Positions 1 through 64,000 of a DNA stretch of 64,000 nt are shown here, in pieces. This stretch comes from Mangrovibacterium sp. Its GTDB lineage: Bacteria; Bacteroidota; Bacteroidia; Bacteroidales; Prolixibacteraceae. The translations under genes were made by a program, and so were the position numbers. Numbering within the stretch: position 1 is the first letter of the stretch; each line of letters opens with the position of its first letter. Where the stretch lies: positions 117,907-181,906 of the forward strand of contig JBKEDC010000012.1 of the NCBI GenBank assembly GCA_047975205.1. The letters are read 5' to 3'. Under the pieces are notes generated by a model that searched no databases, was not told the origin of the DNA, and was given only the letters and a program-made list of their open reading frames with translations.

Positions 1-2082
1 TATAAATTTGAAAGATTAAGTTTTTTTCAGTTATTAAAAAATCGAAGTATTGAAATTCCTATAATTCAGCGAGATTATGCACAAGGTAGAGCAAAAAAAG
101 AAAAAGTACGAAATGATTTTTTAGATGCTCTAAAAAATGCATTAATAGGAAATCCTATTGAACTTGATTTTGTCTATGGTAGTGAAGAAAATAATATTTT
201 ACAACCTTTAGATGGACAACAAAGACTCACAACTTTGTTCCTTTTACATTGGTTTCTTGCTAATAAAGAAGGAGCATTAGAGGAAGCAAAAGAACACTTA
301 TTAAAGTTTACTTATGAAACCCGCACAAGCTCCCGAGAGTTTTGTCAAGAATTGATTTATAAAAGTATTAATTATGAAAATCTGTTGCCAATTGATGAAG
401 AAAAGAAAATAACAACAGACAATCAATTATCAGAAACTATAAAAAATGCCTCTTGGTTTGTTATTTCATGGAAAAACGACCCAACTATTTCCGCAATGCT
501 GATTATGCTTGATGCAATTCAAGCTAAATTCAAAGATAGTTCACATTGGTGGCTAGAATTGACAGAAACAGAAGAAGATAAATGTCCTATTACTTTTCTT
601 TATATCAAATTGGAGAATTTTGGACTTTCCGATGACTTGTATATCAAAATGAATGCTCGAGGAAAAGCGTTAACACCATTTGAGAATTTTAAATCTCGTC
701 TTGAGAAGCATATTAAGGATAACGGCTGGGAAAAAGATATTACCAATCCGCAAGAAATGTTTGCTCACAAAATAGATACTGTTTGGACAGATTTGTTTTG
801 GCAGTATAAAGGAAAAATTAAACGAATAGATGATAGTGGAGAAGTCTCTATTGAATACAAAATAGACGATAGATTAACTAATTTTATTACTGGAATAGCA
901 ATCAATTATTATGCTCAATATTTAGAAATACAGTTAGATAAAGATGATGAAGAGAAAATAAGAAAGGAACTTGAACAAAAAAGTAGAACAAAAAATATTT
1001 CGAAAAATGCTGTAAAACGAGAAAGAGTTGAACGAAGAATGATTACTTTGTTCAATAATCCCGACGAAATTATCCCATCTGATTTCCCTACAAAAGAATC
1101 ATTTAATTATCTGGTAAATTGCTTAAACCTGTATTCTCGCGATAATTATTCAGAATTAAAATCGGATGTTGATTTATGGAATTTTTGTGAAGAAACACTT
1201 TTTAAAGATATTATTAAAAGTAAAAAAACAAAGTGGCAAAGTAGAGTTCTTTTTTATACGCAAACAGTATTTTTATTAAATACTGATATTTATAAAAATT
1301 CTTTCAATGATTGGATGCGTGTAGTGCGAAATATTGTAGAAAATTCAACGATTGATAGTGCTACTACTTTTATTTCAGCAGTAAATTTAATTCACGAGCT
1401 TTCTAATGGTTGTTCCAATATTTACGAATATCTTTCAAATAATACAGTCAAAGCAGGACACGCAGAATATCAAGTAAAAGAAGAAATTGAAAAAGCAAAA
1501 ATAATTATTGCTAATCCTGATGCAAAACAACTTATTCACGATACAGAAGATACAAATTTCTGTAGAGGAGAAATTGATTTTGCTTTGTATTGTATTGATT
1601 ATGATATTGACGAAAATCCTGAACTAACAACTTTTAATAAAAATAAATTAGACAAAACACTTAATGTTATCAAATCCCATTTTGAAAATGATGACGAATA
1701 CGAATTATTTGTTAGAGTATTTTTAACTATAAAAAAGAACGATTATTATAAATGTTGGTGGCAATGGTCATATAGTTTTAAATGTAGGAAAGGAGACCTT
1801 TATAGTCCTACAGGTATGAAATATTTTGCACAAAGTAAAAATTGGCATAGAGAATATTTGAAAGATTTATTTACCCAATTGATTGATAAAGGTAATTTTA
1901 AGCAAATTATAGATGATTATATTATTCCTACAGATATGCCGAATTGGAAACAACGACTAATAAAAGACGAAAATTTGCTAAAAGGTGCTACATTTATTCT
2001 TGTCCCTGATGATAATTCATATTGTAAATTGGCTTGGCAACAAAGACCAAGCAGAGAAGACCAAGTAAAGAAAATTAAATAA
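1..2082 (+). CDS. DUF262 (ParB/Srx-fold, GmrSD N-terminal-like) domain protein; the 5' end runs off the window
   Basis: Frame 1 is open from nt 1. Translating 1-234 gives ...IEIPIIQRDYAQGR... and ...LDGQQRLTTLFLLHW, the two signature DUF262 motifs. IKMNARGKALTPFENFK matches the central DUF262 motif. The ORF-track start at 235 is an internal TTG. Stop is TAA at 2080-2082. I recognised no DUF1524/His-Me nuclease motif in the C-terminal half. Confidence 0.8.
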   Translation, partial: YKFERLSFFQLLKNRSIEIPIIQRDYAQGRAKKEKVRNDFLDALKNALIGNPIELDFVYGSEENNILQPLDGQQRLTTLFLLHWFLANKEGALEEAKEHLLKFTYETRTSSREFCQELIYKSINYENLLPIDEEKKITTDNQLSETIKNASWFVISWKNDPTISAMLIMLDAIQAKFKDSSHWWLELTETEEDKCPITFLYIKLENFGLSDDLYIKMNARGKALTPFENFKSRLEKHIKDNGWEKDITNPQEMFAHKIDTVWTDLFWQYKGKIKRIDDSGEVSIEYKIDDRLTNFITGIAINYYAQYLEIQLDKDDEEKIRKELEQKSRTKNISKNAVKRERVERRMITLFNNPDEIIPSDFPTKESFNYLVNCLNLYSRDNYSELKSDVDLWNFCEETLFKDIIKSKKTKWQSRVLFYTQTVFLLNTDIYKNSFNDWMRVVRNIVENSTIDSATTFISAVNLIHELSNGCSNIYEYLSNNTVKAGHAEYQVKEEIEKAKIIIANPDAKQLIHDTEDTNFCRGEIDFALYCIDYDIDENPELTTFNKNKLDKTLNVIKSHFENDDEYELFVRVFLTIKKNDYYKCWWQWSYSFKCRKGDLYSPTGMKYFAQSKNWHREYLKDLFTQLIDKGNFKQIIDDYIIPTDMPNWKQRLIKDENLLKGATFILVPDDNSYCKLAWQQRPSREDQVKKIK

Positions 2083-2092
2083 GTACAGTTAA

Positions 2093-2124
2093 AAAACAAT
2101 CCCAATGTTTTCAGGGACTGTTTT
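2093..2124 (+). terminator. Possible intrinsic terminator after the DUF262 gene
   Basis: aaaacaatccc (2093-2103) pairs with gggactgtttt (2114-2124) with one mismatch and a 10-nt loop. A T-rich tail (cattttcg) follows. It starts 11 nt after the stop codon. Confidence 0.35.
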
Positions 2125-2170
2125 CATTTTCGAAAATACAACTACGTCATGCTTTGTCTTACTCTCAATT

Positions 2171-2178
2171 TACCTTTG
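2171..2178 (+). promoter_or_regulatory. Bacteroidota-type -7 promoter element (TAnnTTTG) for the AAA+ ATPase operon
   Basis: TACCTTTG at 2171-2178, with 17 nt between the box and the ATG at 2196. The same geometry is seen upstream of rsfS and the HAD gene, and with 19 nt upstream of folP and the SLC13 gene. The motif is frequent by chance in A/T-rich DNA, so only its position supports the call. Confidence 0.35.
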
Positions 2179-2195
2179 TCAAAAAAGATAGGTTT

Positions 2196-3869
2196 ATGGA
2201 AAGTATCACAAAGAAACAAATTCTGGAAAGCATTGGGAAAGTGTACGAACAATCAAAAAATTGTAAGCTTGAAAATTTATTTTTTGAAAGCATAAAATCT
2301 GAACTACATACGCTTTCCCAATATTTCAAAACGTCAGAGAATCAAACCTTTTTTATTGCAATGGTTTTTGCTCTAAACTACAAAGGGGACACTGTTGATT
2401 TAAACGATTTAATAGATTATTTTGAATGTAATCCAATGAAAATTTTGGAATACAGCGATGATTTTGAGTACTTACACAAAGTTGGGATTTTTGAAAAAAA
2501 GAAATCGAGACACCGTGTGAAGTTAGCAGGAGCTAATGACCAATTTGTTATTCATGAAAAAATCACAGAAGCCATTTTGCAAAACAAACCTTTGCCCAAA
2601 ATCAACGAGAATAAAATAAGTGGTATAATAGATTTGTTAGAACAGTTATACAAATTGGGCGATCAACGAGACGATGATAAAATTTCAACCTTTGAACTAT
2701 TTTGGGAAGTTGATAAATTGATTTTAGATAATGCGCATTTTCCGTTAATAGAAAAAGTAAAACAATTCAGTTTAAGTACAGAAGACACTTATCTTTTTTT
2801 ATACTTGATATGGAAAACAGTGTCAGGAAACGAATCTACAGATATTGGAAGAGCTTTGGATGGTATTTATGATAGTTCATCAGAGAGAGTAAATGAAATA
2901 CAAAAATTGTTGTCTGGCAATCATATCCTTATCAATAATAATCTGATTGAAATTATAGAAGCTCAATTTTTCAATGATACCGAAATGAAATTGACGGATA
3001 CTTCTCTTCAACTTCTGAATGATTGTGACATTAAACTTTTTCTAAACAAAAAGAGAAAAGATAATATCATTGTTCCTTCGGAAGTTGTTTATCGTAAATT
3101 GGTTTTTGATAATGAGGAGATGAATCAATTAGAAACGCTTCAAAATTTACTTCAGGAAGCTAAATATCATGAAACACAGATAAGGTTGACAAATAAAGGT
3201 CTACCCCAAGGAATTGCAGTTTTATTGCACGGTGCACCTGGAACAGGAAAAACCGAAATTGTAAAACAATTAGCAAAAGCTACAAACCGAGAAATAATGA
3301 AAGTAGAAATCAGCCAGTCAAAATCTATGTGGTTTGGCGAAAGTGAAAAAATCATTAAACGTATTTTTACGGATTACAGAGCATATGCAAAAGAATCTAA
3401 ACTAACGCCTATTTTATTCTTTAATGAAGCGGATGCCATTATTTCTAAAAGGAAAGAAAACAGTAATTCCAATGTAGCTCAAACTGAAAATGCTATTCAA
3501 AATATTATACTGGAAGAGCTTGAAAACTTTGAAGGTATTTTAATAGCAACTACCAACTTAGCTAATAATTTGGACACTGCTTTTGAACGAAGATTTTTAT
3601 TCAAATTACCTTTCAACAAACCTACAAAAGAGGTAAGAGCTAAAATATGGAAATCAAAATTACCACATTTAGATAATGAGAGTTGTCAATTGCTCGCAGA
3701 TAAGTTTGACTTTTCAGGCGGACAGATAGATAATATTATTCGCAAAAGTGAAATACAGGAAATTGTTCATGGCACTGTGACTAATTTTGAACAAATACAG
3801 TCATTTTGTAATGAAGAATCCATCAGTATAAATAGAACTAAAATTGGATTTGGCTATGCACACGATTAA
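2196..3869 (+). CDS. AAA+ ATPase (classic-clade AAA module at the C-terminus) with an unassigned N-terminal region of about 330 aa
   Basis: Walker A is LLHGAPGTGKTE. The Walker B region is ILFFNEADAI, with N-E where FtsH in this window has IIFIDEIDA. Sensor-1 is IATTN, and AFERRF is arginine-finger-like. I prefer the ATG at 2196 (MESITKK) because the ORF-track TTG at 2154 lies upstream of the putative -7 box. Confidence 0.85.
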   Translation: MESITKKQILESIGKVYEQSKNCKLENLFFESIKSELHTLSQYFKTSENQTFFIAMVFALNYKGDTVDLNDLIDYFECNPMKILEYSDDFEYLHKVGIFEKKKSRHRVKLAGANDQFVIHEKITEAILQNKPLPKINENKISGIIDLLEQLYKLGDQRDDDKISTFELFWEVDKLILDNAHFPLIEKVKQFSLSTEDTYLFLYLIWKTVSGNESTDIGRALDGIYDSSSERVNEIQKLLSGNHILINNNLIEIIEAQFFNDTEMKLTDTSLQLLNDCDIKLFLNKKRKDNIIVPSEVVYRKLVFDNEEMNQLETLQNLLQEAKYHETQIRLTNKGLPQGIAVLLHGAPGTGKTEIVKQLAKATNREIMKVEISQSKSMWFGESEKIIKRIFTDYRAYAKESKLTPILFFNEADAIISKRKENSNSNVAQTENAIQNIILEELENFEGILIATTNLANNLDTAFERRFLFKLPFNKPTKEVRAKIWKSKLPHLDNESCQLLADKFDFSGGQIDNIIRKSEIQEIVHGTVTNFEQIQSFCNEESISINRTKIGFGYAHD

Positions 3870-4419
3870 AATAAAAGACCAAAACATTTTATTGTTATCA
3901 GATACGCATGGTAAACATCGTTTAATCGATATTCCTAAAAATATTCAGATTGTAATTCATTGTGGAGATATTTGTAATGCAGGAGATATGGATGAAATTT
4001 TTGATTGGTATGTTAAATTAGAAATACCACATAAAATATTTATTCATGGAAATCACGATTTACCTTTCGAATTAGAACCAGAATGGGGTAAAAAATTGAT
4101 ACCCAAAAACATTATATGGTTAAATGACGAATCGATTGTAATAAGTGACATAAACATAATGGGAATAAGTGCTTTCCCTTTTTACAAAGGAATCGAAACG
4201 AAAAATAAAATCGATATCATTGCATTACATTATCCTCCTCACGGTATTTTAGATAATGGGTTTGGCAGTAAAGAAATTAGTGATTTTGTATTTCAGTTTG
4301 AGCCAAAGTACCACATATTTGGACACAATCATTCCAACTATGGGATAGAAAAACACAAAAACATTCAGTATATTAACGCATCTATTTATCATAAGTTATG
4401 TCAAAAAGAGAATCAATAG
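3856..4419 (+). CDS. Small calcineurin-like metallophosphoesterase
   Basis: All five metallophosphoesterase motifs are present in order: LSDTHG (DxH), HCGD (GD), HGNHD (GNHD), LHYPPHG (H) and FGHNH (GHxH). The ATG at 3856 overlaps the ATPase stop (3867-3869) by 14 nt. Confidence 0.85.
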   Translation: MHTIKIKDQNILLLSDTHGKHRLIDIPKNIQIVIHCGDICNAGDMDEIFDWYVKLEIPHKIFIHGNHDLPFELEPEWGKKLIPKNIIWLNDESIVISDINIMGISAFPFYKGIETKNKIDIIALHYPPHGILDNGFGSKEISDFVFQFEPKYHIFGHNHSNYGIEKHKNIQYINASIYHKLCQKENQ

Positions 4420-5300
4420 CAAGGTATAATCTCATTATAAAAAAATTAAGAAAGCGACCTGCGACATTTGCCGAAATTGAAGAATATCTTGCCTTGGAAT
4501 CAGAAATTCAAGCCTACAATTTCAATATTTCAAAGCGTACATTTCAACGAGATAGAGACGACATTCGGTCTTTGTACAATATTGATATTTTGTTTGACTT
4601 TTCTAAAAAAGTCTATTACATAGATTTTGACGAACAACCCGAAGCAAACGAAAGGATATTGGAAGCTTTCGATACATTTAATGCTTTAAATTTAACAGAT
4701 AGGCTTTCTAAGCATATTCATTTTGAAAAGCGAAAACCTCAAGGTACAGAACATTTGTATGGAATACTTCATGCTATTAAAAATCAGATTCAAATAAAAT
4801 TTGTGTATCAAAAATATTGGGAAGACGAATTGACTGAAAGATTAGTAGAACCGTATGCACTGAAAGAATTCAAAAACAGATGGTATGTCTTATCAAAAGA
4901 TTTAGTAGATAACAAGATAAAGAATTTTGCACTTGACCGTTTAACAGATTTGGGAATTTTGAATAAGAAATTCAACTTTCCAAAAGATTTTGATATAAAT
5001 GAACATTACAGGTACTGCTTTGGTATTATCAGTCCGAACGATCATCAGCCAGAAGATGTAGTACTTTCTTTCAATGCATTTCAAGGGAAATATATCAAAT
5101 CATTACCGTTACACGATTCTCAACGAATTCTGATAGATAATGAAGATGAATTGAGAATACAGCTTAAGCTATTCATTACACATGATTTCTTTATGGAACT
5201 CTTATCCTTTGGAGAAAACCTTAAAGTACTTAAACCTCAAAGCTTGATTGATGATTTAAAATCAACTGTTAGGAATATTCAAAGTATATATGAAAAGTAG
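4398..5300 (+). CDS. WYL-domain transcriptional regulator (N-terminal HTH plus WYL)
   Basis: The N-terminal segment ARYNLIIKKLRKRPATFAEIEEYL is winged-HTH-like. The central RWYVLSKD...FALDRL is the WYL-domain core. The ATG at 4398 overlaps the phosphoesterase 3' end by 22 nt. Confidence 0.8.
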   Translation: MSKRESIARYNLIIKKLRKRPATFAEIEEYLALESEIQAYNFNISKRTFQRDRDDIRSLYNIDILFDFSKKVYYIDFDEQPEANERILEAFDTFNALNLTDRLSKHIHFEKRKPQGTEHLYGILHAIKNQIQIKFVYQKYWEDELTERLVEPYALKEFKNRWYVLSKDLVDNKIKNFALDRLTDLGILNKKFNFPKDFDINEHYRYCFGIISPNDHQPEDVVLSFNAFQGKYIKSLPLHDSQRILIDNEDELRIQLKLFITHDFFMELLSFGENLKVLKPQSLIDDLKSTVRNIQSIYEK

Positions 5301-5483
5301 AGATTGCATAAATATATTGATAAAGAAAAATTAAAATTTTGTATATTTGCTATGAGCTAACGGAAACACGTTGAAAATGAAAAGCAAAGCAATAAGCACC
5401 GTTACCAAATCGTTACCTGACTTTTTTGATAATCTTTACAAAAGCTTAGTATTCAACCAATACAGCTTTTTCCTGAAAACTTT

Positions 5484-5516
5484 AAAATAAAAAAGATAGA
5501 GACTTGCGTCCCTATC
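5484..5516 (-). terminator. Intrinsic terminator of the phosphohexomutase gene
   Basis: On the minus strand, gatagggacgcaagtctctatc (5516-5495) is a hairpin with one internal mismatch. It is followed by TTTTTTATTTT (A-run at 5484-5494 on the plus strand). It lies 33 nt after the stop at 5549. Confidence 0.5.
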
Positions 5517-5548
5517 CTTTACCATAATGTTTCTTATTTTGGGTCAGC

Positions 5549-7291
5549 CTAGACTAAACCAAGTTCTTGCATGATATTGTCTATTTTTTCTTCAGCAGCA
5601 GCTTCCAATGTATCAAATTCATCTCTTGAGTTCATCGGAGCGGCAATCTCAAAGTAGAATTTAATTTTGGGTTCTGTACCGGAAGGACGGACAGAAATTT
5701 TAGTTCCATCTTCAGTAAAAAATTGCAATACATTTGAAATAGTCTTTTGATTGATTTTAAGCTCTTCACCGGTAATCATATTTTTTTCTACTAATGTACT
5801 ATAATCTTTAACTGATTTTAAACGGCTTCCGCCCAGTGTTGCCGGAGGTGTCTGACGGAAATCAACCATCATTTGTTTGATTTCATCAGCCCCTGTTTTT
5901 CCCGGACGAACAATATACTTCATCTTTTCTTTAGAGTGACCATATTCCAAGTAAATATCTTGGATAAGCTCATAAAGTGTTTTACCTTGTTCTTTAGCCC
6001 AAGCCGCAATTTCACCCATTAAAGCACAAGCAGAAACGGCATCTTTATCACGAACGTAATCAGATGGCATAAAACCAAAGCTTTCTTCGCCTCCTCCAAT
6101 ATATTTTTTTACACCTTCATTGTCACGAATTACCTCAGCAATATATTTGAATCCGGTATAAACATCAAAGAATTCAATACCATTTGCGCGAGCGATATCA
6201 GCAATTTTTTCTGTCGATACGATTGTTTTTACAATAAATTCATTGCCCTTGAAAGCGTTTTTCTCTTTCATCCGGGTAATAATATAGTAGATAAACAACA
6301 AAGCTGTTTGGTTTCCGTTTACGATGATATATTCTCCTTTATCGTTTTTTACAACCACACCGATACGGTCTGAGTCAGGATCTGAAGCCATTACTACATC
6401 AGCATCAACTTCGTAAGCTTTTTTGATAGCCATTTCCATAGCTGCAGGTTCTTCCGGATTAGGAGAAACTACGGTAGGAAAGTCACCACTTACTACGTCT
6501 TGCTCAGGGATATTGATAATATTTTCAAATCCGAAAGCACGGAAAGCTGCCGGAATTAATTTTACACCGGTTCCATGAATAGGAGTGTAAATAATTTTAA
6601 GATCTTTATGCTTAGCCACAATCTCAGGAGCAAGTGATACTTTTTTCACTTCTTCAAGGAACTTGGCGTCAACTTCTTCTCCAATGATTTCAATAAGCTC
6701 CGGGTTTCCTTCAAAGTTAATAGCTGAAGCTGTTACTTTAGCAACTTCATCAATGATATTTACGTCGTGAGGACTTACAACTTGAGATCCGTCATCCCAA
6801 TATGCTTTATATCCGTTGTATTCTTTGGGATTGTGAGATGCGGTTATGATAATACCTGATTGACAGCCGAATTCACGAATTACATATGATAATTCAGGAG
6901 TTGGACGAAGGTCTTCGAAGAGATATACTTTAATTCCGTTAGCAGAAAATATATCAGCACTTTTTTCAGCAAATAAACGACTATTATTGCGACAGTCGTG
7001 CCCTATGGCAACTTTAATTTCATCAAGGTGTGCAAAATTCTTTTTTAAGTAGTTACTCAGTCCTTGAGTTGCAGCACCTACGGTGTAAATGTTCATTCTA
7101 TTTGATCCGGCTCCCATGATTCCGCGAAGGCCTCCGGTTCCGAATTCAAGGTCTTTATAAAATGAATCGATAAGATCTGTTTTATCTTCAGATTCGATCA
7201 TTTTTTTTACCTCTTTGCGTGTAGTTTCATCATATACATCGCTTAGCCATGTTTGAGCCTTTTTAATTACAGGGTCTAAATTCTCTGACAT
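5549..7291 (-). CDS. pgm: Phosphoglucomutase/phosphomannomutase-family phospho-sugar mutase
   Basis: 580 aa. It has the phosphoserine loop TASHNPKEYNGYK, the metal loop ASDPDSDR and the sugar loop GGEESFG. Confidence 0.9.
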   Translation of the reverse strand: MSENLDPVIKKAQTWLSDVYDETTRKEVKKMIESEDKTDLIDSFYKDLEFGTGGLRGIMGAGSNRMNIYTVGAATQGLSNYLKKNFAHLDEIKVAIGHDCRNNSRLFAEKSADIFSANGIKVYLFEDLRPTPELSYVIREFGCQSGIIITASHNPKEYNGYKAYWDDGSQVVSPHDVNIIDEVAKVTASAINFEGNPELIEIIGEEVDAKFLEEVKKVSLAPEIVAKHKDLKIIYTPIHGTGVKLIPAAFRAFGFENIINIPEQDVVSGDFPTVVSPNPEEPAAMEMAIKKAYEVDADVVMASDPDSDRIGVVVKNDKGEYIIVNGNQTALLFIYYIITRMKEKNAFKGNEFIVKTIVSTEKIADIARANGIEFFDVYTGFKYIAEVIRDNEGVKKYIGGGEESFGFMPSDYVRDKDAVSACALMGEIAAWAKEQGKTLYELIQDIYLEYGHSKEKMKYIVRPGKTGADEIKQMMVDFRQTPPATLGGSRLKSVKDYSTLVEKNMITGEELKINQKTISNVLQFFTEDGTKISVRPSGTEPKIKFYFEIAAPMNSRDEFDTLEAAAEEKIDNIMQELGLV

Positions 7292-7309
7292 ATCTCGTAA
7301 TTTTATGTG

Positions 7310-8173
7310 TTATTGTGTTTTTAAGATGTTAATGCATGCTTTTAGGCTATCTCGCCAGTATGGGATTTCAATTCCATAAGTATTTTTAATTTTACTCTTG
7401 TTCAAAACACTGTATGATGGTCTCTGAGCAGGGGTGGGGTAGTCTTTGGTTTCAATAGGAAATACTGTACAACTAATTTTGCCAATTTCATGAATTTGTT
7501 TTGCAAAATCATACCAACTAGCTACTCCCTCATTTGAATAATGATATATTCCGGGGTGCCAATTATCTTCGGTTTGTTTAATAATTTCAAGAATTGTTTG
7601 GGCTAGATCTAAGGCATAAGTCGGAGTTCCTATTTGATCGCTGATAACGCTAAGTTTTTCGCGCTCCTCTCCCAACTTAAGCATTGTTTTTACAAAATTC
7701 TTCCCAAAGGCAGAATATAACCAGGACGTGCGAATAATAACTGCTTCCGGATTTTCCTTAATTAATGCAATTTCTCCGTTCAGTTTTGTTTTTCCATAAA
7801 CAGAATTAGGGCCAACCAAATCATCTTCCGTGTAAGGCACGCAAGCTGTCCCGTCAAAAACGTAATCTGTTGATACATGGATAACCTTAGTCTTGCTGAT
7901 TTTGGCTATGCTGCCGATATATTTTGGAATAGAAACATTGATGAGTTCAGCTAAGTCAGCGTCGGTTTCTGCTATATCTACAGCTGTATAAGCCGCACAA
8001 TTAACAATGAAGTCCGGTTGATTATTATCGCAATATCGTTTGAGTGCTTGGAAATCGGTTGCATCTAATTCCTGAACATCTGTGAATAGAAATTCAAAGC
8101 TGCTTTCTTGGTTTGATAGATATTTTAGTTCAGAACCAAGCTGACCGTTTGACCCAATAACAAGTATCTTCAT
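7310..8173 (-). CDS. rfbD: dTDP-4-dehydrorhamnose reductase
   Basis: 287 aa. It has an N-terminal Rossmann motif, MKILVIGSNGQLGSEL, and STDYVFDG plus YGKTKLNGE (YxxxK). Length and pattern are typical of RmlD. Confidence 0.85.
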   Translation of the reverse strand: MKILVIGSNGQLGSELKYLSNQESSFEFLFTDVQELDATDFQALKRYCDNNQPDFIVNCAAYTAVDIAETDADLAELINVSIPKYIGSIAKISKTKVIHVSTDYVFDGTACVPYTEDDLVGPNSVYGKTKLNGEIALIKENPEAVIIRTSWLYSAFGKNFVKTMLKLGEEREKLSVISDQIGTPTYALDLAQTILEIIKQTEDNWHPGIYHYSNEGVASWYDFAKQIHEIGKISCTVFPIETKDYPTPAQRPSYSVLNKSKIKNTYGIEIPYWRDSLKACINILKTQ

Positions 8174-8308
8174 AGACTAATAAATTTACATGAAATGTTG
8201 TTGTGTGTCGTGTGATTTACATAAAGTCAAATATAAGAATAATTTACGGGGGATTTAATGTATTCGTACATTAAACCTTTCAAATAAATCCTTTATATAA
8301 TGTAGTAC

Positions 8309-9070
8309 CTAGTTGTTTCTGGTAATGATAGAAAGTACAATATAACTGATGATGATTAAAGGTAATCCTACAATACCTAATAATAACATTAGGATTAGGC
8401 ATAGGACAAGAAAAATATATCTGATTTGATTGTCTTTCCAAGAAAAGTTTTTGATTTTTAAGGAGAACATAGGCACCTCTGAAACCATCATTGAAGAGAA
8501 AATAATAATTGATATCAAGAGGTTGAATTTATTTAATACGATATCAATTGCAATTGCGCTGTTACTCCATGCAACAATTCCGGCAAGAGAGGCAAAAAAT
8601 AATGCATTGGCGGGGATAGGCAAACCTAGGAAGCCGGTTTCTTGTCGAGTATCAATATTAAATTTGGCTAAACGAAATGCTCCTGCAATAGGAATAAATA
8701 GGCAAGAAGCTAAAAGCAACCATTCATACCATGTTGCTTGTATTTCAGAAAAGGTGTATAAATCACCAAAAAGAGAGAGTTGTAATAAGCTAAATGCGAT
8801 AGTTGCGGGAGCTAAGCCGAACGAAACTAAATCGCAGAGTGAATCTAACTGCTTTCCCAGTTCTGAATAAGAGTGAAGCAAACGAGCTGACATCCCATCC
8901 AGAAAATCAAACACGGCAGCTAACCCTATGCAAATTGCTGCATAACCAATATATCCTTGAATGCCTAGGAAAACAGCAAAACTTCCAAACGTGAGATTTA
9001 AGGAAGTTATAAAGTTAGGAATCCACCATAAATACGGATGCTTATTATCGTTCATTTTCAAATTCTCCAA
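8309..9070 (-). CDS. pssA: CDP-diacylglycerol--serine O-phosphatidyltransferase
   Basis: The CDP-alcohol phosphatidyltransferase motif is DFLDGMSARL...GKQLDSLCDLVSFG. The protein is polytopic and sits immediately downstream of psd. An alternative start (MNDNK) at 9055 is possible. Confidence 0.85.
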   Translation of the reverse strand: MENLKMNDNKHPYLWWIPNFITSLNLTFGSFAVFLGIQGYIGYAAICIGLAAVFDFLDGMSARLLHSYSELGKQLDSLCDLVSFGLAPATIAFSLLQLSLFGDLYTFSEIQATWYEWLLLASCLFIPIAGAFRLAKFNIDTRQETGFLGLPIPANALFFASLAGIVAWSNSAIAIDIVLNKFNLLISIIIFSSMMVSEVPMFSLKIKNFSWKDNQIRYIFLVLCLILMLLLGIVGLPLIIISYIVLSIITRNN

Positions 9071-9707
9071 TTATAGTTTGAGAGCCGACAACTTTGTCGC
9101 CCAATTTAACATTCAATTTTGTGTTTAGCGGTAAATATAAATCAACCCGAGAGCCGAACCGGATAAAACCTAGTTCATCATCCTGCTTTACAGCATTGCC
9201 TTCTTGTTTAAAGTTTAATATTCTGCGAGCCATGGCACCGGCAACTTGATTCGCCACTATTTCAATGCCATTCTCCATTTTGATAGCAGTTATATATCTC
9301 TCATTTTCTTCGGCTGATTTATCTTTAAAGGCTGCCAAAAATTTACCTTCAATATGTTTAGAAAAAGTAATTACACCGGAAACGGGAATCCAATTAATGT
9401 GCACGTTAAAAGGCGACATAAAGATAGAAACTTTTAAGCATTGTTGTTTCAAGTGCATAGGTTCGAAAGCCTCTTCAATTACGCAGACTCTACCATCAGC
9501 CGGACAGATAACTGCTTGTTCGTTTAAAGTTACTTCACGTTGGGGATAACGAAAAAACTGAAGAGTTAGTATGAGTATGATAAATCCGATTAAACTAACC
9601 GATACACTGCCATACACACACGTTATAAAATGAGCTACTGCAACAAGAGTAACAAAGAGAATTACAGCAAATAAAATAGTTCCTCGTCCTGCGGGGTGGA
9701 ATTTCAT
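9045..9707 (-). CDS. psd: Phosphatidylserine decarboxylase proenzyme (short form)
   Basis: 220 aa, with N-terminal TM helices and the FGSRVD self-cleavage G-S site near the C-terminus. It sits between cdsA and pssA. Confidence 0.85.
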   Translation of the reverse strand: MKFHPAGRGTILFAVILFVTLVAVAHFITCVYGSVSVSLIGFIILILTLQFFRYPQREVTLNEQAVICPADGRVCVIEEAFEPMHLKQQCLKVSIFMSPFNVHINWIPVSGVITFSKHIEGKFLAAFKDKSAEENERYITAIKMENGIEIVANQVAGAMARRILNFKQEGNAVKQDDELGFIRFGSRVDLYLPLNTKLNVKLGDKVVGSQTIIGEFENER

Positions 9708-9753
9708 GATAAAAAGTTGAATGTAATAATTTGGGCGAAATTAGTAAAAATAC

Positions 9754-10590
9754 CTACAAATTCAATAGTTCAAGAAGACATACATATACCGGAATGGCAA
9801 ATAAGATAGAGTCAAAACGATCTAGCAATCCTCCATGTCCGGGAAATATTGTTCCGCTATCTTTGATTCCAAACTGCCGTTTAATAAGGGATTCTGTCAA
9901 ATCTCCTAAGGTGGCTGACATTACAATGCAAACTCCAATAATAATCCAATGTAACAAGCTAATTTCAGAATAAAATGAAATAACTGCAGCTACAATGGTG
10001 GCAGATATCATACCTCCGATAGCACCCTCCCATGATTTTTTCGGAGAAATACGCTCAAATAAGCGACGTTTTCCAAATTTCACACCAAAAAGATAGGCGC
10101 AAGAATCGTACACCCAAATAATAATCATCATGATGATAAATAATTTGGGTGTATATTGGTTAGTTAAGACAGATAGTGGCTTTAGCGGATTTGAAAATAC
10201 AATATAATTAGTCAAACTGATTGGTATCGTGATATACACAATAGCAATTAAACCAAAAGCAATGTTTTGCAATGGGTATTGTTTATTGGCAAATAACTCA
10301 TGAACAAATGTGATGAGTAGAATAGGGAAAATCAAGAAGAAACAGATGGGACTTACAACACCCGAAGCTACTAAAAAACTTACCGTAAATATGCAGGCAG
10401 ATACCATGGAAATAATCCATCGATGGGGGGTAAAACCCGTTGATTCTGTAATCGTAAAAAACTCTTGCAACATACCCAACATAATAACTAGGAAAAGAAT
10501 AGCAAAAGTATATTGATTGACAAGCAGACAAATCAGCATAACAGCCACGATGACTACCGCTGTAAGTGAACGTTGAACTAAATTATTCAT
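9754..10590 (-). CDS. cdsA: Phosphatidate cytidylyltransferase
   Basis: The signature SLIKRQFGIKDSGTIFPGHGGLLDRFDS is present. The protein is a polytopic membrane protein of 278 aa. Confidence 0.9.
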   Translation of the reverse strand: MNNLVQRSLTAVVIVAVMLICLLVNQYTFAILFLVIMLGMLQEFFTITESTGFTPHRWIISMVSACIFTVSFLVASGVVSPICFFLIFPILLITFVHELFANKQYPLQNIAFGLIAIVYITIPISLTNYIVFSNPLKPLSVLTNQYTPKLFIIMMIIIWVYDSCAYLFGVKFGKRRLFERISPKKSWEGAIGGMISATIVAAVISFYSEISLLHWIIIGVCIVMSATLGDLTESLIKRQFGIKDSGTIFPGHGGLLDRFDSILFAIPVYVCLLELLNL

Positions 10591-10789
10591 TATTTTGTTT
10601 TAGTAAATCCTTGGCTTCTTCAAGTTGAGAACGATGCACATATAATTCGAAACATCCGAACAACAGGTGAGGTGAATCTTGCTTTTTTAGAATAACGCAA
10701 GGAATGTTATTTTCAATTAACATTCCCCTAACTAGTTCAGCTTCAAAATTATTAGGAGTTGAATAGATGGCTTCAAAATCTTTTTCCAT
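10583..10789 (-). CDS. DUF2007-like small protein (putative signal-transducing protein)
   Basis: 68 aa. It overlaps the cdsA start by 8 nt. The sequence pattern (ELVRGMLIENNIPCVI...) resembles DUF2007. Confidence 0.55.
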   Translation of the reverse strand: MEKDFEAIYSTPNNFEAELVRGMLIENNIPCVILKKQDSPHLLFGCFELYVHRSQLEEAKDLLKQNNE

Positions 10790-10813
10790 GCGATACTACT
10801 ATTTAGCGTTTAT

Positions 10814-10862
10814 GATAACATGAACTAACAGTCTCTCTAATATGTAGTTAGTTCATGTTATC
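10814..10862. repeat. Perfect 17-bp inverted repeat (hairpin) between ftsH and the DUF2007 gene
   Basis: gataacatgaactaaca (10814-10830) is the exact reverse complement of tgttagttcatgttatc (10846-10862). The loop is 15 nt. No U-tract follows on the transcribed (minus) strand. Confidence 0.6.
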
Positions 10863-10890
10863 TTCATTCGTAGATTTTACGAGTTATTTG

Positions 10891-12975
10891 TTAAGATTCT
10901 ATTGCCGGTGGAGGAGTTTCTTCAATAGCCGGAGTATCTACACGGTTTATCTCTTCAGCTCCTTTATCAGCTAGCTGCCAAGGTCGTTTGCCGAATATTT
11001 CTTCCAAGTCATCGCCAAAAATAACTTCTTTTTCAAGCAATTTTTCTGCCAACTTACGATGGCTGTCCTTGTTGTCTTTTAATACCTGTAATGCTCGACT
11101 GTATTGTTCATCAATCATAGCTTTAGCCTCTTCGTCAATCAAGATAGCTGTTTTTTCGCTATACGGTTTAGTGAAAGAGTAATCAGATTGACCTGTTGAA
11201 TCATAATAACTAAAATTACCTACTTTATTACTCATACCATAAATACTAATCATGGCATAAGCTGTTTTGGTAACTTTTTCTAAGTCGTTTTGTGCTCCTG
11301 ATGAAATATTACCAAAGACTAATTCTTCAGCAGCTCTACCTCCTAAAGTTGAGCACATTTCGTCTAACAATTGTTCTTTAGTTGTAATGGAGCGTTCTTC
11401 AGGTAAATACCAAGCTGCTCCTAATGCCTTACCACGCGGAACAATAGTAACCTTCACCAACGGATGAGCAAATTCAAGTAGCCAGCTGATAGCAGCATGA
11501 CCCGCTTCATGGAAAGCGATACGCTTTTTCTCGTCAACAGAAATAATTTTATTTTTCTTTTCCAGACCGCCGACAATGCGATCAACAGCATCAAGAAAAT
11601 CTTGTTTTTCAACCGTTTCATGGTCTTTTCTAGCCGCAATAAGAGCTGCTTCATTACATACATTGGCAATATCGGCACCGGAAAATCCGGGAGTTTGTTT
11701 AGCTAGAAAAGGCACTTTAACCCCGGAGTTCAATTTCAGGTTGCGTAAATGTACTTGGAATATCTCTCCTCGTTCATTAAGATCGGGCAACTCCACTTGA
11801 ATTTGACGATCGAAGCGACCGGCACGCATTAAAGCATTATCTAATATCTCAGCACGGTTGGTAGCTGCTAAGATGATAATTCCCGAATTGGTGTCGAAAC
11901 CATCCATTTCTGTAAGTAATTGATTCAAAGTATTCTCTCGCTCATCATTAGAGCCCATGCTTGGTCGATTACCTCGAGCTCTACCAATAGCATCAATTTC
12001 ATCAATGAAAATAATACAAGGTGATTTTTCTTTGGCTTGCTTAAATAGATCGCGCACGCGAGAGGCCCCAACCCCTACAAACATTTCTACAAAATCAGAA
12101 CCTGACATGGAAAAGAAAGGAACATGAGCTTCGCCGGCAACAGCTTTTGCCAACAAAGTTTTACCCGTTCCAGGAGGACCTACAAGCAAAGCTCCTTTCG
12201 GGATTTTACCGCCTAGCTTGGTGTATTTGTCAGGATTCTTAAGAAATGAAACAATCTCTTCGATCTCTTGTTTTGCTTCTGATAAACCGGCAACTTCATT
12301 GAAAGTGACATTCACCTTAGAACCTTTATCAAATACTTTAGCCTGTGATTTTCCTACGCTGAATATTCCTCCTGCACCACCACCTCCTGCACCTTTATTC
12401 ATACGTCGGAACATATACATCCAGAAGGCAATAATAAGCACAAATGGCAGCAACCAACCAATGATGTTGCTAAAATAGTCAACTTCGATTTTGCTGTCCA
12501 CATATATGCGGTTATCTTTGGGCACATTGGCTTCTTGCTGAATTTCCTTCACATTATTCTCAAAGTTTTCTAAAGAGCCTACTTCTAAGATAAATTGTGG
12601 GCCTGCTGCTGAAGGGCTTGAAAATGCATTTTTCAGTTTATCGTCGTATTTACTGACGCTTTCCTTTTTGAGGTAAATTTTTGCATTGCGATTATTCACC
12701 ATCACAATGTGCTCTACATCACCGGCTTCAAGCATATGATAAAAATCTCTACTATTGGTAGTAACAGGACCTCCGCCAAAGTCCATCATGCCAAGGCTCA
12801 AAATGAGTACTAACATGATACCATAAATCCAATACGGATTGAATTTAGGAACCTTACCTCCATTCATAGGGTTGAAATTTGGTCGATTATTTTCCTTGCG
12901 TTTTTGCTTGTTTGCATCGTTTGGGGGAAAATTCCCTTTATTATCGGTATTATTCATCAATATGTTTTTATTCAA
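10891..12975 (-). CDS. ftsH: ATP-dependent zinc metalloprotease FtsH
   Basis: Walker A is GPPGTGKT, Walker B is IIFIDEIDA, and the SRH is RAGRFDRQ. The zinc site is HEAGHA. N-terminal TM segments are present. Confidence 0.97.
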
Positions 12976-13348
12976 TGTCCGTTTTAATATTCTTTATTTT
13001 GGCATCAGCCCAAAGGTGCTCTATATCGTAAAATTTACGTGTGTCATGCTGAAACACATGCACCATGATATGTGAAAAATCTAACAAAATCCAAAGCTTA
13101 TTGTTGTAACCATCTTTTCTAAAAACGCGTTCTCCTGTAAGTTCCAATACGGTATCTTCTATAGAATTGGCAATAGCATCTACTTGAGTGCTAGAGTTTC
13201 CGTGACAAATAAGAAAATAATCGCATTCAGAATGATTAATAGGTCTTAGATCTATTTCTACAATATCCAATCCTTTTTTTCGCTCAATTCCTTCCACTAT
13301 GGCTTTTAATAGAGCTGCTGTGCTATGATTATCGTTTGTTGTGTGCAT
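12968..13348 (-). CDS. rsfS: Ribosome silencing factor RsfS
   Basis: 126 aa with an RsfS/iojap-like pattern (DYFLICHGNSSTQVDAI, WILLDFSHIMVHVF). It overlaps the ftsH start by 8 nt, a conserved pairing. Confidence 0.85.
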   Translation of the reverse strand: MHTTNDNHSTAALLKAIVEGIERKKGLDIVEIDLRPINHSECDYFLICHGNSSTQVDAIANSIEDTVLELTGERVFRKDGYNNKLWILLDFSHIMVHVFQHDTRKFYDIEHLWADAKIKNIKTDIE

Positions 13349-13365
13349 TAAAATAGTTTAATACA

Positions 13366-13373
13366 CAAAGATA
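13366..13373 (-). promoter_or_regulatory. Bacteroidota-type -7 element for the rsfS-ftsH operon
   Basis: The minus strand reads TATCTTTG. There are 17 nt between the box and the rsfS ATG at 13348. Confidence 0.35.
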
Positions 13374-13983
13374 AATTTTTTATATTATAAAGCCCGATAA
13401 AATTATTTTCTGTGTGATAAATCATGTATAACTTACATTACGATTTATGTCTGAAATACTATTTTCAGCATCGGAAATTCACAATGCAGAAAATGACAAG
13501 ATGAAAATATTCTAATGTAGTTTGTTGATTTCTAGTGGGGTAAAATATTTGTTGGTTGATGTAATGATGAAGCTGGTTATTTTAACGATATCGTATGATT
13601 GTACTATTTGCAAATAGCATAAAAAATCACTTTTTCTATCTTTACTCGCTCATAATAAAGCGAAAAACAACTAATTTATATTATACATAGCGAGAAATGA
13701 CCGGAAAAATGTACGGACCATTCATTCTGAATGAGAATTGCTCCTAAAAATGATTTTTATGCTTGTTTGTTTAGAGAAATGCTATAAAATAAGGAATAGC
13801 TATTTTTTTGTTTAATTTTTGATCATATCTTTTCATGATGAATGATATGCTTTGAAGTATTTCAATCGTTTATTAATATTTGTCTTGCCGATTCTCTTCT
13901 TTGGCTAAAAAATGTAACTTCGCACGAAACTGAAAAATAAACAGGTTTGTAATTCCGCAAATCGATAGAAAGCAGAATGCTTC

Positions 13984-14721
13984 ATGGTAAATATCATAAA
14001 ACAAAAAGAATTAACGAGCACGAATGTTTATGCTGCTGAACAGCTGAAGAAGAACGATCCGGATGAGTTCACGGTTTATCTTGCAGAGAACCAGCCAGAA
14101 GGTAAAGGTCAACCGGGTAATTGTTGGGAAAGCGAATCAGGAAAAAATCTTACATTTAGCCTTATACTTCGCCCAATCTTTTTACCAATTCCACAACAGT
14201 ATCTCATATCTAAGGTTGTTTGTCTGGGGATTGTAAAGACATTATCAACCCGAATAGATGGGGTGAAAATAAAATGGCCGAACGATATTTATGTAGATAA
14301 TAAAAAAATTTGCGGCATCTTAATCGAGAATCAGCTTCGGGGAATGAGACTTAGCAGCTCGATTGTAGGGGTTGGACTTAATGTAAATCAAGAGCACTTT
14401 GTATCTGATGCTCCGAATCCTATTTCTATGAAACAAATTGTGCATGCGGATTTCAACTTAGACGACGTGTTGGGGGAGATATTAATCAATATTATTGCGT
14501 ATTATGATTTATTGCAGCGAAAAGAGAATATTGACAGTGTAAACGCTGAATTTTTGGCTAATATGTATAGGTTGGGAGAGTGGCACTTATTCAGAGCAGC
14601 GAACGTAACTTTTGAAGGCAGGATAGACGGTGTGAATAAATTTGGTCAGCTAAAACTAACTCATAGGGAAACGAATTTTCAACAGGAATATAATTTCAAA
14701 GAAGTGCAATACGTTTTATAA
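13984..14721 (+). CDS. birA: Biotin--[acetyl-CoA-carboxylase] ligase (group I, no HTH)
   Basis: The biotinyl-AMP loop is GKGQPGNCWESESGKNL (GRGRxGRxW type). KWPNDIY and CGILIE are present. At 245 aa there is no N-terminal DNA-binding domain. Confidence 0.88.
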   Translation: MVNIIKQKELTSTNVYAAEQLKKNDPDEFTVYLAENQPEGKGQPGNCWESESGKNLTFSLILRPIFLPIPQQYLISKVVCLGIVKTLSTRIDGVKIKWPNDIYVDNKKICGILIENQLRGMRLSSSIVGVGLNVNQEHFVSDAPNPISMKQIVHADFNLDDVLGEILINIIAYYDLLQRKENIDSVNAEFLANMYRLGEWHLFRAANVTFEGRIDGVNKFGQLKLTHRETNFQQEYNFKEVQYVL

Positions 14722-14760
14722 GAAATATGAATATTATTGTATAATCAATACAGGCTATTT

Positions 14761-15543
14761 ATGGATAAAATACAAAAAATAGTTTTGATAGGAGCCGGAA
14801 ATTTAGCTACGCAGCTAGGTTTGGCCTTGCATGAGCATGGAGTAATCATCATGCAGGTTTACAGTAGAACTATGAGTTCTGCAAACTTGCTTGCCGAGAA
14901 AGTTCAGGCAGAAGCAATTGTCGATTTAAAAGAAATAACGCCACAAGCGGATTTGTATATTTTTTCGGTTAAAGATGATGCGTTGCTGCAAGTGCTCCAG
15001 CAATGCTCGCTTTTCGATAAGGTGCTTGTGCATACGGCAGGTTCAATTGACATGAATATATTGCAAGATTTTTCATCAAATTACGGGGTTTTTTATCCGC
15101 TTCAAACTTTTTCCAAATCACGTAAAGTAGATTTTAAGGCTATTCCATTTTGCATTGAGGCGTCTAGCGATAAATGCAGACAACAATTAAAACAACTTGC
15201 TCGATTATTATCATCAGATGTTCGCGATGTTGATTCCATGCAAAGACAGAGTATTCATTTAGCAGCTGTCTTCGTATGTAATTTTGTCAACTATATGTAC
15301 AACGTGGGATTCGATTTAATGCAACAGCATGATTTAAACTTTGATCTTCTTAAACCGCTAATTATGGAAACAGCACAAAAAGTAATGCACACGAATCCTT
15401 GGGAAGCACAAACCGGTCCGGCTGTTCGTTATGATGAACAAGTTATGAATAAGCACCTTGATTTTTTAGATAAGCAGAAACAGTTAAAAGAATTATATAG
15501 CTTTGTGTCGAAACAAATATTTAATAAGCACCAAAATAAATAA
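14761..15543 (+). CDS. Rossmann-like / DUF2520 domain protein
   Basis: The N-terminus KIVLIGAGNLATQLGLALHEHG is a dinucleotide-binding fold. Length and pattern match DUF2520 proteins. I prefer the ATG at 14761 over the track's TTG at 14737. Confidence 0.7.
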   Translation: MDKIQKIVLIGAGNLATQLGLALHEHGVIIMQVYSRTMSSANLLAEKVQAEAIVDLKEITPQADLYIFSVKDDALLQVLQQCSLFDKVLVHTAGSIDMNILQDFSSNYGVFYPLQTFSKSRKVDFKAIPFCIEASSDKCRQQLKQLARLLSSDVRDVDSMQRQSIHLAAVFVCNFVNYMYNVGFDLMQQHDLNFDLLKPLIMETAQKVMHTNPWEAQTGPAVRYDEQVMNKHLDFLDKQKQLKELYSFVSKQIFNKHQNK

Positions 15544-15547
15544 TCAT

Positions 15548-16078
15548 ATGACATTCGTAAAAGATAAATTACTTAACATAAAAGCCATGATATTTGATTT
15601 CGATGGCGTATTATCAGAAGACACAAGTCCTTTGGGAGCTGATGGTGTTCCGATGCGAACAACTAATGTTAAAGATGGATTTGCCATTAAAAATGCGGCA
15701 GGAACGGGCATGCATATTGCTGTAATTACCGGTGGCAATACGGAAGCTGTGCGTTTGCGTTGTAAAAAGATTGGAGTACAGCACATTTATATGGAAGCAT
15801 CGAATAAAGTTGAAGTGCTTCAAAAATACGTAGCGGAAGTGGGTGTCCCTCTTGAACAAATACTTTACATGGGCGATGATTTAATCGATTTAAAAGTAAT
15901 GGAAATGGTAGGTTTTCCTTGCTGCCCGAAAGATGCTGTTGATGAGGTAAAAGCTGTTGCATCCTATATATCTCCGAAAGATGGAGGACGCGGTTGTGTG
16001 CGTGATATAATAGAGCAGGTGTTAAGAGCCCAAGGTATTTGGCTGAATGAAAATACATTTACATGGAGGTCAACATAA
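15548..16078 (+). CDS. kdsC: 3-deoxy-D-manno-octulosonate 8-phosphate phosphatase (HAD family)
   Basis: The HAD motif I is FDFDGVL and GDDLIDL is also present. At about 176 aa, size and pattern fit KdsC. The ATG at 15548 follows the upstream stop at 15541-15543. Confidence 0.8.
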   Translation: MTFVKDKLLNIKAMIFDFDGVLSEDTSPLGADGVPMRTTNVKDGFAIKNAAGTGMHIAVITGGNTEAVRLRCKKIGVQHIYMEASNKVEVLQKYVAEVGVPLEQILYMGDDLIDLKVMEMVGFPCCPKDAVDEVKAVASYISPKDGGRGCVRDIIEQVLRAQGIWLNENTFTWRST

Positions 16079-16656
16079 TGTTAGAAAATTTATCAAAATA
16101 TAGCGTGGTGCTGGCTTCAGCATCACCGCGTAGACGAGAGTTGCTGTCGGAGCTTGGATTGAACTTTATGATTCGTCCGGCAAATGTAATTGAAGAGTAT
16201 CCTAATGCCTTGGGCATGACAGCTATTCCTGTGTTTTTATCTGATTTGAAAGCAAAAGCCTTATCCTCAGATATGGCTGCTGATGAGCTTATCATTACGG
16301 CAGATACTATTGTTTGGAAAAGGGGTGAAGTGTTGGGTAAACCTGCAAACAGAGAAGAGGCTTTTCAGATGCTTAAATCTCTTTCTGGAAGTCAACATCA
16401 GGTTATAACCGGCGTGACAGTACTTTCAAAAGAGAAAAAGCGTTCTTTTCATGCAGTTACCGAAGTGTGGTTTGATGAGTTGACGGACGAAGAAATAAAT
16501 TTTTATATCGACAAATATCAGCCAATGGATAAGGCCGGTGCATATGGTATTCAGGAATGGATCGGCTTCATCGGTATATATAAAATTGAAGGTTCATTTT
16601 ATAATGTTATGGGTTTACCGGTGCATAAATTGTATCAAACATTGAAAGAATTTTAA
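16078..16656 (+). CDS. maf: Maf-like nucleoside triphosphate pyrophosphatase
   Basis: LASASPRRRELL and DKAGAYGIQ motifs are present. The ATG at 16078 overlaps the kdsC stop (TAATG). An in-frame ATG at 16063 is an alternative. Confidence 0.88.
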   Translation: MLENLSKYSVVLASASPRRRELLSELGLNFMIRPANVIEEYPNALGMTAIPVFLSDLKAKALSSDMAADELIITADTIVWKRGEVLGKPANREEAFQMLKSLSGSQHQVITGVTVLSKEKKRSFHAVTEVWFDELTDEEINFYIDKYQPMDKAGAYGIQEWIGFIGIYKIEGSFYNVMGLPVHKLYQTLKEF

Positions 16657-16668
16657 TTCGATATCCTA

Positions 16669-17328
16669 ATGAAAAGGAATGCTATTAAATCCCTATTAAT
16701 GATTGTATTATTAGCATCATGTGGGAAGAACATTGAAATAAAATCGGAAACAAAGTTTCTTCATGAAGAGAATAAACAATATACTTTCGATGCGGAATAT
16801 CCAGTTTATAATATTGCTCAACTCGACGATAAAATTAAGAATTGTGTCGGTAAGTATTTGAAGCAATGTAAAACGGAAGCTGCAGATCAGTTCGATGAGG
16901 AATGGTTTCGACCTTTTGAAATGGCTGTAAATAAAAAAGAAATTGTAACGCAGAATCGGTATATATCAGTCAATATTCAATGCTATTATTTTACGGGAGG
17001 TGCTCATGGAATGACATTTAATAATACTTTTAGCTACGATACCAATACTAAAGATTTTATTTCCACACGAAGTATAGCAGGTGATAATTATACCGATCTA
17101 GTGAGATTGGTAAAGAAAAAACTAAAGACTAAGATAGGAGCCGGAAATTTTGTTGATGATGGGATTGCCGGTATAGAGAGTCTATCTAAATTTTTAATAA
17201 CCGATCAAGGTGTTGAATTTATATTCGATCCTTACGAAGTAGCAGCCTATACCTATGGCGTGGTGGTTATGCCAATTACTTATAAAGAATATCCGTTTAA
17301 TATAGAATTCAAAAACAAACATGAATAA
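16669..17328 (+). CDS. DUF3298/DUF4163-like lipoprotein
   Basis: The signal peptide has a lipobox (LLASCGK). The TGGAHGM motif is characteristic of DUF3298. Confidence 0.65.
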   Translation: MKRNAIKSLLMIVLLASCGKNIEIKSETKFLHEENKQYTFDAEYPVYNIAQLDDKIKNCVGKYLKQCKTEAADQFDEEWFRPFEMAVNKKEIVTQNRYISVNIQCYYFTGGAHGMTFNNTFSYDTNTKDFISTRSIAGDNYTDLVRLVKKKLKTKIGAGNFVDDGIAGIESLSKFLITDQGVEFIFDPYEVAAYTYGVVVMPITYKEYPFNIEFKNKHE

Positions 17329-19456
17329 AAAACTCTTAACTTTAATTTTTCTAATTGCTTTAAGTTCGCAGACTTGGGCAAATGAAGGAATGTGGATTCC
17401 CAGTCTATTAAAAAAGTATAACATTGAAGAAATGCAGCAGATGGGATTCAAGCTTACTGCTGAAGATGTGTATGATGTAAATCATAGTAGCATGAAAGAT
17501 GCCGTGGTGCTTTTTGGTCGCGGCTGTACCGGAGAAATGGTTTCCGATCAAGGCCTACTCCTTACAAATCATCATTGTGGTTACGGGCAGATTCAAGCAC
17601 ATTCATCAATTGAGCACGATTATTTGACTAACGGTTTTTGGGCAAAAAATAATAGTGAAGAATTGGCTAATCCCGGCCTTGAAGTTCGCTTCCTTGATCG
17701 AATGGATGATGTATCGACATCTGTGTTTGCCGGAACAGAGAGTTTATCATTGAAAGAAAAAGAAGATAAGATTAAAGAAAATATCAAGAAACTAGAAGCT
17801 GATGCAGAAAAAGATCAATTTACAGATGCTGTAATCAAGCCTTTATTTAAAGGAAATCAGTATTTTATCTATGTGTATAAGGTGTTTAAGGACGTTCGAT
17901 TAGTAGGAACTCCTCCGTCAGCTATCGGTAAATTTGGAGGAGATACCGATAATTGGATGTGGCCTCGTCATACCGGCGATTTTTCTGTCTTTCGAGTGTA
18001 TGCCGATAAAGACAATAAACCTGCTGAATATTCAGCAGATAATGTGCCTTATCATCCGAAATCTCATTTCCCGATTTCATTGAAAGGGATTCAGTCGCAA
18101 GATTTTGTTATGGTATTTGGTTTCCCCGGCAGCACAGATGAATATCTTTCATCAGATGCTGTTAGTCTGTTAATGAATCAAACAAATCCTACTCGCGTGA
18201 GTATTCGGACAAAGAAACTGGCTATCATGAAACAGCATATGGATAAAGATGTGGCAGTTCGCATAAAGTATTCGGCAAAATATGCATCGACAGCTAACGG
18301 TTGGAAAAAGTGGCAAGGAGAGGTTAATGGCTTGAAGCGTTTAGACGCAATAAAAAAGAAAGTCAGTTTTGAACATAATTTTTCGCAATGGGCAAGCCAA
18401 AATGCAAACTCATATACTCATGTATTACCGGAATTATCTAAGCTTTATAAAGAATTAACACCACTTTCGAATGCCTATTATTACTATCTGGAAACATGGT
18501 ATTACGGAACTGATGTTATGAAATTGGCGAGAACGATAACCTCATCAACGAAAAATATAAGCTCCATGTCGCCCAAAGATATTACCGGAGTAAAAAAGAA
18601 GTTACAAGAAGCTGCAGAAGCCCACTTTAAGGATTACGATCAATCTACTGATGAAGATATATTTTTAGCACTTATGCATATGTTGAACAATAATCTGGAT
18701 GCGCAGTATTTATCGGCATATTTTATGTCTATAATGAATAAATACGATGATTTGAATTTGCGGAATAAAGTATATCGTAAGTCAATATTGAGCGATCAAA
18801 AGGAGCTAAATCAATGGATTGCTAAACTTAGCTCAAAGTCTAACATTAATAAAGATCCGCTCCTAAAATTAAGTAATGAGCTGTTATCCGCTTTTAATGA
18901 AATAAAAGCTCCATATGCTAATCTTATGTTGCAGATAAAAGCTCAAGAGAAGGAATATATGGCAGGTATAATGGCAATGAATAATGGAAAACGGCTGTAT
19001 CCAGATGCAAATAACCTTACAATGCGAGTGGCTTACGGAAAGGTGGAAGGATATAAGCCTGCCGACGGTGTGAATTACCAATATTATACTACACTTGATG
19101 GAATTATAGAAAAAGATAATCCTGAGATCTATGATTACGATGTACCTCAACGCTTGCATGAGCTTTATGAAACAAAAGATTACGGGCAATATGCTCGTAA
19201 AGATGGCAACTTGCCGGTAGCGTTTATTGCATCGATCCACACCACCGGAGGAAATTCAGGAAGTCCGGCCATAAACGCTAATGGAGAACTTATTGGAATT
19301 AACTTTGACAGGTGTTGGGAAGGAACAATGTCGGATATAATGTTTGATCCTAACATGTGTCGAAACATAATGGTTGATATCCGTTATGTGTTATTTACTA
19401 TAGACAAATTCGCTAATGCAGGTTACTTGCTGGATGAAATGACTATAAACAAATAA
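17321..19456 (+). CDS. S46 family dipeptidyl-peptidase (DPP7/DPP11-like)
   Basis: A signal peptide is followed by NEGMWIP. The catalytic His lies in TNHHCG and the catalytic Ser in TGGNSGSP. At 711 aa it is typical of S46. Confidence 0.9.
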   Translation: MNKKLLTLIFLIALSSQTWANEGMWIPSLLKKYNIEEMQQMGFKLTAEDVYDVNHSSMKDAVVLFGRGCTGEMVSDQGLLLTNHHCGYGQIQAHSSIEHDYLTNGFWAKNNSEELANPGLEVRFLDRMDDVSTSVFAGTESLSLKEKEDKIKENIKKLEADAEKDQFTDAVIKPLFKGNQYFIYVYKVFKDVRLVGTPPSAIGKFGGDTDNWMWPRHTGDFSVFRVYADKDNKPAEYSADNVPYHPKSHFPISLKGIQSQDFVMVFGFPGSTDEYLSSDAVSLLMNQTNPTRVSIRTKKLAIMKQHMDKDVAVRIKYSAKYASTANGWKKWQGEVNGLKRLDAIKKKVSFEHNFSQWASQNANSYTHVLPELSKLYKELTPLSNAYYYYLETWYYGTDVMKLARTITSSTKNISSMSPKDITGVKKKLQEAAEAHFKDYDQSTDEDIFLALMHMLNNNLDAQYLSAYFMSIMNKYDDLNLRNKVYRKSILSDQKELNQWIAKLSSKSNINKDPLLKLSNELLSAFNEIKAPYANLMLQIKAQEKEYMAGIMAMNNGKRLYPDANNLTMRVAYGKVEGYKPADGVNYQYYTTLDGIIEKDNPEIYDYDVPQRLHELYETKDYGQYARKDGNLPVAFIASIHTTGGNSGSPAINANGELIGINFDRCWEGTMSDIMFDPNMCRNIMVDIRYVLFTIDKFANAGYLLDEMTINK

Positions 19457-19551
19457 TGAGGAGTATAACCTGAACTCTGTCCAGTTGTTTTTCTAATGAT
19501 TTTCAAGTATGCATTTTTTGGAGAACCAATCTCTAAAAGTTGATTTTGGTA

Positions 19552-19629
19552 TTTTTCTGTACTGTACAAGGGCGATCTATGTTGTGTCTGAGGCAGGTCG
19601 TTTATATACTCTTGTACAGTACAGAAAAA
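19552..19629. repeat. Perfect 19-bp inverted repeat with a 40-nt spacer
   Basis: tttttctgtactgtacaag (19552-19570) is the exact reverse complement of cttgtacagtacagaaaaa (19611-19629). It lies in the 446-bp intergenic region between the S46 peptidase and HAD genes. Confidence 0.7.
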
Positions 19630-19916
19630 TGATTGTTCTTTGCTTTCTAGCTATTCATATCCTGTCGATTATTATTTCATTTTGTGAAAATTAGCCTGTT
19701 TATTATAAGATTTTTTAATGTGGTTTGCGAAACTCTCCCTATTTTATGATTTATAATGATCTATATTTTTCATCTCAAGAAAGTATAGTGTAAACATAAT
19801 AAGAACTATACCTTAATTAAATAGGGATAATTATTTAAGATATTCCTCAGTTTTAGCTGAATATTACTTCTTACAGAATAAACCTATTTGTCGGGATAAT
19901 AAATGCTTGCTCTTAG

Positions 19917-19924
19917 TACATTTG
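19917..19924 (+). promoter_or_regulatory. Bacteroidota-type -7 element for the HAD-lrgAB unit
   Basis: TACATTTG at 19917-19924, with 17 nt between the box and the ATG at 19942. Confidence 0.35.
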
Positions 19925-19941
19925 TACAAAACAATATAAAA

Positions 19942-20526
19942 ATGATACTTCAGAAACGCCCCGAAACTGAGGCTCTAATTTTTGACATGGATGGTACGTT
20001 GTCAGACTCACTACCGATTCATATTTCTACTTGGAAACAAGTGTGCCAGCGGTATAATTTTCATTTTGATGTTGACATGATTGCAGAACTTACAGGTAGA
20101 CCGACTATTGATTTTGCAGAGCGTGTGCTTGTCGATAACCAATCAGATATTGTATCCGCTGAAAAATTAGTAAAGTTGAAACAAGAATTCTTTTGGGAAA
20201 ATTGCAATCTAGTTCAACCTCATCAAAAGATAATTAATTTTATGCGTAGTCACTTAGGGAAAATCCCTATGGCAGTAGGTACCGGTGCGAATAAAAAAAG
20301 TGCAGAATTACAGCTAAAAAACCTAGGTATTTATGATTGCTTCAATGCTATTGTAACTGCAACTGATGTAAAACAACATAAACCTCATCCTGAGACTTTT
20401 TTACGTTGTGCAGAATTACTGGGAGTTCATCCTTCAAAATGTGAGGTACTTGAAGACGGTGAATTAGGCATGGAAGCTGCTCGATCAGCGGGTATGTTTG
20501 TTATTGATGTTCGTCCATTAATATGA
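19942..20526 (+). CDS. HAD-superfamily hydrolase (beta-phosphoglucomutase/phosphatase-like)
   Basis: The HAD motif I is LIFDMDGTLSDS, and GTGANKK and EDGELGMEAARSAGM are also present. I prefer the ATG at 19942 because the track start at 19903 lies upstream of the -7 box. Confidence 0.8.
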   Translation: MILQKRPETEALIFDMDGTLSDSLPIHISTWKQVCQRYNFHFDVDMIAELTGRPTIDFAERVLVDNQSDIVSAEKLVKLKQEFFWENCNLVQPHQKIINFMRSHLGKIPMAVGTGANKKSAELQLKNLGIYDCFNAIVTATDVKQHKPHPETFLRCAELLGVHPSKCEVLEDGELGMEAARSAGMFVIDVRPLI

Positions 20527-20891
20527 AAGTCTTTAAACAACTTGCAATCATAGTAGGGATTAGTCTCTTAGGCGATTTACTAAGTTCCCTATTTCATTTA
20601 CCTATACCGGGAAGTATTACCGGTATGATTTTACTTCTTGTGTTCTTACTTACCGGAATAGTTAAGGAGAAAGATATTAAAGAAACCGCCGACTTTATGA
20701 TTCATCATATGAGTTTCTTTTTTATACCGGCTTGTGTTGGAGTTATGGATTCATATACTTTATTACGTGGGCAATACGTACAAACGTTAGTGCTAATTAT
20801 TGCTTCAACAGTGTTGGTTATGTGTGTTACTGCTTGGGTAACACAATTATTAGGTAAATACACTAAATCTGAACATGATGATACTAAATAA
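20523..20891 (+). CDS. CidA/LrgA family holin-like protein
   Basis: 122 aa with four predicted TM helices. It shares an ATGA overlap with the HAD gene stop and is followed by an LrgB-family gene. Confidence 0.8.
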   Translation: MKVFKQLAIIVGISLLGDLLSSLFHLPIPGSITGMILLLVFLLTGIVKEKDIKETADFMIHHMSFFFIPACVGVMDSYTLLRGQYVQTLVLIIASTVLVMCVTAWVTQLLGKYTKSEHDDTK

Positions 20892-21567
20892 TCCTTTATT
20901 TGGACTATTCCTATGCGTACTATTTTATTTCGTATGTTTATGGGTCAAAAAGAAAATGAAATGGGATTGGTTTAATCCATTGCTATTCTCAACCATTCTA
21001 ATTATAGCCTTCTTGAGCCTAAGTGATATTCCTTATGAAAAGTTCAAAAAAGGGGCTGATATCATAAATTTATTTTTAGGACCCGTAACTATAATTCTAG
21101 CTTTACCATTATATCGTCATCGTAAGCTTTTGGTAAAATATAAAATAGCTATTTGTAGTGGTATCCTGTCCGGAGTAATAACATCTATATCTTCCGTATT
21201 TTTGTTCAGCCATTTGCTCGGATTAACTGATACATTACATCGTTCGCTTATCCCACATTCAGTGACTACTCCTATTGGAATTAGCACTAGCCAAATGCTT
21301 TCAGCTAATATTGGTATAACCATTATATCAGTTATTATAACAGGAGTAATAGGAGCTGCTATTGCTCCCTTGGTAATGAAGTTATTAAAGATAACAAATC
21401 CGGTAGCTCGAGGCTTAGCTATAGGAACTAGTTCTCATGCTTTAGGTACAACAAAAGCAATGGAAATGGGTGAAACAGAAGGAGCCATGAGTGGACTAGC
21501 TATCGGTTTATCCGCATTAACTACAGTTGTGGCAGTTATAATTATGCAATCTTTAGGTATTCTTTAG
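20875..21567 (+). CDS. LrgB family protein
   Basis: 230-aa polytopic membrane protein that overlaps the lrgA-like gene by 17 nt. This is the typical LrgA/LrgB pairing. Confidence 0.8.
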   Translation: MMILNNPLFGLFLCVLFYFVCLWVKKKMKWDWFNPLLFSTILIIAFLSLSDIPYEKFKKGADIINLFLGPVTIILALPLYRHRKLLVKYKIAICSGILSGVITSISSVFLFSHLLGLTDTLHRSLIPHSVTTPIGISTSQMLSANIGITIISVIITGVIGAAIAPLVMKLLKITNPVARGLAIGTSSHALGTTKAMEMGETEGAMSGLAIGLSALTTVVAVIIMQSLGIL

Positions 21568-21581
21568 TTGAAACATATAGA

Positions 21582-21620
21582 AAATAGCATTATCATATCT
21601 TCGTTATGATAATGCTATTT
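21582..21620. terminator. Bidirectional terminator hairpin between convergent genes
   Basis: aaatagcattatcata (21582-21597) is the exact complement of tatgataatgctattt (21605-21620). The loop is 7 nt and T-rich runs flank it on both strands. Confidence 0.6.
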
Positions 21621-21639
21621 CTTTATAATTTACATTGAG

Positions 21640-22449
21640 TTAAAACTCAATCGCAGTTTCGGAATCATCCCAATCAAATACAATCGATAAATCTAGGTTT
21701 CCACTTGTATTAGTATTTTCATTTGCTGTGATTACATATCGTTTACCGGTTTCCGGATTTTCAATAAGTGTAGATTTCACAAGAATGCCTTCCTCCGGTT
21801 TTGTATATCCTCCTTTATATAAACTAATCTCTATGCTACCATCAGAAGATAAACCATATACAGGAGTATTAGTGGAACTGTAATACCAAATGTATTCTTT
21901 ATTATTTTGTTTAAAAGAGATGAAATAGACTCCTAGAATATCATTAATTGCATCGTTATTTGCAGCAAAATCTACATCAAAATAAAATGTTTGAAGCGAT
22001 ATGGGAAGAGTTATATTATTTTCTCCGGAAGTGAGAGCTTCAGTTGTTATTTTTCCTTGATAAAGTTCTCCGGAAGGATCACGTGCCGGGAAAGAAAAAT
22101 CATTATCTAATATATTGAAATTACTGTAAGGTAAGGTTGTAGCATAGATATCATAAGATTTACCATAATAGACTTCAGTAAATGAACCGGAATTAGGTTT
22201 ACTTAAGCATTGTGCTTTACTAAAATCAGTTTCTCCACTTTCAACGATATAAATATATAAATCGGATAATGAAACACTTTGTCCTCCCGGTCCATCTAAG
22301 GATTTGGAATTGAACCCATCTTCTGATATATCAAGCCCTACCTCTTGAATTTGAATGTTTAAGGATACCGGTTCAGATACACTTGAATTGAATTTTTGAC
22401 ATGCAAGACATGAAAAAATAAGAATTAATACGTAAACTTTTGTTCTCAT
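21640..22449 (-). CDS. Hypothetical lipoprotein
   Basis: 269-aa ORF with a signal peptide and lipobox (LIFSCLAC-Q). I recognised no family motif. Confidence 0.6.
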   Translation of the reverse strand: MRTKVYVLILIFSCLACQKFNSSVSEPVSLNIQIQEVGLDISEDGFNSKSLDGPGGQSVSLSDLYIYIVESGETDFSKAQCLSKPNSGSFTEVYYGKSYDIYATTLPYSNFNILDNDFSFPARDPSGELYQGKITTEALTSGENNITLPISLQTFYFDVDFAANNDAINDILGVYFISFKQNNKEYIWYYSSTNTPVYGLSSDGSIEISLYKGGYTKPEEGILVKSTLIENPETGKRYVITANENTNTSGNLDLSIVFDWDDSETAIEF

Positions 22450-22548
22450 TAGCTAGTTATTAAAATAATTGTTCTCTTTATTTGGTCAATAACTGCTAAT
22501 ATATTTATATCATATTTAAATTCAAATAGTATACTTATATCACACGAA

Positions 22549-23505
22549 TTAAAGTTTTATGGATTGCATTCGTTCTTGTGTTTTGTCAAATTCGGTTATA
22601 AGTCTAGAGAATACTTTGTTTACATTGGGAATATCCATAAAATAGGCTGCGTTTTGTCCTATTTCCAATTCACCTTCGCTTAGATCTCCTTCAAATATGC
22701 CTAATTTAGATCGTTTTTTACCTAATATATCTTGTAACTCATCTTTAGAAGCACCCTTAAGCTCGGCTTCATTTACTTGATTGAAAAAATTATTTTTTAT
22801 AAGTCGAACAGGAGATAATTGCTTTAAAGTAAGTTTTGTATCACCCTCTTTCACACGAATAACGAGATTTTTGAAATTCTCGTGGGCTGAGGATTCCTGA
22901 GTGATAGCAAAACGAGACCCTATTTGAACACCATCTGCACCAAGAGCCATACTTGCATACATAGATTCACCATTACCAACACCTCCGGCTGCCATTAACG
23001 GTAATGAACATATTTTTCTGACCGATGGTATCAAGGCCATTGTTGTTGTTTCTTCTTTACCATTGTGCCCTCCGGCTTCAAAACCCTCGGCAACAATAGC
23101 ATCTACGCCGGCTTCTTCGCATTTTTTTGCAAAAAAAGAACTGGAAACGACATGAGCCACCACAACCCCTTTTTCTTGAAGCCATTTAGTCCAAGCTTTA
23201 GGACTACCGGCAGACGTAAATACTATTGGAACATCTTCCTCAATAATAATCTGCATGATCTCATCAAGCTGAGGGTAGAATAGGGGTATATTTACACCAA
23301 ATGAATTACCGGTTGCTTTTTTCGTTTTTTGAATATGTTCCCGCAAAGTCTGAGGATGCATCGATCCGGCACCAATTAGCCCTAGTCCACCATTATTACT
23401 AACAGCAGAAGCTAATTTCCATCCACTACACCACACCATTCCTCCCTGTATAATGGGATATTTGATATTGAATAATGAACAAATACGATTTTGACTATTT
23501 ATCAT
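22549..23505 (-). CDS. NAD(P)H-dependent flavin oxidoreductase (nitronate monooxygenase / FabK-like)
   Basis: YPIIQGGMVW is present at the N-terminus, and GGLGLIGAG and AEGFEAGGH are also present. I prefer the ATG at 23505 (MINSQNR...), which overlaps the cdaA stop by 11 nt. Confidence 0.8.
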   Translation of the reverse strand: MINSQNRICSLFNIKYPIIQGGMVWCSGWKLASAVSNNGGLGLIGAGSMHPQTLREHIQKTKKATGNSFGVNIPLFYPQLDEIMQIIIEEDVPIVFTSAGSPKAWTKWLQEKGVVVAHVVSSSFFAKKCEEAGVDAIVAEGFEAGGHNGKEETTTMALIPSVRKICSLPLMAAGGVGNGESMYASMALGADGVQIGSRFAITQESSAHENFKNLVIRVKEGDTKLTLKQLSPVRLIKNNFFNQVNEAELKGASKDELQDILGKKRSKLGIFEGDLSEGELEIGQNAAYFMDIPNVNKVFSRLITEFDKTQERMQSIKL

Positions 23506-24310
23506 ACAATTCCTCCTCATGTTTTGGGTGAATAAGTTCTTCAAGTAGAGTAGTGAGCTTAAGTCCGTTTATATCTAATTTGAGTTTCCCATTATGACAG
23601 AATGAAATCTTTCCTCTTTCTTCAGAAACTATGATTGCAATAGCATCACTTTCCTCAGTAATTCCTATTGCTGCTCTGTGACGTAAACCTAAATTAGGGT
23701 TTATATTGCGCCTGTCAGTAACCGGTAAAATACATCGAGCAGCAATTATCTTGTTACCTACTATAATCATGGCTCCATCATGCAGTGGAGAATTTTTGAA
23801 AAATATAGTTTCAATCAAACTGTCTGAAATATGAGCATTAATTGTTTCTCCGGTTTTTACTATTTCTCCAAGCATGGTTCCTTGTCCAATAATGATCAAA
23901 GCTCCGGTTTTTGTTTTACCCATATTCAAACAAGCATCAACAAGTAGTCTAATCTGACGAGTAGTCATTTTTTTATCATCACCTTCGTGACGAAATAATT
24001 TGTCTGTGCTAAAAAGGCGTTGTATTTGTTCATTACTGCCGATAAGAAGTAAAAATCTTCGAATTTCTTGTTGAAATACAATAATTAAAGCAATTACTCC
24101 AACTCCTAAGAACTGGCCAAGTATATTTTCCATAAGCTCCATATGAAGCGCTCGAATAATTACCCAAAACATACAAAGTAAAAATAACCCAATAAATATA
24201 TTGAAAGCTACAGTCCCTTTAATCAGTTTATATAGATAGTATAATAAACAAGACACCATTAAGATATCAAGGATATCAAAGAAGCGAATAGTAATGAATA
24301 AACTTGTCAT
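23495..24310 (-). CDS. cdaA: Diadenylate cyclase CdaA (membrane-anchored)
   Basis: N-terminal TM helices are followed by DAC-domain motifs DGAMII and GLRHRAAIGITE. The ATG at 24310 forms an ATGA overlap with the folP stop. Confidence 0.9.
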   Translation of the reverse strand: MTSLFITIRFFDILDILMVSCLLYYLYKLIKGTVAFNIFIGLFLLCMFWVIIRALHMELMENILGQFLGVGVIALIIVFQQEIRRFLLLIGSNEQIQRLFSTDKLFRHEGDDKKMTTRQIRLLVDACLNMGKTKTGALIIIGQGTMLGEIVKTGETINAHISDSLIETIFFKNSPLHDGAMIIVGNKIIAARCILPVTDRRNINPNLGLRHRAAIGITEESDAIAIIVSEERGKISFCHNGKLKLDINGLKLTTLLEELIHPKHEEELYDK

Positions 24311-25188
24311 TGCTTGAGAGTTTTTAATTTGTTGAAAATTTTCACACAATGTACGGCTTCTTTTACGTCATGAACACGCAAAATTTTCACTCCTCCCATT
24401 AACGCCAATGTATTAACTGATATACTGGCAGGCAAGCTTTCCTCCGGCGTAATATCAAGCATTCTATAAAGCATAGATTTTCTACTTATTCCGGCTAGCA
24501 AAGGAAGTTGAAATACTTTGAAAGCATCTAATTGATTTAAGAGCTTATAATTATCATCTAATGTTTTTCCAAAACCAAACCCCGGGTCTAATATAACATC
24601 CTTTACTCCTAATTTGTGTAGTTTGCGGACTTTATCAGAGAAAAATTTTGTTACATCCTTTATTATATCAGTATATTTTGGAGTTTCATGTATATGCTCA
24701 TTATCCTTACCGGCAATATGCATTAGGATATAAGGAACCCCTAATTTAGCTATGGTAGTAAACATATTCTCATCAAACATGCCCCCGGATATGTCATTAA
24801 TGATAACTTCTCCAATCTCATCAACTACGCGTTGAGCAACCCATGAACGATAAGTATCGATAGAAATGGGAATTTCAGGATATAATTTACGGACTAATAT
24901 TACTGCAGGTAGTAAACGCTTTAACTCCTCTTTACAAGAGGCTTGTTCAGCCTCCGGACGAGTTGAAACAGCACCTATATCTATGATATCAACACCATCA
25001 CTGATCATTTTGTGGACGTGTGATGCTATTGTTTCTTCATTAAAATATAGTCCTCCATCATAAAAAGAATCTGGACCAACATTTAATATCCCCATTACCT
25101 TGGGGGTAGAGAGGTCTATAAGTTTACCGTTGAGGACAATTGTGTGCTTCTCTTTTTTGAAATGTCCAACACTAGTAGATACTAACAT
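24307..25188 (-). CDS. folP: Dihydropteroate synthase
   Basis: The pterin-binding motifs GILNVGPDSFYDGG and DIIDIGAVSTRP are present. I prefer the ATG at 25188 (M50 of the track ORF) because a -7 box (TATATTTG on the minus strand, 25208-25215) sits 19 nt upstream. Confidence 0.9.
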   Translation of the reverse strand: MLVSTSVGHFKKEKHTIVLNGKLIDLSTPKVMGILNVGPDSFYDGGLYFNEETIASHVHKMISDGVDIIDIGAVSTRPEAEQASCKEELKRLLPAVILVRKLYPEIPISIDTYRSWVAQRVVDEIGEVIINDISGGMFDENMFTTIAKLGVPYILMHIAGKDNEHIHETPKYTDIIKDVTKFFSDKVRKLHKLGVKDVILDPGFGFGKTLDDNYKLLNQLDAFKVFQLPLLAGISRKSMLYRMLDITPEESLPASISVNTLALMGGVKILRVHDVKEAVHCVKIFNKLKTLKQ

Positions 25189-25207
25189 AAATAAGCTTTT
25201 TAGCCTA

Positions 25208-25215
25208 CAAATATA
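25208..25215 (-). promoter_or_regulatory. Bacteroidota-type -7 element for folP-cdaA
   Basis: The minus strand reads TATATTTG. There are 19 nt between the box and the folP ATG at 25188. It lies inside the track's N-terminal ORF extension, which argues against that extension. Confidence 0.4.
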
Positions 25216-25400
25216 GTTAAACACTTTAATTTTTAGGTTGTTTGTAAGTAAGTTAGTAGGTATTGGATTTAAAGATTTGATTATAGTAAAGAAGACAAGG
25301 ATTATCCCATACGAGTTTGTGGAAAGTTTTGACAAGAATGAAATGCTCCCATTTATTTAAATAATGAATGGGAGCACAATAATTATACGATTTACTGTCT

Positions 25401-27305
25401 TTATTGAATAGGGAAGATACCCTTTTCATTACAGAAAGAGATTATTTTTTCAACACTTTTGCTATTTTCAGCAGGTGTTAGTGTAATTGCATGATTTGTA
25501 GGTTCATCGAATGGTAAATCTATGCCCGGAACAAACTTAATATTTTTTTGATTATAGAATTCTGCTTTATTTCGTTTACAATAGTCTAACTCGGCTTTCA
25601 TATAAAAGGTGTGGAAACGTTCTTTTCCTATTATGTCTTCCACTTGTTTTCTTACGCTTTCTTCATGAGAAACAAAAGAACAAATAGCTATAATTCCTTG
25701 ATCATTTAATATACGACACATTTCAGCAATACGACGAAGATGCTCAGTTCTATTACTAGGCGAAAAATCTAATTCTTTTGATAAACCGGATCTTAAAGTA
25801 CCACCATCAAGAAGAACAACTTTAGCTCCCATTTCAAATAACTGTTTTTCTAGAGTATATGCACATTCATTTTTGCCTGAACCAAATAAACCGGTAACCC
25901 AAAGCGTAACACCCTTTTGGTTATATTGCTTCTGATATTGTTCTGTAGATATTAAACCTTTTCCATTATTAATTTGCCGACGTTCGCTGTCTGTTATACA
26001 GGAAGGTAGATATTTGTTGCTTAGCTTATCAACAATCATTCCCACAGCAACAGTATTGTTCGTAATAGGATCGATAAGTATGAACGAACCCGTGGCTTTA
26101 TTCTTTTTATAAGAATCGAAGAATAATGGTTTGTTTGTAGTGAGTACAACTTGGCCGATCTCATTTAGGCTAAAAAAGTCAATATTCGACTTTTCCATTG
26201 TATTTACATCAACTTTATATTGAATTCGGTCAACGTGTGCTTTGGTTGTATTGTTGGCTTGTTTGATGAAAAAATGAGTTGTAGAATCCATAGGATTTTC
26301 ATCCATCCATACGAGCATAGCTTCAAAATGGCGGTCAACATGAGGTTGATTGTCCGGATAGACTAACATATCGCCACGAGAGATATCAATTTCATCTTCT
26401 AGAGTAACGGTAACCGATTGGGGAGGAAAAGCTTCATCAAGACTACCGTCATAGGTCACAATATCTTTGATTTTTGATTTTTTCTGAGAAGGTAGCACCA
26501 TTACTTCTTCTCCTTTACGTATAATTCCGGAGGCAACCTTGGTTGAGAAACCACGAAAATCATTATCAGGTTTAAGGACATATTGCACAGGATAACGCAT
26601 GTCTTCGAAGTTCCTATCGGAACTAATATGAACACTTTCTAAGAAATCTAGTATGCATTTTCCTTTATACCAAGACATGCTATCTGATTTATCTACTACG
26701 TTTTCACCTTTTAAAGCAGAAAGAGGAATACACGTTACATGAGGTATATCAAGCGGAGCAATAAAGTCCATATAATCTTTTTGAATAGTATCGAATTTAT
26801 GCTTATTATAGTCAATAAGATCCATTTTATTCACAGCTAGAATAACATGCTTAATTCCGAGCAATGATACTAAAAAAGTATGTCGTTTGGTCTGCGTAAT
26901 TACGCCTTTAGAAGCATCAACTAATATAATGGCTAGATTAGCAGTAGAAGCACCGGTTACCATATTTCTGGTGTATTGTTCATGTCCCGGTGTATCAGCA
27001 ATGATAAATTTTCGTTTATTGGTAGAAAAATATCGATAAGCTACATCGATGGTAATTCCCTGTTCGCGCTCAGCTTTCAGTCCGTCAAGCAGTAAAGCAT
27101 AATCTACTTCTTCTCCGGCATGACCAATGCGTTTAGAATCTCGTTCCAAAGCTGCGAGTTGGTCTTCGTAAAGTTGCTTGCTATCGAACATTAATCTCCC
27201 GATGAGTGTTGATTTTCCATCATCTACGGAGCCGGCAGTAAGTAATCGTAAAAGATCTTTTTTCTCGTCTTGCTCTAAAAAGGCGCTTATGTTTTTTTCA
27301 GTCAT
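25401..27305 (-). CDS. cysN: Sulfate adenylyltransferase subunit 1 (CysN GTPase) fused to an APS-kinase-like C-terminal domain
   Basis: The GTPase motifs are GSVDDGKST (G1), DTPGHEQY (G3) and NKMD (G4). The C-terminal 175 aa or so align to CysC but with altered motifs: [16 protein letters not shown] and FVSH. Confidence 0.88.
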
Positions 27306-27367
27306 TTCGCTATAATTTTCTGGTAGAGTATGCTAAATACTAACATACATTGTAAATCTTGTTATTT

Positions 27368-28276
27368 TTAGAAATAGCCTTCACGCTTTTTCTGCTCCAT
27401 GCTTGCTTCTTGATCAAAATCAATAACGCGGGTAGTTCTCTCAGAAACGGTTACAGTCATCATTTCTTCAATAATTTCCTCAATAGTTGTTGCTGTAGAT
27501 TCTACAGCTCCGGTTAAGGGATAGCAACCAAGCGTTCTAAATCTAACCATTTTCATTTCTGCGGTATCTGCTAGTTCTTTAGGCATTCTATCGTCATCAA
27601 CCATGATTAAGTTACCGTCAACATTTACAACCGGTCGTTCTTTGGCATAGTAAAGAGGTACAATCGGAATATTTTCCAATCGAATATATTGCCATACATC
27701 TAGTTCTGTCCAATTTGAAATAGGGAATACTCGGATAGATTCTCCTTTATGTACTCGTGCATTAAAAATATCCCAAAGCTCAGGGCGTTGATTCTTAGGA
27801 TCCCATTGATGAAACTTATCTCGGAATGAGAAGATTCGTTCTTTTGCTCGTGACTTCTCCTCGTCACGGCGTGCTCCGCCAAAAGCAGCGTCAAAGCCAT
27901 ATTTACTAAGCCCTTCCAATAGTGCCTGAGTTTTCATGGTATCTGTATGCACTTTGCTACCGTGTGTATATGGCCCGATGCCGGACTCAAAGCCCTTTTT
28001 ATTGTAGTGGGTGATTAAGTCCCAACCTTTCTCTTTCGCATAATTATCACGAAACTCAATCATTTCTTTAAACTTCCATTTGGAATCGATATGCATAAGG
28101 GGGAAAGGTACTTTCCCCGGATAAAAAGCCTTTTCTGCAAGGCGTACCATCACTGCTGAATCTTTACCTATTGAGTACAACATGACAGGATTTTCAAATT
28201 CTGCTGCTACTTCGCGGATAATCTGTATAGCTTCGGCTTCCAATTCGCGTAAATGTGTAAGATTATAATTTTTCAT
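27368..28276 (-). CDS. cysD: Sulfate adenylyltransferase subunit 2
   Basis: The PP-loop [10 protein letters not shown] is present. It is 302 aa and lies immediately upstream of cysN. Confidence 0.93.
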
Positions 28277-28389
28277 GGTATGTAATTTCTTATTCGATAG
28301 GAAATCTTTTTATCGCAATTCTTAGTATAGTTAATACCGAACAGCTCTAAAATAGATGTATATTTATATTATTCATGATTCAATTTAGA

Positions 28390-30195
28390 CTAAAATGGCC
28401 AAAATATGGGAATAAAGATTATAGATATAATGAAAGCAATAAGGTTTAACGGTAAACCGACTTTTATGTAATCTATAAATTTGTAATTTCCAAGTCCTTG
28501 CACAAGTAGGTTTGTTTGATATCCGATTGGTGTTGAAAAGCTCGCTGACGCTGCAATACAAATAGCTATTAAAAAAGGCGTTGAACTGACATGCAACTGC
28601 TCTGCTGCTGCTAAAGCAATAGGAAAAACTAAAGCTGCTGCCGCATTGTTGGTAATAAATTCAGTAAAAATATTTGTGATAAGATATAAAGTAATCAATA
28701 CCCCGATAGGTCCCCATGATTTGGAAAAGTTAATAGCTGCATTTGCAATGGCTGCAGCGGCACCCGATTCGTGCAGAGCTTTACTTATACCAAAAGCACA
28801 AGCAATAGTAATGAGCACATCCCACGTGATAAACTTGGTGTATTTTCTGTTGGGCACAATATTTATCCAAGCCATAATAACTGCTGTAAAAGCAGCAAAA
28901 TAAAACATATCGGGGCGATTTCCATTTAGGCTGGGAAGTTTTTGGCTAACAGTTGCCCCGATTATCATAAGTAAAACCAAAATCAAGGCAATTGCACGCT
29001 GTCCTTTGTATCTTGGAGGAGGAAGTTCTCCGATACTAGATGTCAAATAAAAGATTTGAGAGTCGCCCCAGTTTTTGATAAAGCTTTTGCTGGCAAGCAT
29101 CACTAAACTATCACCTTTTTTCATTTTAAATGAACCTACATTGGTGGAAATAGTCTCCCCATTTCGATATACAGCAATAACTTCGGTCTGATAATGGCTG
29201 ATAAAATCAAATTCTTCGATGGTTTGATTTATGCCCGGGAATCGAGGTGATATCACAACCTCAATTTGCTCCATACCTGTGGATTTAATAGCCTCTTTGA
29301 AACGAAGTGCAGCCTCTAACTCAATGTGTTTATTATCTAGTAAAGTAAGAAGTTGGTCAGATTTAACTCGAATAACCAATTTATCATCTTGCTCTAAAAT
29401 ATGCTTTTCACTTGAAGTGTCTAACTCTTCTCCGTTGCGTACAATAGTTTGTATTCTGATATGGCGCATAATGGGGCTTCTGCCATTTACAACTTCACTA
29501 CCAATTAAAGCACTTTGTTTGGTTAAGTTAGCATCTAAAAAATATCTTTTGTAATCGGTAGAACTTCTGCGAACACTATCTTTTTTACCGGGGAGAAGTC
29601 TATTCCCTATTGTAATTAAATATATGAACCCAACGATGGCAATAATTATACCCACTTTGCCGGTCTCAAACATACCCAAACCCGACATGCCATTTTCCTG
29701 CATTAAGCCATGCACGACCAAGTTGGTTGAAGTGCCAATAAGTGTACACATACCTCCGAAGATAGTGACATATGACAGTGGAATCAGAAATTTTTGGGGC
29801 GATAAATTCATTTTTTCAGCCCAATTTTTAATGATAGGTGCAAATATAATTACAACAGGTGTATTATTAAGGAATGCGGAGATAGAAGCTACCGGAAGAA
29901 GTATTTTGGTTAGCGTAATAGAGTACTTTCCTCTGCGTTTTGGTAAAAAATTTCGAGCAATCAAATTAAGAGCTCCGGAATAGCGAACGCCTGCACTAAC
30001 TAGGAAAAGGACGGCAATAGTCAGCATTCCTTTATTAGAGAATCCAGATAAAGCTTGTTCTGAATCAATGACTCCTGATATCATTAATACTATTAACGCA
30101 GAAAAAAACACCATACCCGGACGCATAAGGTCGTAGATAAGTGCTACAATAGCGAGTACGATAATAATAATAACGAAATAGGCTTCGATTGTCAT
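28390..30195 (-). CDS. SLC13/DASS-family permease with central TrkA-C domains (probable sulfate/anion transporter)
   Basis: 601 aa. Polytopic N- and C-terminal halves flank a soluble insert of about 200 aa. It leads the cysD-cysN unit. Confidence 0.75.
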   Translation of the reverse strand: MTIEAYFVIIIIVLAIVALIYDLMRPGMVFFSALIVLMISGVIDSEQALSGFSNKGMLTIAVLFLVSAGVRYSGALNLIARNFLPKRRGKYSITLTKILLPVASISAFLNNTPVVIIFAPIIKNWAEKMNLSPQKFLIPLSYVTIFGGMCTLIGTSTNLVVHGLMQENGMSGLGMFETGKVGIIIAIVGFIYLITIGNRLLPGKKDSVRRSSTDYKRYFLDANLTKQSALIGSEVVNGRSPIMRHIRIQTIVRNGEELDTSSEKHILEQDDKLVIRVKSDQLLTLLDNKHIELEAALRFKEAIKSTGMEQIEVVISPRFPGINQTIEEFDFISHYQTEVIAVYRNGETISTNVGSFKMKKGDSLVMLASKSFIKNWGDSQIFYLTSSIGELPPPRYKGQRAIALILVLLMIIGATVSQKLPSLNGNRPDMFYFAAFTAVIMAWINIVPNRKYTKFITWDVLITIACAFGISKALHESGAAAAIANAAINFSKSWGPIGVLITLYLITNIFTEFITNNAAAALVFPIALAAAEQLHVSSTPFLIAICIAASASFSTPIGYQTNLLVQGLGNYKFIDYIKVGLPLNLIAFIISIIFIPIFWPF

Positions 30196-30214
30196 TTCTT
30201 TTTTTTAATAGTCG

Positions 30215-30222
30215 CAAAGGTA
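30215..30222 (-). promoter_or_regulatory. Bacteroidota-type -7 element for the SLC13-cysDN unit
   Basis: The minus strand reads TACCTTTG. There are 19 nt between the box and the ATG at 30195. Confidence 0.35.
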
Positions 30223-30416
30223 ATAGTAACTTTTGTAGTTATCATGGATATAAATGCGTAGTTTTCGACCAAAATAACGGTTAGTTAATAAGTAATTTCA
30301 TCGCAAGAACTGTAAATCATAAAGCTTTAATTCACTGTGCTATTTTATATTGGTAAATTTAGTCTACTAAAAACAGGATAAACCAAAGCTTTAAATAAGA
30401 ACAGATGTTATAATTA

Positions 30417-30866
30417 TTAAAAAGGGTATGTACTTAATAAACAACAAATATCCTCAAGAAATTTCTTATCCTTTTCGCTAAATGGAGCAGGAGAGTGGCT
30501 GTCGATATCCAGTTCAGCGACAAAGTGACCGTCTTTTAAAATTGGGACCACAATTTCAGACTGTACATCAAGCCCACAAGAAATGTAATTTTCAATTTGG
30601 CTGACATCTTGCACTATCATGCTTGTTTTGCAAGCAGCAACTTGTCCACAAACACCTTTACCGATAGCAATATTAGTATGTTGTGTCGGTTTCCCGACAA
30701 AATCGCCGAGCACTAATTCTTCGTTTCGTAGAATATAGAAACCAACCCAATCATAATGATATATCTTTTCTTTAAGGAATACACAAATATTAAACAGTAG
30801 ATTTGGTTTGCTTTCGGCTATCATTTGCCTAATAAAAACAAGGTGTTCTTCGAAAGAGGTGTTCAT
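30417..30866 (-). CDS. GAF-domain protein (free methionine-(R)-sulfoxide reductase-like)
   Basis: 149 aa with WVGFY, GKGVCG and ELDIDS motifs, typical of the YebR/fRMsr family. Confidence 0.7.
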   Translation of the reverse strand: MNTSFEEHLVFIRQMIAESKPNLLFNICVFLKEKIYHYDWVGFYILRNEELVLGDFVGKPTQHTNIAIGKGVCGQVAACKTSMIVQDVSQIENYISCGLDVQSEIVVPILKDGHFVAELDIDSHSPAPFSEKDKKFLEDICCLLSTYPF

Positions 30867-30867
30867 A

Positions 30868-31344
30868 TTATTTAATTACAATTTGATTCTCATAAGTAAT
30901 CTTCTCGCAATATTTACACTTAAGGTGAGTTGGTGTCTTGCTTGTTACTTCAAATGATGTTTGAATCGGTTCATTATTAGTAATACATTTAGGATTAAAA
31001 CATTTCACAATTCCGGATATAGAATCAGGTATTTCTACAACCTTCTTTTCCACTACTTCATAGTCTTTAATTACATTAATTTTAGCATTCCTAGCTATTA
31101 ATGCAATTTTATCTATTTCATTGGATTCAAAATATTGATTGGCAACTTTAATGATAGCTTTATTGCCTTGCGTATTACTATCTAAATTTGCCCCGAAAGT
31201 AATCATGTTACTTGTCTTGTTAAGGCCTAGAATCGATATAACCTTAAACAGGCTTTCCGATGGGATATGATCGATTACAGTTCCGTTCTCAAGTGCACTT
31301 ACTTTAAGTTTTAATCTTTTAGTTCTTTTGTCTGTTGAAAGCAT
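30868..31344 (-). CDS. pyrI: Aspartate carbamoyltransferase regulatory subunit
   Basis: 158 aa with a C-terminal four-Cys zinc domain (CFNPKC...CKYC). It lies directly downstream of pyrB. Confidence 0.9.
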   Translation of the reverse strand: MLSTDKRTKRLKLKVSALENGTVIDHIPSESLFKVISILGLNKTSNMITFGANLDSNTQGNKAIIKVANQYFESNEIDKIALIARNAKINVIKDYEVVEKKVVEIPDSISGIVKCFNPKCITNNEPIQTSFEVTSKTPTHLKCKYCEKITYENQIVIK

Positions 31345-31345
31345 G

Positions 31346-32254
31346 CTATTTAAGATTTAAGGCGTATGAAATGATGGCTTCTCGCGTATACAAACCGTTT
31401 AATGCTTGTTCGAAATAGTAAGCCTTAGGATTTGAATCTACATCAGTATCTATCTCGTTAACACGAGGAAGTGGATGTAGAATCCGCAAGTTGTCTTTTG
31501 TATTATGTAGCATCTCATTTTTTAAGATATATACATTCTTTACTTTTTCGTATTCAATCGGGTCTGAAAAACGTTCTTTTTGCACTCTGGTCATATACAT
31601 AATATCGGCTTCTGAAATAATGTCATTAAACTCTTGGTGTTCATAGTACTTAATATTTCTATCGAAAAGGTAACTTTTGTATTCATTGGGCATAGCTAAT
31701 TCTTCGGGAGCTATAAAGTTGAAAATTGGATTGCTAAATTCAGACATTGCCATTATAAGCGAGTGTACTGTTCTTCCATATTTAAGATCGCCCACCATAA
31801 ATAAATTAATATCATCTAAACGCCCTTGGGTTTTAAGAATAGAATACATATCAAGCAGTGTTTGAGTAGGGTGTTGGTTGGCTCCGTCCCCGGCATTGAT
31901 AATGGGAATCGGAGATATTTCGGCAGCATATCTTGCAGCTCCTTCTAAAGGATGTCGCATAACGATTAAATCAGCATAATTTGAAACCATTTTTATGGTA
32001 TCATGTAACGTTTCTCCTTTAGTAACGCTTGATGAATTAGAATCACTAAACCCTATGATTCTTCCACCTAATCTGTTAATTGCCGTTTCGAAACTCAATC
32101 GAGTTCGAGTAGATGGTTCAAAAAATAGCGATGCTACTACTTTGCCTTCTAATAAACGTTGGTTTGGATTTTGTTCAAAATCAGATGCTAACTCCATAAT
32201 ACGGAGGTACTCATCTTTGCTAAAATCAGTAATAGAAATTAAATCCTTTTTCAT
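31346..32254 (-). CDS. pyrB: Aspartate carbamoyltransferase catalytic subunit
   Basis: [13 protein letters not shown] and HPLPRV motifs are present. It is 302 aa. Confidence 0.95.
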
Positions 32255-32258
32255 GTTT

Positions 32259-32867
32259 CTAAAGTATGTTTATCCTTACTCCACTAATATCCTTAAATTG
32301 ATTTATGATGCGTGTGCTATCACTTTCCCTCACACCGGTGAGAATTTTACACTGCAAGTCAAAGTTATTTTTTTTCTGTTCTATCTTTTCATTTTTGAAT
32401 ACTTTCATTACATCATTCATGGATAAGTATTCAAATTCTACCCAAAAGTTAACAAACACGAGTTGTTCTTCAATTTTAGCGTTGTCAATAGCTAAAGCTG
32501 CGGCATTTCGATAAGCATTAATCAGACCGCCCGTTCCAAGTAGAACACCTCCGAAATATCTGACTACAACGATAAGTATGTTCGTTAATTCTGCTTTTTG
32601 AATCTGACCTAATATTGGTTTTCCTGCCGTTGAAGATGGTTCTCCGTCATCATTTGCACGGAAATTTTTTAAATCAGCTCCCAATCGCCAAGCATAGCAA
32701 TGATGCCGAGCGGCATAATGCTCTTTTTTTAATGCTTGAATATATTCTTTTATTTCTTCTTCTGTTTCAACAGGGTAGGCATAAGCTATAAACTTACTCC
32801 CTTTGTCTTTGAACAGAGCTTCTGACGGTGATGATATGGTTAAAAAAGAATCATTCATATTATTCAA
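32259..32867 (-). CDS. YigZ/IMPACT family protein
   Basis: [12 protein letters not shown]...[11 protein letters not shown] is typical of UPF0029/IMPACT N-terminal domains. It is 202 aa. Confidence 0.8.
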
Positions 32868-32902
32868 AAATAGGCAATCTGTGAAGATTGCCTATGGTAT
32901 AA

Positions 32903-34327
32903 TTAAAGCTTTAACTTTTGTTCTATTTTCTGGAATGTCGTTCTAAAACTTTTATCTGTTTCAATTAAGTTTTTCACAGTCTTACAAGCATGCAGTACCG
33001 TGGCATGATCTTTTTTGCCTATTTGGGCTCCGATTGCCGAAAGTGATTGTTTCGTCATTTCTTTAGAAAAGTACATGGCTAATTGTCGGGCTTGAACAAT
33101 CTCTCGTTTACGTGTTTTCGATTGAATATCTTCAATTTCTAAATTTAAGTTATCGCAGACTACTTTAGATATGTAGTTAACCGATAATTCCACCTTAGTA
33201 CTTTTTACCAACTTATTGATGAGATCACTTGCCAAATCAAGCGTAATATCTTTTTTATTAAGGGTTGCTTGTGCTAGCAAAGAAACAAGAGCTCCTTCAA
33301 GTTCTCTAACATTATTGGTAATATGAGAAGCAACGTATTCCAATACCTCATCAGAAATGTCCATACCGTCTTTATAGGCTTTTTGCTTTAATATGCTCAT
33401 TCGAGTATTAAAGTCAGGCATTTCAATCTCGGCCGACAAACCCCATTTGAAGCGAGAAAGTAATCGTTCTTCCATTCCGCCAAGATCAATAGGAGCTTTA
33501 TCGGAAGTAAGAATTAATTGTTTTCCGCTCTGATGAAGATGATTAAATATATGGAAGAAGGTTAATTGCGTTTTTGTTTTCCCTGCTAATTCCTGCACAT
33601 CATCAAGTATGAGAACATCAATCATCTGATAGAAATACATAAAGTCATTGATATTTCCATTTTTCGATGCTTCTGTGAATTGATTCATGAAGCGGTTGGC
33701 GGTGACATATAATACCGTTTTTTCAGGCGAATTTTGCTTAGCTTCAATACCGATAGCATGAGCTAAATGTGTTTTTCCCAAACCCGATTTGCCGAATATC
33801 ATTAATGGATTGAACGCTGTTCCTCCGGGATTTTGGGCAACTGCAAAACCGGCAGCGCGGGCCAAACTGTTACATTCACCTTCTACATAACTCTCAAAGC
33901 TGTTATCAGCTTTAAGTTGTGGATCCACACGTAATTTTTGTATTCCCGGAATTACGAAAGGGTTTTTAATAGTTTTCTCGGGAGATGTGGTTACAGGCAC
34001 ACTCATCGGTTTATTGTGAAGCTGATTGGTGTTGCTCGTAGGGTAGTTAATAGTGTAAGGTTCGTTAGATTGCTTACTCATTACAATAGAGTATTCTAAC
34101 TTAGCTTGTTCTCCAATTATTTTGTATAAAGTTTTTCGCAATAAATCGATATACTGTTCCTCTAAATACTCATAAAAGAATGGACTTGGAACCTGAATAG
34201 TCAAGGTTTGTTCTTCAAATTTTATAGGAAGAATTGGTTCAAACCAAGTTTTATAACTTACAGGAGGTATAATGTCACGAATTATTCCAAGGCAATTATT
34301 CCATATTTCTTGATGAGTACTTGTCAT
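32903..34327 (-). CDS. dnaA: Chromosomal replication initiator protein DnaA
   Basis: Walker A is GKSGLGKTHL, Walker B is LILDDVQ, and sensor/box VII is LILTSDKAP. The C-terminal DNA-binding domain is present (SAIGAQIGKKDHATVLHACK). Confidence 0.97.
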   Translation of the reverse strand: MTSTHQEIWNNCLGIIRDIIPPVSYKTWFEPILPIKFEEQTLTIQVPSPFFYEYLEEQYIDLLRKTLYKIIGEQAKLEYSIVMSKQSNEPYTINYPTSNTNQLHNKPMSVPVTTSPEKTIKNPFVIPGIQKLRVDPQLKADNSFESYVEGECNSLARAAGFAVAQNPGGTAFNPLMIFGKSGLGKTHLAHAIGIEAKQNSPEKTVLYVTANRFMNQFTEASKNGNINDFMYFYQMIDVLILDDVQELAGKTKTQLTFFHIFNHLHQSGKQLILTSDKAPIDLGGMEERLLSRFKWGLSAEIEMPDFNTRMSILKQKAYKDGMDISDEVLEYVASHITNNVRELEGALVSLLAQATLNKKDITLDLASDLINKLVKSTKVELSVNYISKVVCDNLNLEIEDIQSKTRKREIVQARQLAMYFSKEMTKQSLSAIGAQIGKKDHATVLHACKTVKNLIETDKSFRTTFQKIEQKLKL

Positions 34328-34595
34328 GATTTAGCGATATCTCGATTAAACTATATGCGGTAAAATTAAATGGATGTTTCTCTATTCCGGTGACAAATCT
34401 CATGAAAAAAAACTTGAAAAAAAAATGACTTTACCCTTGATTTTTCAATATTAACACTAACCTGTTTATAACTCAACAACTTATAGAATGAGAAAATATT
34501 TATTTTTATATAAGAGATTGATTTATAGTGATATAGATTATTGTTTTTATTTAAGTTGTTTATATGATGTAAGTTATAAAATAGGTAGATTTTAT

Positions 34596-35825
34596 CTACT
34601 TAGAGAGCTCTTTAATAGCTTTATTTAGTTTGATAAACTTTCCATTCTTATAAGCAACTATTTCCGCATTCGGGAAGCTTCTCTTAGTATATGTAAATTG
34701 TCTTTCCAAATTGGGAAAGTCTCCTTGTTCTTTGGTAAAATAGCTGTAAATTCTTTCATGAATCAGTTCTTCAACCTCTAAATTATTAAACCTGGAATCA
34801 TCAAGGCTAATTGGTTTGTTGGAATCGATCAAATGTATTCGGAAAGAATATTTGCCGTCGTTATTTTTTAAATCATTAGAGGAAATATAAATATCCTTCC
34901 CGAAATCTACACCGGTGAATTTTAAATATTTTGAAGGATTATTCCGGAAATCAATAAGTGTCTGATTTAATGAGGTTGTCAGTTCATCAAGATTGTTGTA
35001 TAGATCCTTATTGTTAACCAAAGAACCTAAGGAACCGTCTCCATTTTCAATCTTAGATAAAATGGAGGTCAGCTTATCAGCCGTAGTTTTTAAACTGCTT
35101 GCAGCCAGACTATCTGATATTGATGATAAATTTGATGAGATTTTATTAAAATCACTAGAACTAGATGCTAAGGCATTAGTAATCGTATCGACATTGTTTA
35201 TGATATTGTTTATGTTTCGAGATTTAAGAATGTGGTTGAACTGATATGACACTTCTTCCATATTTCGCATAGTTGTATTGAAATGGGAAACACTTTGTTT
35301 TAAATTTTCTTGAGTCTTTGCATCTAATATGGTATTTAAAGTAGAAGTTGTTGAATCGAGAGACATGATAAGTCGCTCTGCTTTCTCCTTTAAAGGCATA
35401 ACTTCATTACCTAATAATTCTAACATATCATCGTCAATGGAGGATGATAGTGTGTCGCCCTCTGCATAATATTCTTTATTGGGATTAATAATTAGTTTAA
35501 CCGATTTGGTTCCAAGTAAATCACTAGAGGTTAATACGGCACTCGACCCCTTGGGAATCTTAAAATCACCCTCAATAGATAACTCGACCAAAAAACTACC
35601 ATCGTTTGCATCAGAAAAACTAACATCTTGCACCAGTCCCACCTGAAATCCGTTAATAAATATAGAACTTGATTTTACAAGTCCATCTACTCGATTGTAT
35701 TTAACGTAGTAAGTTGTGCTTGATTTGAAAATATCAATACCCTTCAGATAATTAATCCCCCAAACCAGAATCGTTATGCAGCAGACAATAAGAGCTCCGA
35801 GTTTAATATATTTACTATTCTTCAT
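34596..35825 (-). CDS. MlaD/MCE-family protein
   Basis: An N-terminal TM anchor is followed by an MCE-like domain (VKYNRVDGLVKSSSIFINGFQVG) and a long helical, Ser/Asn-rich C-terminal region. Confidence 0.7.
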   Translation of the reverse strand: MKNSKYIKLGALIVCCITILVWGINYLKGIDIFKSSTTYYVKYNRVDGLVKSSSIFINGFQVGLVQDVSFSDANDGSFLVELSIEGDFKIPKGSSAVLTSSDLLGTKSVKLIINPNKEYYAEGDTLSSSIDDDMLELLGNEVMPLKEKAERLIMSLDSTTSTLNTILDAKTQENLKQSVSHFNTTMRNMEEVSYQFNHILKSRNINNIINNVDTITNALASSSSDFNKISSNLSSISDSLAASSLKTTADKLTSILSKIENGDGSLGSLVNNKDLYNNLDELTTSLNQTLIDFRNNPSKYLKFTGVDFGKDIYISSNDLKNNDGKYSFRIHLIDSNKPISLDDSRFNNLEVEELIHERIYSYFTKEQGDFPNLERQFTYTKRSFPNAEIVAYKNGKFIKLNKAIKELSK

Positions 35826-35909
35826 AATTCATTTTTTAATCGCCGTACAACAAAAAGTAAGATCTGATAGACCTGAGCATCATTATCTTGTGTTCATCTA
35901 TTGGTGGCG

Positions 35910-36668
35910 TTACTTTGTATATTTATTTTTGTATTCTATGATAGCTTGAGCGATGGCTTGGGCTATATTTTCTTTCCCTTTGTTAGACAAAAGGTAATTC
36001 AATTCTTCGATGTTTGTTAAATACCCCAATTCTATTAATACACCGGGCATATTTACCTCTTTTAAAACAAGAAAACCGGCTTGTTTAATGCCTCGGTTCT
36101 TTCTTGATGTATATTTAGTGATGTTATTTTGAACTAAAATAGAAAAATCGGCACTTTCCATTAAATGTTCTTCTTGAACCATATCGAATATGATGTATGA
36201 TTCTGAAGAATTAGGATCGAAGTCCTCATAATACGCTTTATAATTGTCCTCATTCAAAATGACCGCATTTTCTTTCTTTGCAATATTAAAATTATCGTCA
36301 GAATCATGCATACCTACGATGAAAGTTTCTAAGCCCCTAACATAAGCTTTAGGGTAGGAGTTTGCGTGGATTGACACAAATAACCGAGCATGATTTTTAT
36401 TAGCAATAGCAGCTCGTTCATGTAATGGAATGAAATTATCTTTTGTACGCGTATAGATCACTTGTATAGATGGATCAGATTGATTGATTATCTTTCCAAT
36501 CTCGAAGACATAGTTTAAAACTAGGTCTTTCTCTTCAATGTTTTTGTTTGAAGTGCCCGGGTCGAAACCGCCATGTCCGGGATCAATAACTACCGTAAAC
36601 CGTTCTTGTGCCTCGCTTGAAGCAAAGAAATTAATGAAAAGAAGTAATATGAATAATCGTTTTTCCAT
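35910..36668 (-). CDS. N-acetylmuramoyl-L-alanine amidase (Amidase_3)
   Basis: A signal peptide is present, along with IDPGHGGFDPG, SIHANS and ELGYLTN zinc-amidase motifs. Confidence 0.88.
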   Translation of the reverse strand: MEKRLFILLLFINFFASSEAQERFTVVIDPGHGGFDPGTSNKNIEEKDLVLNYVFEIGKIINQSDPSIQVIYTRTKDNFIPLHERAAIANKNHARLFVSIHANSYPKAYVRGLETFIVGMHDSDDNFNIAKKENAVILNEDNYKAYYEDFDPNSSESYIIFDMVQEEHLMESADFSILVQNNITKYTSRKNRGIKQAGFLVLKEVNMPGVLIELGYLTNIEELNYLLSNKGKENIAQAIAQAIIEYKNKYTK

Positions 36669-36879
36669 CTTAAACAGTCCTTTGGGTGCTATATATTAAG
36701 TGCTTAACGTTATATTATAGCAGATTTCTCGCAGAAACCAAGTATGCAAAGTAAACAGTTTTTTTTAAGCTGTCGGTTTGAATAAATGCTTTATTTTCCA
36801 ATTGTAATTACAATAAACATCTTGCATCTATTATGGTGGAATAGTATTTAGAAATTGAAAACTAGACTGTTGAGTATTT

Positions 36880-36916
36880 TTTTTGCTTCATTTCTCAGTA
36901 AGAAATGAAGCAAAAA
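36880..36916 (+). terminator. Orphan terminator-like hairpin in a divergent intergenic region
   Basis: tttttgcttcatttct (36880-36895) is the exact complement of agaaatgaagcaaaaa (36901-36916), with a 5-nt loop. GTATTTTATCTT follows on the plus strand. No upstream plus-strand CDS is present. Confidence 0.35.
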
Positions 36917-37266
36917 GTATTTTATCTTACCGTCATGAATTACAGATGGCCTAAATTTTAACTTTTGCAATCAATTCTCACTTTAGAATTAAAGTGATGT
37001 CGTATTCTACTAGTGATAACTCACTCATTATTGAATAAATTATAGGTTTTTCAAGCTTTTCTCATTACATAAATGAATAAAGACTTGCTGAAAGTGCTTA
37101 TTTTATGAAAGTCGTTTTCCCCGGAAAATACTTTTGAGATTAATTTATAGGCAACGAAAAAATATTCCCGGTTACTTTTGTGAAAATGTAATGCTGAATA
37201 ACTACCTTTGTGCTTTTAAAACTAATGAGCTATACGTTTATAGCCTAAAATAATAATTAAAGTAGT

Positions 37267-39216
37267 ATGATAAATATTACATTCCCCGATGGCAGCATTC
37301 GTGAGTATGAGTCGGGAATAACAGGTTTTGAGATTGCAAATTCAATTAGCAGCCGATTAGCAAAAGAAGTATTATCTATTTCAGTAAATGGAGCTGTTTG
37401 GGATTTAAATCGTAAAATTGAAGAAAGTGCTTCTGTAAAATTATTTAAGTGGGAGGATCGAAAAGGCCAGGAAACCTTTTGGCATTCTTCTGCCCACTTG
37501 ATGGCCGAAGCTATTGAGACCTTATATCCGGGCACAAAGTTCGGTATTGGTCCTACGGTAGACACTGGATTCTACTATGATATTGAGCTTCCAAATAACG
37601 AACAGCTTACAGAAAAAGACCTTACGAGAATAGAGAAAAAAATGATCGAGCTTGCTCGATTGAAGAATGATATTGTGCGAAGCAGTGTTTCAAAAGCCGA
37701 AGCTTTGAAAATGTTTGCCGATAAAAATGATGAATATAAGACTGAATTAATAAGCGAGCTGGAAGATGGTACTATTACACTCTACAATCAAGGAGCTTTT
37801 ACTGATTTATGTCGTGGACCTCATTTGCCGAATACATCCCTTATCAAAGCCGTTAAGCTAACATCAATTGCCGGAGCTTATTGGAGAGGCAATGAAAAGA
37901 ATAAGATGTTGACTCGTGTTTACGGCGTAACATTTCCAAAACAAAAAATGCTTGACGAGTATTTAGTGTTATTGGAAGAGGCAAAAAAACGAGACCATCG
38001 TAAGATTGGTAAAGAGATGGAATTATTTACTTTCTCGCAAAGAGTAGGGCAGGGACTCCCTTTATGGCTTCCTAAAGGTACACAACTTCGCTTGCAATTG
38101 GAAGACTTTTTGAAAAAGGTACAGCGTCGTTTTGATTACCAACAGGTAATGACACCTCACATTGGTAATATTGAATTGTATAAAACATCAGGACACTATC
38201 AGAAATATGGTGCAGATTCGTTCCAGCCAATAAAAACTCCGCAAGAAGGAGAGGAATACTTATTGAAACCGATGAACTGCCCACACCATTGCGAGATTTT
38301 TGCAAGTAAGCCACATTCATATAAGGATTTACCTATTCGCTTGGCTGAGTTTGGTACTGTTTACCGTTATGAGCAAAGTGGTGAGTTACATGGCTTGACA
38401 CGTGTTCGTGGTTTTACTCAAGATGATGCACATTTATTTTGTCGTGCCGACCAGTTAAAAGATGAGTTTAAGAAAGTTATTGACATTGTATTTATTATTT
38501 TCAATAGCTTGGGATTAAGTAATTATACAGCTCAAATCTCGCTGCGAGATCCAAACAATGCTGAAAAGTATATTGGATCATCCGAAAATTGGGATAAAGC
38601 AGAAGCTGCTATCATTGAAGCCTGCGAGGAAAAAGGATTAGACACAGTAACCGAATTGGGAGAGGCTGCATTTTATGGTCCGAAGCTAGATTTTATGGTA
38701 AAAGATGCTTTGGGTAGAAGTTGGCAGTTAGGTACAATCCAAGTTGATTATAACTTACCCGAACGCTTCGATTTAAAATACACGGGAGCTGATGATAAAC
38801 CTCATCGTCCGATTATGATTCATCGAGCACCATTCGGATCTATGGAACGTTTTGTTGCTGTATTAATTGAGCATACAGCCGGAAAATTTCCGTTATGGTT
38901 GACTCCTGAACAATGTGTAGTGTTGCCAATTAGTGAAAAATTCAATGAATACGCAGAAAAAGTTTCAAATATTCTAAATAATTCCGATATTCGCGCCCAA
39001 GTTGACGACCGTAATGAGAAGATTGGTCGAAAAATTCGAGATAACGAGCTAAAACGCATACCTTACCTACTGATTGTGGGCGAAAAAGAAGCTGAATCCG
39101 GAAAACTTTCTGTAAGGAAACAAGGAGAAGGAGACAAAGGGGTAATGAAGATTGAAGAATTTGCTCAATTCTTGAATGATGAAGTAAGAGAACAATTATC
39201 AGCATTTTATAACTAA
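37267..39216 (+). CDS. thrS: Threonine--tRNA ligase
   Basis: 649 aa. An N-terminal TGS domain is present, the editing-domain motif is [12 protein letters not shown], and there is a class II core plus a C-terminal anticodon-binding domain. infC-rpmI-rplT follow. Confidence 0.97.
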
Positions 39217-39229
39217 AAAAGTTAAAGCT

Positions 39230-39787
39230 ATCGCAGTAAATAGGCCAAGACGCAGAGGCTATCGTGTAGAGACAGAGCCTCAGCATAAGTTAAATGACAA
39301 AATTCGTGCTAAAGAAGTGCGACTTGTTGGAGAGAATATTGAAAATCAAGGGGTATATCCTTTGAGAGAAGCTCTGGCAATGGCTGAAGAGCAGGGGTTG
39401 GATTTGGTGGAAATTTCTCCAAATGCAGAACCTCCTGTGTGTAAGATTATTGACTACAATAAATTCCTTTATCAGCAAAAGAAAAAGCAAAAGGAAATGA
39501 AAGCGAAAGCTGTGAAGGTTGTAATCAAGGAAATCAGATTCGGTCCTCAAACAGACGAACATGATTTTCAGTTCAAGCTTCGTCACGCTGAGAAATTCCT
39601 TCAAGAAGGTGCTAAAGTTAAAGCTTTTGTATTCTTCAAGGGGCGCTCTATCTTATTTAAGGAGCAGGGAGAAATCTTACTGCTTAAATTTGCCCAAGCT
39701 TTAGAAGAATGGGGAAAGGTAGAGCAAATGCCAAAATTAGAAGGTAAAAGAATGACAATGTTTATTTCACCTAAAAAGAAGAAGTAA
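39230..39787 (+). CDS. infC: Translation initiation factor IF-3 (probable non-AUG start)
   Basis: [16 protein letters not shown]...[30 protein letters not shown] is canonical IF-3. The frame stays open upstream of the track's GTG at 39317 and encodes a basic extension ([17 protein letters not shown]) typical of IF-3 N-termini. There is no in-frame ATG, GTG or TTG upstream of the GTG at 39317. Candidate starts are ATC 39230, ATA 39209 and ATT 39302, so the exact start is uncertain. Confidence 0.85.
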
Positions 39788-39812
39788 TTCTTCGAATATA
39801 AAATTAGGACAG

Positions 39813-40010
39813 ATGCCAAAAATGAAAACCAATTCCGGTGCCAAAAAACGTTTCAAAACGACAGGTACAGGAAAATTGAAAAGAAAGCATGCTTTCAAAA
39901 GTCACATTTTGACTAAGAAAACTAAAAAGCAAAAACGAAACTTAACTCACTCGGGTTTGGTGCACAAAGCCGATGAGAGTAATGTTAAGAAACTGCTTGC
40001 TATGAAGTAA
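39813..40010 (+). CDS. rpmI: 50S ribosomal protein L35
   Basis: 65 aa. The highly basic [15 protein letters not shown] is the canonical L35 N-terminus. Confidence 0.95.
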
Positions 40011-40117
40011 GCAACTTTTCAATTTGAAGAGTTTTAAGACAATCAAATGTTTAATGGTGGAATAGCCCAAAAGTACTTGCTCAATGCAAGACGCTATCCA
40101 CTTAAAAAAAGAAAATT

Positions 40118-40465
40118 ATGCCAAGATCAGTCAACCACGTGGCTTCTAGAGCACGTAGAAAGAGAATCCTTAAGGAAACAAGAGGTAACTGGGGTGCACG
40201 TAAAAACGTGTGGACGGTAGCAAAAAACACTTATGAAAAAGGTTTGCAATACGCCTACCGTGACCGTAAAACCAAAAAACGTAATTTCCGCTCATTATGG
40301 ATTCAGCGTATTAATGCTGCAGTTCGTTTAGAGGGACTTAGCTATTCGCAATTTATTGGTTTGTTGAAAAAGAACAACATCGATATCAACCGCAAGGTTC
40401 TTGCAGACTTAGCAGTTTATCAACCTCAAGCTTTTAAAGCAATTGTTGATAAAGTAAAAAACTAG
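40118..40465 (+). CDS. rplT: 50S ribosomal protein L20
   Basis: 115 aa. [19 protein letters not shown]...[22 protein letters not shown] is canonical L20. Confidence 0.96.
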
Positions 40466-40493
40466 TAATTCAGTTCAGGTGGAATACAACATT

Positions 40494-40523
40494 GAGCCTC
40501 GTCGTGTGTCGGCGAGGCTTTTC
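40494..40523 (+). terminator. Intrinsic terminator after rplT
   Basis: agcctcg (40495-40501) pairs with cgaggct (40513-40519), with further inner pairs. TTTT follows. Confidence 0.6.
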
Positions 40524-40585
40524 ATGTTAATATGGTTAACTTGCTAAAAAACTACAACAGCTAACCGTATATAAGCTATATTGAT

Positions 40586-40593
40586 TACATTTG
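40586..40593 (+). promoter_or_regulatory. Possible -7 element upstream of secA
   Basis: TACATTTG at 40586-40593, with 42 nt between the box and the secA ATG at 40636. Confidence 0.3.
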
Positions 40594-40635
40594 CAATAAG
40601 CGAAATAAGAAAACGTATAATAACAAGATATAACG

Positions 40636-43600
40636 ATGAGTTTTATTGACAAAATTCTTGGAGCTTTCCTTGGTAGTAAATCTGATAGGGATTTAAAGGA
40701 AGTTACCCCAATTTTGAATGATGTAAAGAAAGAGTTTGAACGCATTGCTTCACTCTCGAATGATGATTTACGTCTAGAAACTGAATCTTTAAAACAAAAG
40801 ATTCGCGATTACATTAAAGCTGAACAAGATGATATTACTTCGCTGAAAGCTCATGCCGAAGAATCTGATATTCAAGAAAGCGAGAAAATCTATGAGCAAG
40901 TAGATAAATTGGAGGAATCTATTAAAACTAAGATAGAGGAAGTCTTGAATGAAATATTGCCCACAGCATTTGCTATTGTAAAAGTAACAGCTCAGCGTTT
41001 TTCCGAAAATGAAGAGGTCATTGTATTAGCAAGTGATTTTGATCGAAATATTGCTGCAAGAAAAGATAATGTGGAGATTGATGGAGATAAAGCTATTTGG
41101 TTTAATTCTTGGAATGCCGGCGGAAATGAAGTTAAATGGAATATGATTCATTATGATGTTCAGCTTATAGGTGGGATTGTATTGCATTCAGGAAAGATTG
41201 CTGAAATGGCTACAGGTGAGGGTAAAACTTTGGTATCTACTTTACCCGTTTTTCTAAATGCACTAGCAGGTCGAGGAGTACATGTGGTAACTGTGAATGA
41301 CTACTTAGCTAAACGTGACTCGGAATGGATGGGACCTATCTTTGAGTTTCATGGATTAAGTGTAGACTGCATTGATAAACATCAACCAAATTCTGATGAT
41401 CGCAGGAAAGCATATAATGCAGATATTACTTACGGTACTAATAATGAGTTTGGTTTTGACTATCTTCGAGACAATATGGCAATTAATCCTCAAGATTTAG
41501 TACAGCGCAAACATCATTATGCTATTGTGGATGAGGTTGACTCTGTACTAATAGATGATGCCCGTACTCCTCTTATCATTTCAGGTCCAGTTCCTAAAGG
41601 GGATAATCAAAAGTTTGAAGAACTAATGCCTAAAGTAGAGCGTTTAGTTCAAGCTCAAAGGGCATTGGTAACTCAGCGGTTAACAGAAGCAAAAAAACTT
41701 CTCAACAAAGATGGCGCATCAAAGGATGAAAAAGAGGAAGGATCTTTTAAATTGCTGCAAGCACATAAAGGTTTGCCGAAGACTAAAGGATTGATTAAGT
41801 TTCTGAGTGAAGAGGGGATTAAAGCTGCTATGCAAAAAACAGAAAACTTCTATATGCAAGATAATAATCGTCAGATGCATAAAGTAACCGACGAATTATT
41901 CTTTGTCATAGAAGAGAAGCAAAATTCAGTTGAACTTACGGATAGAGGTATTGACTTAATATCTAGTGATGTTGATGATCCTTTATTTTTTGTTCTTCCG
42001 GACGTTGGGTCTGAAATTGCCGAACTGGAAAAAGATGAAAGTATCTCAGCACAAGATCGACTAGAAAAGAAAGATGAGCTTTTACAAACTTATGCTGTGA
42101 AATCAGAGCGTGTTCATACGATTAATCAATTGCTTAAGGCATATGCCATGTTTGAAAAAGATCAAGAATATGTGGTCATTGAGAATAAAGTAAAGATTGT
42201 TGATGAACAAACCGGTCGTATAATGGAAGGTCGTCGCTATTCCGATGGATTACATCAGGCTATTGAGGCCAAAGAGCGTGTAAAGGTAGAAGCTGCTACG
42301 CAAACTTTTGCAACTGTTACCCTACAAAATTATTTCCGTATGTATAATAAGCTGTCAGGCATGACTGGTACTGCGGAAACTGAAGCCGGTGAATTTTGGG
42401 ATATATATGAATTAGATGTTGTAGTTATTCCTACAAATCGTCCGATTCAAAGAGATGACCGAGAAGATAAAGTATATAAAACAAAGCGCGAAAAATACAA
42501 TGCAGTTATTGAAGAAGTAATAGAAATGCATCAAGCTGGTCGCCCTGTACTTGTAGGAACAACGTCAGTAGACATTTCAGAGTTACTTAGTCGGATGTTG
42601 AAAATGCGTGGGGTTAAACATAATGTATTGAATGCAAAGCTTCATGCTCGAGAGGCTGATATCGTTGCAGAAGCTGGTAGAGAAGGTATGGTTACTATTG
42701 CTACCAATATGGCAGGTCGTGGTACTGATATCAAATTAAGCGATGAAGTGAAGGCTGCCGGAGGATTAGCTATAGTGGGTACTGAACGTCATGATTCACG
42801 AAGGGTTGACCGTCAATTGCGAGGACGTGCCGGTCGTCAAGGGGATCCGGGGTCATCTCAGTTCTTTGTTTCATTGGAAGATAATTTGATGCGATTGTTC
42901 AACTCAGAACGTATAACAAGTATTATGGATCGAATTGGTTTGGAAGAAGGCGAAGTGATTCAACATTCTATGATTACCAAATCGATCGAGAGGGCACAAC
43001 GCAAAGTGGAAGAAAATAACTTTGGAATTCGTAAACGTTTATTGGAATACGATGATGTTATGAATTCTCAGCGAGAAGTGATTTACAAAAAACGTCGTCA
43101 TGCTCTTTATGGCGAGCGTTTGGAGGTAGATTTGCTCAATATGATGTATGATTCCGTTGATGCTATTGTAAATAATCATTACGGAGCCGACTTTGACGAA
43201 TTTAAGCTGGAATTAATTCGCATATGTTCTATCGAGTCCCCAATATCGGAAGAAGATTTTAGACAACAAAAACCGGAGCAAATAGTAGAAGTGCTTTACC
43301 AGTCCATGATTGATTCATACACTCGTAAGGTTGAAGCTATAGCAAAACAGGCTTGGCCGGTTATTAAAGATGTTCAAGAAAATCGAGGTCATCAATATAA
43401 GAATATTGTAGTGCCTATTTCGGAAGGAAAACGAATTTTTCAGGTAGTTACCAATTTAGAAAAAGCATATCGTAATGAGGCTAAGGAGCTGGTAAAATCA
43501 TTCCAAAAACAAATTGTATTGGTTACTATTGATGAGGCTTGGAAAGAACAGCTTCGTGAAATGGATGACTTAAAACAATCTGTTCAGAATGCTACCTACG

Positions 43601-43950
43601 AACAAAAAGATCCGTTATTAATTTACAAGTTTGAGTCGTTTGATTTATTCAAGCTTATGCTCAATAATGTGAATGAAGATATTGTATCATCATTGATGAA
43701 AGCTCATATTCCTATGCAAGATCCTAATCAAGTTCGTGAAGCAGATGAACAACGAAGAACGGATATGAGTAGAATGCAAACCCGAAAAAATGAGTTGGGA
43801 AGAGATGGTACAATGCAAGGAGGACAAGCTCCCCAGAAACCAAAAGCACAACCTATTCGAGTAGAAAAAAGAGTGGGTAGAAACGAGCCTTGTCCTTGTG
43901 GAAGTGGTAAGAAATTTAAATCTTGTCATGGTAAAGGCTTGGCAGAATAA
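40636..43950 (+). CDS. secA: Preprotein translocase ATPase SecA
   Basis: 1104 aa. [28 protein letters not shown] and the C-terminal zinc finger [14 protein letters not shown] are present. Confidence 0.98.
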
Positions 43951-43972
43951 TAAATACTAATTAATCAAATAG

Positions 43973-44017
43973 GGAATTGAGAATCCGGGTTTTCTGTGAT
44001 TCTTAATTCCTTTTTTT
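43973..44017 (+). terminator. Intrinsic terminator after secA
   Basis: ggaattgagaatc (43973-43985) pairs with gattcttaattcc (43998-44010), 13 bp including one G-U pair. A T7 run follows (44011-44017). Confidence 0.75.
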
Positions 44018-44034
44018 ATTTGTAAAACACAGTT

Positions 44035-44853
44035 ATGGAGACTTTATTTATACACTGGAACGTTAATCCGGAGATTTTTCATATCGGAGGTATATCAGTC
44101 CGTTGGTATGGGCTGATGTTTGCCATAGGTTTTCTTATTGGGTACAATATTGTAGAACGCATGTTCAGAAAAGATGGTGATGATTTAAAATGGTTGGATA
44201 GTATATTTATGTATATGCTAGTTGCAACGATTGTGGGAGCCAGATTAGGGCATGTCTTCTTTTATGCATGGGATTATTACAAAGTACATCCCGAAGAAAT
44301 TCTTAAGGTTTGGCATGGCGGATTAGCCAGCCATGGCGGAGCTATAGGTATTTTTATTGCTTTGGTAATTTGGAGTAAGCGAGTATCTCATCGATCCGTA
44401 TTTTGGATACTGGATAGAGTGGTGGTTCCAACGGCATTAGTTGCAGCAATGATACGGTTTGGAAATTTGATGAACTCTGAGATTTACGGTGTTCAGACAT
44501 CGTTACCATGGGGATTTATATTCGAACGTAACGGAGAAACTATCCCTAAACACCCTACACAAATCTATGAATCATTAAGTTATTTGGCTACATTCGGAAT
44601 AATGATGTATTGCTATTTCAAAACTTCACTTCGTAAGCGAGAAGGGTTCTTATTTGGATTATTCTTCGTTTTAGTTTTCATTGCTCGTTTTTTTATCGAA
44701 TTTATCAAAGAAGATCAAGAAGCTTTCGAGGCTACCATGAAACTGAACATGGGGCAATGGTTGAGCATTCCCTTTGTATTATTCGGAGCCTACATGATGT
44801 GGCGAGCATTGAAGCGTCCTGAAGTAGAGTATAGCACTACCGCAAAAAAGTAA
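44035..44853 (+). CDS. lgt: Prolipoprotein diacylglyceryl transferase (copy 1)
   Basis: RWYGLMFAIGF, WHGGLASHGG, GNLMNSEIYG and HPTQIYES are Lgt signature regions. It is 272 aa. Confidence 0.9.
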   Translation: METLFIHWNVNPEIFHIGGISVRWYGLMFAIGFLIGYNIVERMFRKDGDDLKWLDSIFMYMLVATIVGARLGHVFFYAWDYYKVHPEEILKVWHGGLASHGGAIGIFIALVIWSKRVSHRSVFWILDRVVVPTALVAAMIRFGNLMNSEIYGVQTSLPWGFIFERNGETIPKHPTQIYESLSYLATFGIMMYCYFKTSLRKREGFLFGLFFVLVFIARFFIEFIKEDQEAFEATMKLNMGQWLSIPFVLFGAYMMWRALKRPEVEYSTTAKK

Positions 44854-44854
44854 A

Positions 44855-45643
44855 ATGAATCTGGATTTCATCTCTTGGCGAGTTAATCCGATAGCCTTCC
44901 AAATAGGGAATGCTGAGATAAGATGGTATGGACTAATGTTCCCTATCGGATTCTTGGCAGGCTACCTTCTAGGCAAAAGGATGTTTAAACAGGAGGGTGA
45001 AAAATTAGACTGGGTAGATACTTTGTTCATCATCATATTCATATCAGGTATATTAGGAGCTCGTTTGGTTCATGTTTTTTGTTACGACTGGGCATTTTTT
45101 AGAAATCACCCGGAGGAAATTTTTAAAACTTGGCATGGTGGATTAGCTAGTCATGGTGGAGTGGTAGGTGTGATGTGTGCCTTGTATATATGGAGTAGAT
45201 ATGTTGTTCATCGACCTTTTCTATGGATATTAGACAAGGTGTCAGTTTGTGCGGCATTATTAGCCGGATTAATCAGATTGGGGAATTTGATGAACTCAGA
45301 AATTTACGGCATCCAAACGTCATTACCATGGGGATTTATATTTGAACGCAATGGAGAAAGTATCCCAAAACACCCCACTCAGCTCTATGAAGCATTGTGT
45401 TATTTTGCCATTTTTGCTTTGCTTTACTATTTATATTTTTACCGAAAAGTTTACCAGAGACAAGGATATTTAACCGGCTTATTCGCAGTTATGGTATTTT
45501 CTGCACGTTTTCTCATTGAGTTCATTAAAAACAATCAAAGTCCTTTTGAAACCAATATGCTATTGAATATGGGGCAACTGCTAAGCATACCTTTCATAGT
45601 TTACGGCATTTATCTGATAATAAAGTCAAGAAACACAGAGTAA
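44855..45643 (+). CDS. lgt: Prolipoprotein diacylglyceryl transferase (copy 2, tandem paralog)
   Basis: The same Lgt signatures are present (RWYGLMFPIGF, WHGGLASHGG, GNLMNSEIYG, HPTQLYEA). It starts 1 nt after the copy 1 stop. Confidence 0.88.
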   Translation: MNLDFISWRVNPIAFQIGNAEIRWYGLMFPIGFLAGYLLGKRMFKQEGEKLDWVDTLFIIIFISGILGARLVHVFCYDWAFFRNHPEEIFKTWHGGLASHGGVVGVMCALYIWSRYVVHRPFLWILDKVSVCAALLAGLIRLGNLMNSEIYGIQTSLPWGFIFERNGESIPKHPTQLYEALCYFAIFALLYYLYFYRKVYQRQGYLTGLFAVMVFSARFLIEFIKNNQSPFETNMLLNMGQLLSIPFIVYGIYLIIKSRNTE

Positions 45644-45718
45644 AGATGTGTATTACGATTCTATCTTTGTATTGGAGTAAGTTTAGCTCAATATTAAGCT
45701 CACTTCATCAATAATAAG

Positions 45719-45726
45719 TATATTTG
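45719..45726 (+). promoter_or_regulatory. Possible -7 element upstream of the phnA-like gene
   Basis: TATATTTG at 45719-45726, with 42 nt between the box and the ATG at 45769. A second match, TATCTTTG, lies at 45662-45669. Confidence 0.3.
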
Positions 45727-45768
45727 TCGAAAATAAATTGAAAATATCAATCATCAAATAAAAAATAA

Positions 45769-46335
45769 ATGAGTATTGAAAGTACTTTAAAAGAGCGCAG
45801 TGGTTCAGTTTGTGAACTATGTGGAGCATCTGATGGGCTAACTGTATATGCCATACCTCCGGTGGAAGAAAATCATAGCGATAAATGCATTTTGATTTGT
45901 GCAAAATGTGATAAAGAAATAGGTGGTGATAATTTAGATGTTAATCACTGGAGATGCTTAAATGATTCAGCATGGAGTGAAGTTCCGGCGGTGCAGGTTG
46001 TGGTTTACCGCATGTTAAGTCGATTGAATACTGAAGGATGGGCTCATGATTTGAAAGATATGATCTATCTTGATGAAGAAAATCTGAAATGGGCTGAACA
46101 AGGCTTAACAGCCGATGATGCTGTTAAACATATAGATTCAAATGGAGTCGTTTTAAGTGCCGGAGATTCTGTGGTATTGATAAAAGATTTGGTGGTAAAA
46201 GGAGGAGGATTCACCGCTAAGCGGGGTACTGCCGTGCGTAATATTTCTTTAGTTGCTGATAATCCGGAACATATTGAAGGTAAGGTTAATGGGCAGCAAA
46301 TTGTTATTTTGACTCAATACGTAAAGAAAAACTAA
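45769..46335 (+). CDS. PhnA/YjdM-family zinc-ribbon protein
   Basis: The N-terminus has CELCG...CAKC zinc-ribbon cysteines. The C-terminal GDSVVLIKDLVVKGGGFTAKRGTAVRNISLV...QYVKKN closely resembles E. coli YjdM. Confidence 0.85.
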   Translation: MSIESTLKERSGSVCELCGASDGLTVYAIPPVEENHSDKCILICAKCDKEIGGDNLDVNHWRCLNDSAWSEVPAVQVVVYRMLSRLNTEGWAHDLKDMIYLDEENLKWAEQGLTADDAVKHIDSNGVVLSAGDSVVLIKDLVVKGGGFTAKRGTAVRNISLVADNPEHIEGKVNGQQIVILTQYVKKN

Positions 46336-46359
46336 TTGCCTACAAATTGCGGATGAAAA

Positions 46360-46407
46360 GCCGATTATATAATTACAAGCCTGTATGATTATATAATCGG
46401 CCTTTTT
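46360..46407 (+). terminator. Intrinsic terminator after the phnA-like gene
   Basis: gccgattatataat (46360-46373) is the exact complement of attatataatcggc (46388-46401), 14 bp. CTTTTT follows. Confidence 0.75.
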
Positions 46408-46766
46408 ATTTGAATATTAACAGTTAATAAATATCAATTAGTTTCATGACGTAAAGCTTGCAAGAATAGCTTCTAGCTACACGGATTCTGATTCATATTT
46501 TATATAAAATATATGGATTTATGGAATTCTCACATTAGCATGAGTAAATAAATCACAATGCAACTGTAATTATCAAAGCTAAAAGTTAATAAACCTTATA
46601 TTTTAATCAATTCTCAGAGTAGTATTAGAATAAAAATAGCTATCGTATCATACTTAGATATGTTGTTTGCTGCTAAGAATACTCTATAATGTTGATTTAT
46701 AATGAATAGCTTGTGTATTCTCGGCTTCTTTGTATATTTACATCTCATTAAGAATATTAAAAAAAC

Positions 46767-48941
46767 ATGATGATAAACAGGAAAATAAAATCAAGACTCG
46801 GGATTGTAGGTGTAGCTCTACTTGCCTTAGCAACACAATCGGCTTGCACTTCAACATCGAAACAAGCTGATGCTAAACGAGTTTCAATGAATCGAAATAT
46901 TAACTATCCAAAAATGAAAAAGGATAATACAACCGATAATTATTTTGGCACAACAGTTTCCGACCCTTATCGCTGGTTGGAAGATGACAATAGCGAGGAG
47001 ACAAAACAATGGGTGGAAGCTGAAAACAAAACAACTTTTGCTTACCTAAATAACATTTCGTTCCGAGATGCTATTCAAAAACGATTGACGGAGGTGTGGG
47101 ATTATGCATCAGAATCAGCTCCATTTAAACATCATAATTATTGGTTGGAGTTTCGTAATAATGGGAAGCAAAATCAAAGTGTACTGTATTACAGAACTTC
47201 CTTACAAGAAGATGCAAACATATTATTAGATCCAAACACTTTCTCAAAAGATGGAACTGTTGCGTTGAGCGATTACGCCATTTCAAAAGATAGTAAATAT
47301 TTAGCTTATGCTATTTCAAGATCAGGATCTGATTGGCGTGAAATATACGTAATGGATATTGCAACTAAGCAACTCTTACCCGATCATATTGAGTGGGCTA
47401 AGTTCACCAACATTTCATGGTATAAAAATGGATTCTATTATAATCGTTATCCAAAACCTGCCGAAGGCAATGCTTTAAAAGGTGAAAATAAGAATTCGCA
47501 GATATTTTATCATCATTTGGGCGATTCACAAAAAGATGATGTTTTAATATATGAAGATAAAAACAACCCGAATTGGGGATTTTCAGTCCATGTGAGTGAC
47601 AACGAAAACTATGCGTATCTATATACCACAGAATCTTCATCAGGTACACGTTTAGCCCTATTTACACCGAATGCAAAACGAATAAATCCGCAAGAAATAG
47701 TTGACAATTTCGATAACGAATGGAGAGTCATTGGCGAATATCAAAACAAACTTTTTGTATTGACAAACTGGAAAGCTCCTACCTATCAACTTTTAGAGCT
47801 AGACGCACAAGAACCTAATTTAAAAAGCGCAAAAGTACTTATTTCTGAAAGCAAAGAAACATTGGAGAATGTAAAATTTACAGGAACGAAACTATTTTGT
47901 TTTTATCTAAAAGATGCCAAATCTTTAGTGAAAGTTTATGATGCAGAAGGAAAATTTGAGCAAGATGTTAAAACAGATATCGGCAGCGTACATGGATTCT
48001 CCGGAGACGAAGAAGCAACATCGACTTTCTATACGCTGACTTCTTTCACAACTCCTTCTGATGTGTATAAATATGATATTCCAACAGGAAAGTCCAGCTT
48101 ATTTAAAAAATCGCCTATTAAATTCGATGGTTCTCAATTCGAAACAAAACAAGTATTTTATACAAGCAAAGATGGCACTAAAATACCAATGTTTATTACC
48201 TATAAAAAAGGTTTGGAGCTGAATGGAGAAAATCCGACGTTGATATATGCTTACGGAGGATTTGGTATTTCTATATTGCCAAGTTTTAGCGTGACTAGAA
48301 TTCCATGGCTAGAAAACGGTGGAATATTAGCTGTGCCAAACATTAGAGGAGGCGGAGAATATGGCGAAACATGGCATAAGTCCGGAACAAAAATGCAAAA
48401 ACAGAATGTGTTTGATGATTTCATTGCTGCAGCCGAATATTTGCAGAAAAAGAAATATACTTGTCCGGCTAAGACAGCTATACAAGGTGGTTCTAATGGG
48501 GGATTACTTATAGGAGCTTGCTTAACTCAGCGTCCTGATCTTTATGCCGTAGCATTACCCGCCGTGGGGGTGTTAGATATGTTGAGATATCAATATTTTA
48601 CCATAGGGAGATACTGGGCAACCGATTATGGAACCAGTGAAGATTCAAAAGAAATGTTTGATTACTTATATGCATATTCTCCGTTGCACAACGTTAAAGA
48701 AGAGCAGGTTTATCCGGCAACCTTAATAACTACCGCCGATCATGATGATCGAGTAGTTCCGGCTCATTCTTTTAAATTTGCAGCTACATTGCAAGAAAAA
48801 GCGAGTCATGAAAATCCATTATTAATTATGATTTCAAAAGATGCCGGACACGGAGCCGGAAAACCAAAATCAAAAACTATAGAAGAATATGCCAACATAT
48901 GGGCATTTACTTTATTTAATATGAATGAAGATTTTAAGTAA
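46767..48941 (+). CDS. Prolyl oligopeptidase (S9A) lipoprotein
   Basis: 724 aa. The signal has a lipobox (LATQSAC). DPYRWLED is present at the N-terminus and the nucleophile elbow is GGSNGGLL. There is a C-terminal DHDDRV...GHG catalytic region. Confidence 0.9.
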   Translation: MMINRKIKSRLGIVGVALLALATQSACTSTSKQADAKRVSMNRNINYPKMKKDNTTDNYFGTTVSDPYRWLEDDNSEETKQWVEAENKTTFAYLNNISFRDAIQKRLTEVWDYASESAPFKHHNYWLEFRNNGKQNQSVLYYRTSLQEDANILLDPNTFSKDGTVALSDYAISKDSKYLAYAISRSGSDWREIYVMDIATKQLLPDHIEWAKFTNISWYKNGFYYNRYPKPAEGNALKGENKNSQIFYHHLGDSQKDDVLIYEDKNNPNWGFSVHVSDNENYAYLYTTESSSGTRLALFTPNAKRINPQEIVDNFDNEWRVIGEYQNKLFVLTNWKAPTYQLLELDAQEPNLKSAKVLISESKETLENVKFTGTKLFCFYLKDAKSLVKVYDAEGKFEQDVKTDIGSVHGFSGDEEATSTFYTLTSFTTPSDVYKYDIPTGKSSLFKKSPIKFDGSQFETKQVFYTSKDGTKIPMFITYKKGLELNGENPTLIYAYGGFGISILPSFSVTRIPWLENGGILAVPNIRGGGEYGETWHKSGTKMQKQNVFDDFIAAAEYLQKKKYTCPAKTAIQGGSNGGLLIGACLTQRPDLYAVALPAVGVLDMLRYQYFTIGRYWATDYGTSEDSKEMFDYLYAYSPLHNVKEEQVYPATLITTADHDDRVVPAHSFKFAATLQEKASHENPLLIMISKDAGHGAGKPKSKTIEEYANIWAFTLFNMNEDFK

Positions 48942-48961
48942 GATTTAATTTTCATTATTTG

Positions 48962-48991
48962 AAAAAAGGCACAGTAAATTGTGCCTTTTTT
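48962..48991 (+). terminator. Intrinsic terminator after the prolyl oligopeptidase gene
   Basis: ggcaca (48968-48973) pairs with tgtgcc (48980-48985), extended by A6/T6 arms. TTTTTT at 48986-48991. Confidence 0.7.
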
Positions 48992-49087
48992 ATTTTCGTA
49001 AAGTCGTGAAACAAAATTATTTCTCTCTTGTTTAGGGGATAGCTATTACAAATTGTATATTAGCCGATAAAAATAATCTAAAACCAT

Positions 49088-49987
49088 ATGTTTCAAAAAC
49101 TATCCGACTTAGAAAAAGCCATTAAGCATAGTGGCGAACGTAAAACTTTAGCCTTAGCCGTTTCGCACGATAAACATTCATTGGGCGCCATAGCCAGAGC
49201 CTATCAGCAAAATTTTATAATACCCATATTTGTGGGCGATGAGCTAAAGACCAAAGAATACATTAAAGAACTTGGACTTAAGTTTGGAAATGAAGTAAGG
49301 TTTATCGACGAACATGAAGATAATGAAGCCGTAAGAATTGCCGTCACGCTTGTGAGTAGCGGTAAAGCTCAATTCTTAATGAAAGGAAAAGTAGCTACAC
49401 CATATTTATTAAAAGGCGTATTAAACAAGGAGTGGGGGTTGCGAACCGGAAGATTACTCTCTCATTTGGCTTATTTTGAGGTTGAAAACTATCATAAGTT
49501 GATAGGGATTACCGATGTAGCAATGAATATTGCCCCAAATTTACAAGATAAGATACAGATTGTGAATAACTCAGTAGCTTTCTTAAATAAAATAGGTGTG
49601 CCAGAACCCAAAGTGGCCGTGTTGGGAGCCATCGAGATGGTAAATGAAAATATGCAAGCCACTCTCGATGCAGCATTACTTTCTAAAATGCAAGAACGAG
49701 ATCAAATTAAAAACTGTGTCATTGACGGTCCATTGGCTTTCGATAATGCTATAAGCTCGGAAAGTGCCAAGCATAAAAATATAAAAAGCAAAGTAGCAGG
49801 AGATACCGATATATTGGTAATGCCTGATATTGAAGTGGGAAATGTGCTCTATAAATCATTGGTATTCTTTGCTAAAGCTCATGCAGCTTCTGTTATATTA
49901 GGCGCTGCAGCTCCAATTGTGCTTACATCGAGAAGTGATTCAGAAGATTCTAAATACTACAGCATTTTATTAGCCGCTCTAGGATAA
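49088..49987 (+). CDS. ptb: Phosphate butyryltransferase
   Basis: 299-aa member of the phosphate acetyl/butyryltransferase family, immediately upstream of butyrate kinase. Confidence 0.85.
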   Translation: MFQKLSDLEKAIKHSGERKTLALAVSHDKHSLGAIARAYQQNFIIPIFVGDELKTKEYIKELGLKFGNEVRFIDEHEDNEAVRIAVTLVSSGKAQFLMKGKVATPYLLKGVLNKEWGLRTGRLLSHLAYFEVENYHKLIGITDVAMNIAPNLQDKIQIVNNSVAFLNKIGVPEPKVAVLGAIEMVNENMQATLDAALLSKMQERDQIKNCVIDGPLAFDNAISSESAKHKNIKSKVAGDTDILVMPDIEVGNVLYKSLVFFAKAHAASVILGAAAPIVLTSRSDSEDSKYYSILLAALG

Positions 49988-50005
49988 ACTAAACCAAAAC
50001 AACAT

Positions 50006-51082
50006 ATGTATAGAATACTTGCTATAAACCCCGGGTCAACATCAACAAAAATTGCTGTTTACGACCAACAGAAGTCTATCTTTCTAAAAAATATTAAACA
50101 TTCCAACGAAGAGCTAGCCCCATTTAGCTCGATTGCTGAACAATATCCTTTTCGTCGCGATGTAATCTTTTCAGAACTGGCAGCAGCCGATATTGAAATG
50201 GATAAGATATCGGCAGTTATTGGTAGAGGAGGACTGGTTAAACCGATTGAATCGGGAATTTATGAGGTGAATGAAGCACTGAAAACCGATCTGAAATTAG
50301 GAATTCAAGGAGAGCATGCAAGTAATCTTGGGGGCTTAATTGCCGATGATATTGCTCGAAATTTAAATAATGGATGTAAAGCATATATTGCCGATCCGGT
50401 TGTGGTTGATGAGCTGGAAGAAGTAGCGCGCATAAGTGGTTTGCCCGAAATGCCCCGTCGTTCCATTTTTCATGCTTTAAATCAAAAAGCTGTGGGACGT
50501 TTATTTGCGAAAACTCAAGGACGAAAGTATGCCGAACTAAATCTCATTATAGCGCATATGGGAGGAGGAGTTTCCGTAGGAACACATCGCAAGGGAAAAG
50601 TAATTGACGTTAATCAGGCAATTACAGGATTTGGTCCTTTTTCGCCGGAACGTTCCGGAACTTTACCCGCAGGAGAAGTCATTGAAGCCTGCTTTAGTGG
50701 GAAATACACCCAAGAGGAAATGATGAAGAAAGTAGTGGGGAGTGGTGGATTTGTAGCTCATTTAGGAACAAATCAAGCTATGGAGGTTGTGCAAAGAGCA
50801 ACTTCAGGCGATACACATGCTAAATTAATTATGGAAGCCATGTGCTATCAGGTAGCCAAAGAAATAGGTTCAGGAGCAGCAGTACTTAAAGGCGAAGTTG
50901 ACGGAATAATATTGACAGGAGGTATAGCCTACAATGAAATTATGGTAAACTACATTCGTGAAATGGTTGAATTTATAGCCCCGGTTACGGTATATCCCGG
51001 AGAAGACGAAATGGAAGCCCTTATGCGCATTACATTATCTGCCTTGAAAGGTGAAGTGGAATGCAAACAGTATGGAGAATAA
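50006..51082 (+). CDS. buk: Butyrate kinase
   Basis: The N-terminus ILAINPGSTSTKIAVY is the ASKHA phosphate-1 motif. It is 358 aa and forms the ptb-buk pair. Confidence 0.92.
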   Translation: MYRILAINPGSTSTKIAVYDQQKSIFLKNIKHSNEELAPFSSIAEQYPFRRDVIFSELAAADIEMDKISAVIGRGGLVKPIESGIYEVNEALKTDLKLGIQGEHASNLGGLIADDIARNLNNGCKAYIADPVVVDELEEVARISGLPEMPRRSIFHALNQKAVGRLFAKTQGRKYAELNLIIAHMGGGVSVGTHRKGKVIDVNQAITGFGPFSPERSGTLPAGEVIEACFSGKYTQEEMMKKVVGSGGFVAHLGTNQAMEVVQRATSGDTHAKLIMEAMCYQVAKEIGSGAAVLKGEVDGIILTGGIAYNEIMVNYIREMVEFIAPVTVYPGEDEMEALMRITLSALKGEVECKQYGE

Positions 51083-51090
51083 AATGTGGT

Positions 51091-51114
51091 AGAGGCACAA
51101 TGCATTGTGCCTCT
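51091..51114 (+). terminator. Hairpin directly after buk (no U-tract)
   Basis: agaggcacaa tgca ttgtgcctct is a perfect 10-bp stem with a 4-nt loop. It starts 9 nt after the buk stop and is followed by AAAATCC rather than a T-run. Confidence 0.4.
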
Positions 51115-51294
51115 AAAATCCCAAAATCAATCCTGATTTCGAATAGCAGACACGTTATCACGACCACATCACCTGTATAGAGTACATCACAAATAGTCCG
51201 TTGAAATAGACGGAAGGTAAATTTTATGCCATATCAGAATAAAACACTATTTCTGATTCTTTTGTAGAAAAGCATTTCGCAATTATTGTAAACA

Positions 51295-51360
51295 GTATTT
51301 TTCTATTTAAATAGCCTTTGCGCAATCTGCAAAAGCCATTTAAATAGAAAAATACGTTTT
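51295..51360 (+). terminator. Long hairpin with a trailing GTTTT
   Basis: gtatttttctatttaaat (51295-51312) is the exact complement of atttaaatagaaaaatac (51338-51355). The stem continues imperfectly inward (tttgc/gcaaa). GTTTT follows at 51356-51360. Confidence 0.4.
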
Positions 51361-51433
51361 GCGGAAAAGAGAACACATACCCAAGTTAAATACTTACTCG
51401 CACATAGTAGATCTTGCCGGAGTGGGAAATCAG

Positions 51434-51495
51434 ACCTCCTGTTTCAAAACCCTGCATACAGGTTTAAGGAGGTGAGATTTTAATTTCTTTTTTAG
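51434..51495 (+). promoter_or_regulatory. Terminator/attenuator-like nested hairpin upstream of the mobA-nar cluster
   Basis: acctcct (51434-51440) pairs with aggaggt (51467-51473) and encloses a smaller hairpin (cctg cata cagg). It is followed by gagATTTTaaTTTcTTTTTT, and lies about 145 nt upstream of the ATG at 51638. Confidence 0.3.
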
Positions 51496-51637
51496 AAATA
51501 CCACTAGATTTAGTGCACTTTTCTTCATAAAAAAAGATTTAATAGTATTTTTTTACAATAAAAACATGTAAATTTAACGAGAAATTAACGATGCGGTAAT
51601 TTCATTTAGACTTGACTGCATGTAATACACAAAAACA

Positions 51638-52276
51638 ATGGGAAAATTAAACGTTAAAACTATAATTTTTTGGGGTGCTGTATGGGGTGTTTTTGAGGCA
51701 ACCTTAGGTTGGCTTTTGCATTTAATGCATTTTAGAGGCGAGGTAATGATACTATATCCAATTGGATTATTGTGTATGATGATGGCAACCAAACAAACCG
51801 GTAAGGTTTCGGCAACAATAAAAGTTTCAGCAGTTGCTGCATTAGTCAAATTGGTAAATCTGTTTATGCAACCTACAGTCCCGGTGTTTCATATAACAAA
51901 TCCTGCAGTAGCTATATTCCTAGAGGGTTTTGTTACATGGGCTTTCTGTATGTATATCAGGAAAGTAACTATTGCTAGACCGATGAATGTAATGATTGCC
52001 GCTGCTATGGTCTTTGCATCAATTTGCCTTTTCAGAGGTTGGCAAATATTTATGGATGCTTTCATTACATATAATCCAAGTGTGCACAAAGCCTATGATG
52101 TAGGACTGTTTTTGCAATGGGGGTGGCGTTCATTTGCTCAGGGATTAATGTTGGTGGGAGCCGCTTATGCAGTAAAATATATACCTCTCAGTGTTAGTTT
52201 TAGATCATGGTCTAATCGTCTGGCATTTCCTTTATTTTTAATGACAGTTCTGCTAAATATCCTAATTCCCTTTTAG
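51638..52276 (+). CDS. Uncharacterised polytopic membrane protein (first gene of the mobA-nar cluster)
   Basis: 212 aa with about 6-7 hydrophobic segments. I recognised no family motif. Its stop lies 3 nt before the mobA ATG. Confidence 0.7.
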   Translation: MGKLNVKTIIFWGAVWGVFEATLGWLLHLMHFRGEVMILYPIGLLCMMMATKQTGKVSATIKVSAVAALVKLVNLFMQPTVPVFHITNPAVAIFLEGFVTWAFCMYIRKVTIARPMNVMIAAAMVFASICLFRGWQIFMDAFITYNPSVHKAYDVGLFLQWGWRSFAQGLMLVGAAYAVKYIPLSVSFRSWSNRLAFPLFLMTVLLNILIPF

Positions 52277-52279
52277 TAG

Positions 52280-52837
52280 ATGATAAGATCCGAACAAATA
52301 ACAGGAGTTGTATTGGCAGGAGGAAAAAGTTTGCGCTTTGGTTCAAATAAAGCTCTCAATGTTAAGGGGAATAAGACTTATATTCAGTGTGCTGTTGAAC
52401 TATTGAGACCTTACACAAAAGAAGTTGTTATTTCTGGATTTTATCCTGAATATAAACGTTTAAAAGTTCTTATTTTAAAAGATGACATTATAAATATTGG
52501 ACCTTTAGGAGGAATTTACACAGCATTGAATTACAGCAAAACCTCTTGGATATTGGTTTCCACATGTGATATGCCTAATCTGGCCGGTGAAGTTATTGAT
52601 TATATGCTTGCTGATATTAAAGACGAAAAGGTAATAGGATGGGGTAGTGATATACATATAGGGGGTTTTCCAATATTAATATCAAAAGAAATAATATTTG
52701 ATTTGCAGCAATACATTAATAACGGTCAATATAAAATAAAGCAGTTATTTGATAAGGATTATGCTAGAACTATAAATATTCCGGAGGAGTGGAAATTCCA
52801 TTTTTCCAATATCAACAAACAAGAGGATATTTATTAG
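52280..52837 (+). CDS. mobA: Molybdenum cofactor guanylyltransferase
   Basis: The N-terminus GVVLAGGKSLRFGSNKA is the MobA nucleotide-binding motif, and TCDMP is also present. It is 185 aa. Confidence 0.85.
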   Translation: MIRSEQITGVVLAGGKSLRFGSNKALNVKGNKTYIQCAVELLRPYTKEVVISGFYPEYKRLKVLILKDDIINIGPLGGIYTALNYSKTSWILVSTCDMPNLAGEVIDYMLADIKDEKVIGWGSDIHIGGFPILISKEIIFDLQQYINNGQYKIKQLFDKDYARTINIPEEWKFHFSNINKQEDIY

Positions 52838-52892
52838 ACAATGGATACAAAAGTCATTCAATCGTATATCTATTAATAAAAAAACAAAAAGA

Positions 52893-54176
52893 ATGGAATC
52901 ATTTAAAATTAAAGGTTCTCCGTCGAGGGGATTATGGGCTGCAACTTTAGGATTCTTCTTTGGTTCGGCAGCAATATCTCTCTTCGGACCGACCGCAACA
53001 AAGCTTGATGAAGTAATGAATTTATCTCCGTCGATGCTCGGGTTATTAGTCGCAATACCTACGCTATCGGGTTCATTATTGAGAATACCTTTTGGTGCAT
53101 CTGTTGATGAAAATGGAGGACGAAAACCATTTTTACTTTTAATGACTTTATCTATTATAGGCTTAGCAGGTTTGAGTGTGTTGTTGGCTACTCATTATCC
53201 TGATAATATGGAGGGAACGTATGGAATTATTCTGTTGTTGGGTTGTTTAAGCGGCTGTGGTGTGGCAACCTTCTCCGTAGGTGCCGGACAATCTTCATAT
53301 TGGTATCCCAAGCAAAAGCAAGGATTCTCTATGGGTGTTTTCGGTGGATTAGGAACTATGGGTGCAGGGGTTTTTGCTTATTTACTTCCTGTGATGTTAG
53401 ATTCATTGGGCTTCATTCCGGCGTATTACGTATGGACTATATGCTTAACGATAGGAACACTTCTCTATTTATTTATTAGTTGCAATGCTCCTTATTTTCA
53501 ATTCCGGCAAAAAGGCTACGGAAAAGAGAAAAGTAAGCAAATGGCAATTAATGCCGGTCAGGAACTATTTCCGACAGGGAGTTTGAAACAAAGTTTGATA
53601 AGCTCTGCCAAAATTCAGGAAACGTGGATACTTGTGATTTCATACTTCCTTAGCTTTGGTGGTTTCATTGCAGTAACCGCATGGTTGCCAACTTACTGGC
53701 AAAAAACACATGAGTTTTCTGTTACTCAGGCAGGAATGCTTACAGCTATATATGCTTGTGCCTCATCAGGATTACGTATTCCCGGCGGAAAATTATCAGA
53801 CAAAATAGGAGGAGTGAAGGTTAGTTTACTTGCTTTATCTATATTGGGAGTTTCATCTCTGATAATGTCTTTCTCGGAAAGTGCTGTTATATCCGGAATA
53901 TGCACATTGCTGATTGCTCTTGCCTTCGGATTCAATAATGCAGCTATAATGAAACTTGTTCCTGTGTACGTTCCTAAGTCAGTAGGCGGAGCATCAGGTT
54001 GGGTAGGCGGACTTGGAGCCTTCGGAGGATTTGTATTTCCCATAATATTAGGGCGAATAGTCGGTATAATGGGTGTTACGGGATACTACCGAGGTTTCTT
54101 GATGTTTACTATTCTAAGCATAAGCGTTATCTTAATTACATATCTTGGCTTTGTTGTCCGCGATAGAAATAAATAG
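52893..54176 (+). CDS. narK: MFS nitrate/nitrite transporter (NarK/NNP family)
   Basis: 427 aa with about 12 TM segments and glycine-rich NNP-like signatures (GVFGGLGTMGAG, GWVGGLGAFGGF). It lies 5 nt upstream of narG. Confidence 0.8.
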   Translation: MESFKIKGSPSRGLWAATLGFFFGSAAISLFGPTATKLDEVMNLSPSMLGLLVAIPTLSGSLLRIPFGASVDENGGRKPFLLLMTLSIIGLAGLSVLLATHYPDNMEGTYGIILLLGCLSGCGVATFSVGAGQSSYWYPKQKQGFSMGVFGGLGTMGAGVFAYLLPVMLDSLGFIPAYYVWTICLTIGTLLYLFISCNAPYFQFRQKGYGKEKSKQMAINAGQELFPTGSLKQSLISSAKIQETWILVISYFLSFGGFIAVTAWLPTYWQKTHEFSVTQAGMLTAIYACASSGLRIPGGKLSDKIGGVKVSLLALSILGVSSLIMSFSESAVISGICTLLIALAFGFNNAAIMKLVPVYVPKSVGGASGWVGGLGAFGGFVFPIILGRIVGIMGVTGYYRGFLMFTILSISVILITYLGFVVRDRNK

Positions 54177-54181
54177 AAGAT

Positions 54182-57100
54182 ATGAAATCACTTTTAAAAA
54201 AAAGAAGATATTTCTCGGGCACAGAGGATAAGAAACAACGAGAATGGGAGAGCTTCTATCGTAATCGTTGGCAACACGACAAAGAAGTGCGCTCTACTCA
54301 CGGAGTGAACTGTACAGGTTCTTGTTCTTGGAAGATATTTGTTAAAAAAGGCATTGTTACATGGGAGATTCAGCAGACTGATTATCCGCAGAACCGTCCT
54401 GATCAACCAAATCACGAACCTCGAGGGTGTCCTCGTGGGGCAAGCTACTCTTGGTACCTATATAATTCGGGGCGAGTAAAGCATCCTATGGTGCGCCATG
54501 AGTTGCTCGAAGCATACCAACAACAAAAAGAAAAGCTGCACGATCCGGTATTGGCATGGGAAGCTGTGATGCAGGATAAAGAAACATCATATAGCTATAA
54601 ATCTCGTAGAGGTTTGGGTGGCTTCGTACGATTGGATTGGAATTTGGCTCAGGAAATTATAGCAGCGGCCAATATCTACACAATCAAAGAATACGGTCCC
54701 GATCGTTTGGCAGGATTTACTCCCATACCTGCATTCTCAATGGTGTCTTATGCTTCGGGTTCTCGGTATTTGAGCCTGATAGGGGGAACAATGCTCAGTT
54801 TTTATGATTTTTACTGCGATCTTCCTCCGGCATCACCACAAACATGGGGCGAGCAAACAGATGTGCCGGAGAGTGCAGATTGGTATAACTCATCATTTAT
54901 TATGCTTTGGGGTTCGAATGTTCCGGTAACTCGCACACCCGATTCCCCTTTTCTTACGCAAGTGAGGTATAAAGGGACAAAAGTGGTAACCATAGCATCA
55001 GATTACAGTGATGCAACTAAGTTTGCCGACATATGGCTGAATCCAAAGCAAGGAACGGACTCTGCACTGGGAATGGCGATGGGGCATGTCATACTAAAAG
55101 AGTTCTTTGTTGACAAAACAACTCCGTATTTCGATTCATACGTAAAAAAATACTCAGATCTTCCATTTTTGGTAAAACTGGAAGCATACGAAGGTGGATA
55201 TAGAGCGGGAATGATGCTGAGAGCCTCTGATTTCAAGGATAATCTAGATATAGACGAAAAGGCTGAATGGTATCCGGTTTTGATTGATGAGAAATCCGGA
55301 GAGAAAGTTATTCCCAATGGTTGTATTGGTTCACGTTGGAATAATGAAGGCAAATGGAATCTTAAAAATGAAGACCTTAGAACAGGAAAAAAATATACTC
55401 CGCTTCTATCTGTAATGGATGATAAGGAAGATGTGGTTGATGTCTCCTTCCCATACTTCGGCGGTGAAGAATATAAAAATCCACATTTCAACAATTCGGA
55501 GCATGAAGGAGTGCAAGTGCGTAAACTGCCTGTAATGAAAATGCAAACCGAAGAGGGAGAAGTGTTGTGCGCTACGGTTTATGATATTATGCTTGCTCAT
55601 TATGGAGTAGAACGAGGACTTAATGACCCAAATACAGCAAAAAACTATGATGACAATATCCCATACACTCCGAAATGGCAAGAGCAAATAACAGGAGTTC
55701 CGGCGGATAGAGTGGCGGTTGTTGCTCGTCAGTTTGCCGAAACTGCAGCTAAGACCGAAGGTAAAAGCATGATAATTATCGGGGCGGGAGTTAATCAATG
55801 GTATAATACCGATATGACTTACCGTGCTGCAATGAATTTATTGATACTTTGCGGAACCATTGGTCAGTCGGGTGGCGGATGGGCTCATTATGTGGGGCAG
55901 GAGAAAGTACGTCCGCAATCAGGTTGGGCAACATTAGCTTTTGCTTCAGACTGGATACGCCCACCAAGACATATGAACACAACAAGTTATTTTTATATGC
56001 ATAGCGACCAATGGCGATATGAAAAAGTGAAGGTTAATAGCCTAATTTCACCATTGCACAAAAAAGACAAGTGGAGCGAGCTTACTCTGCTCGATTGCAA
56101 TATAAAATCTCAGCGTATGGGATGGTTGCCTTCCTCGCCTGAGTTTGATAAGAATCCACTGCAAATATGTAAGGAAGCAGAAGCAAATAATGTTGAGATA
56201 GCAGATTATGTAACCGACAAACTGCATTCGGGAGAGATAAACCTTGCTTCTGAAAACTTGGATAAAAATGGCAACAGTCCCAAAAATCTATTTATATGGA
56301 GAGCAAACCTCATAGGAAGTAGTGCAAAAGGAGTGGAGTATTTCATGAAACACTTATTGGGAGCGCAAAACAGCGTGTTTGGAAATGACCTGAAAGAGTT
56401 GGGCGATAATCTGCCGAAATATCAGAACTGGCATGATAAAGGAGCAACAGGAAAATTAGATTTGGTTGTTACTTTGGATTACCGCATGACTTCTTCGTCT
56501 TTGCATTCTGATATTGTGTTGCCTGCTGCTACTTGGTATGAAAAAAATGACATCAGCAGCACAGATATGCACCCTTTTATTCACCCTTTCTCTAAAGCGA
56601 TAGACCCTGTTTGGGAATCGCGTACCGATTGGGATGCTTTTAAAGGTTTGGCAGAAAAGTTCTCGGAGTTGTGTAAAGGACACTTGGGTATTGAAAAGGA
56701 TATAGTTATGCAACCGCTTATGCACGATTCGCCGGGAGAAATATCCGAACCTATATTTGTTGAAGACTGGAAAGAAACAGGCAATAAACCGGTTCCGGGT
56801 CATAACATGGGTAAGCTTCTTATCGTTGAGCGTAACTATCCGGAAACATACAAACGATTTACATCATTGGGACCTTTGTTGGAGAAAGCAGGAATATCGG
56901 GAAAAGGTATTACATGGAAATCTAACGAAGAATATGAGCAACTAAAAAAACTTAATGGAGTAATTAATGACGGAGGAAGTACCGACGGATTACCTGCTTT
57001 GGAAAAAGATATTCACGCTATTGAATCTATTCTTTCATTGGCTCCCGAGAGCAACGGAATAACATCAAAGAAAGCATGGAAGGCTCTGGAGAAACCTACA

Positions 57101-57877
57101 GGACTGAATCTTGAGCATCTTACGGAAGAGGGTGGAGATACTCAGCTTAGATATAAAGATTTGATTGAGCAACCACGTCGGGTTCTAAACTCTCCGATAT
57201 GGAGCGGTATCGAATCGCACGATGTTAATTACACTTCGAATTATACTAATGTGCATGAGCTTATTCCTTGGCGAACTATAACCGGAAGGCAGTCATTATA
57301 TCAAGACCACCCTTGGATGGCGGCATTTGGCGAGAACTTAGTTTGCTATAAACCGCCAATCTCTAAGCAAGAAATAAACAATGTGAAGGAGCGTCTGCAA
57401 ATAGTTGATGAAACCTTGGTGCTGAATCTTATAACTCCACATAATAAGTGGACTATTCACTCGTCTTGGAGCGATAATTTACTTATGCTGACATTAGGTC
57501 GCGGTGGTCCGGTTATTTGGATTAGTGAAGCTGATGCATCGAAAATAGGAATTAAGGATAACGACTGGGTTGAGGTGTTTAATGACAATGGAACTGCGAG
57601 TTGTCGAGCTGTCGTATCTCAACGAATACCCGAAGGTGCGTTAATCATGTATCACAATCAGGAGCGAACGGTAAATGTGCCTTTGAGTGATATCACCGAA
57701 AATCGCGGAGGTATTCATAATTCGATATCTCGCTTGTGTCCGAAACCCACACATATGATTGGCGGATACGGACAATTGTCATACGGATTGAATTATTACG
57801 GAACAATCGGTGCAAACCGAGACGAATTTGTAGTCATACGCAAGTGCAATAATGTAGAATGGGGAGAAGATGAATAA
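54182..57877 (+). CDS. narG: Respiratory nitrate reductase alpha subunit
   Basis: 1231 aa. The N-terminus [34 protein letters not shown] carries the FS0 H-x3-C-x3-C cluster motif. Similarity to E. coli NarG runs throughout ([40 protein letters not shown]). Confidence 0.98.
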   Translation: [1231 protein letters not shown]

Positions 57878-57939
57878 TTAGGAATTAGGAGTTGGCTGTT
57901 AGTCCAATGTCTGAAATCTAAAATCTAGCATCTATAAAT

Positions 57940-59409
57940 ATGAAAATACAATCACAAATAGCAATGGTTTTGAACCTCGACAAATGTATAGGTTGCCATA
58001 CTTGTTCGGTTACTTGCAAGAATGTGTGGACTAGTCGCAAAGGGGTTGAATATGCTTGGTTCAATAATGTAGAAACCAAGCCCGGTACAGGTTATCCTGT
58101 TGAATGGGAGAATCAGAAAAAATATAATGGAGGTTGGAAGCTTGATAAAGAAAAGTTGAAACTTAATCAGGGCAGCAGCTTGGGAATACTTTCCAAAATA
58201 TTTGCCAATCCTGATATGCCTAGTCTTGAGGATTATTATGAACCTTATACTTTCAATTTTTCAAAACTTACGAGTAATAAGCGATTCCACACTCCGCCTA
58301 GTGCCCGCCCGTATTCTTTAATAACAGGTGAACGCATGGAAAAGATTGAATACGGACCAAACTGGGAGGATAATCTTGGCGGAGAATTTGAAACTCGCAA
58401 GAAAGACCCAAATCTAAAGGATGTTGACATAGAGGGCTACGATGAGTTTGAGAAATCGTTTATGTTTTATGTGCCTCGTTTGTGTGAACATTGCTTGAAT
58501 CCTGCATGTGCGGCTTCGTGTCCTTCGGGAGCTATATACAAACGTAAAGAAGACGGTGTTGTGCTTATCAATCAAGATGCTTGTAGAGGGTGGCGCGAAT
58601 GTGTAAGTGCTTGTCCCTACAAGAAAATTTATTTTAACTGGAATAGAAAAAAATCAGAGAAATGTACTTTCTGTTATCCACTCTTAGAGAATGGAAAGCC
58701 AACTGTTTGCTCCGAATCATGTGTGGGACGTATCAGATATATGGGCGTGCTATTGTATGATGCAGACCGTATCGATGAATATGCAGGCACAAAGGACGAG
58801 GCTGCTCTATACGAAAAACAGCTCGACTTGATACTCGACCCACACGCCCCGGAAGTTATTGCTCAGGCTGAGAAACAAGGAATAACACACGAGTTTATAA
58901 AGTCGGCACAAGCATCGCCGGTATATAAAATGATGAAACAATGGAAAGTTGCTTTTCCGCTACATCCCGAATATCGCACGATGCCGATGGTGTGGTACAC
59001 TCCGCCATTGTCGCCGATTGTTCAGCAGGTTGATGCACAATCAAATTTCTTCAACACGGTTGAGAATATGCGTATTCCTGTAAGTTATATAGCAAAGATG
59101 ATGACAGCGGGAGATGAAGCTCCGGTTAAGGAGGCTCTGGCTCGTTTGCTTGTAATGCGCAACTACATGAGAGAGCGTACGGTTGAGAAAAATGATAATC
59201 CAAACATTCCTGAGAACATCGGTCTTAGAGCAGAGGACTACGAAGAGATGTACAGATATTTGGCAATAGCCGATTATGACAACCGCTTTGTAATTCCCAC
59301 AGCACCCACGAAGAATGAGGATGTTGATTTGTTTGCCCTGCGTGCGGGTTTGGGCTTCGAATATCCCGGAAAGGAAAACAAAAAACGTAATTTGTTTGGA
59401 GGAAAGTAA
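57940..59409 (+). CDS. narH: Respiratory nitrate reductase beta subunit
   Basis: Four ferredoxin-type Cys clusters are present (CIGCHTCSVTC, CEHCLNPACAASCP, CRGWRECVSACP, CTFCYP...CSESC). It is 489 aa. Confidence 0.97.
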   Translation: MKIQSQIAMVLNLDKCIGCHTCSVTCKNVWTSRKGVEYAWFNNVETKPGTGYPVEWENQKKYNGGWKLDKEKLKLNQGSSLGILSKIFANPDMPSLEDYYEPYTFNFSKLTSNKRFHTPPSARPYSLITGERMEKIEYGPNWEDNLGGEFETRKKDPNLKDVDIEGYDEFEKSFMFYVPRLCEHCLNPACAASCPSGAIYKRKEDGVVLINQDACRGWRECVSACPYKKIYFNWNRKKSEKCTFCYPLLENGKPTVCSESCVGRIRYMGVLLYDADRIDEYAGTKDEAALYEKQLDLILDPHAPEVIAQAEKQGITHEFIKSAQASPVYKMMKQWKVAFPLHPEYRTMPMVWYTPPLSPIVQQVDAQSNFFNTVENMRIPVSYIAKMMTAGDEAPVKEALARLLVMRNYMRERTVEKNDNPNIPENIGLRAEDYEEMYRYLAIADYDNRFVIPTAPTKNEDVDLFALRAGLGFEYPGKENKKRNLFGGK

Positions 59410-59412
59410 GAT

Positions 59413-59913
59413 ATGCAAAACACGTATAAAATATTATCCTTGCTTTTAGATTATCCCGATAAGGAACTGAAAGATAATTTGTCTAATATCATGCAGATTA
59501 TTGATGAAGATAATTACCTGAATGAAGCGCAGAAAGAGGGAGTTCAAGAGTTTGTAAATTATGCACAAGCCCTATCGTTATCAGAGTGGCAAATGCAATA
59601 TGTACAGATGTTTGATTTCTCATCGCATAACAATCTTTATCTTTTCGACCATGTGTATGGAGATTCCAGAGAACGCGGTCAGGCAATGGTTGACCTCACA
59701 GAGATGTACACAAAATCGGGTTTTGAGCCGAGTTCGGACGAATTGCCCGATTATCTTCCGCTTTTTCTTGAGTATTTGTCATTGTTATCAGATAAGGAAG
59801 GGGTGGAGAAACTACTGAGTGAAGTATCACACATCATCAATAACATGAAAGAAGCACTTGAAAAGAAAAATGCTACTTACTATCATTTGTTAGAGATGTT
59901 GATTAAACACTAG
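59413..59913 (+). CDS. narJ: Nitrate reductase molybdenum cofactor assembly chaperone
   Basis: 166 aa with an N-terminal YKILSLLLDYPDKEL pattern. It sits between narH and narI. Confidence 0.85.
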   Translation: MQNTYKILSLLLDYPDKELKDNLSNIMQIIDEDNYLNEAQKEGVQEFVNYAQALSLSEWQMQYVQMFDFSSHNNLYLFDHVYGDSRERGQAMVDLTEMYTKSGFEPSSDELPDYLPLFLEYLSLLSDKEGVEKLLSEVSHIINNMKEALEKKNATYYHLLEMLIKH

Positions 59914-59987
59914 AAGATATAATATTAAAGAATGCTAAGACAGTAATAGGCTGTTGGTCTAGCATCTAACGTTAAAAATCTCAAACT

Positions 59988-60659
59988 ATGACAACTTCCG
60001 ATTACTTAAACAATTTTTTCTTAGGATATCTTCCTTATATATCACTCGGTGTGTTTGTTGCAGGCTTGCTATATCGCATATATCATCGTAACAATACCAT
60101 ACAAGTAACCTCCTCGCAGTTTATAAGCAAGGATAAGACAATTTTCTGGGGAAGCACCTTGTTTCATTATGCCATTATCATGGTTTTCTTCGGACATATT
60201 TTCGGCTTGCTTGCTCCCGAATGGATGTACCGCTGGTTAATGACTAATGAAACAAAACGAATGTTGGCAATCGTCATGGGTGGATTGTCGGGCGGCGTGG
60301 CATTAATTGGGGTTGCGATGTTAACTTACAGACGCTTTACAAACAAAAAAGTTAAGGCTGCCGGGAAACTACAGGATTATCTAATAGTATCGCTGATTCT
60401 AATACAAATAGCTCTCGGGTTGTGGGGAACATATATAACCTCCCAATCTCCACTTGAAGATTATATTGCAATGGAACATTGGGCGCAAGGTTTGGTAATA
60501 TTCAAACCTGATTCATGGCAACACATAATTGATGCTGACCTAGTTTATAAATTACACATAGTGAATGGATTCTTTATTTGCATCTTATTCCCTTTCACCA
60601 AACTAATACATATGATAATGGTACCTATCAATTACGCAATAGATGGACTTCGTAAATGA
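59988..60659 (+). CDS. narI: Respiratory nitrate reductase gamma subunit
   Basis: 223 aa with five TM helices. Heme-b His pairs are spaced as in NarI (FHYAIIMVFFGH and LHIVNG...LIHM). Confidence 0.92.
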   Translation: MTTSDYLNNFFLGYLPYISLGVFVAGLLYRIYHRNNTIQVTSSQFISKDKTIFWGSTLFHYAIIMVFFGHIFGLLAPEWMYRWLMTNETKRMLAIVMGGLSGGVALIGVAMLTYRRFTNKKVKAAGKLQDYLIVSLILIQIALGLWGTYITSQSPLEDYIAMEHWAQGLVIFKPDSWQHIIDADLVYKLHIVNGFFICILFPFTKLIHMIMVPINYAIDGLRK

Positions 60660-60665
60660 GGTCTC

Positions 60666-60884
60666 CTAATATCCGAATTTAATGAAATTTAGAATAGAAC
60701 AAGTAAAAGATTTCCACAGAGAACAGTTTGCTTTTTCGATCGACCATGATGTTGAAGAACTCAGATATTCTGAGAATTTGTAATAATATATCATGACTTT
60801 GCGTCCAAAATAATTGAAAGCAGTATAGAAGACTTTGTCGCTGAGTTTAGGTTTCAAAATCGGATTTAGTTTTTCATTGCTCAT
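60666..60884 (-). CDS. Hypothetical small ORF (weak)
   Basis: 72-aa ORF filling the gap between narI and the ABC-F gene. I recognised no motif, and it may be non-coding or a gene remnant. Confidence 0.2.
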   Translation of the reverse strand: MSNEKLNPILKPKLSDKVFYTAFNYFGRKVMIYYYKFSEYLSSSTSWSIEKANCSLWKSFTCSILNFIKFGY

Positions 60885-60893
60885 TCTATTGTT

Positions 60894-60901
60894 TATCTTT
60901 G
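60894..60901 (+). promoter_or_regulatory. Possible -7 element upstream of the ABC-F gene
   Basis: TATCTTTG at 60894-60901. It overlaps the track's TTG start (60899), which argues for the ATG at 60944. Confidence 0.35.
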
Positions 60902-60943
60902 CTAAACAGTATTAACAGTACTGCGTATTCAAAAACAATAATA

Positions 60944-62821
60944 ATGAGCCAATTACCATATCTACAGGTAGAACAATTATCAAAACGTTTTGCTGAGAAC
61001 TATCTATTTCAAGATATATCGTTTACCATATTTAAAGACCAAAAAATAGCTTTAATAGCTAAGAATGGGGCAGGGAAGAGTACTCTTATGGAAATTTTGG
61101 CAGGGAATGATGTATCTGATTCCGGACAATTAACAATTACAAATGGTGTAAAGATAGGCTATTTGCGTCAGCATCCTGATGTAAATCCGAATATTACAGT
61201 GCTGGAACAGGCTCTACTCTCTAATAATCCGGCATTAGAGGTAGTTCAAGAATTTGAACAAGCTATAAAACAGAATAATCAATCGGAAATTGAACGATTA
61301 ACCGTGCTCATGGAAGAGCATCAGGCATGGGATTTTGAGGTACGCGTAAAACAAATTCTGTCGCAACTAAAGATTGAAAATTTTAATCAAAAAGTTGGAG
61401 AACTTTCCGGAGGACAACAGAAAAGAGTGGCTTTGGCTAATGTTCTACTTAATGAGCCTGATTTACTCATGTTGGATGAGCCTACCAACCATTTAGATTT
61501 AGAAATGATTGAATGGTTAGAGCAATATTTGGCAAAATCGAAGTGCACACTGTTCATGATTACACACGATCGTTATTTTTTAGATAGGGTTTGTAATGAA
61601 ATCATAGAAATAGATGATAATCAGGTGTATTCCTATAAAGGAAATTATAGCTATTATTTGGGAAAACGAGAGGAACGAATAGCTCAACTTCAGGCTAGTA
61701 CAGAAAAGGCACAGAACTTGTACCGCACCGAGTTAGAATGGATGCGCAGAATGCCAAAAGCCCGTAGTCATAAGGCAAAATATCGTATTGATCAGTTCCA
61801 TGATTTAAAGAAAAAAGCCGGTTTTAGAATTCAAGAAGATAAATTGGAGTTGGGGATATCATCAGCTCGCATGGGAAGTAAGATATTAGAGCTTGAGAAT
61901 ATTTCTAAATCTTATGGTGATCTCAATCTGATTAATAACTTCACCTACAAATTTCAAAAATTTGAAAAGATAGGCATTGTAGGGAAAAATGGGACAGGTA
62001 AATCAACCTTTCTCAATGTGATTACCAATCAGATTGCTGCTGATACCGGCAATGTAGATTGGGGGCAAACTATTAATATTGGCTATTATAAGCAAACAGG
62101 TATTGATTTTTCTCCTGCAGATACATTAATCGAAGTGGTGAAAGAAATAGCAGAAGTAATAACCTTTGCCGACGGTTCAAGAATGACGGCCAGTCAGTTG
62201 CTTACTCGATTTTTGTTTCCGCCGGAAACTCAGCATAGTCTAATAGAGAAGTTAAGTGGAGGCGAAAAACGAAGACTTTATCTATGCACGATTTTAATGC
62301 AAAATCCTAATTTTTTAATCTTAGACGAGCCAACTAATGACCTAGATATTATGACGCTTAACGTGCTTGAAGATTACTTGTCGGCATTTGGTGGGTGCGT
62401 AGTGGTGGTATCTCATGATCGTTATTTTATGGATAAAATTGTTGATCATCTTTTTGTGTTCGACGGCAACGGACAAATTAAAGATTTTCCGGGCAATTAT
62501 TCTATATATCGAAATTGGGCCGATGAACAAGAGGAACTAAGAAAAGGAAAAACCTCCGTTTCTGAGAAATCTAAAGTTTCGGTTGAAAAACCAAAGAAAA
62601 AAAATGTTATAAAACTAACGTTCAAAGAGAAACGAGAATTAGAACAATTAGAATTAGATATTATTGACTTGGAAGAAGAAAAAGAAAAGTTGGAGAATCT
62701 TATGAATTCGGGAGAATTAAGTTCTCAAGAGCTTTTAGAAAAATCTACATCTTATGCCTCACTTAAAGAGGAATTAGATAAAAAAGAATTACGTTGGTTG
62801 GAATTAAGCGAAAAAGTATAA
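60944..62821 (+). CDS. ABC-F family ATPase (Uup/EttA-like, no TM domain)
   Basis: Two ABC cassettes are present, with Walker A motifs AKNGAGKST and GKNGTGKST and signatures LSGGQQKRV and LSGGEKRRL. The C-terminal tail is charged and coiled-coil-like. Confidence 0.9.
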   Translation: MSQLPYLQVEQLSKRFAENYLFQDISFTIFKDQKIALIAKNGAGKSTLMEILAGNDVSDSGQLTITNGVKIGYLRQHPDVNPNITVLEQALLSNNPALEVVQEFEQAIKQNNQSEIERLTVLMEEHQAWDFEVRVKQILSQLKIENFNQKVGELSGGQQKRVALANVLLNEPDLLMLDEPTNHLDLEMIEWLEQYLAKSKCTLFMITHDRYFLDRVCNEIIEIDDNQVYSYKGNYSYYLGKREERIAQLQASTEKAQNLYRTELEWMRRMPKARSHKAKYRIDQFHDLKKKAGFRIQEDKLELGISSARMGSKILELENISKSYGDLNLINNFTYKFQKFEKIGIVGKNGTGKSTFLNVITNQIAADTGNVDWGQTINIGYYKQTGIDFSPADTLIEVVKEIAEVITFADGSRMTASQLLTRFLFPPETQHSLIEKLSGGEKRRLYLCTILMQNPNFLILDEPTNDLDIMTLNVLEDYLSAFGGCVVVVSHDRYFMDKIVDHLFVFDGNGQIKDFPGNYSIYRNWADEQEELRKGKTSVSEKSKVSVEKPKKKNVIKLTFKEKRELEQLELDIIDLEEEKEKLENLMNSGELSSQELLEKSTSYASLKEELDKKELRWLELSEKV

Positions 62822-63031
62822 GTTTTCGCTCAATAACTTTCAATGCTGAATTAAGCATGTTTGTTTTGTAATATTCAATAAAAATGTAATGTTGTTGTCT
62901 ATCATTACCGTATTTATGCTTACTTTGCAACTTCGAATCATGTAATATTTACCTCATGAATGCATTCCATAATTTTGTGGTTTCAGGCATTTGAATCATA
63001 ATATAGATATTAAAATTAAGATAATATAAAG

Positions 63032-64000
63032 ATGAAGTTACTAGAACAAATTATCAAAAATGCACAAGAGTATCAAAAACGAATTGTGCTACCTGAAGGT
63101 TCTGAACCACGCACGCTTAGAGCTACTGAGATTATTTTAAAGGAAGGTATCGCTCGCGTAATCTTATTAGGTAACCCGGGTGAAATTAACCAAGTAGCTG
63201 AAGAAATAGGTGTTAATATAAAAGGTGCGGTTATCGTTGACCCTGCTACCGATGAACGTCGCGAAACTTACGCTGATACGATGTGTGAAATTCGCAAAAG
63301 TAAGGGATTAGCAAAAGAAAAAGCACTATCGATGCTTAATGACCCCTTAGTTTTTGCTCCGATGATGATTAAATGCGGAGATGCCGACGGAGAAGTAGCC
63401 GGGGCAATCAACGCTACGGGGGATGTGCTTCGTCCGGCATTTCAATTTGTAAAAACATTGCCCGGAGTAAGTGTTGTTTCCGGTGCATTTTTAATGTTTG
63501 TAAACGATCCTCATTACGGACATGATGGCATCCTTATATTTGCTGATTGTGCCGTGATGCCTGATCCTAATGAAAAACAGCTAGCCGAGATTGCTGTTAC
63601 AACAGCAAAAACAGCGAAAGCTATTGTGGGTATGGATCCACGTGTAGCCATGTTAAGTTTCTCAACCAAAGGATCTGCATCACATCCTTTAGTAGATAAA
63701 ATGTCGAGTGCAACCCAAATTGCTCGTGAAATGGATCCTTCATTGAAAGTTGATGGAGAACTACAATTAGATGCAGCTATAATTCCGGAGGTGGCCAAAT
63801 TAAAAGCTCCTGAAAGTGAAGTCGCCGGTCATGCCAACATCTTGGTATTCCCCGGATTGGAGGCTGCAAATATAGGTTATAAACTTGTGCAACGCCTAGC
63901 CGGAGCTGAAGCTATAGGACCAATTCTTCAAGGTATGGCAGCTCCGATAAATGACTTATCTCGCGGTTGTTCTGTAACCGACATTGTAAATTTGGTTGCT
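63032..64000 (+). CDS. pta: Phosphate acetyltransferase; the 3' end runs off the window
   Basis: This CDS is not in the ORF track because no stop falls in the window. Manual translation from the ATG at 63032 gives MKLLEQIIKNAQEYQKRIVLPEGSEPRTLRATEIILKEGIARVILLG...DADGEVAGAINATGDVLRPAFQ...LSFSTKGSA..., a canonical Pta pattern. The frame is open to nt 64000 (323 codons). Confidence 0.88.
   Translation, partial: MKLLEQIIKNAQEYQKRIVLPEGSEPRTLRATEIILKEGIARVILLGNPGEINQVAEEIGVNIKGAVIVDPATDERRETYADTMCEIRKSKGLAKEKALSMLNDPLVFAPMMIKCGDADGEVAGAINATGDVLRPAFQFVKTLPGVSVVSGAFLMFVNDPHYGHDGILIFADCAVMPDPNEKQLAEIAVTTAKTAKAIVGMDPRVAMLSFSTKGSASHPLVDKMSSATQIAREMDPSLKVDGELQLDAAIIPEVAKLKAPESEVAGHANILVFPGLEAANIGYKLVQRLAGAEAIGPILQGMAAPINDLSRGCSVTDIVNLVA

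What the first reader, a model, noticed from the sequence alone, without database searches (positions are those of the whole stretch)
1..5300. Candidate undescribed defence cassette: DUF262 protein plus an AAA+ ATPase / metallophosphoesterase / WYL-regulator operon
Four co-directional genes at the window edge carry domains that recur in anti-phage islands. These are DUF262 (the NTPase module of GmrSD, BrxU and SspE), an AAA+ ATPase, a small metallophosphoesterase, and a WYL regulator (compare BrxR and CapW). The last three genes overlap by 14 and 22 nt, implying translational coupling and fixed stoichiometry. A terminator-like hairpin (2093-2124) and a -7 box (2171-2178) suggest that the DUF262 gene and the three-gene operon are separate transcription units placed side by side. 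I cannot assign the ATPase + phosphoesterase + WYL combination to any named system I know (Gabija, Septu, Lamassu, PARIS, Zorya, BREX, DISARM, CBASS, Thoeris, Hachiman and others). The cassette abuts conserved housekeeping genes on the opposite strand, and its upstream context lies outside the window.
Basis: partly seen in the sequence, partly recalled or inferred. Interest (0 to 1): 0.8.

Follow-up and report, generated by a model that had tools for sequence, protein, structure and literature searches.

The report
WYL-controlled defence cargo on mobile element
The four genes are real and sit at the cargo end of a mobilizable element in a Bacteroidota genome, but rather than a fixed three-protein machine they look like interchangeable, uncharacterised cargo genes that share one conserved palindromic operator, most likely bound by the WYL repressor encoded last in the operon.

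Summary
A DUF262 gene ends at 2082. An AAA ATPase (2196-3869), a metallophosphoesterase (3856-4419) and a WYL/WCX protein (4398-5300) follow, overlapping by 14 and 22 nt.

- The DUF262 gene is the last gene of an upstream four-gene operon (small Zn-ribbon protein, DEDDh exonuclease, two DUF262 proteins). The whole region lies on a MobC/relaxase mobilizable element in a Mangrovibacterium MAG.
- The ATPase, phosphoesterase and WYL genes do not form an obligate trio. Only 9 of 80 ATPase loci carry the phosphoesterase. ATPase-WYL and phosphoesterase-WYL pairs each occur without the third gene.
- PADLOC already lists the phosphoesterase family as single-gene candidate PDC-S10. It is an MPPED2-like phosphodiesterase.
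- The ATPase is an uncharacterised Bacteroidota family: two N-terminal winged helices plus a classic-clade unfoldase with an invariant Asn-Glu Walker B.

New here is a 19-bp pseudo-palindrome, TACGACA-N5-TGTCGTA, at a fixed distance from the Bacteroidota -7 box. The window copy is at 2143-2161. It precedes 48 of 92 ATPase genes, 15 of 58 WYL genes and 6 of 6 upstream operons. Its geometry matches BrxR operators.

Best reading: a BrxR-like, WYL-repressed modular defence island. No function has been tested.

The parts
1..2082 (+). DUF262b: the last 693 codons of a 696-aa DUF262/GmrSD_N protein. It has no recognisable nuclease domain. It is the fourth and last gene of the upstream operon (Zn-ribbon protein, DEDDh exonuclease, DUF262a, DUF262b).
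   Evidence: Pfam GmrSD_N 3e-21 over aa 10-234. The C-terminal 426 aa have no Pfam hit even at E 5, no PADLOC hit and no PDB hit. The full gene and operon are seen in L001/L171. The DUF262a/b pair is replaced by alleles of 33-42% identity between conserved flanks in L002 and L003.
2093..2124 (+). Weak terminator-like hairpin after the DUF262b stop codon.
   Evidence: dG -9.3 kcal/mol, z -1.54, 18 of 200 shuffles as good. Not called by the terminator scan. Not conserved in relatives.
2143..2161 (+). 19-bp pseudo-palindromic operator TACGTCA-TGCTT-TGTCTTA (family consensus TACGACA-N5-TGTCGTA). It overlaps the -33 TTTG at 2153-2156.
   Evidence: PWM score 35.9. It is the only hit in the 64-kb window at threshold 12, where shuffles give 0-1 hits. 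The motif is conserved at a fixed distance from the -7 box across loci, and is found in loci not used for training.
2171..2178 (+). Bacteroidota-type -7 promoter box TACCTTTG (TAnnTTTG), 18 nt before the ATPase ATG.
   Evidence: Invariant TAnnTTTG in 9 aligned homologous upstream regions. It lies exactly 12 nt after the 15-nt core of the operator in 27 seed sites.
2196..3869 (+). 557-aa ATPase. Two N-terminal winged-helix modules (aa ~27-119 and ~144-266) precede a classic-clade AAA+ unfoldase domain (aa ~335-545).
   Evidence: Pfam AAA 1.3e-24. AlphaFold models have pLDDT 87.8 (full length) and 92.6 (N-terminus). Foldseek matches Rpt/Msp1/Vps4/p97/FtsH at E ~1e-12 for the AAA part. The N-terminus gives only weak MarR-type wHTH matches. 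Motifs from alignment A3: GxPGTGKT, invariant N410-E411, W379-F380-G381, N454, R465-R466.
3856..4419 (+). 187-aa MPPED2-like metallophosphoesterase (PADLOC candidate PDC-S10). It overlaps the ATPase gene by 14 nt.
   Evidence: Pfam Metallophos 7e-13; PADLOC PDC-S10 2e-44. The family profile matches MPPED2 (3rl4) at 2.8e-34. DxH, GD, GNHD, H and GHxH are all present and invariant in A4.
4398..5300 (+). 300-aa WYL-WCX regulator with a putative N-terminal wHTH. It is the last gene of the operon and overlaps the MPE gene by 22 nt.
   Evidence: Pfam WYL 2.5e-14 and WCX 1.7e-8. The profile matches PafBC, DriD-like 8tp8, BrxR (7qfz 7e-6, 7t8k 6.5e-5) and CapW (5.5e-4) over the WYL/WCX region. Pfam does not detect the N-terminal HTH. 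The motif S45-x-R47-T48-F49-x-R51-D52 is conserved in A10.
5301..5493 (+). Conserved 3' tail of the module. It contains a terminator-like hairpin (5440-5471, followed by a T run) and a non-conserved 38-codon ORF (5377-5493). Similarity to other hosts ends at 5493, which marks the right border of the mobile DNA.
   Evidence: The tail aligns with L002, L003, L175 and, from about 5385 on, with L016. All diverge after CTTTAAAATAAAAA. The hairpin appears in the centroid fold, with one compensatory pair. The region as a whole is not unusually structured (z +0.94).

Best explanation
Window 1-5493 is the right-hand cargo end of an integrated MobC/relaxase mobilizable element in a Mangrovibacterium MAG. 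It carries two transcription units.
- Unit 1: a restriction-like operon (Zn-ribbon protein, DEDDh exonuclease, GmrSD-like DUF262a, DUF262b). Only its last gene is in the window.
- Unit 2: the ATPase-MPE-WYL operon.

Shown here:
- Both units are preceded by the same 19-bp pseudo-palindrome, placed over the -33 element of a Bacteroidota sigma-A-type promoter.
- The ATPase and the MPE are separable cargo modules. Either one occurs with WYL without the other.
- The three-gene block also moves as one unit.

Inferred:
- The WYL-WCX protein is a dimeric, BrxR/CapW-like autoregulated repressor that binds this operator and blocks RNA polymerase.
- A signal sensed by its WYL domain, such as a nucleic-acid fragment or a nucleotide made during infection or DNA damage, releases it and switches on the cargo.
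- The ATPase forms a hexameric protein unfoldase. Its two winged-helix modules select a DNA-bound or foreign protein target.
- The MPPED2-like phosphoesterase hydrolyses a nucleotide or a nucleic-acid end. It acts either as an effector or to reset the WYL ligand.
For: Context:
- The same DNA extended upstream shows MobC_2, a relaxase, HTH_17, a further GmrSD gene, and then the two units.
- ATPase proteins of >=90% identity occur in Elizabethkingia, Sphingobacterium, Chryseobacterium, Myroides and Chitinophagales.

Modularity:
- WYL lies within 4 genes of the ATPase in 27 of 80 genome loci. The MPE does so in 9.
- MPE-centred loci show WYL-MPE and MPE-WYL pairs without the ATPase.
- Four WYL orthologues (76-95% identity) each end an operon built from the same gene set.
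- L016 shares only window 2152-5290, plus part of the tail, at 89% identity.

Operator:
- 137 PWM hits in about 160 loci, against 1 in 60 shuffled loci.
- Hits lie upstream of 48 of 92 ATPase genes, 15 of 58 WYL genes and 6 of 6 Zn-ribbon operons, against 36 of 1272 other ORFs.
- There is a single hit in the whole 64-kb window.
- The motif is present in loci not used for training.
- Perfect palindromes occur, for example before the WYL genes in L019 and L074.

Precedent:
- BrxR binds half-sites 5 bp apart that overlap the -35 element (PMC9122589). The E. fergusonii BrxR uses inverted repeats with a 5-bp spacer and represses a defence island (PMC9122601).
- The WYL profile matches BrxR, CapW and PafBC.

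Defence-type neighbours: SoFic, PDC-S26, PDC-S23/S05/S01, HsdM and cREC.

Proteins.
Against: - No experiment of any kind supports this. Defence is inferred from context alone.
- The HTH of the WYL protein is not detected by Pfam, even at E 5.
- The operator also precedes ATPase genes in 21-kb loci that hold no WYL gene (L059, L061, L072, L017, L024). Either the regulator acts in trans, or another protein binds the site. The ATPase itself has two MarR-like winged helices.
- The PWM was trained mainly on ATPase upstream regions, so the 48 of 92 figure is partly circular.
- Many ATPase neighbours are housekeeping genes.
- The invariant Asn at the Walker B position may mean slow or no ATP hydrolysis.
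- The 14- and 22-nt overlaps, conserved from 53 to 95% ATPase identity, could still reflect a functional ATPase-MPE complex in this sub-clade.
Confidence: 0.55

Rival explanations
1. One reading: ATPase, phosphoesterase and WYL protein form one obligate three-component defence system. Translational coupling fixes their stoichiometry, and WYL acts as the sensor subunit rather than as a transcription factor.
For: The 14- and 22-nt overlaps recur in L002, L003, L016, L018, L024, L082-85, L092 and L175. The three genes move together as one block into an unrelated context in L016.
Against: Only 9 of 80 ATPase loci have the MPE. In close relatives (58-66% identity) WYL follows the ATPase directly, at a 4-13 nt gap. 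MPE-WYL pairs lack the ATPase, and ATPase-MPE pairs lack WYL (L024/L091, L018). The WYL gene has its own copy of the operator where it starts an operon.
Confidence: 0.15
2. The ATPase binds the operator itself through its tandem winged helices. It would be an autoregulated, DNA-bound remodeller, for instance one that evicts the WYL repressor or other proteins from DNA. WYL would then be a second, independent regulator.
For: The N-terminus folds into two MarR-like wHTH modules. The operator precedes ATPase genes in loci without any WYL gene (L059, L061, L072). L059 and L061 carry two tandem operators.
Against: The operator also precedes WYL-led operons in loci with no ATPase (L087-90, L183, L187). 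The wHTH matches are weak (E 0.03-0.4). The operator geometry matches what has been measured for WYL regulators (PMC9122589, PMC9122601).
Confidence: 0.12
3. The genes are not immunity genes. They form a stress or nucleic-acid-end repair regulon, or a maintenance (addiction) module serving the mobile element. The phosphoesterase, DEDDh exonuclease and cREC would process damaged RNA or DNA ends, and the ATPase would behave like the IetA half of the IetAS plasmid-stability pair.
For: cREC (predicted to process cyclic phosphates), calcineurin-like phosphoesterases and WYL regulators are linked to RNA-repair contexts in comparative analyses (PMC9503650). cREC genes recur in these loci. The best PADLOC and NCBIfam hit of the ATPase is IetA, which was first described as part of a plasmid-stability toxin-antitoxin pair (reference list of PMC13069673). 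The region is on a mobilizable element.
Against: There is no RNA ligase, kinase or RtcB-type gene nearby. The IetA match covers only the AAA domain, at 87 bits against a cut-off of 510, and there is no IetS protease. The neighbours include GmrSD-type restriction genes and SoFic.
Confidence: 0.15

Closest known systems
BrxR-family WYL regulators of defence islands (Acinetobacter and E. fergusonii BrxR); CapW of CBASS
   Same: WYL + WCX architecture. A pseudo-palindromic operator with half-sites 5 bp apart, overlapping the upstream promoter element. The same operator recurs before more than one unit of an island. The regulator is attached to varied defence cargo (PMC9122589, PMC9122601, PMC9122588).
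   Different: Only distant sequence similarity (E 7e-6 to 5e-4, WYL domain only). The regulator gene is the last gene of the operon, not an upstream or divergent one. Pfam does not recognise the N-terminal HTH. The cargo families are different and uncharacterised. The promoter is of the Bacteroidota -33/-7 type.
PADLOC candidate PDC-S10 (single-gene phage defence candidate) / MPPED2-type metallophosphodiesterases
   Same: The MPE matches the PDC-S10 model almost end to end (2e-44). Its family profile matches MPPED2 at 2.8e-34. All metal-binding motifs are intact.
   Different: PDC-S10 is a prediction with no tested phenotype that I could find; the single listed paper that mentions it does so once, in passing, and I did not open it. 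Here the gene is translationally coupled to an ATPase and to WYL, a link the single-gene definition does not capture.
IetAS (IetA AAA ATPase + IetS protease)
   Same: Classic-clade AAA domain. IetA is the best PADLOC and NCBIfam hit (2.8e-27 and 1.6e-24).
   Different: The match covers only the AAA domain, at 86.8 bits against a cut-off of 510. There is no IetS protease. The 310-aa tandem winged-helix N-terminus is specific to this family.
GmrSD / BrxU / SspE DUF262 type IV restriction enzymes
   Same: Both upstream proteins have the DUF262 (GmrSD_N) NTPase-like domain. DUF262a also has a borderline DUF1524 nuclease match (22.0 bits against a cut-off of 23) and PADLOC HEC-06/Orf5/SspE N-terminal hits.
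   Different: Two DUF262 proteins are paired with a DEDDh exonuclease and a Zn-ribbon protein. The window's DUF262b has no nuclease domain and matches no PADLOC model. The pair is exchanged as a cassette between otherwise conserved elements.
Classic-clade AAA+ unfoldases (p97/Cdc48 D2, Rpt, Vps4, Msp1, FtsH)
   Same: The fold (Foldseek E ~1e-12), Walker A, the W-F-G pore loop, sensor-1 Asn, and the two SRH arginines.
   Different: Walker B reads Asn-Glu rather than Asp-Glu in all 73 aligned sequences. The protein has a single AAA domain and a novel N-terminus. It has no protease or membrane domain.

Membership tests
WYL transcription regulators of the BrxR/CapW/PafBC type | WYL domain followed by a WCX domain | tested here: met
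   Pfam WYL 2.5e-14 (aa 119-185) and WCX 1.7e-8 (aa 218-294). The profile matches PafBC, BrxR and CapW over this region.
WYL transcription regulators of the BrxR/CapW/PafBC type | N-terminal winged helix-turn-helix DNA-binding domain | tested here: inconclusive
   No Pfam HTH hit for aa 1-110, even at E 5. PDB matches start at aa ~118. A PADLOC WYL profile aligns aa 9-283. The motif S-x-R-T-F-x-R-D is conserved, which I recognise from my own knowledge as the recognition-helix signature of YafY/HTH_11-type regulators. NCBI names the protein an HTH regulator.
WYL transcription regulators of the BrxR/CapW/PafBC type | Binds a palindromic operator in its own promoter or its cargo's promoter | not testable with these tools
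   A conserved 19-bp pseudo-palindrome with a 5-bp spacer is present over the -33 element, also before WYL-led operons. Binding itself needs EMSA or a reporter assay.
WYL transcription regulators of the BrxR/CapW/PafBC type | Close sequence membership in the BrxR family proper | tested here: not met
   A single-sequence search does not reach BrxR at E 0.01. The profile reaches 7qfz at 7e-6 and 7t8k at 6.5e-5, on the WYL domain only.
IetAS | IetA-type ATPase above the family cut-off | tested here: not met
   NCBIfam IteA 86.8 bits against a cut-off of 510, AAA domain only.
IetAS | Adjacent IetS subtilisin-like protease | tested here: not met
   No protease gene in the window region or in the 80 related loci.
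PADLOC PDC-S10 candidate | Match to the PDC-S10 model | tested here: met
   PDLC04908, 2e-44, aa 7-184 against profile positions 8-207 of 223.
Calcineurin-like metallophosphoesterases (MPPED2-like) | Five metal-binding motifs: DxH, GDxx(D), GNH(D/E), H, GHxH | tested here: met
   D16-T-H18, G37-D38, G65-N66-H67-D68, H125 and H157-x-H159 are invariant in A4. MPPED2 matches at 2.8e-34.
GmrSD/BrxU/SspE type IV restriction enzymes | N-terminal DUF262 domain | tested here: met
   GmrSD_N 3e-21 for the window protein and 2.9e-35 for its upstream partner.
GmrSD/BrxU/SspE type IV restriction enzymes | C-terminal DUF1524 His-Me nuclease domain | tested here: not met
   The window protein has no GmrSD_C hit and no hit of any kind in its last 426 aa. 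Only the upstream DUF262a has a borderline hit, 22.0 bits against a cut-off of 23.
Classic-clade AAA+ unfoldases | Walker A, catalytic Walker B, aromatic pore loop, sensor 1, SRH arginine fingers | tested here: inconclusive
   All are present except the Walker B Asp, which is an invariant Asn (N410-E411). The fold match is strong.
Gabija, Septu, Lamassu, PARIS, Zorya, BREX, DISARM, CBASS, Thoeris, Hachiman and other named systems (PADLOC-DB v2.0.0 holds 5027 models of known and candidate systems; I did not check that each name is covered) | Any signature protein model matched | tested here: not met
   The PADLOC scan of all four window proteins gives only IetA/TRIP13 (AAA domain), PDC-S10, and generic WYL/Cas3c-WYL. 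Newer DefenseFinder models were not available.

The most novel reading that the evidence does not exclude
The shared operator defines a WYL regulon found mainly across Bacteroidota: an inducible, mix-and-match immune island. Its cargo families are the tandem-winged-helix AAA unfoldase with an Asn-Glu Walker B, the MPPED2-like phosphodiesterase, the Zn-ribbon/DEDDh/paired-DUF262 operon, cREC, DUF2779 and others. On this reading each is a new anti-phage or anti-plasmid effector, and the ATPase is a previously unrecognised stand-alone defence protein that removes or unfolds a DNA-bound invader protein.
Probability: 0.3. Interest if true: 0.75.

Novelty: new variant of a known kind. Interest (0 to 1): 0.55.

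Why it matters
Defence systems of Bacteroidota are far less explored than those of Proteobacteria and Firmicutes.

- **A handle on a regulon.** One conserved operator links a WYL regulator to at least three uncharacterised gene families, on elements that move between classes of the phylum. The palindrome can be searched genome-wide to list co-regulated cargo. The inducing signal can be sought with a simple reporter.
- **An untouched protein family.** The ATPase family has more than 7,900 homologues in the protein search and 791 clusters at 50% identity (found with its N-terminal domain). It has a fixed architecture and no studied member.
- **A correction to current annotation.** PDC-S10 is frequently wired to a WYL regulator and sometimes to this ATPase, which its single-gene definition misses.

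Tried and rejected
- **Named systems.** PADLOC, NCBIfam, Pfam and PHROGs on all four proteins and on the upstream genes found no multi-gene system.
- **Terminator hairpin as evidence for two units.** It is statistically weak and not conserved. The operator and the recombination breakpoints replace it.
- **Palindrome ATTTTCGAAAAT at 2126-2137.** It is not conserved in relatives and lies outside the shared block, so it was dropped as an operator candidate.
- **Bacteroidetes SOS box.** The published LexA-like motifs are GGA-N5-TCC and CTAA-N5-TTAG (PMC8565304), which differ from the motif found here.
- **Fold of the ATPase N-terminus.** Neither PDB nor BFVD gives a match at E < 0.001. Only generic MarR-type winged helices appear.
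- **C-terminal half of DUF262b.** No Pfam, PADLOC or PDB sequence hit.
- **Phage origin.** Nine loci related to the ATPase turned up in 2.9 million viral contigs, four of them spanning nearly its full length. Only one carries an operator hit, and it is not upstream of the gene.
- **Structured RNA or tRNA att site in 1-6000.** None found. The 3' tail is not unusually structured.
- **Literature.** No paper describes this ATPase family or the triad.

Full report
**1. Observation.**
- The first ORF is open from nt 1 to the stop at 2082.
- The ATPase runs from ATG 2196 to 3869, the phosphoesterase (MPE) from ATG 3856 to 4419, and the WYL protein from ATG 4398 to 5300. The overlaps are 14 and 22 nt.
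- Pfam gives GmrSD_N (DUF262), AAA (PF00004), Metallophos, and WYL plus WCX.
- The -7 box TACCTTTG is at 2171-2178.
- The hairpin at 2093-2124 exists but is weak: dG -9.3 kcal/mol, z -1.54, and 18 of 200 shuffles fold as well. The terminator scan does not call it.
- GC content is 0.27-0.32 up to about 5500, against 0.36-0.39 in the next 2.5 kb.

**2. Where it sits.** An exact-protein look-up recovered the same DNA on a Logan contig that extends 10-12 kb upstream (L001, L171).
- Gene order is: a GmrSD_N+GmrSD_C protein, three small reverse-strand genes (one an HTH_17 protein), a further small gene, MobC_2, a relaxase, an 83-aa Zn-ribbon protein ('s83'), a 163-aa DEDDh/RNase_T exonuclease, a 571-aa DUF262 protein with a borderline DUF1524 match (DUF262a), the 696-aa DUF262 protein of the window (DUF262b), the ATPase, the MPE, WYL, and then phospho-sugar mutase on the other strand.
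- The last four genes before the ATPase abut or overlap (0, -4 and -14 nt), so they form one operon.
- NCBI holds the identical proteins as MFV0521291-95 from a Mangrovibacterium sp. MAG contig of 251,728 nt.
- ATPase proteins of >=90% identity occur in Elizabethkingia anophelis, Sphingobacterium, Chryseobacterium, Myroides and Chitinophagales. The block therefore moves between classes of Bacteroidota.
- The finding is thus the cargo end of a mobilizable element. The DUF262 gene is not a stand-alone gene.

**3. The proteins.**

*ATPase.*
- A protein search returned 7,926 homologues. The top 120 keep the same length.
- A search of 1.84 billion cluster representatives with the N-terminal 330 aa found 791 clusters at 50% identity, most of the full-length ones ~555 aa. 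The architecture is fixed.
- AlphaFold models are confident: pLDDT 87.8 for the full length and 92.6 for aa 1-312.
- The C-terminal half matches substrate-threading unfoldases (Rpt subunits, Msp1/ATAD1, Vps4, p97, FtsH) at E ~1e-12. A sequence profile matches VCP/p97 D2 and CdvC.
- The 73-sequence alignment shows GxPGTGKT, a W-F-G pore loop, sensor-1 N454 and arginines R465-R466. The Walker B position carries an invariant Asn-Glu instead of Asp-Glu.
- The N-terminus consists of two helical/beta-hairpin modules. Their only structural neighbours are MarR-type winged helices (probability up to 0.99, E 0.03-0.4). No whole-domain match exists in PDB or BFVD.
- PADLOC and NCBIfam hit IetA only over the AAA domain, far below the family cut-off.

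*MPE.*
- It matches PADLOC's single-gene candidate PDC-S10 nearly end to end, at 2e-44.
- The family profile matches mammalian MPPED2 at 2.8e-34.
- All metal-binding motifs are invariant.

*WYL protein.*
- It has WYL and WCX domains. Its profile reaches PafBC, a DeoR-family WYL regulator (8tp8), BrxR and CapW.
- Pfam does not detect its N-terminal HTH. The motif S-x-R-T-F-x-R-D is conserved.

*DUF262b.* It has only the DUF262 domain. Its last 426 aa match nothing.

**4. Do the genes belong together?** I looked from three sides.

*(a) ATPase-centred: 80 genome loci at 35-95% identity.*
- WYL lies within four genes in 27 loci. It often follows directly, at a gap of 4-13 nt (L006, L012, L014, L029, L032).
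- The MPE is present in only 9 loci.
- The s83/DEDDh/DUF262 operon is present in about 9 loci, in variable order.
- Many distant loci have none of these genes.

*(b) MPE-centred: 80 metagenome loci.*
- The arrangements include ATPase-MPE-WYL and ATPase-MPE without WYL.
- WYL-MPE pairs (L087-90, L124, L140) and MPE-WYL pairs (L107, L108, L114, L116) occur without the ATPase.
- Distant MPEs stand alone.

*(c) WYL-centred: four orthologues at 76-95% identity.* Each is the last gene of an operon built from the same set:
- DEDDh - DUF262 - DUF262 - cREC - AAA - MPE - WYL
- 98-aa protein - MPE - WYL
- AAA - WYL
- s83 - DEDDh - GmrSD - 256-aa protein - WYL

*Conclusions from the three views.*
- WYL is the hub. 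The ATPase and the MPE are separable.
- The three-gene block can still move as a unit. A Taibaiella MAG (L016) shares only window 2152-5290 at 89% identity, plus part of the 3' tail.
- In L002 and L003 the flanks are 88-96% identical, but the DUF262a/b pair is replaced by alleles of 33-42% identity. The pair is therefore a swappable cassette.
- Other recurrent neighbours are cREC (PF20274), PDDEXK_4/PDC-S26, SoFic, DUF2779, a DnaB_C-like ATPase and HsdM. These sit alongside ordinary housekeeping genes.

**5. A shared operator.**
- Aligning the upstream regions showed an invariant TAnnTTTG. A conserved block, ACGACAC...TTGTC, lies before it.
- A regular-expression search and then a PWM scan showed a 19-bp pseudo-palindrome, TACGACA-N5-TGTCGTA. 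Its 15-nt core ends exactly 12 nt before the -7 box, so the right half-site covers the -33 TTTG.
- At PWM threshold 14 there are 137 hits in about 160 loci, against 1 in 60 shuffled loci.
- Hits lie within 200 nt upstream of 48 of 92 ATPase genes, 15 of 58 WYL genes (most of the rest are internal to operons), 6 of 6 s83 genes and 3 of 7 copies of a 76-aa gene. Only 36 of 1272 other ORFs have one.
- The 64-kb window has one hit, at 2143-2179 (score 35.9). Shuffles give 0-1 hits.
- A weaker copy precedes the s83 operon just outside the window (L001 3055).
- Perfect palindromes occur before WYL genes (L019, L074) and before ATPase genes (L059).
- The motif is also found in the WYL-centred loci that played no part in building the PWM: L175, L183, and two copies in L187.
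- It is not the Bacteroidetes SOS box, which is GGA-N5-TCC or CTAA-N5-TTAG (PMC8565304).
- Caveat: the PWM was trained mostly on ATPase upstream regions.

**6. Mechanism.**

*Shown:*
- There are two units with one operator type.
- The cargo is modular.
- The DNA is mobile and horizontally spread.
- The MPE has an intact active site.
- The ATPase has an unfoldase fold, a pore loop and arginine fingers.

*Inferred:*
- The WYL protein binds the operator as a dimer and represses both units and itself. This would work as BrxR does at a pseudo-palindrome with half-sites 5 nt apart over the -35 (PMC9122589), and as the E. fergusonii BrxR does at 11-bp inverted repeats with a 5-bp spacer at two places in its island (PMC9122601).
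- WYL domains of characterised regulators bind nucleic acids or nucleotides (reviewed in PMC9122601; predictions in PMC9503650). The trigger is therefore probably a nucleic-acid fragment or a nucleotide that appears on infection or DNA damage.
- The ATPase would then act as a hexameric unfoldase aimed at its target by the winged helices.
- The MPE would act as a phosphodiesterase on a nucleotide or a nucleic-acid end. It would serve either as an effector or as a reset of the WYL ligand.

I put 0.55 on this overall picture. I put much less on the specific roles of the ATPase and the MPE.

**7. Rivals.**
- The obligate-trio reading is contradicted by the co-occurrence data, but the conserved overlaps keep it alive for this sub-clade.
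- The ATPase might itself bind the operator. The operator occurs before ATPase genes in 21-kb loci without WYL (L059, L061, L072). It also occurs before WYL operons in 15-kb loci without the ATPase (L183, L187), so genomic data cannot decide.
- A repair or element-maintenance role is possible, given cREC, DEDDh, the MPE and the IetA resemblance. There are, however, no ligase or kinase partners.

**8. Comparison and novelty.**
- The organisation works like a BrxR- or CapW-controlled defence island. By sequence, however, the regulator is only a distant WYL relative.
- The regulator is encoded last in the operon, and the promoter is of the Bacteroidota type.
- The MPE belongs to an already listed but untested candidate, PDC-S10.
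- The ATPase family is undescribed, and so is the s83/DEDDh/paired-DUF262 operon.
- No named multi-gene system matches.
- I rate it a new variant of a known kind. It is interesting mainly for the operator, which makes the regulon and its trigger directly testable, and for the large, unstudied ATPase family.

Noticed in passing
L001 3893-7685 versus L002 5882-9900 and L003 5553-9640 (window 1-2082 is the 3' part): Between flanks that are 88-96% identical, the paired DUF262a/DUF262b genes are replaced by alleles of only 33-42% amino-acid identity. The pair behaves as an exchangeable specificity cassette, which would fit diversifying selection on a restriction-like function.
   Followed up: partly
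window 3421-3429 (ATPase codons 409-411); alignment A3: The Walker B motif reads hhhh-Asn-Glu, not Asp-Glu, in all 73 aligned family members (N410 and E411 invariant). Walker A, sensor 1 and the arginine fingers are canonical. This may mean slow, switch-like ATP turnover.
   Followed up: partly
window 5301-5493: A ~190-nt tail after the WYL stop is conserved with the module in four other hosts and ends at the same base in all of them (CTTTAAAATAAAAA). It holds a TAnnTTTG-like box (5342-5349), a 38-codon ORF (5377-5493) whose frame is broken in L016, and a hairpin followed by a T run (5440-5476). It could be the operon terminator plus the element's end or recombination site.
   Followed up: partly
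L003 9649-9936; L175 4436-4729; L083; L087-90; L124; L140: A ~97-130-aa cREC_REC protein (PF20274, predicted to process cyclic phosphates) is inserted between DUF262b and the ATPase in close relatives, and recurs near WYL-MPE pairs. It is absent from the window.
   Followed up: partly
window 3997-4005 region (MPE aa ~48-50): The window's MPE lacks three residues (DEIF[DFF]DWY) that are present in close relatives, including the 190-aa copies next to an identical ATPase in sister contigs of the same study (L172-L174). The L016 copy has Arg in place of the Gly of GNHD.
   Followed up: no
L171 1-831: A third GmrSD-type gene (596 aa, GmrSD_N + GmrSD_C) lies upstream of the mobilization genes on the same contig. 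At least three DUF262-family genes therefore lie within about 10 kb on this contig; whether the third is inside the element is not known, because its left end was not defined.
   Followed up: no
L059 9670-9737 and L061 9670-9737: Two operator copies lie in tandem, 31 nt apart, upstream of the ATPase gene in two rumen Bacteroidia MAGs that have no WYL gene within 10 kb on either side.
   Followed up: no
window 2126-2137: A perfect 12-bp palindrome, ATTTTCGAAAAT, lies just upstream of the operator. It is specific to this contig and lies outside the block shared with relatives.
   Followed up: yes
L001 3153-3404 and homologues (L002, L003, L009, L017, L018, L187): An 83-aa protein with two Zn-ribbon-like CxxC pairs always opens the DEDDh/DUF262 operon, and always carries the operator upstream (6 of 6). 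In L017 and L018 it also follows the ATPase directly. Its function is unknown.
   Followed up: partly
L006 (Robiginitomaculum MAG), L025 (Cloacimonadota), L068 (Treponemataceae MAG), L010 (Balneolales): A few full-length ATPase homologues are assigned to non-Bacteroidota MAGs. These could reflect real transfer or mis-binned contigs.
   Followed up: no

Follow-up and report, generated by a model that had tools for sequence, protein, structure and literature searches.

An AAA+ ATPase, a minimal metallophosphoesterase (MPE) and a WYL-domain transcription regulator are encoded by a three-gene operon in the 64,000-nucleotide stretch of Mangrovibacterium sp. DNA analysed here (contig JBKEDC010000012.1, positions 117,907 to 181,906; hereafter the window), and this operon is horizontally mobile. 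The three genes overlap one another on the forward strand and form a discrete cassette of 3.36 kb (2138-5498) with a low GC content of 0.30, compared to 0.37 over the remainder of the window. We interpret the cassette as a WYL-controlled candidate anti-phage or anti-mobile-element module, with the ATPase as its core and the MPE as a portable effector, a reading that we judge somewhat likelier to be right than wrong. An earlier note on this DNA had described the interval 2196-4419. Both genes are as described there and all of its sequence observations were correct, but the interval omits the third overlapping gene, that of the WYL regulator, and both the cassette and the DUF262/GmrSD-like gene that adjoins it had been overlooked.

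Close copies of the cassette are found with a nucleotide identity of 96.4% in Sphingobacterium alimentarium, 91% in a Myroides genome and a TARA (marine) contig, and 89% in Taibaiella, and the ends of the homology are sharp in these relatives. By comparison, the DUF262 genes found upstream of the cassette in matching loci share only 30-38% protein identity. At the 5' edge (2138-2195, forward strand), the identity of 89-96% to loci L001, L002, L015 and L085 begins sharply at 2138-2152, and the alignment shows this block to be conserved. It carries a putative promoter, suggested by resemblance to the known Bacteroidetes consensus: a candidate -7 box, TAccTTTG (2171-2178, forward strand), lies 18 nt before the ATG of the ATPase gene. 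A sigma-70 promoter scan was set aside as uninformative for Bacteroidota. The 3' limit of the cassette is the terminator of a convergent pgm-like gene, and it is preceded by a non-coding tail (5301-5498, forward strand), of which approximately 5385-5495 is conserved even in L015. A 37-aa open reading frame within this tail (from 5378) was discounted, since L001, L002 and L085 have lost its ATG. An RNA element was likewise rejected, as an Rfam search of the cassette gave no match beyond one sub-threshold miRNA and the predicted fold of the 3' tail was not significant (z=-0.33). When terminal repeats were sought in the cassette, an imperfect 18-nt inverted repeat away from its ends was all that was recovered, and no mobility mechanism was found. 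The setting of the cassette is a defence island.

The first gene (2196-3869, forward strand) encodes the 557-aa ATPase. While an alternative upstream TTG start at 2154 would yield 571 aa, the ATG at 2196 is favoured by the N-termini of homologs and by the position of the putative -7 box. That the open reading frame is not a chance occurrence follows from its full-length homologs, which number in the thousands (7,926 proteins scored at E<=1e-3 in the homolog search). The protein consists of two N-terminal modules (residues 1-135 and 144-280), a linker to approximately residue 330, and a classic-clade AAA module (331-557) that matches Pfam AAA (PF00004) over residues 342-472 with 87.6 bits against a cut-off of 21.2. 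A fold search with the full-length protein returned AAA motors only. As judged from its sequence, the motor is intact in all but one of its hallmarks. Walker A is GAPGTGKT (residues 346-353; 3231-3254), with G346, G349, T350, G351, K352 and T353 invariant in the family alignment, and pore loop 1, KSMWFGESE (3321-3347), presents the aromatic-hydrophobic-Gly triplet W379-F380-G381 and aligns to KY(V/I)GESE of VAT and p97. Sensor 1 (TTN, N454) and the second region of homology follow at 3546-3596, with arginine fingers R465 and R466 in AFERRF; like the preceding motifs, these are on the forward strand.

The exception is Walker B (residues 406-414; 3411-3437, forward strand), where Asn410-Glu411 replaces the Asp-Glu of the hhhhDE pattern. 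The earlier note had set this motif against that of FtsH, and the comparison holds: the ATPase reads ILFFNEADA, whereas the FtsH-like open reading frame in the same window (10891-12975, reverse strand) reads IIFIDEIDA. Asn-Glu is also conserved, being present in 90 of 91 full-length representatives clustered at 50% identity as well as in an Aliarcobacter plasmid homolog. These 91 representatives were retrieved with a profile of the N-terminal region only and are therefore unbiased with respect to the motif; a second count, from genome loci, was dropped because IL[LF]FNEAD had served as the search pattern there. The Walker B Asn could give slow or altered hydrolysis instead of a normal motor.

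Residues 1-300 gave no match in Pfam, NCBIfam, PADLOC or PHROGs except for a weak PHROG match extending back to residue 143, in keeping with the earlier note, which had matched this region to nothing. It is predicted to comprise two separable modules of approximately 140 aa with a winged-helix-like and weakly MarR-like fold. This two-module view rests on an AF2 monomer model and on relatives of approximately 700 aa that carry a duplicate of module 1 or of module 2, and these duplications fix the boundary between the modules near residue 146. An hhalign comparison of the two modules revealed no significant internal repeat. Foldseek, which the earlier note had proposed as a check, assigned neither a significant fold nor a family: with the N-terminus modelled alone, the best matches were wHTH/MarR/TrmB-like with E of approximately 0.01 or worse and a target-normalised TM of approximately 0.45. 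A MarR-type DNA-binding identity was rejected on these weak matches, the lack of a sequence-family match and the acidity of the modules (pI 4.9-5.9; net charge -2 and -7.5). As the modules are acidic, a role as DNA sensor is not favoured for the winged-helix-like fold. Lying ahead of the motor, the two modules would probably recognise a protein target or an adaptor.

The second gene (3856-4419, forward strand) encodes the MPE, a 187-aa member of the PDC-S10/MPPED-like family. All of the catalytic motifs (DxH, GD, GNHD, H and GHxH) are present, as had been claimed, and D16/H18, G37/D38, GNHD 65-68, H125 and GHxH 156-159 are invariant across 41 aligned sequences; the MPE of the window lacks three residues that are found in all 40 aligned homologs. 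The PADLOC PDC-S10 model matches over profile positions 8-207 of 223 (E=2e-44; PADLOC models carry no curated cut-off), and PDC-S10 itself is a candidate defence gene derived from 'guilt-by-embedding'. Calcineurin-like phosphoesterases have been listed as a nucleotide-signal effector domain in bacterial NLR-related proteins. The nearest solved structure is MPPED2 (3rl4; family profile E=1e-35), with Dbr1 matched more weakly. MPPED2 is reported to be a cyclic-nucleotide phosphodiesterase, and the MPE is a putative phosphodiesterase. Close homologs of the MPE follow a protease-less type XI-like retron reverse transcriptase (L172), a 379-aa AAA protein (L174) or a WYL gene (L081). Counting against a defence role, one close homolog (74% identity) stands alone amid housekeeping genes, and the neighbours of the wider MPE family (30-45% identity) are mostly non-defence genes.

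The last gene of the operon (4398-5300, forward strand) overlaps the MPE gene by 22 nt and encodes a predicted 300-aa HTH-WYL-WCX transcription regulator, with matches to PF13280 (2.5e-14) and PF25583 (WCX; 1.7e-8). Its N-terminus gave no Pfam HTH match, and the PADLOC WYL model PDLC01457 spans residues 9-283. Among PDB matches the nearest is PafBC (6sj9), and the others are WYL or DeoR-type regulators. The usual place of BrxR and CapW genes is upstream of the system under their control. Here the WYL gene lies downstream of its proposed targets, which counts against reading it as their regulator.

The ATPase family is large (1,350 or more clusters at 50% identity), is found mainly in Bacteroidota and is absent from PADLOC 2.0.0 (2023). 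No paper on this family or on any ATPase-MPE system was found in the literature, and no full-length homolog was found in phage records. Across 80 loci, the direct neighbours of the ATPase gene, given as raw counts, were led by WYL (12), PDC-S10 MPE (7-8) and GmrSD_N (5), with DEDDh exonuclease, Fic/RhuM and further PADLOC candidates after them. The commonest linked gene is a cognate WYL gene. A WYL gene occurs within approximately 7 kb in 32 of 81 loci and directly downstream in 14 of the 81; the WYL proteins encoded directly downstream are on average 73% identical to that of the window, compared to 44% for WYL proteins elsewhere in the loci. On a Chryseobacterium plasmid the order is exonuclease-DUF262-DUF262-ATPase-77aa-WYL-GTPase-LeoA. 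Another constant downstream partner was sought and rejected, as the downstream genes are heterogeneous and mostly without a Pfam domain. Many ATPase homologs, especially in clades at 35-45% identity, lie among unannotated or housekeeping genes (IMPDH, FolD, CoaE), which counts against defence.

The earlier note had proposed that the ATPase gates a phosphodiesterase or nuclease effector, and this idea survives for part of the family. The first 14 nt of the MPE gene are shared with the ATPase gene, stop codon included, as reported, and this overlap recurs in eight of ten independent ATPase-MPE pairs (from the window, ATPase-centred loci and loci retrieved by way of the MPE), even where protein identity has fallen to 54-62%, so that homologs adjacent to a phosphoesterase do exist. 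Sequence divergence of the ATPase and the MPE is correlated (r=0.92), and all three proteins diverge in parallel (62/65/67% for ATPase, MPE and WYL in L167, for example). The position of the MPE behind a retron reverse transcriptase or another AAA gene is likewise effector-like. The arrangement is, however, not general: the MPE gene is directly downstream of the ATPase gene in 6 of 80 ATPase-centred genome loci, while an ATPase gene is directly upstream of the MPE gene in 1 of 80 MPE-centred metagenome loci (one more is 2.2 kb away on the opposite strand), and the MPE-linked ATPases group in a single subclade of the tree. The MPE is thus an optional add-on to the ATPase and not an obligate partner, and since most homologs lack it, the ATPase cannot exist simply for gating the MPE.

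The same counts bear on the possibility that the ATPase and the MPE are independent single-gene defence or stress genes that share a WYL-controlled transcription unit without interacting. Both genes occur far more often apart than together and have WYL links of their own, PDC-S10 is a single-gene candidate, and a 77-aa gene may stand between the ATPase and WYL genes in place of the MPE gene (L008, L170). Against this, the 14-nt overlap persists over deep divergence, the rates of the two genes run in parallel, and the pair is kept in loci lacking a WYL gene (L168, L023, L017), and we regard independence as unlikely.

Slightly less credible still is an IetAS-like toxin-antitoxin arrangement, in which the MPE would be a toxic phosphodiesterase and the ATPase its antitoxin or unfoldase, such that interference by a phage with the ATPase would free the MPE and abort infection. 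The best defence-library matches of the AAA module are indeed IetA models (PADLOC 2.8e-27; NCBIfam IteA 1.6e-24), the ATPase of IetAS is itself an antitoxin to a downstream protease toxin (PMC13069673), and the order and translational coupling of the ATPase and MPE genes are conserved. The IteA score, however, reaches 86.8 bits where the equivalog cut-off is 510, and the match covers residues 314-532 alone, that is, the AAA module. On this score, and with an MPE gene downstream, an IetA/IteA identity was rejected. Furthermore, most ATPase homologs have neither an MPE nor any constant downstream partner, and close MPE homologs occur without the ATPase, in one case alone amid housekeeping genes, which an unguarded toxin should not tolerate. 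A non-immune module for stress or nucleotide signalling under WYL control (a DNA-damage response like that of PafBC, for instance), with the MPE turning over the ligand of the WYL domain and the ATPase remodelling a cellular protein, would accord with PafBC and MPPED2 as nearest solved relatives, with MPE-WYL adjacency that recurs without the ATPase and with the homologs amid housekeeping genes, but is improbable, as movement between bacterial families at approximately 90% nucleotide identity, low GC, patchiness, carriage on plasmids and recurrent GmrSD-like, DEDDh, Fic, RM, retron and LeoA neighbours are together typical of defence islands and not of core stress regulons.

We therefore return to the candidate defence module. 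Its core would be a classic-clade motor with a family-wide Asn-Glu Walker B, threading substrates as a hexameric unfoldase once the N-modules have recognised their target, and the WYL protein would be the cognate regulator, keeping the operon repressed in the absence of a signal. The MPE would be a portable effector, an MPPED-like phosphodiesterase captured by one ATPase subclade between the ATPase and WYL genes, and may also serve other systems (a retron-type reverse transcriptase, another AAA protein, WYL alone). A bolder proposal, which we advance tentatively and consider possible but doubtful, is that these approximately 555-aa 'N-E Walker B' ATPases form an unrecognised, widespread, WYL-linked immune family of Bacteroidota, with the ATPase serving as sensor and actor at once: the N-modules would capture a phage protein that the motor then unfolds, with plug-in effectors such as the MPPED-like phosphodiesterase also used by protease-less retrons, in a new ATPase-centred defence architecture. 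Defence in Bacteroidota is poorly charted. If the cassette is a defence module, the 1,350 or more clusters of this family would join the immune repertoire of this phylum, the candidate PDC-S10 would gain a defined partner and context, and the family-wide change from Asp to Asn at Walker B of an otherwise intact classic AAA motor would be a natural experiment on Mg/ATP handling by AAA+ proteins. If it is not defensive, the cassette is still a clean case of transfer of a small operon across bacterial families.

Among known systems, IetAS (Gao_Iet; the AAA protein IetA and the subtilisin-like protease IetS) likewise pairs a classic-clade AAA gene with a following gene for a hydrolytic effector. 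IetA, however, has approximately 370 aa and no counterpart of the 330-aa two-module N-terminus, and in the window the effector is a metallophosphoesterase and not a serine protease, the partner is optional and a WYL gene is attached. Positions 1-5300 of the window carry no peptidase domain, and the gene next to that of the ATPase does not encode an IetS-type protease. A TRIP13/Cap6 (CBASS) identity was rejected on a weak partial match (1.3e-14) and a locus that has neither a HORMA nor a cyclase gene. In the plasmid collection, the AAA modules nearest to the family but outside it are those of eCIS ATPases (Afp15/Pvc15-type), with 31-38% identity over 190-250 aa and a nearly identical Walker B context, ILFFDEADAxFGKRSE compared to ILFFNEADAIISKRKE. 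These ATPases differ in their canonical Asp-Glu, in their N-terminal regions and in residing within injection-system clusters, none of whose genes is near the window ATPase. Residues ~330-540 find their best matches, in sequence and in fold, in VAT/Cdc48 D2, Vps4/CdvC, Msp1 and proteasomal Rpt/PAN. The window ATPase has in common with these classic AAA unfoldases the aromatic-hydrophobic-Gly pore loop, sensor 1 and Vps4-like RRF arginine fingers, but differs in its single AAA module, its unique N-terminus and its Walker B Asn. The MPE keeps all of the metal-binding motifs of PDC-S10 and MPPED1-MPPED2; it is approximately 110 aa shorter than MPPED2 and, whereas PDC-S10 is a single-gene candidate, is translationally coupled in a three-gene operon. 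Finally, the regulator has the WYL and WCX domains of BrxR, CapW and PafBC-type proteins, while its gene, unlike those of BrxR and CapW, is the last of its operon.

The ATPase (window 2196-3869, + strand, 557 aa) and the metallophosphoesterase (MPE; 3856-4419, +, 187 aa) are overlapping open reading frames (ORFs), with the MPE ATG 14 nt ahead of the end of the ATPase stop codon, as the earlier note had described. Absent from that account was a third overlapping gene (4398-5300, +), which shares 22 nt with the MPE ORF and encodes a 300-aa regulator with WYL and WCX domains, matched in the PDB by PafBC and other WYL or DeoR-type regulators. Upstream of the ATPase lies a DUF262/GmrSD_N-like ORF (1-2082, +) that ends at 2082 and is incomplete at the left window edge, and a convergent phosphoglucomutase-like gene lies downstream of the cassette. 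GC content is 0.29-0.32 across the first 6 kb versus about 0.36 elsewhere in the window, and 0.30 in the cassette versus 0.37 in the remaining window.

Window 2138-5498, which spans all three genes, aligned to Sphingobacterium alimentarium at 96.4% nucleotide identity, to a Myroides genome and a TARA ocean contig at 91%, and to a Taibaiella MAG at 89%. The alignment edges are sharp: the left one lies some 58 nt ahead of the ATPase ATG, so that a putative Bacteroidetes-type -7 box is included, and the right one about 195 nt past the WYL stop. Given this high identity, the sharp edges, flanking sequence that cannot be aligned, and preceding DUF262 genes with just 30-38% protein identity among the aligned loci, we infer that the ATPase, MPE, and WYL genes move together as a single unit between bacterial families. 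A search of the cassette found no repeats or recombinase explaining this mobility. An imperfect 18-nt inverted repeat (2176-2193 and 5415-5432, 83% complementary) has one arm in the putative promoter region and the other in the 3' tail, and could be a candidate WYL operator pair, or chance in AT-rich DNA. The non-coding 3' end of the cassette (5385-5498, about 110 nt) is conserved even in L015, where the immediately preceding sequence has diverged, and yielded no Rfam match, significant RNA fold, or conserved ORF. In related loci, a trio consisting of a DEDDh 3'-5' exonuclease (about 160 aa) and two DUF262 proteins repeatedly adjoins the ATPase, on one side or the other; the DUF262 gene or the trio is found at window 1-2082 and in eight other loci (L001, L002, L007, L008, L016, L019, L027, and L170), and the trio diverges independently of the cassette (30-38% protein versus 96% nucleotide identity).

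The classic-type AAA module previously placed at the ATPase C terminus was confirmed by Pfam (PF00004, residues 342-472, 87.6 bits) and by PDB profile searches, in which residues from about 335 to 530 align to the D2 modules of VAT, p97, and Afg2 and to Vps4/CdvC, with a concordant fold search. Walker A (GAPGTGKT), pore loop 1 (KSMWFGESE), sensor 1 (TTN), and a Vps4-like arginine-finger motif (AFERRF) are present and conserved in homologs, and Walker B reads ILFFNEADA, with Asn-Glu for Asp-Glu. As the Walker B peptide was among the patterns used to collect the ATPase loci from genomes, these loci are unusable for judging its conservation, which was determined from a set unbiased for the motif, retrieved with a profile restricted to the N-terminal 325 residues that yielded 1,350 proteins (E<=1e-3) from 1.84 billion cluster representatives. 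Among the full-length proteins in the best 150 of these 1,350, Asn-Glu is found in 90 of 91 and Asp-Glu in one, so that the atypical Walker B is both real and conserved. An Aliarcobacter plasmid homolog from a different phylum (33% identity) likewise reads LLFNEADA. Outside the family, the closest AAA modules, which belong to Afp15/Pvc15-type contractile-injection-system ATPases encoded on plasmids of Serratia and Paracoccus, have a near-identical Walker B context but the canonical Asp-Glu (ILFFDEADA). Taken together, these findings indicate that Asn-Glu is a derived, selected hallmark of the ATPase family, rather than decay. The nearest such plasmid modules (L175 1340-3241 and L176 1256-3346) adjoin Pvc16 and tape-measure genes. 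Within the family, a Chryseobacterium balustinum plasmid (L170 6001-7673) and several MAG loci (L029, L051, and L060) have the ATPase coding sequence broken into two ORFs, which suggests frequent inactivation or assembly errors, and several loci (L017, L034, and L046) each carry two paralogous copies near one another.

The N-terminal 330 residues, which the earlier note could assign to no family, indeed match no Pfam, NCBIfam, or PADLOC model and no well-known housekeeping adaptor; a single PHROG family, itself without known function, overlaps them weakly. Concordant AlphaFold2 models of the full-length ATPase and of the N terminus alone (mean pLDDT about 80) predict two units, at residues of about 1-135 and 144-280, each a helical bundle with a terminal, winged-helix-like helix-helix-helix-hairpin, and a helical linker joining unit 2 to the AAA module. 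Foldseek returned marginal similarity to MarR-family regulators and tandem SarS in the PDB (E about 0.01, target-normalised TM about 0.45) and to TrmB and other HTH proteins among viral models; as this similarity is marginal, the predicted resemblance is a fold-level hint, not family membership. No sequence repeat was detectable between the units in a sequence-level comparison. In relatives of about 700 aa, either unit 1 (as matched by profile 1-146) or unit 2 (about 131-324) is present in an additional copy, which marks the units as real evolutionary modules; four proteins of this length (P0208, P0271, P0335, and P0348) have three modules ahead of the AAA domain. The average acidity of both (unit 1, pI 5.9, net charge -2; unit 2, pI 4.9, net charge -7.5) argues against classical DNA binding and favors protein recognition.

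The catalytic motifs of the MPE are complete, as claimed, and invariant across 41 homologs. The nearest solved structure to the family profile is mammalian MPPED2 (E=1e-35), with a much weaker match (E about 1e-6) to Dbr1, the enzyme that debranches RNA lariats, and these matches place the MPE, by profile similarity, with small nucleotide or phosphodiester hydrolases, which does not in itself define the substrate. After residue 47 (about nt 3996), the window MPE lacks three residues present in all 40 aligned homologs (consensus ..EI-LDF-F.WY.., two of the missing positions, D and F, being shared by at least 90% of sequences), leaving the catalytic motifs intact.

Whether the MPE is the constant partner of the ATPase was examined in 80 genome loci (95% to 35% ATPase identity), with genes called by a longest-ORF heuristic. 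The MPE is directly downstream of the ATPase in six and nearby in three more. Including the window and loci reached via the MPE, there are ten independent pairs, which overlap by 14 nt in eight cases, overlap by 20 nt in one, and are separated by a 2-nt gap in one. In a quick neighbour-joining tree, the MPE-linked ATPases fall mostly within one subclade (the window, L001, L002, L015, L085, L167, L168, and L023), with L017 and L018 close to it. Identities to the window covary across pairs (r=0.92, the pairs not being independent data points), as in L167, where they are 62, 65, and 67% for ATPase, MPE, and WYL. The retained 14-nt overlap and the parallel identities indicate that within this subclade the link is old and tight. 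Outside it, a neighbour scan found no constant partner: raw counts of direct neighbours among 125 scanned were 12 for WYL, 7-8 for MPE, and 5 for GmrSD_N, followed by DEDDh exonuclease, Fic/RhuM, and sigma factors, and lastly by a large number of genes that are unannotated or have housekeeping functions. In 32/81 loci, the ATPase has a WYL gene no more than about 7 kb away, and in 14/81 the WYL gene is directly downstream, the latter copies averaging 73% identity to the window WYL versus 44% elsewhere in the loci. This adjacency and difference in identity point to a cognate ATPase-WYL pair as the older core. In L008 and on the Chryseobacterium plasmid (exonuclease-DUF262-DUF262-ATPase-77aa-WYL-GTPase-LeoA), a 77-aa gene replaces the MPE between ATPase and WYL.

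Among 80 metagenome loci centered on the MPE (88% to 30% identity), the ATPase is directly upstream in one and 2.2 kb away in one more, and a WYL gene is present in 12. Seven look-ups of close homologs on long contigs (53-74% identity) gave two ATPase-MPE pairs with the identical 14-nt overlap, one WYL-MPE pair, one RM/Mrr/exonuclease island in which the MPE adjoins a divergent WYL and a 73-aa gene, one MPE right behind a retron-type reverse transcriptase (RT) lacking the usual fused effector and accompanied by DnaB_C and a GmrSD pair, one behind an unrelated 379-aa AAA protein, and one solitary amid housekeeping genes. In the retron locus (L172 1597-4570), the MPE homolog (53% identity) lies 63 nt downstream of the RT, which matches the RT-Protease_XI, RT-Toprim_I-C, and RT-TIR_XII models, with the DnaB_C protein ahead and two GmrSD_N genes after; the weak similarity of the MPE family to Dbr1, a 2'-5' debranching enzyme, is intriguing beside this RT. 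The 379-aa AAA protein (L174 2801-4576; Walker B VFVIEDAE; MPE homolog 56% identical), in an island of HTH, RhuM/Fic, and PDDEXK genes, represents a second, independent AAA-MPE pairing. Farther out in the MPE family, neighbours are mostly ordinary. From these varied contexts among close homologs, the MPE behaves as a portable module serving several different upstream proteins. Such portability is consistent with the MPE being an effector, and bacterial NLR-related proteins have calcineurin-like phosphoesterases listed among their nucleotide-signal effector domains.

The proposed coupling of the ATPase to a phosphoesterase effector thus holds for the window cassette and its subclade but not for the ATPase family overall, which mostly occurs without the MPE. 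We lean modestly toward the best-supported interpretation, in which the operon would be a WYL-controlled, mobile candidate immune module, with an AAA+ motor and two recognition modules as its core and the MPE as an accessory effector. That the ATPase and MPE instead form an obligate toxin-antitoxin pair has a real precedent in IetAS, in which an AAA ATPase antitoxin is encoded upstream of a protease toxin (PMC13069673), but is unlikely here: both genes are frequently found alone, which argues against an obligate pair, and IetA resembles the window ATPase in the AAA module alone, well below the IetA family threshold. Our literature search found no paper describing this ATPase family or any ATPase-MPE system. 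Of the cassette's proteins, the MPE alone is already catalogued, as PADLOC candidate PDC-S10 (E=2e-44); PDC entries are candidate phage defence genes picked out by their location inside BREX, DISARM, and type I RM loci. The cassette can be classed with defence-island operons in which an ATPase is combined with an effector and a WYL regulator.
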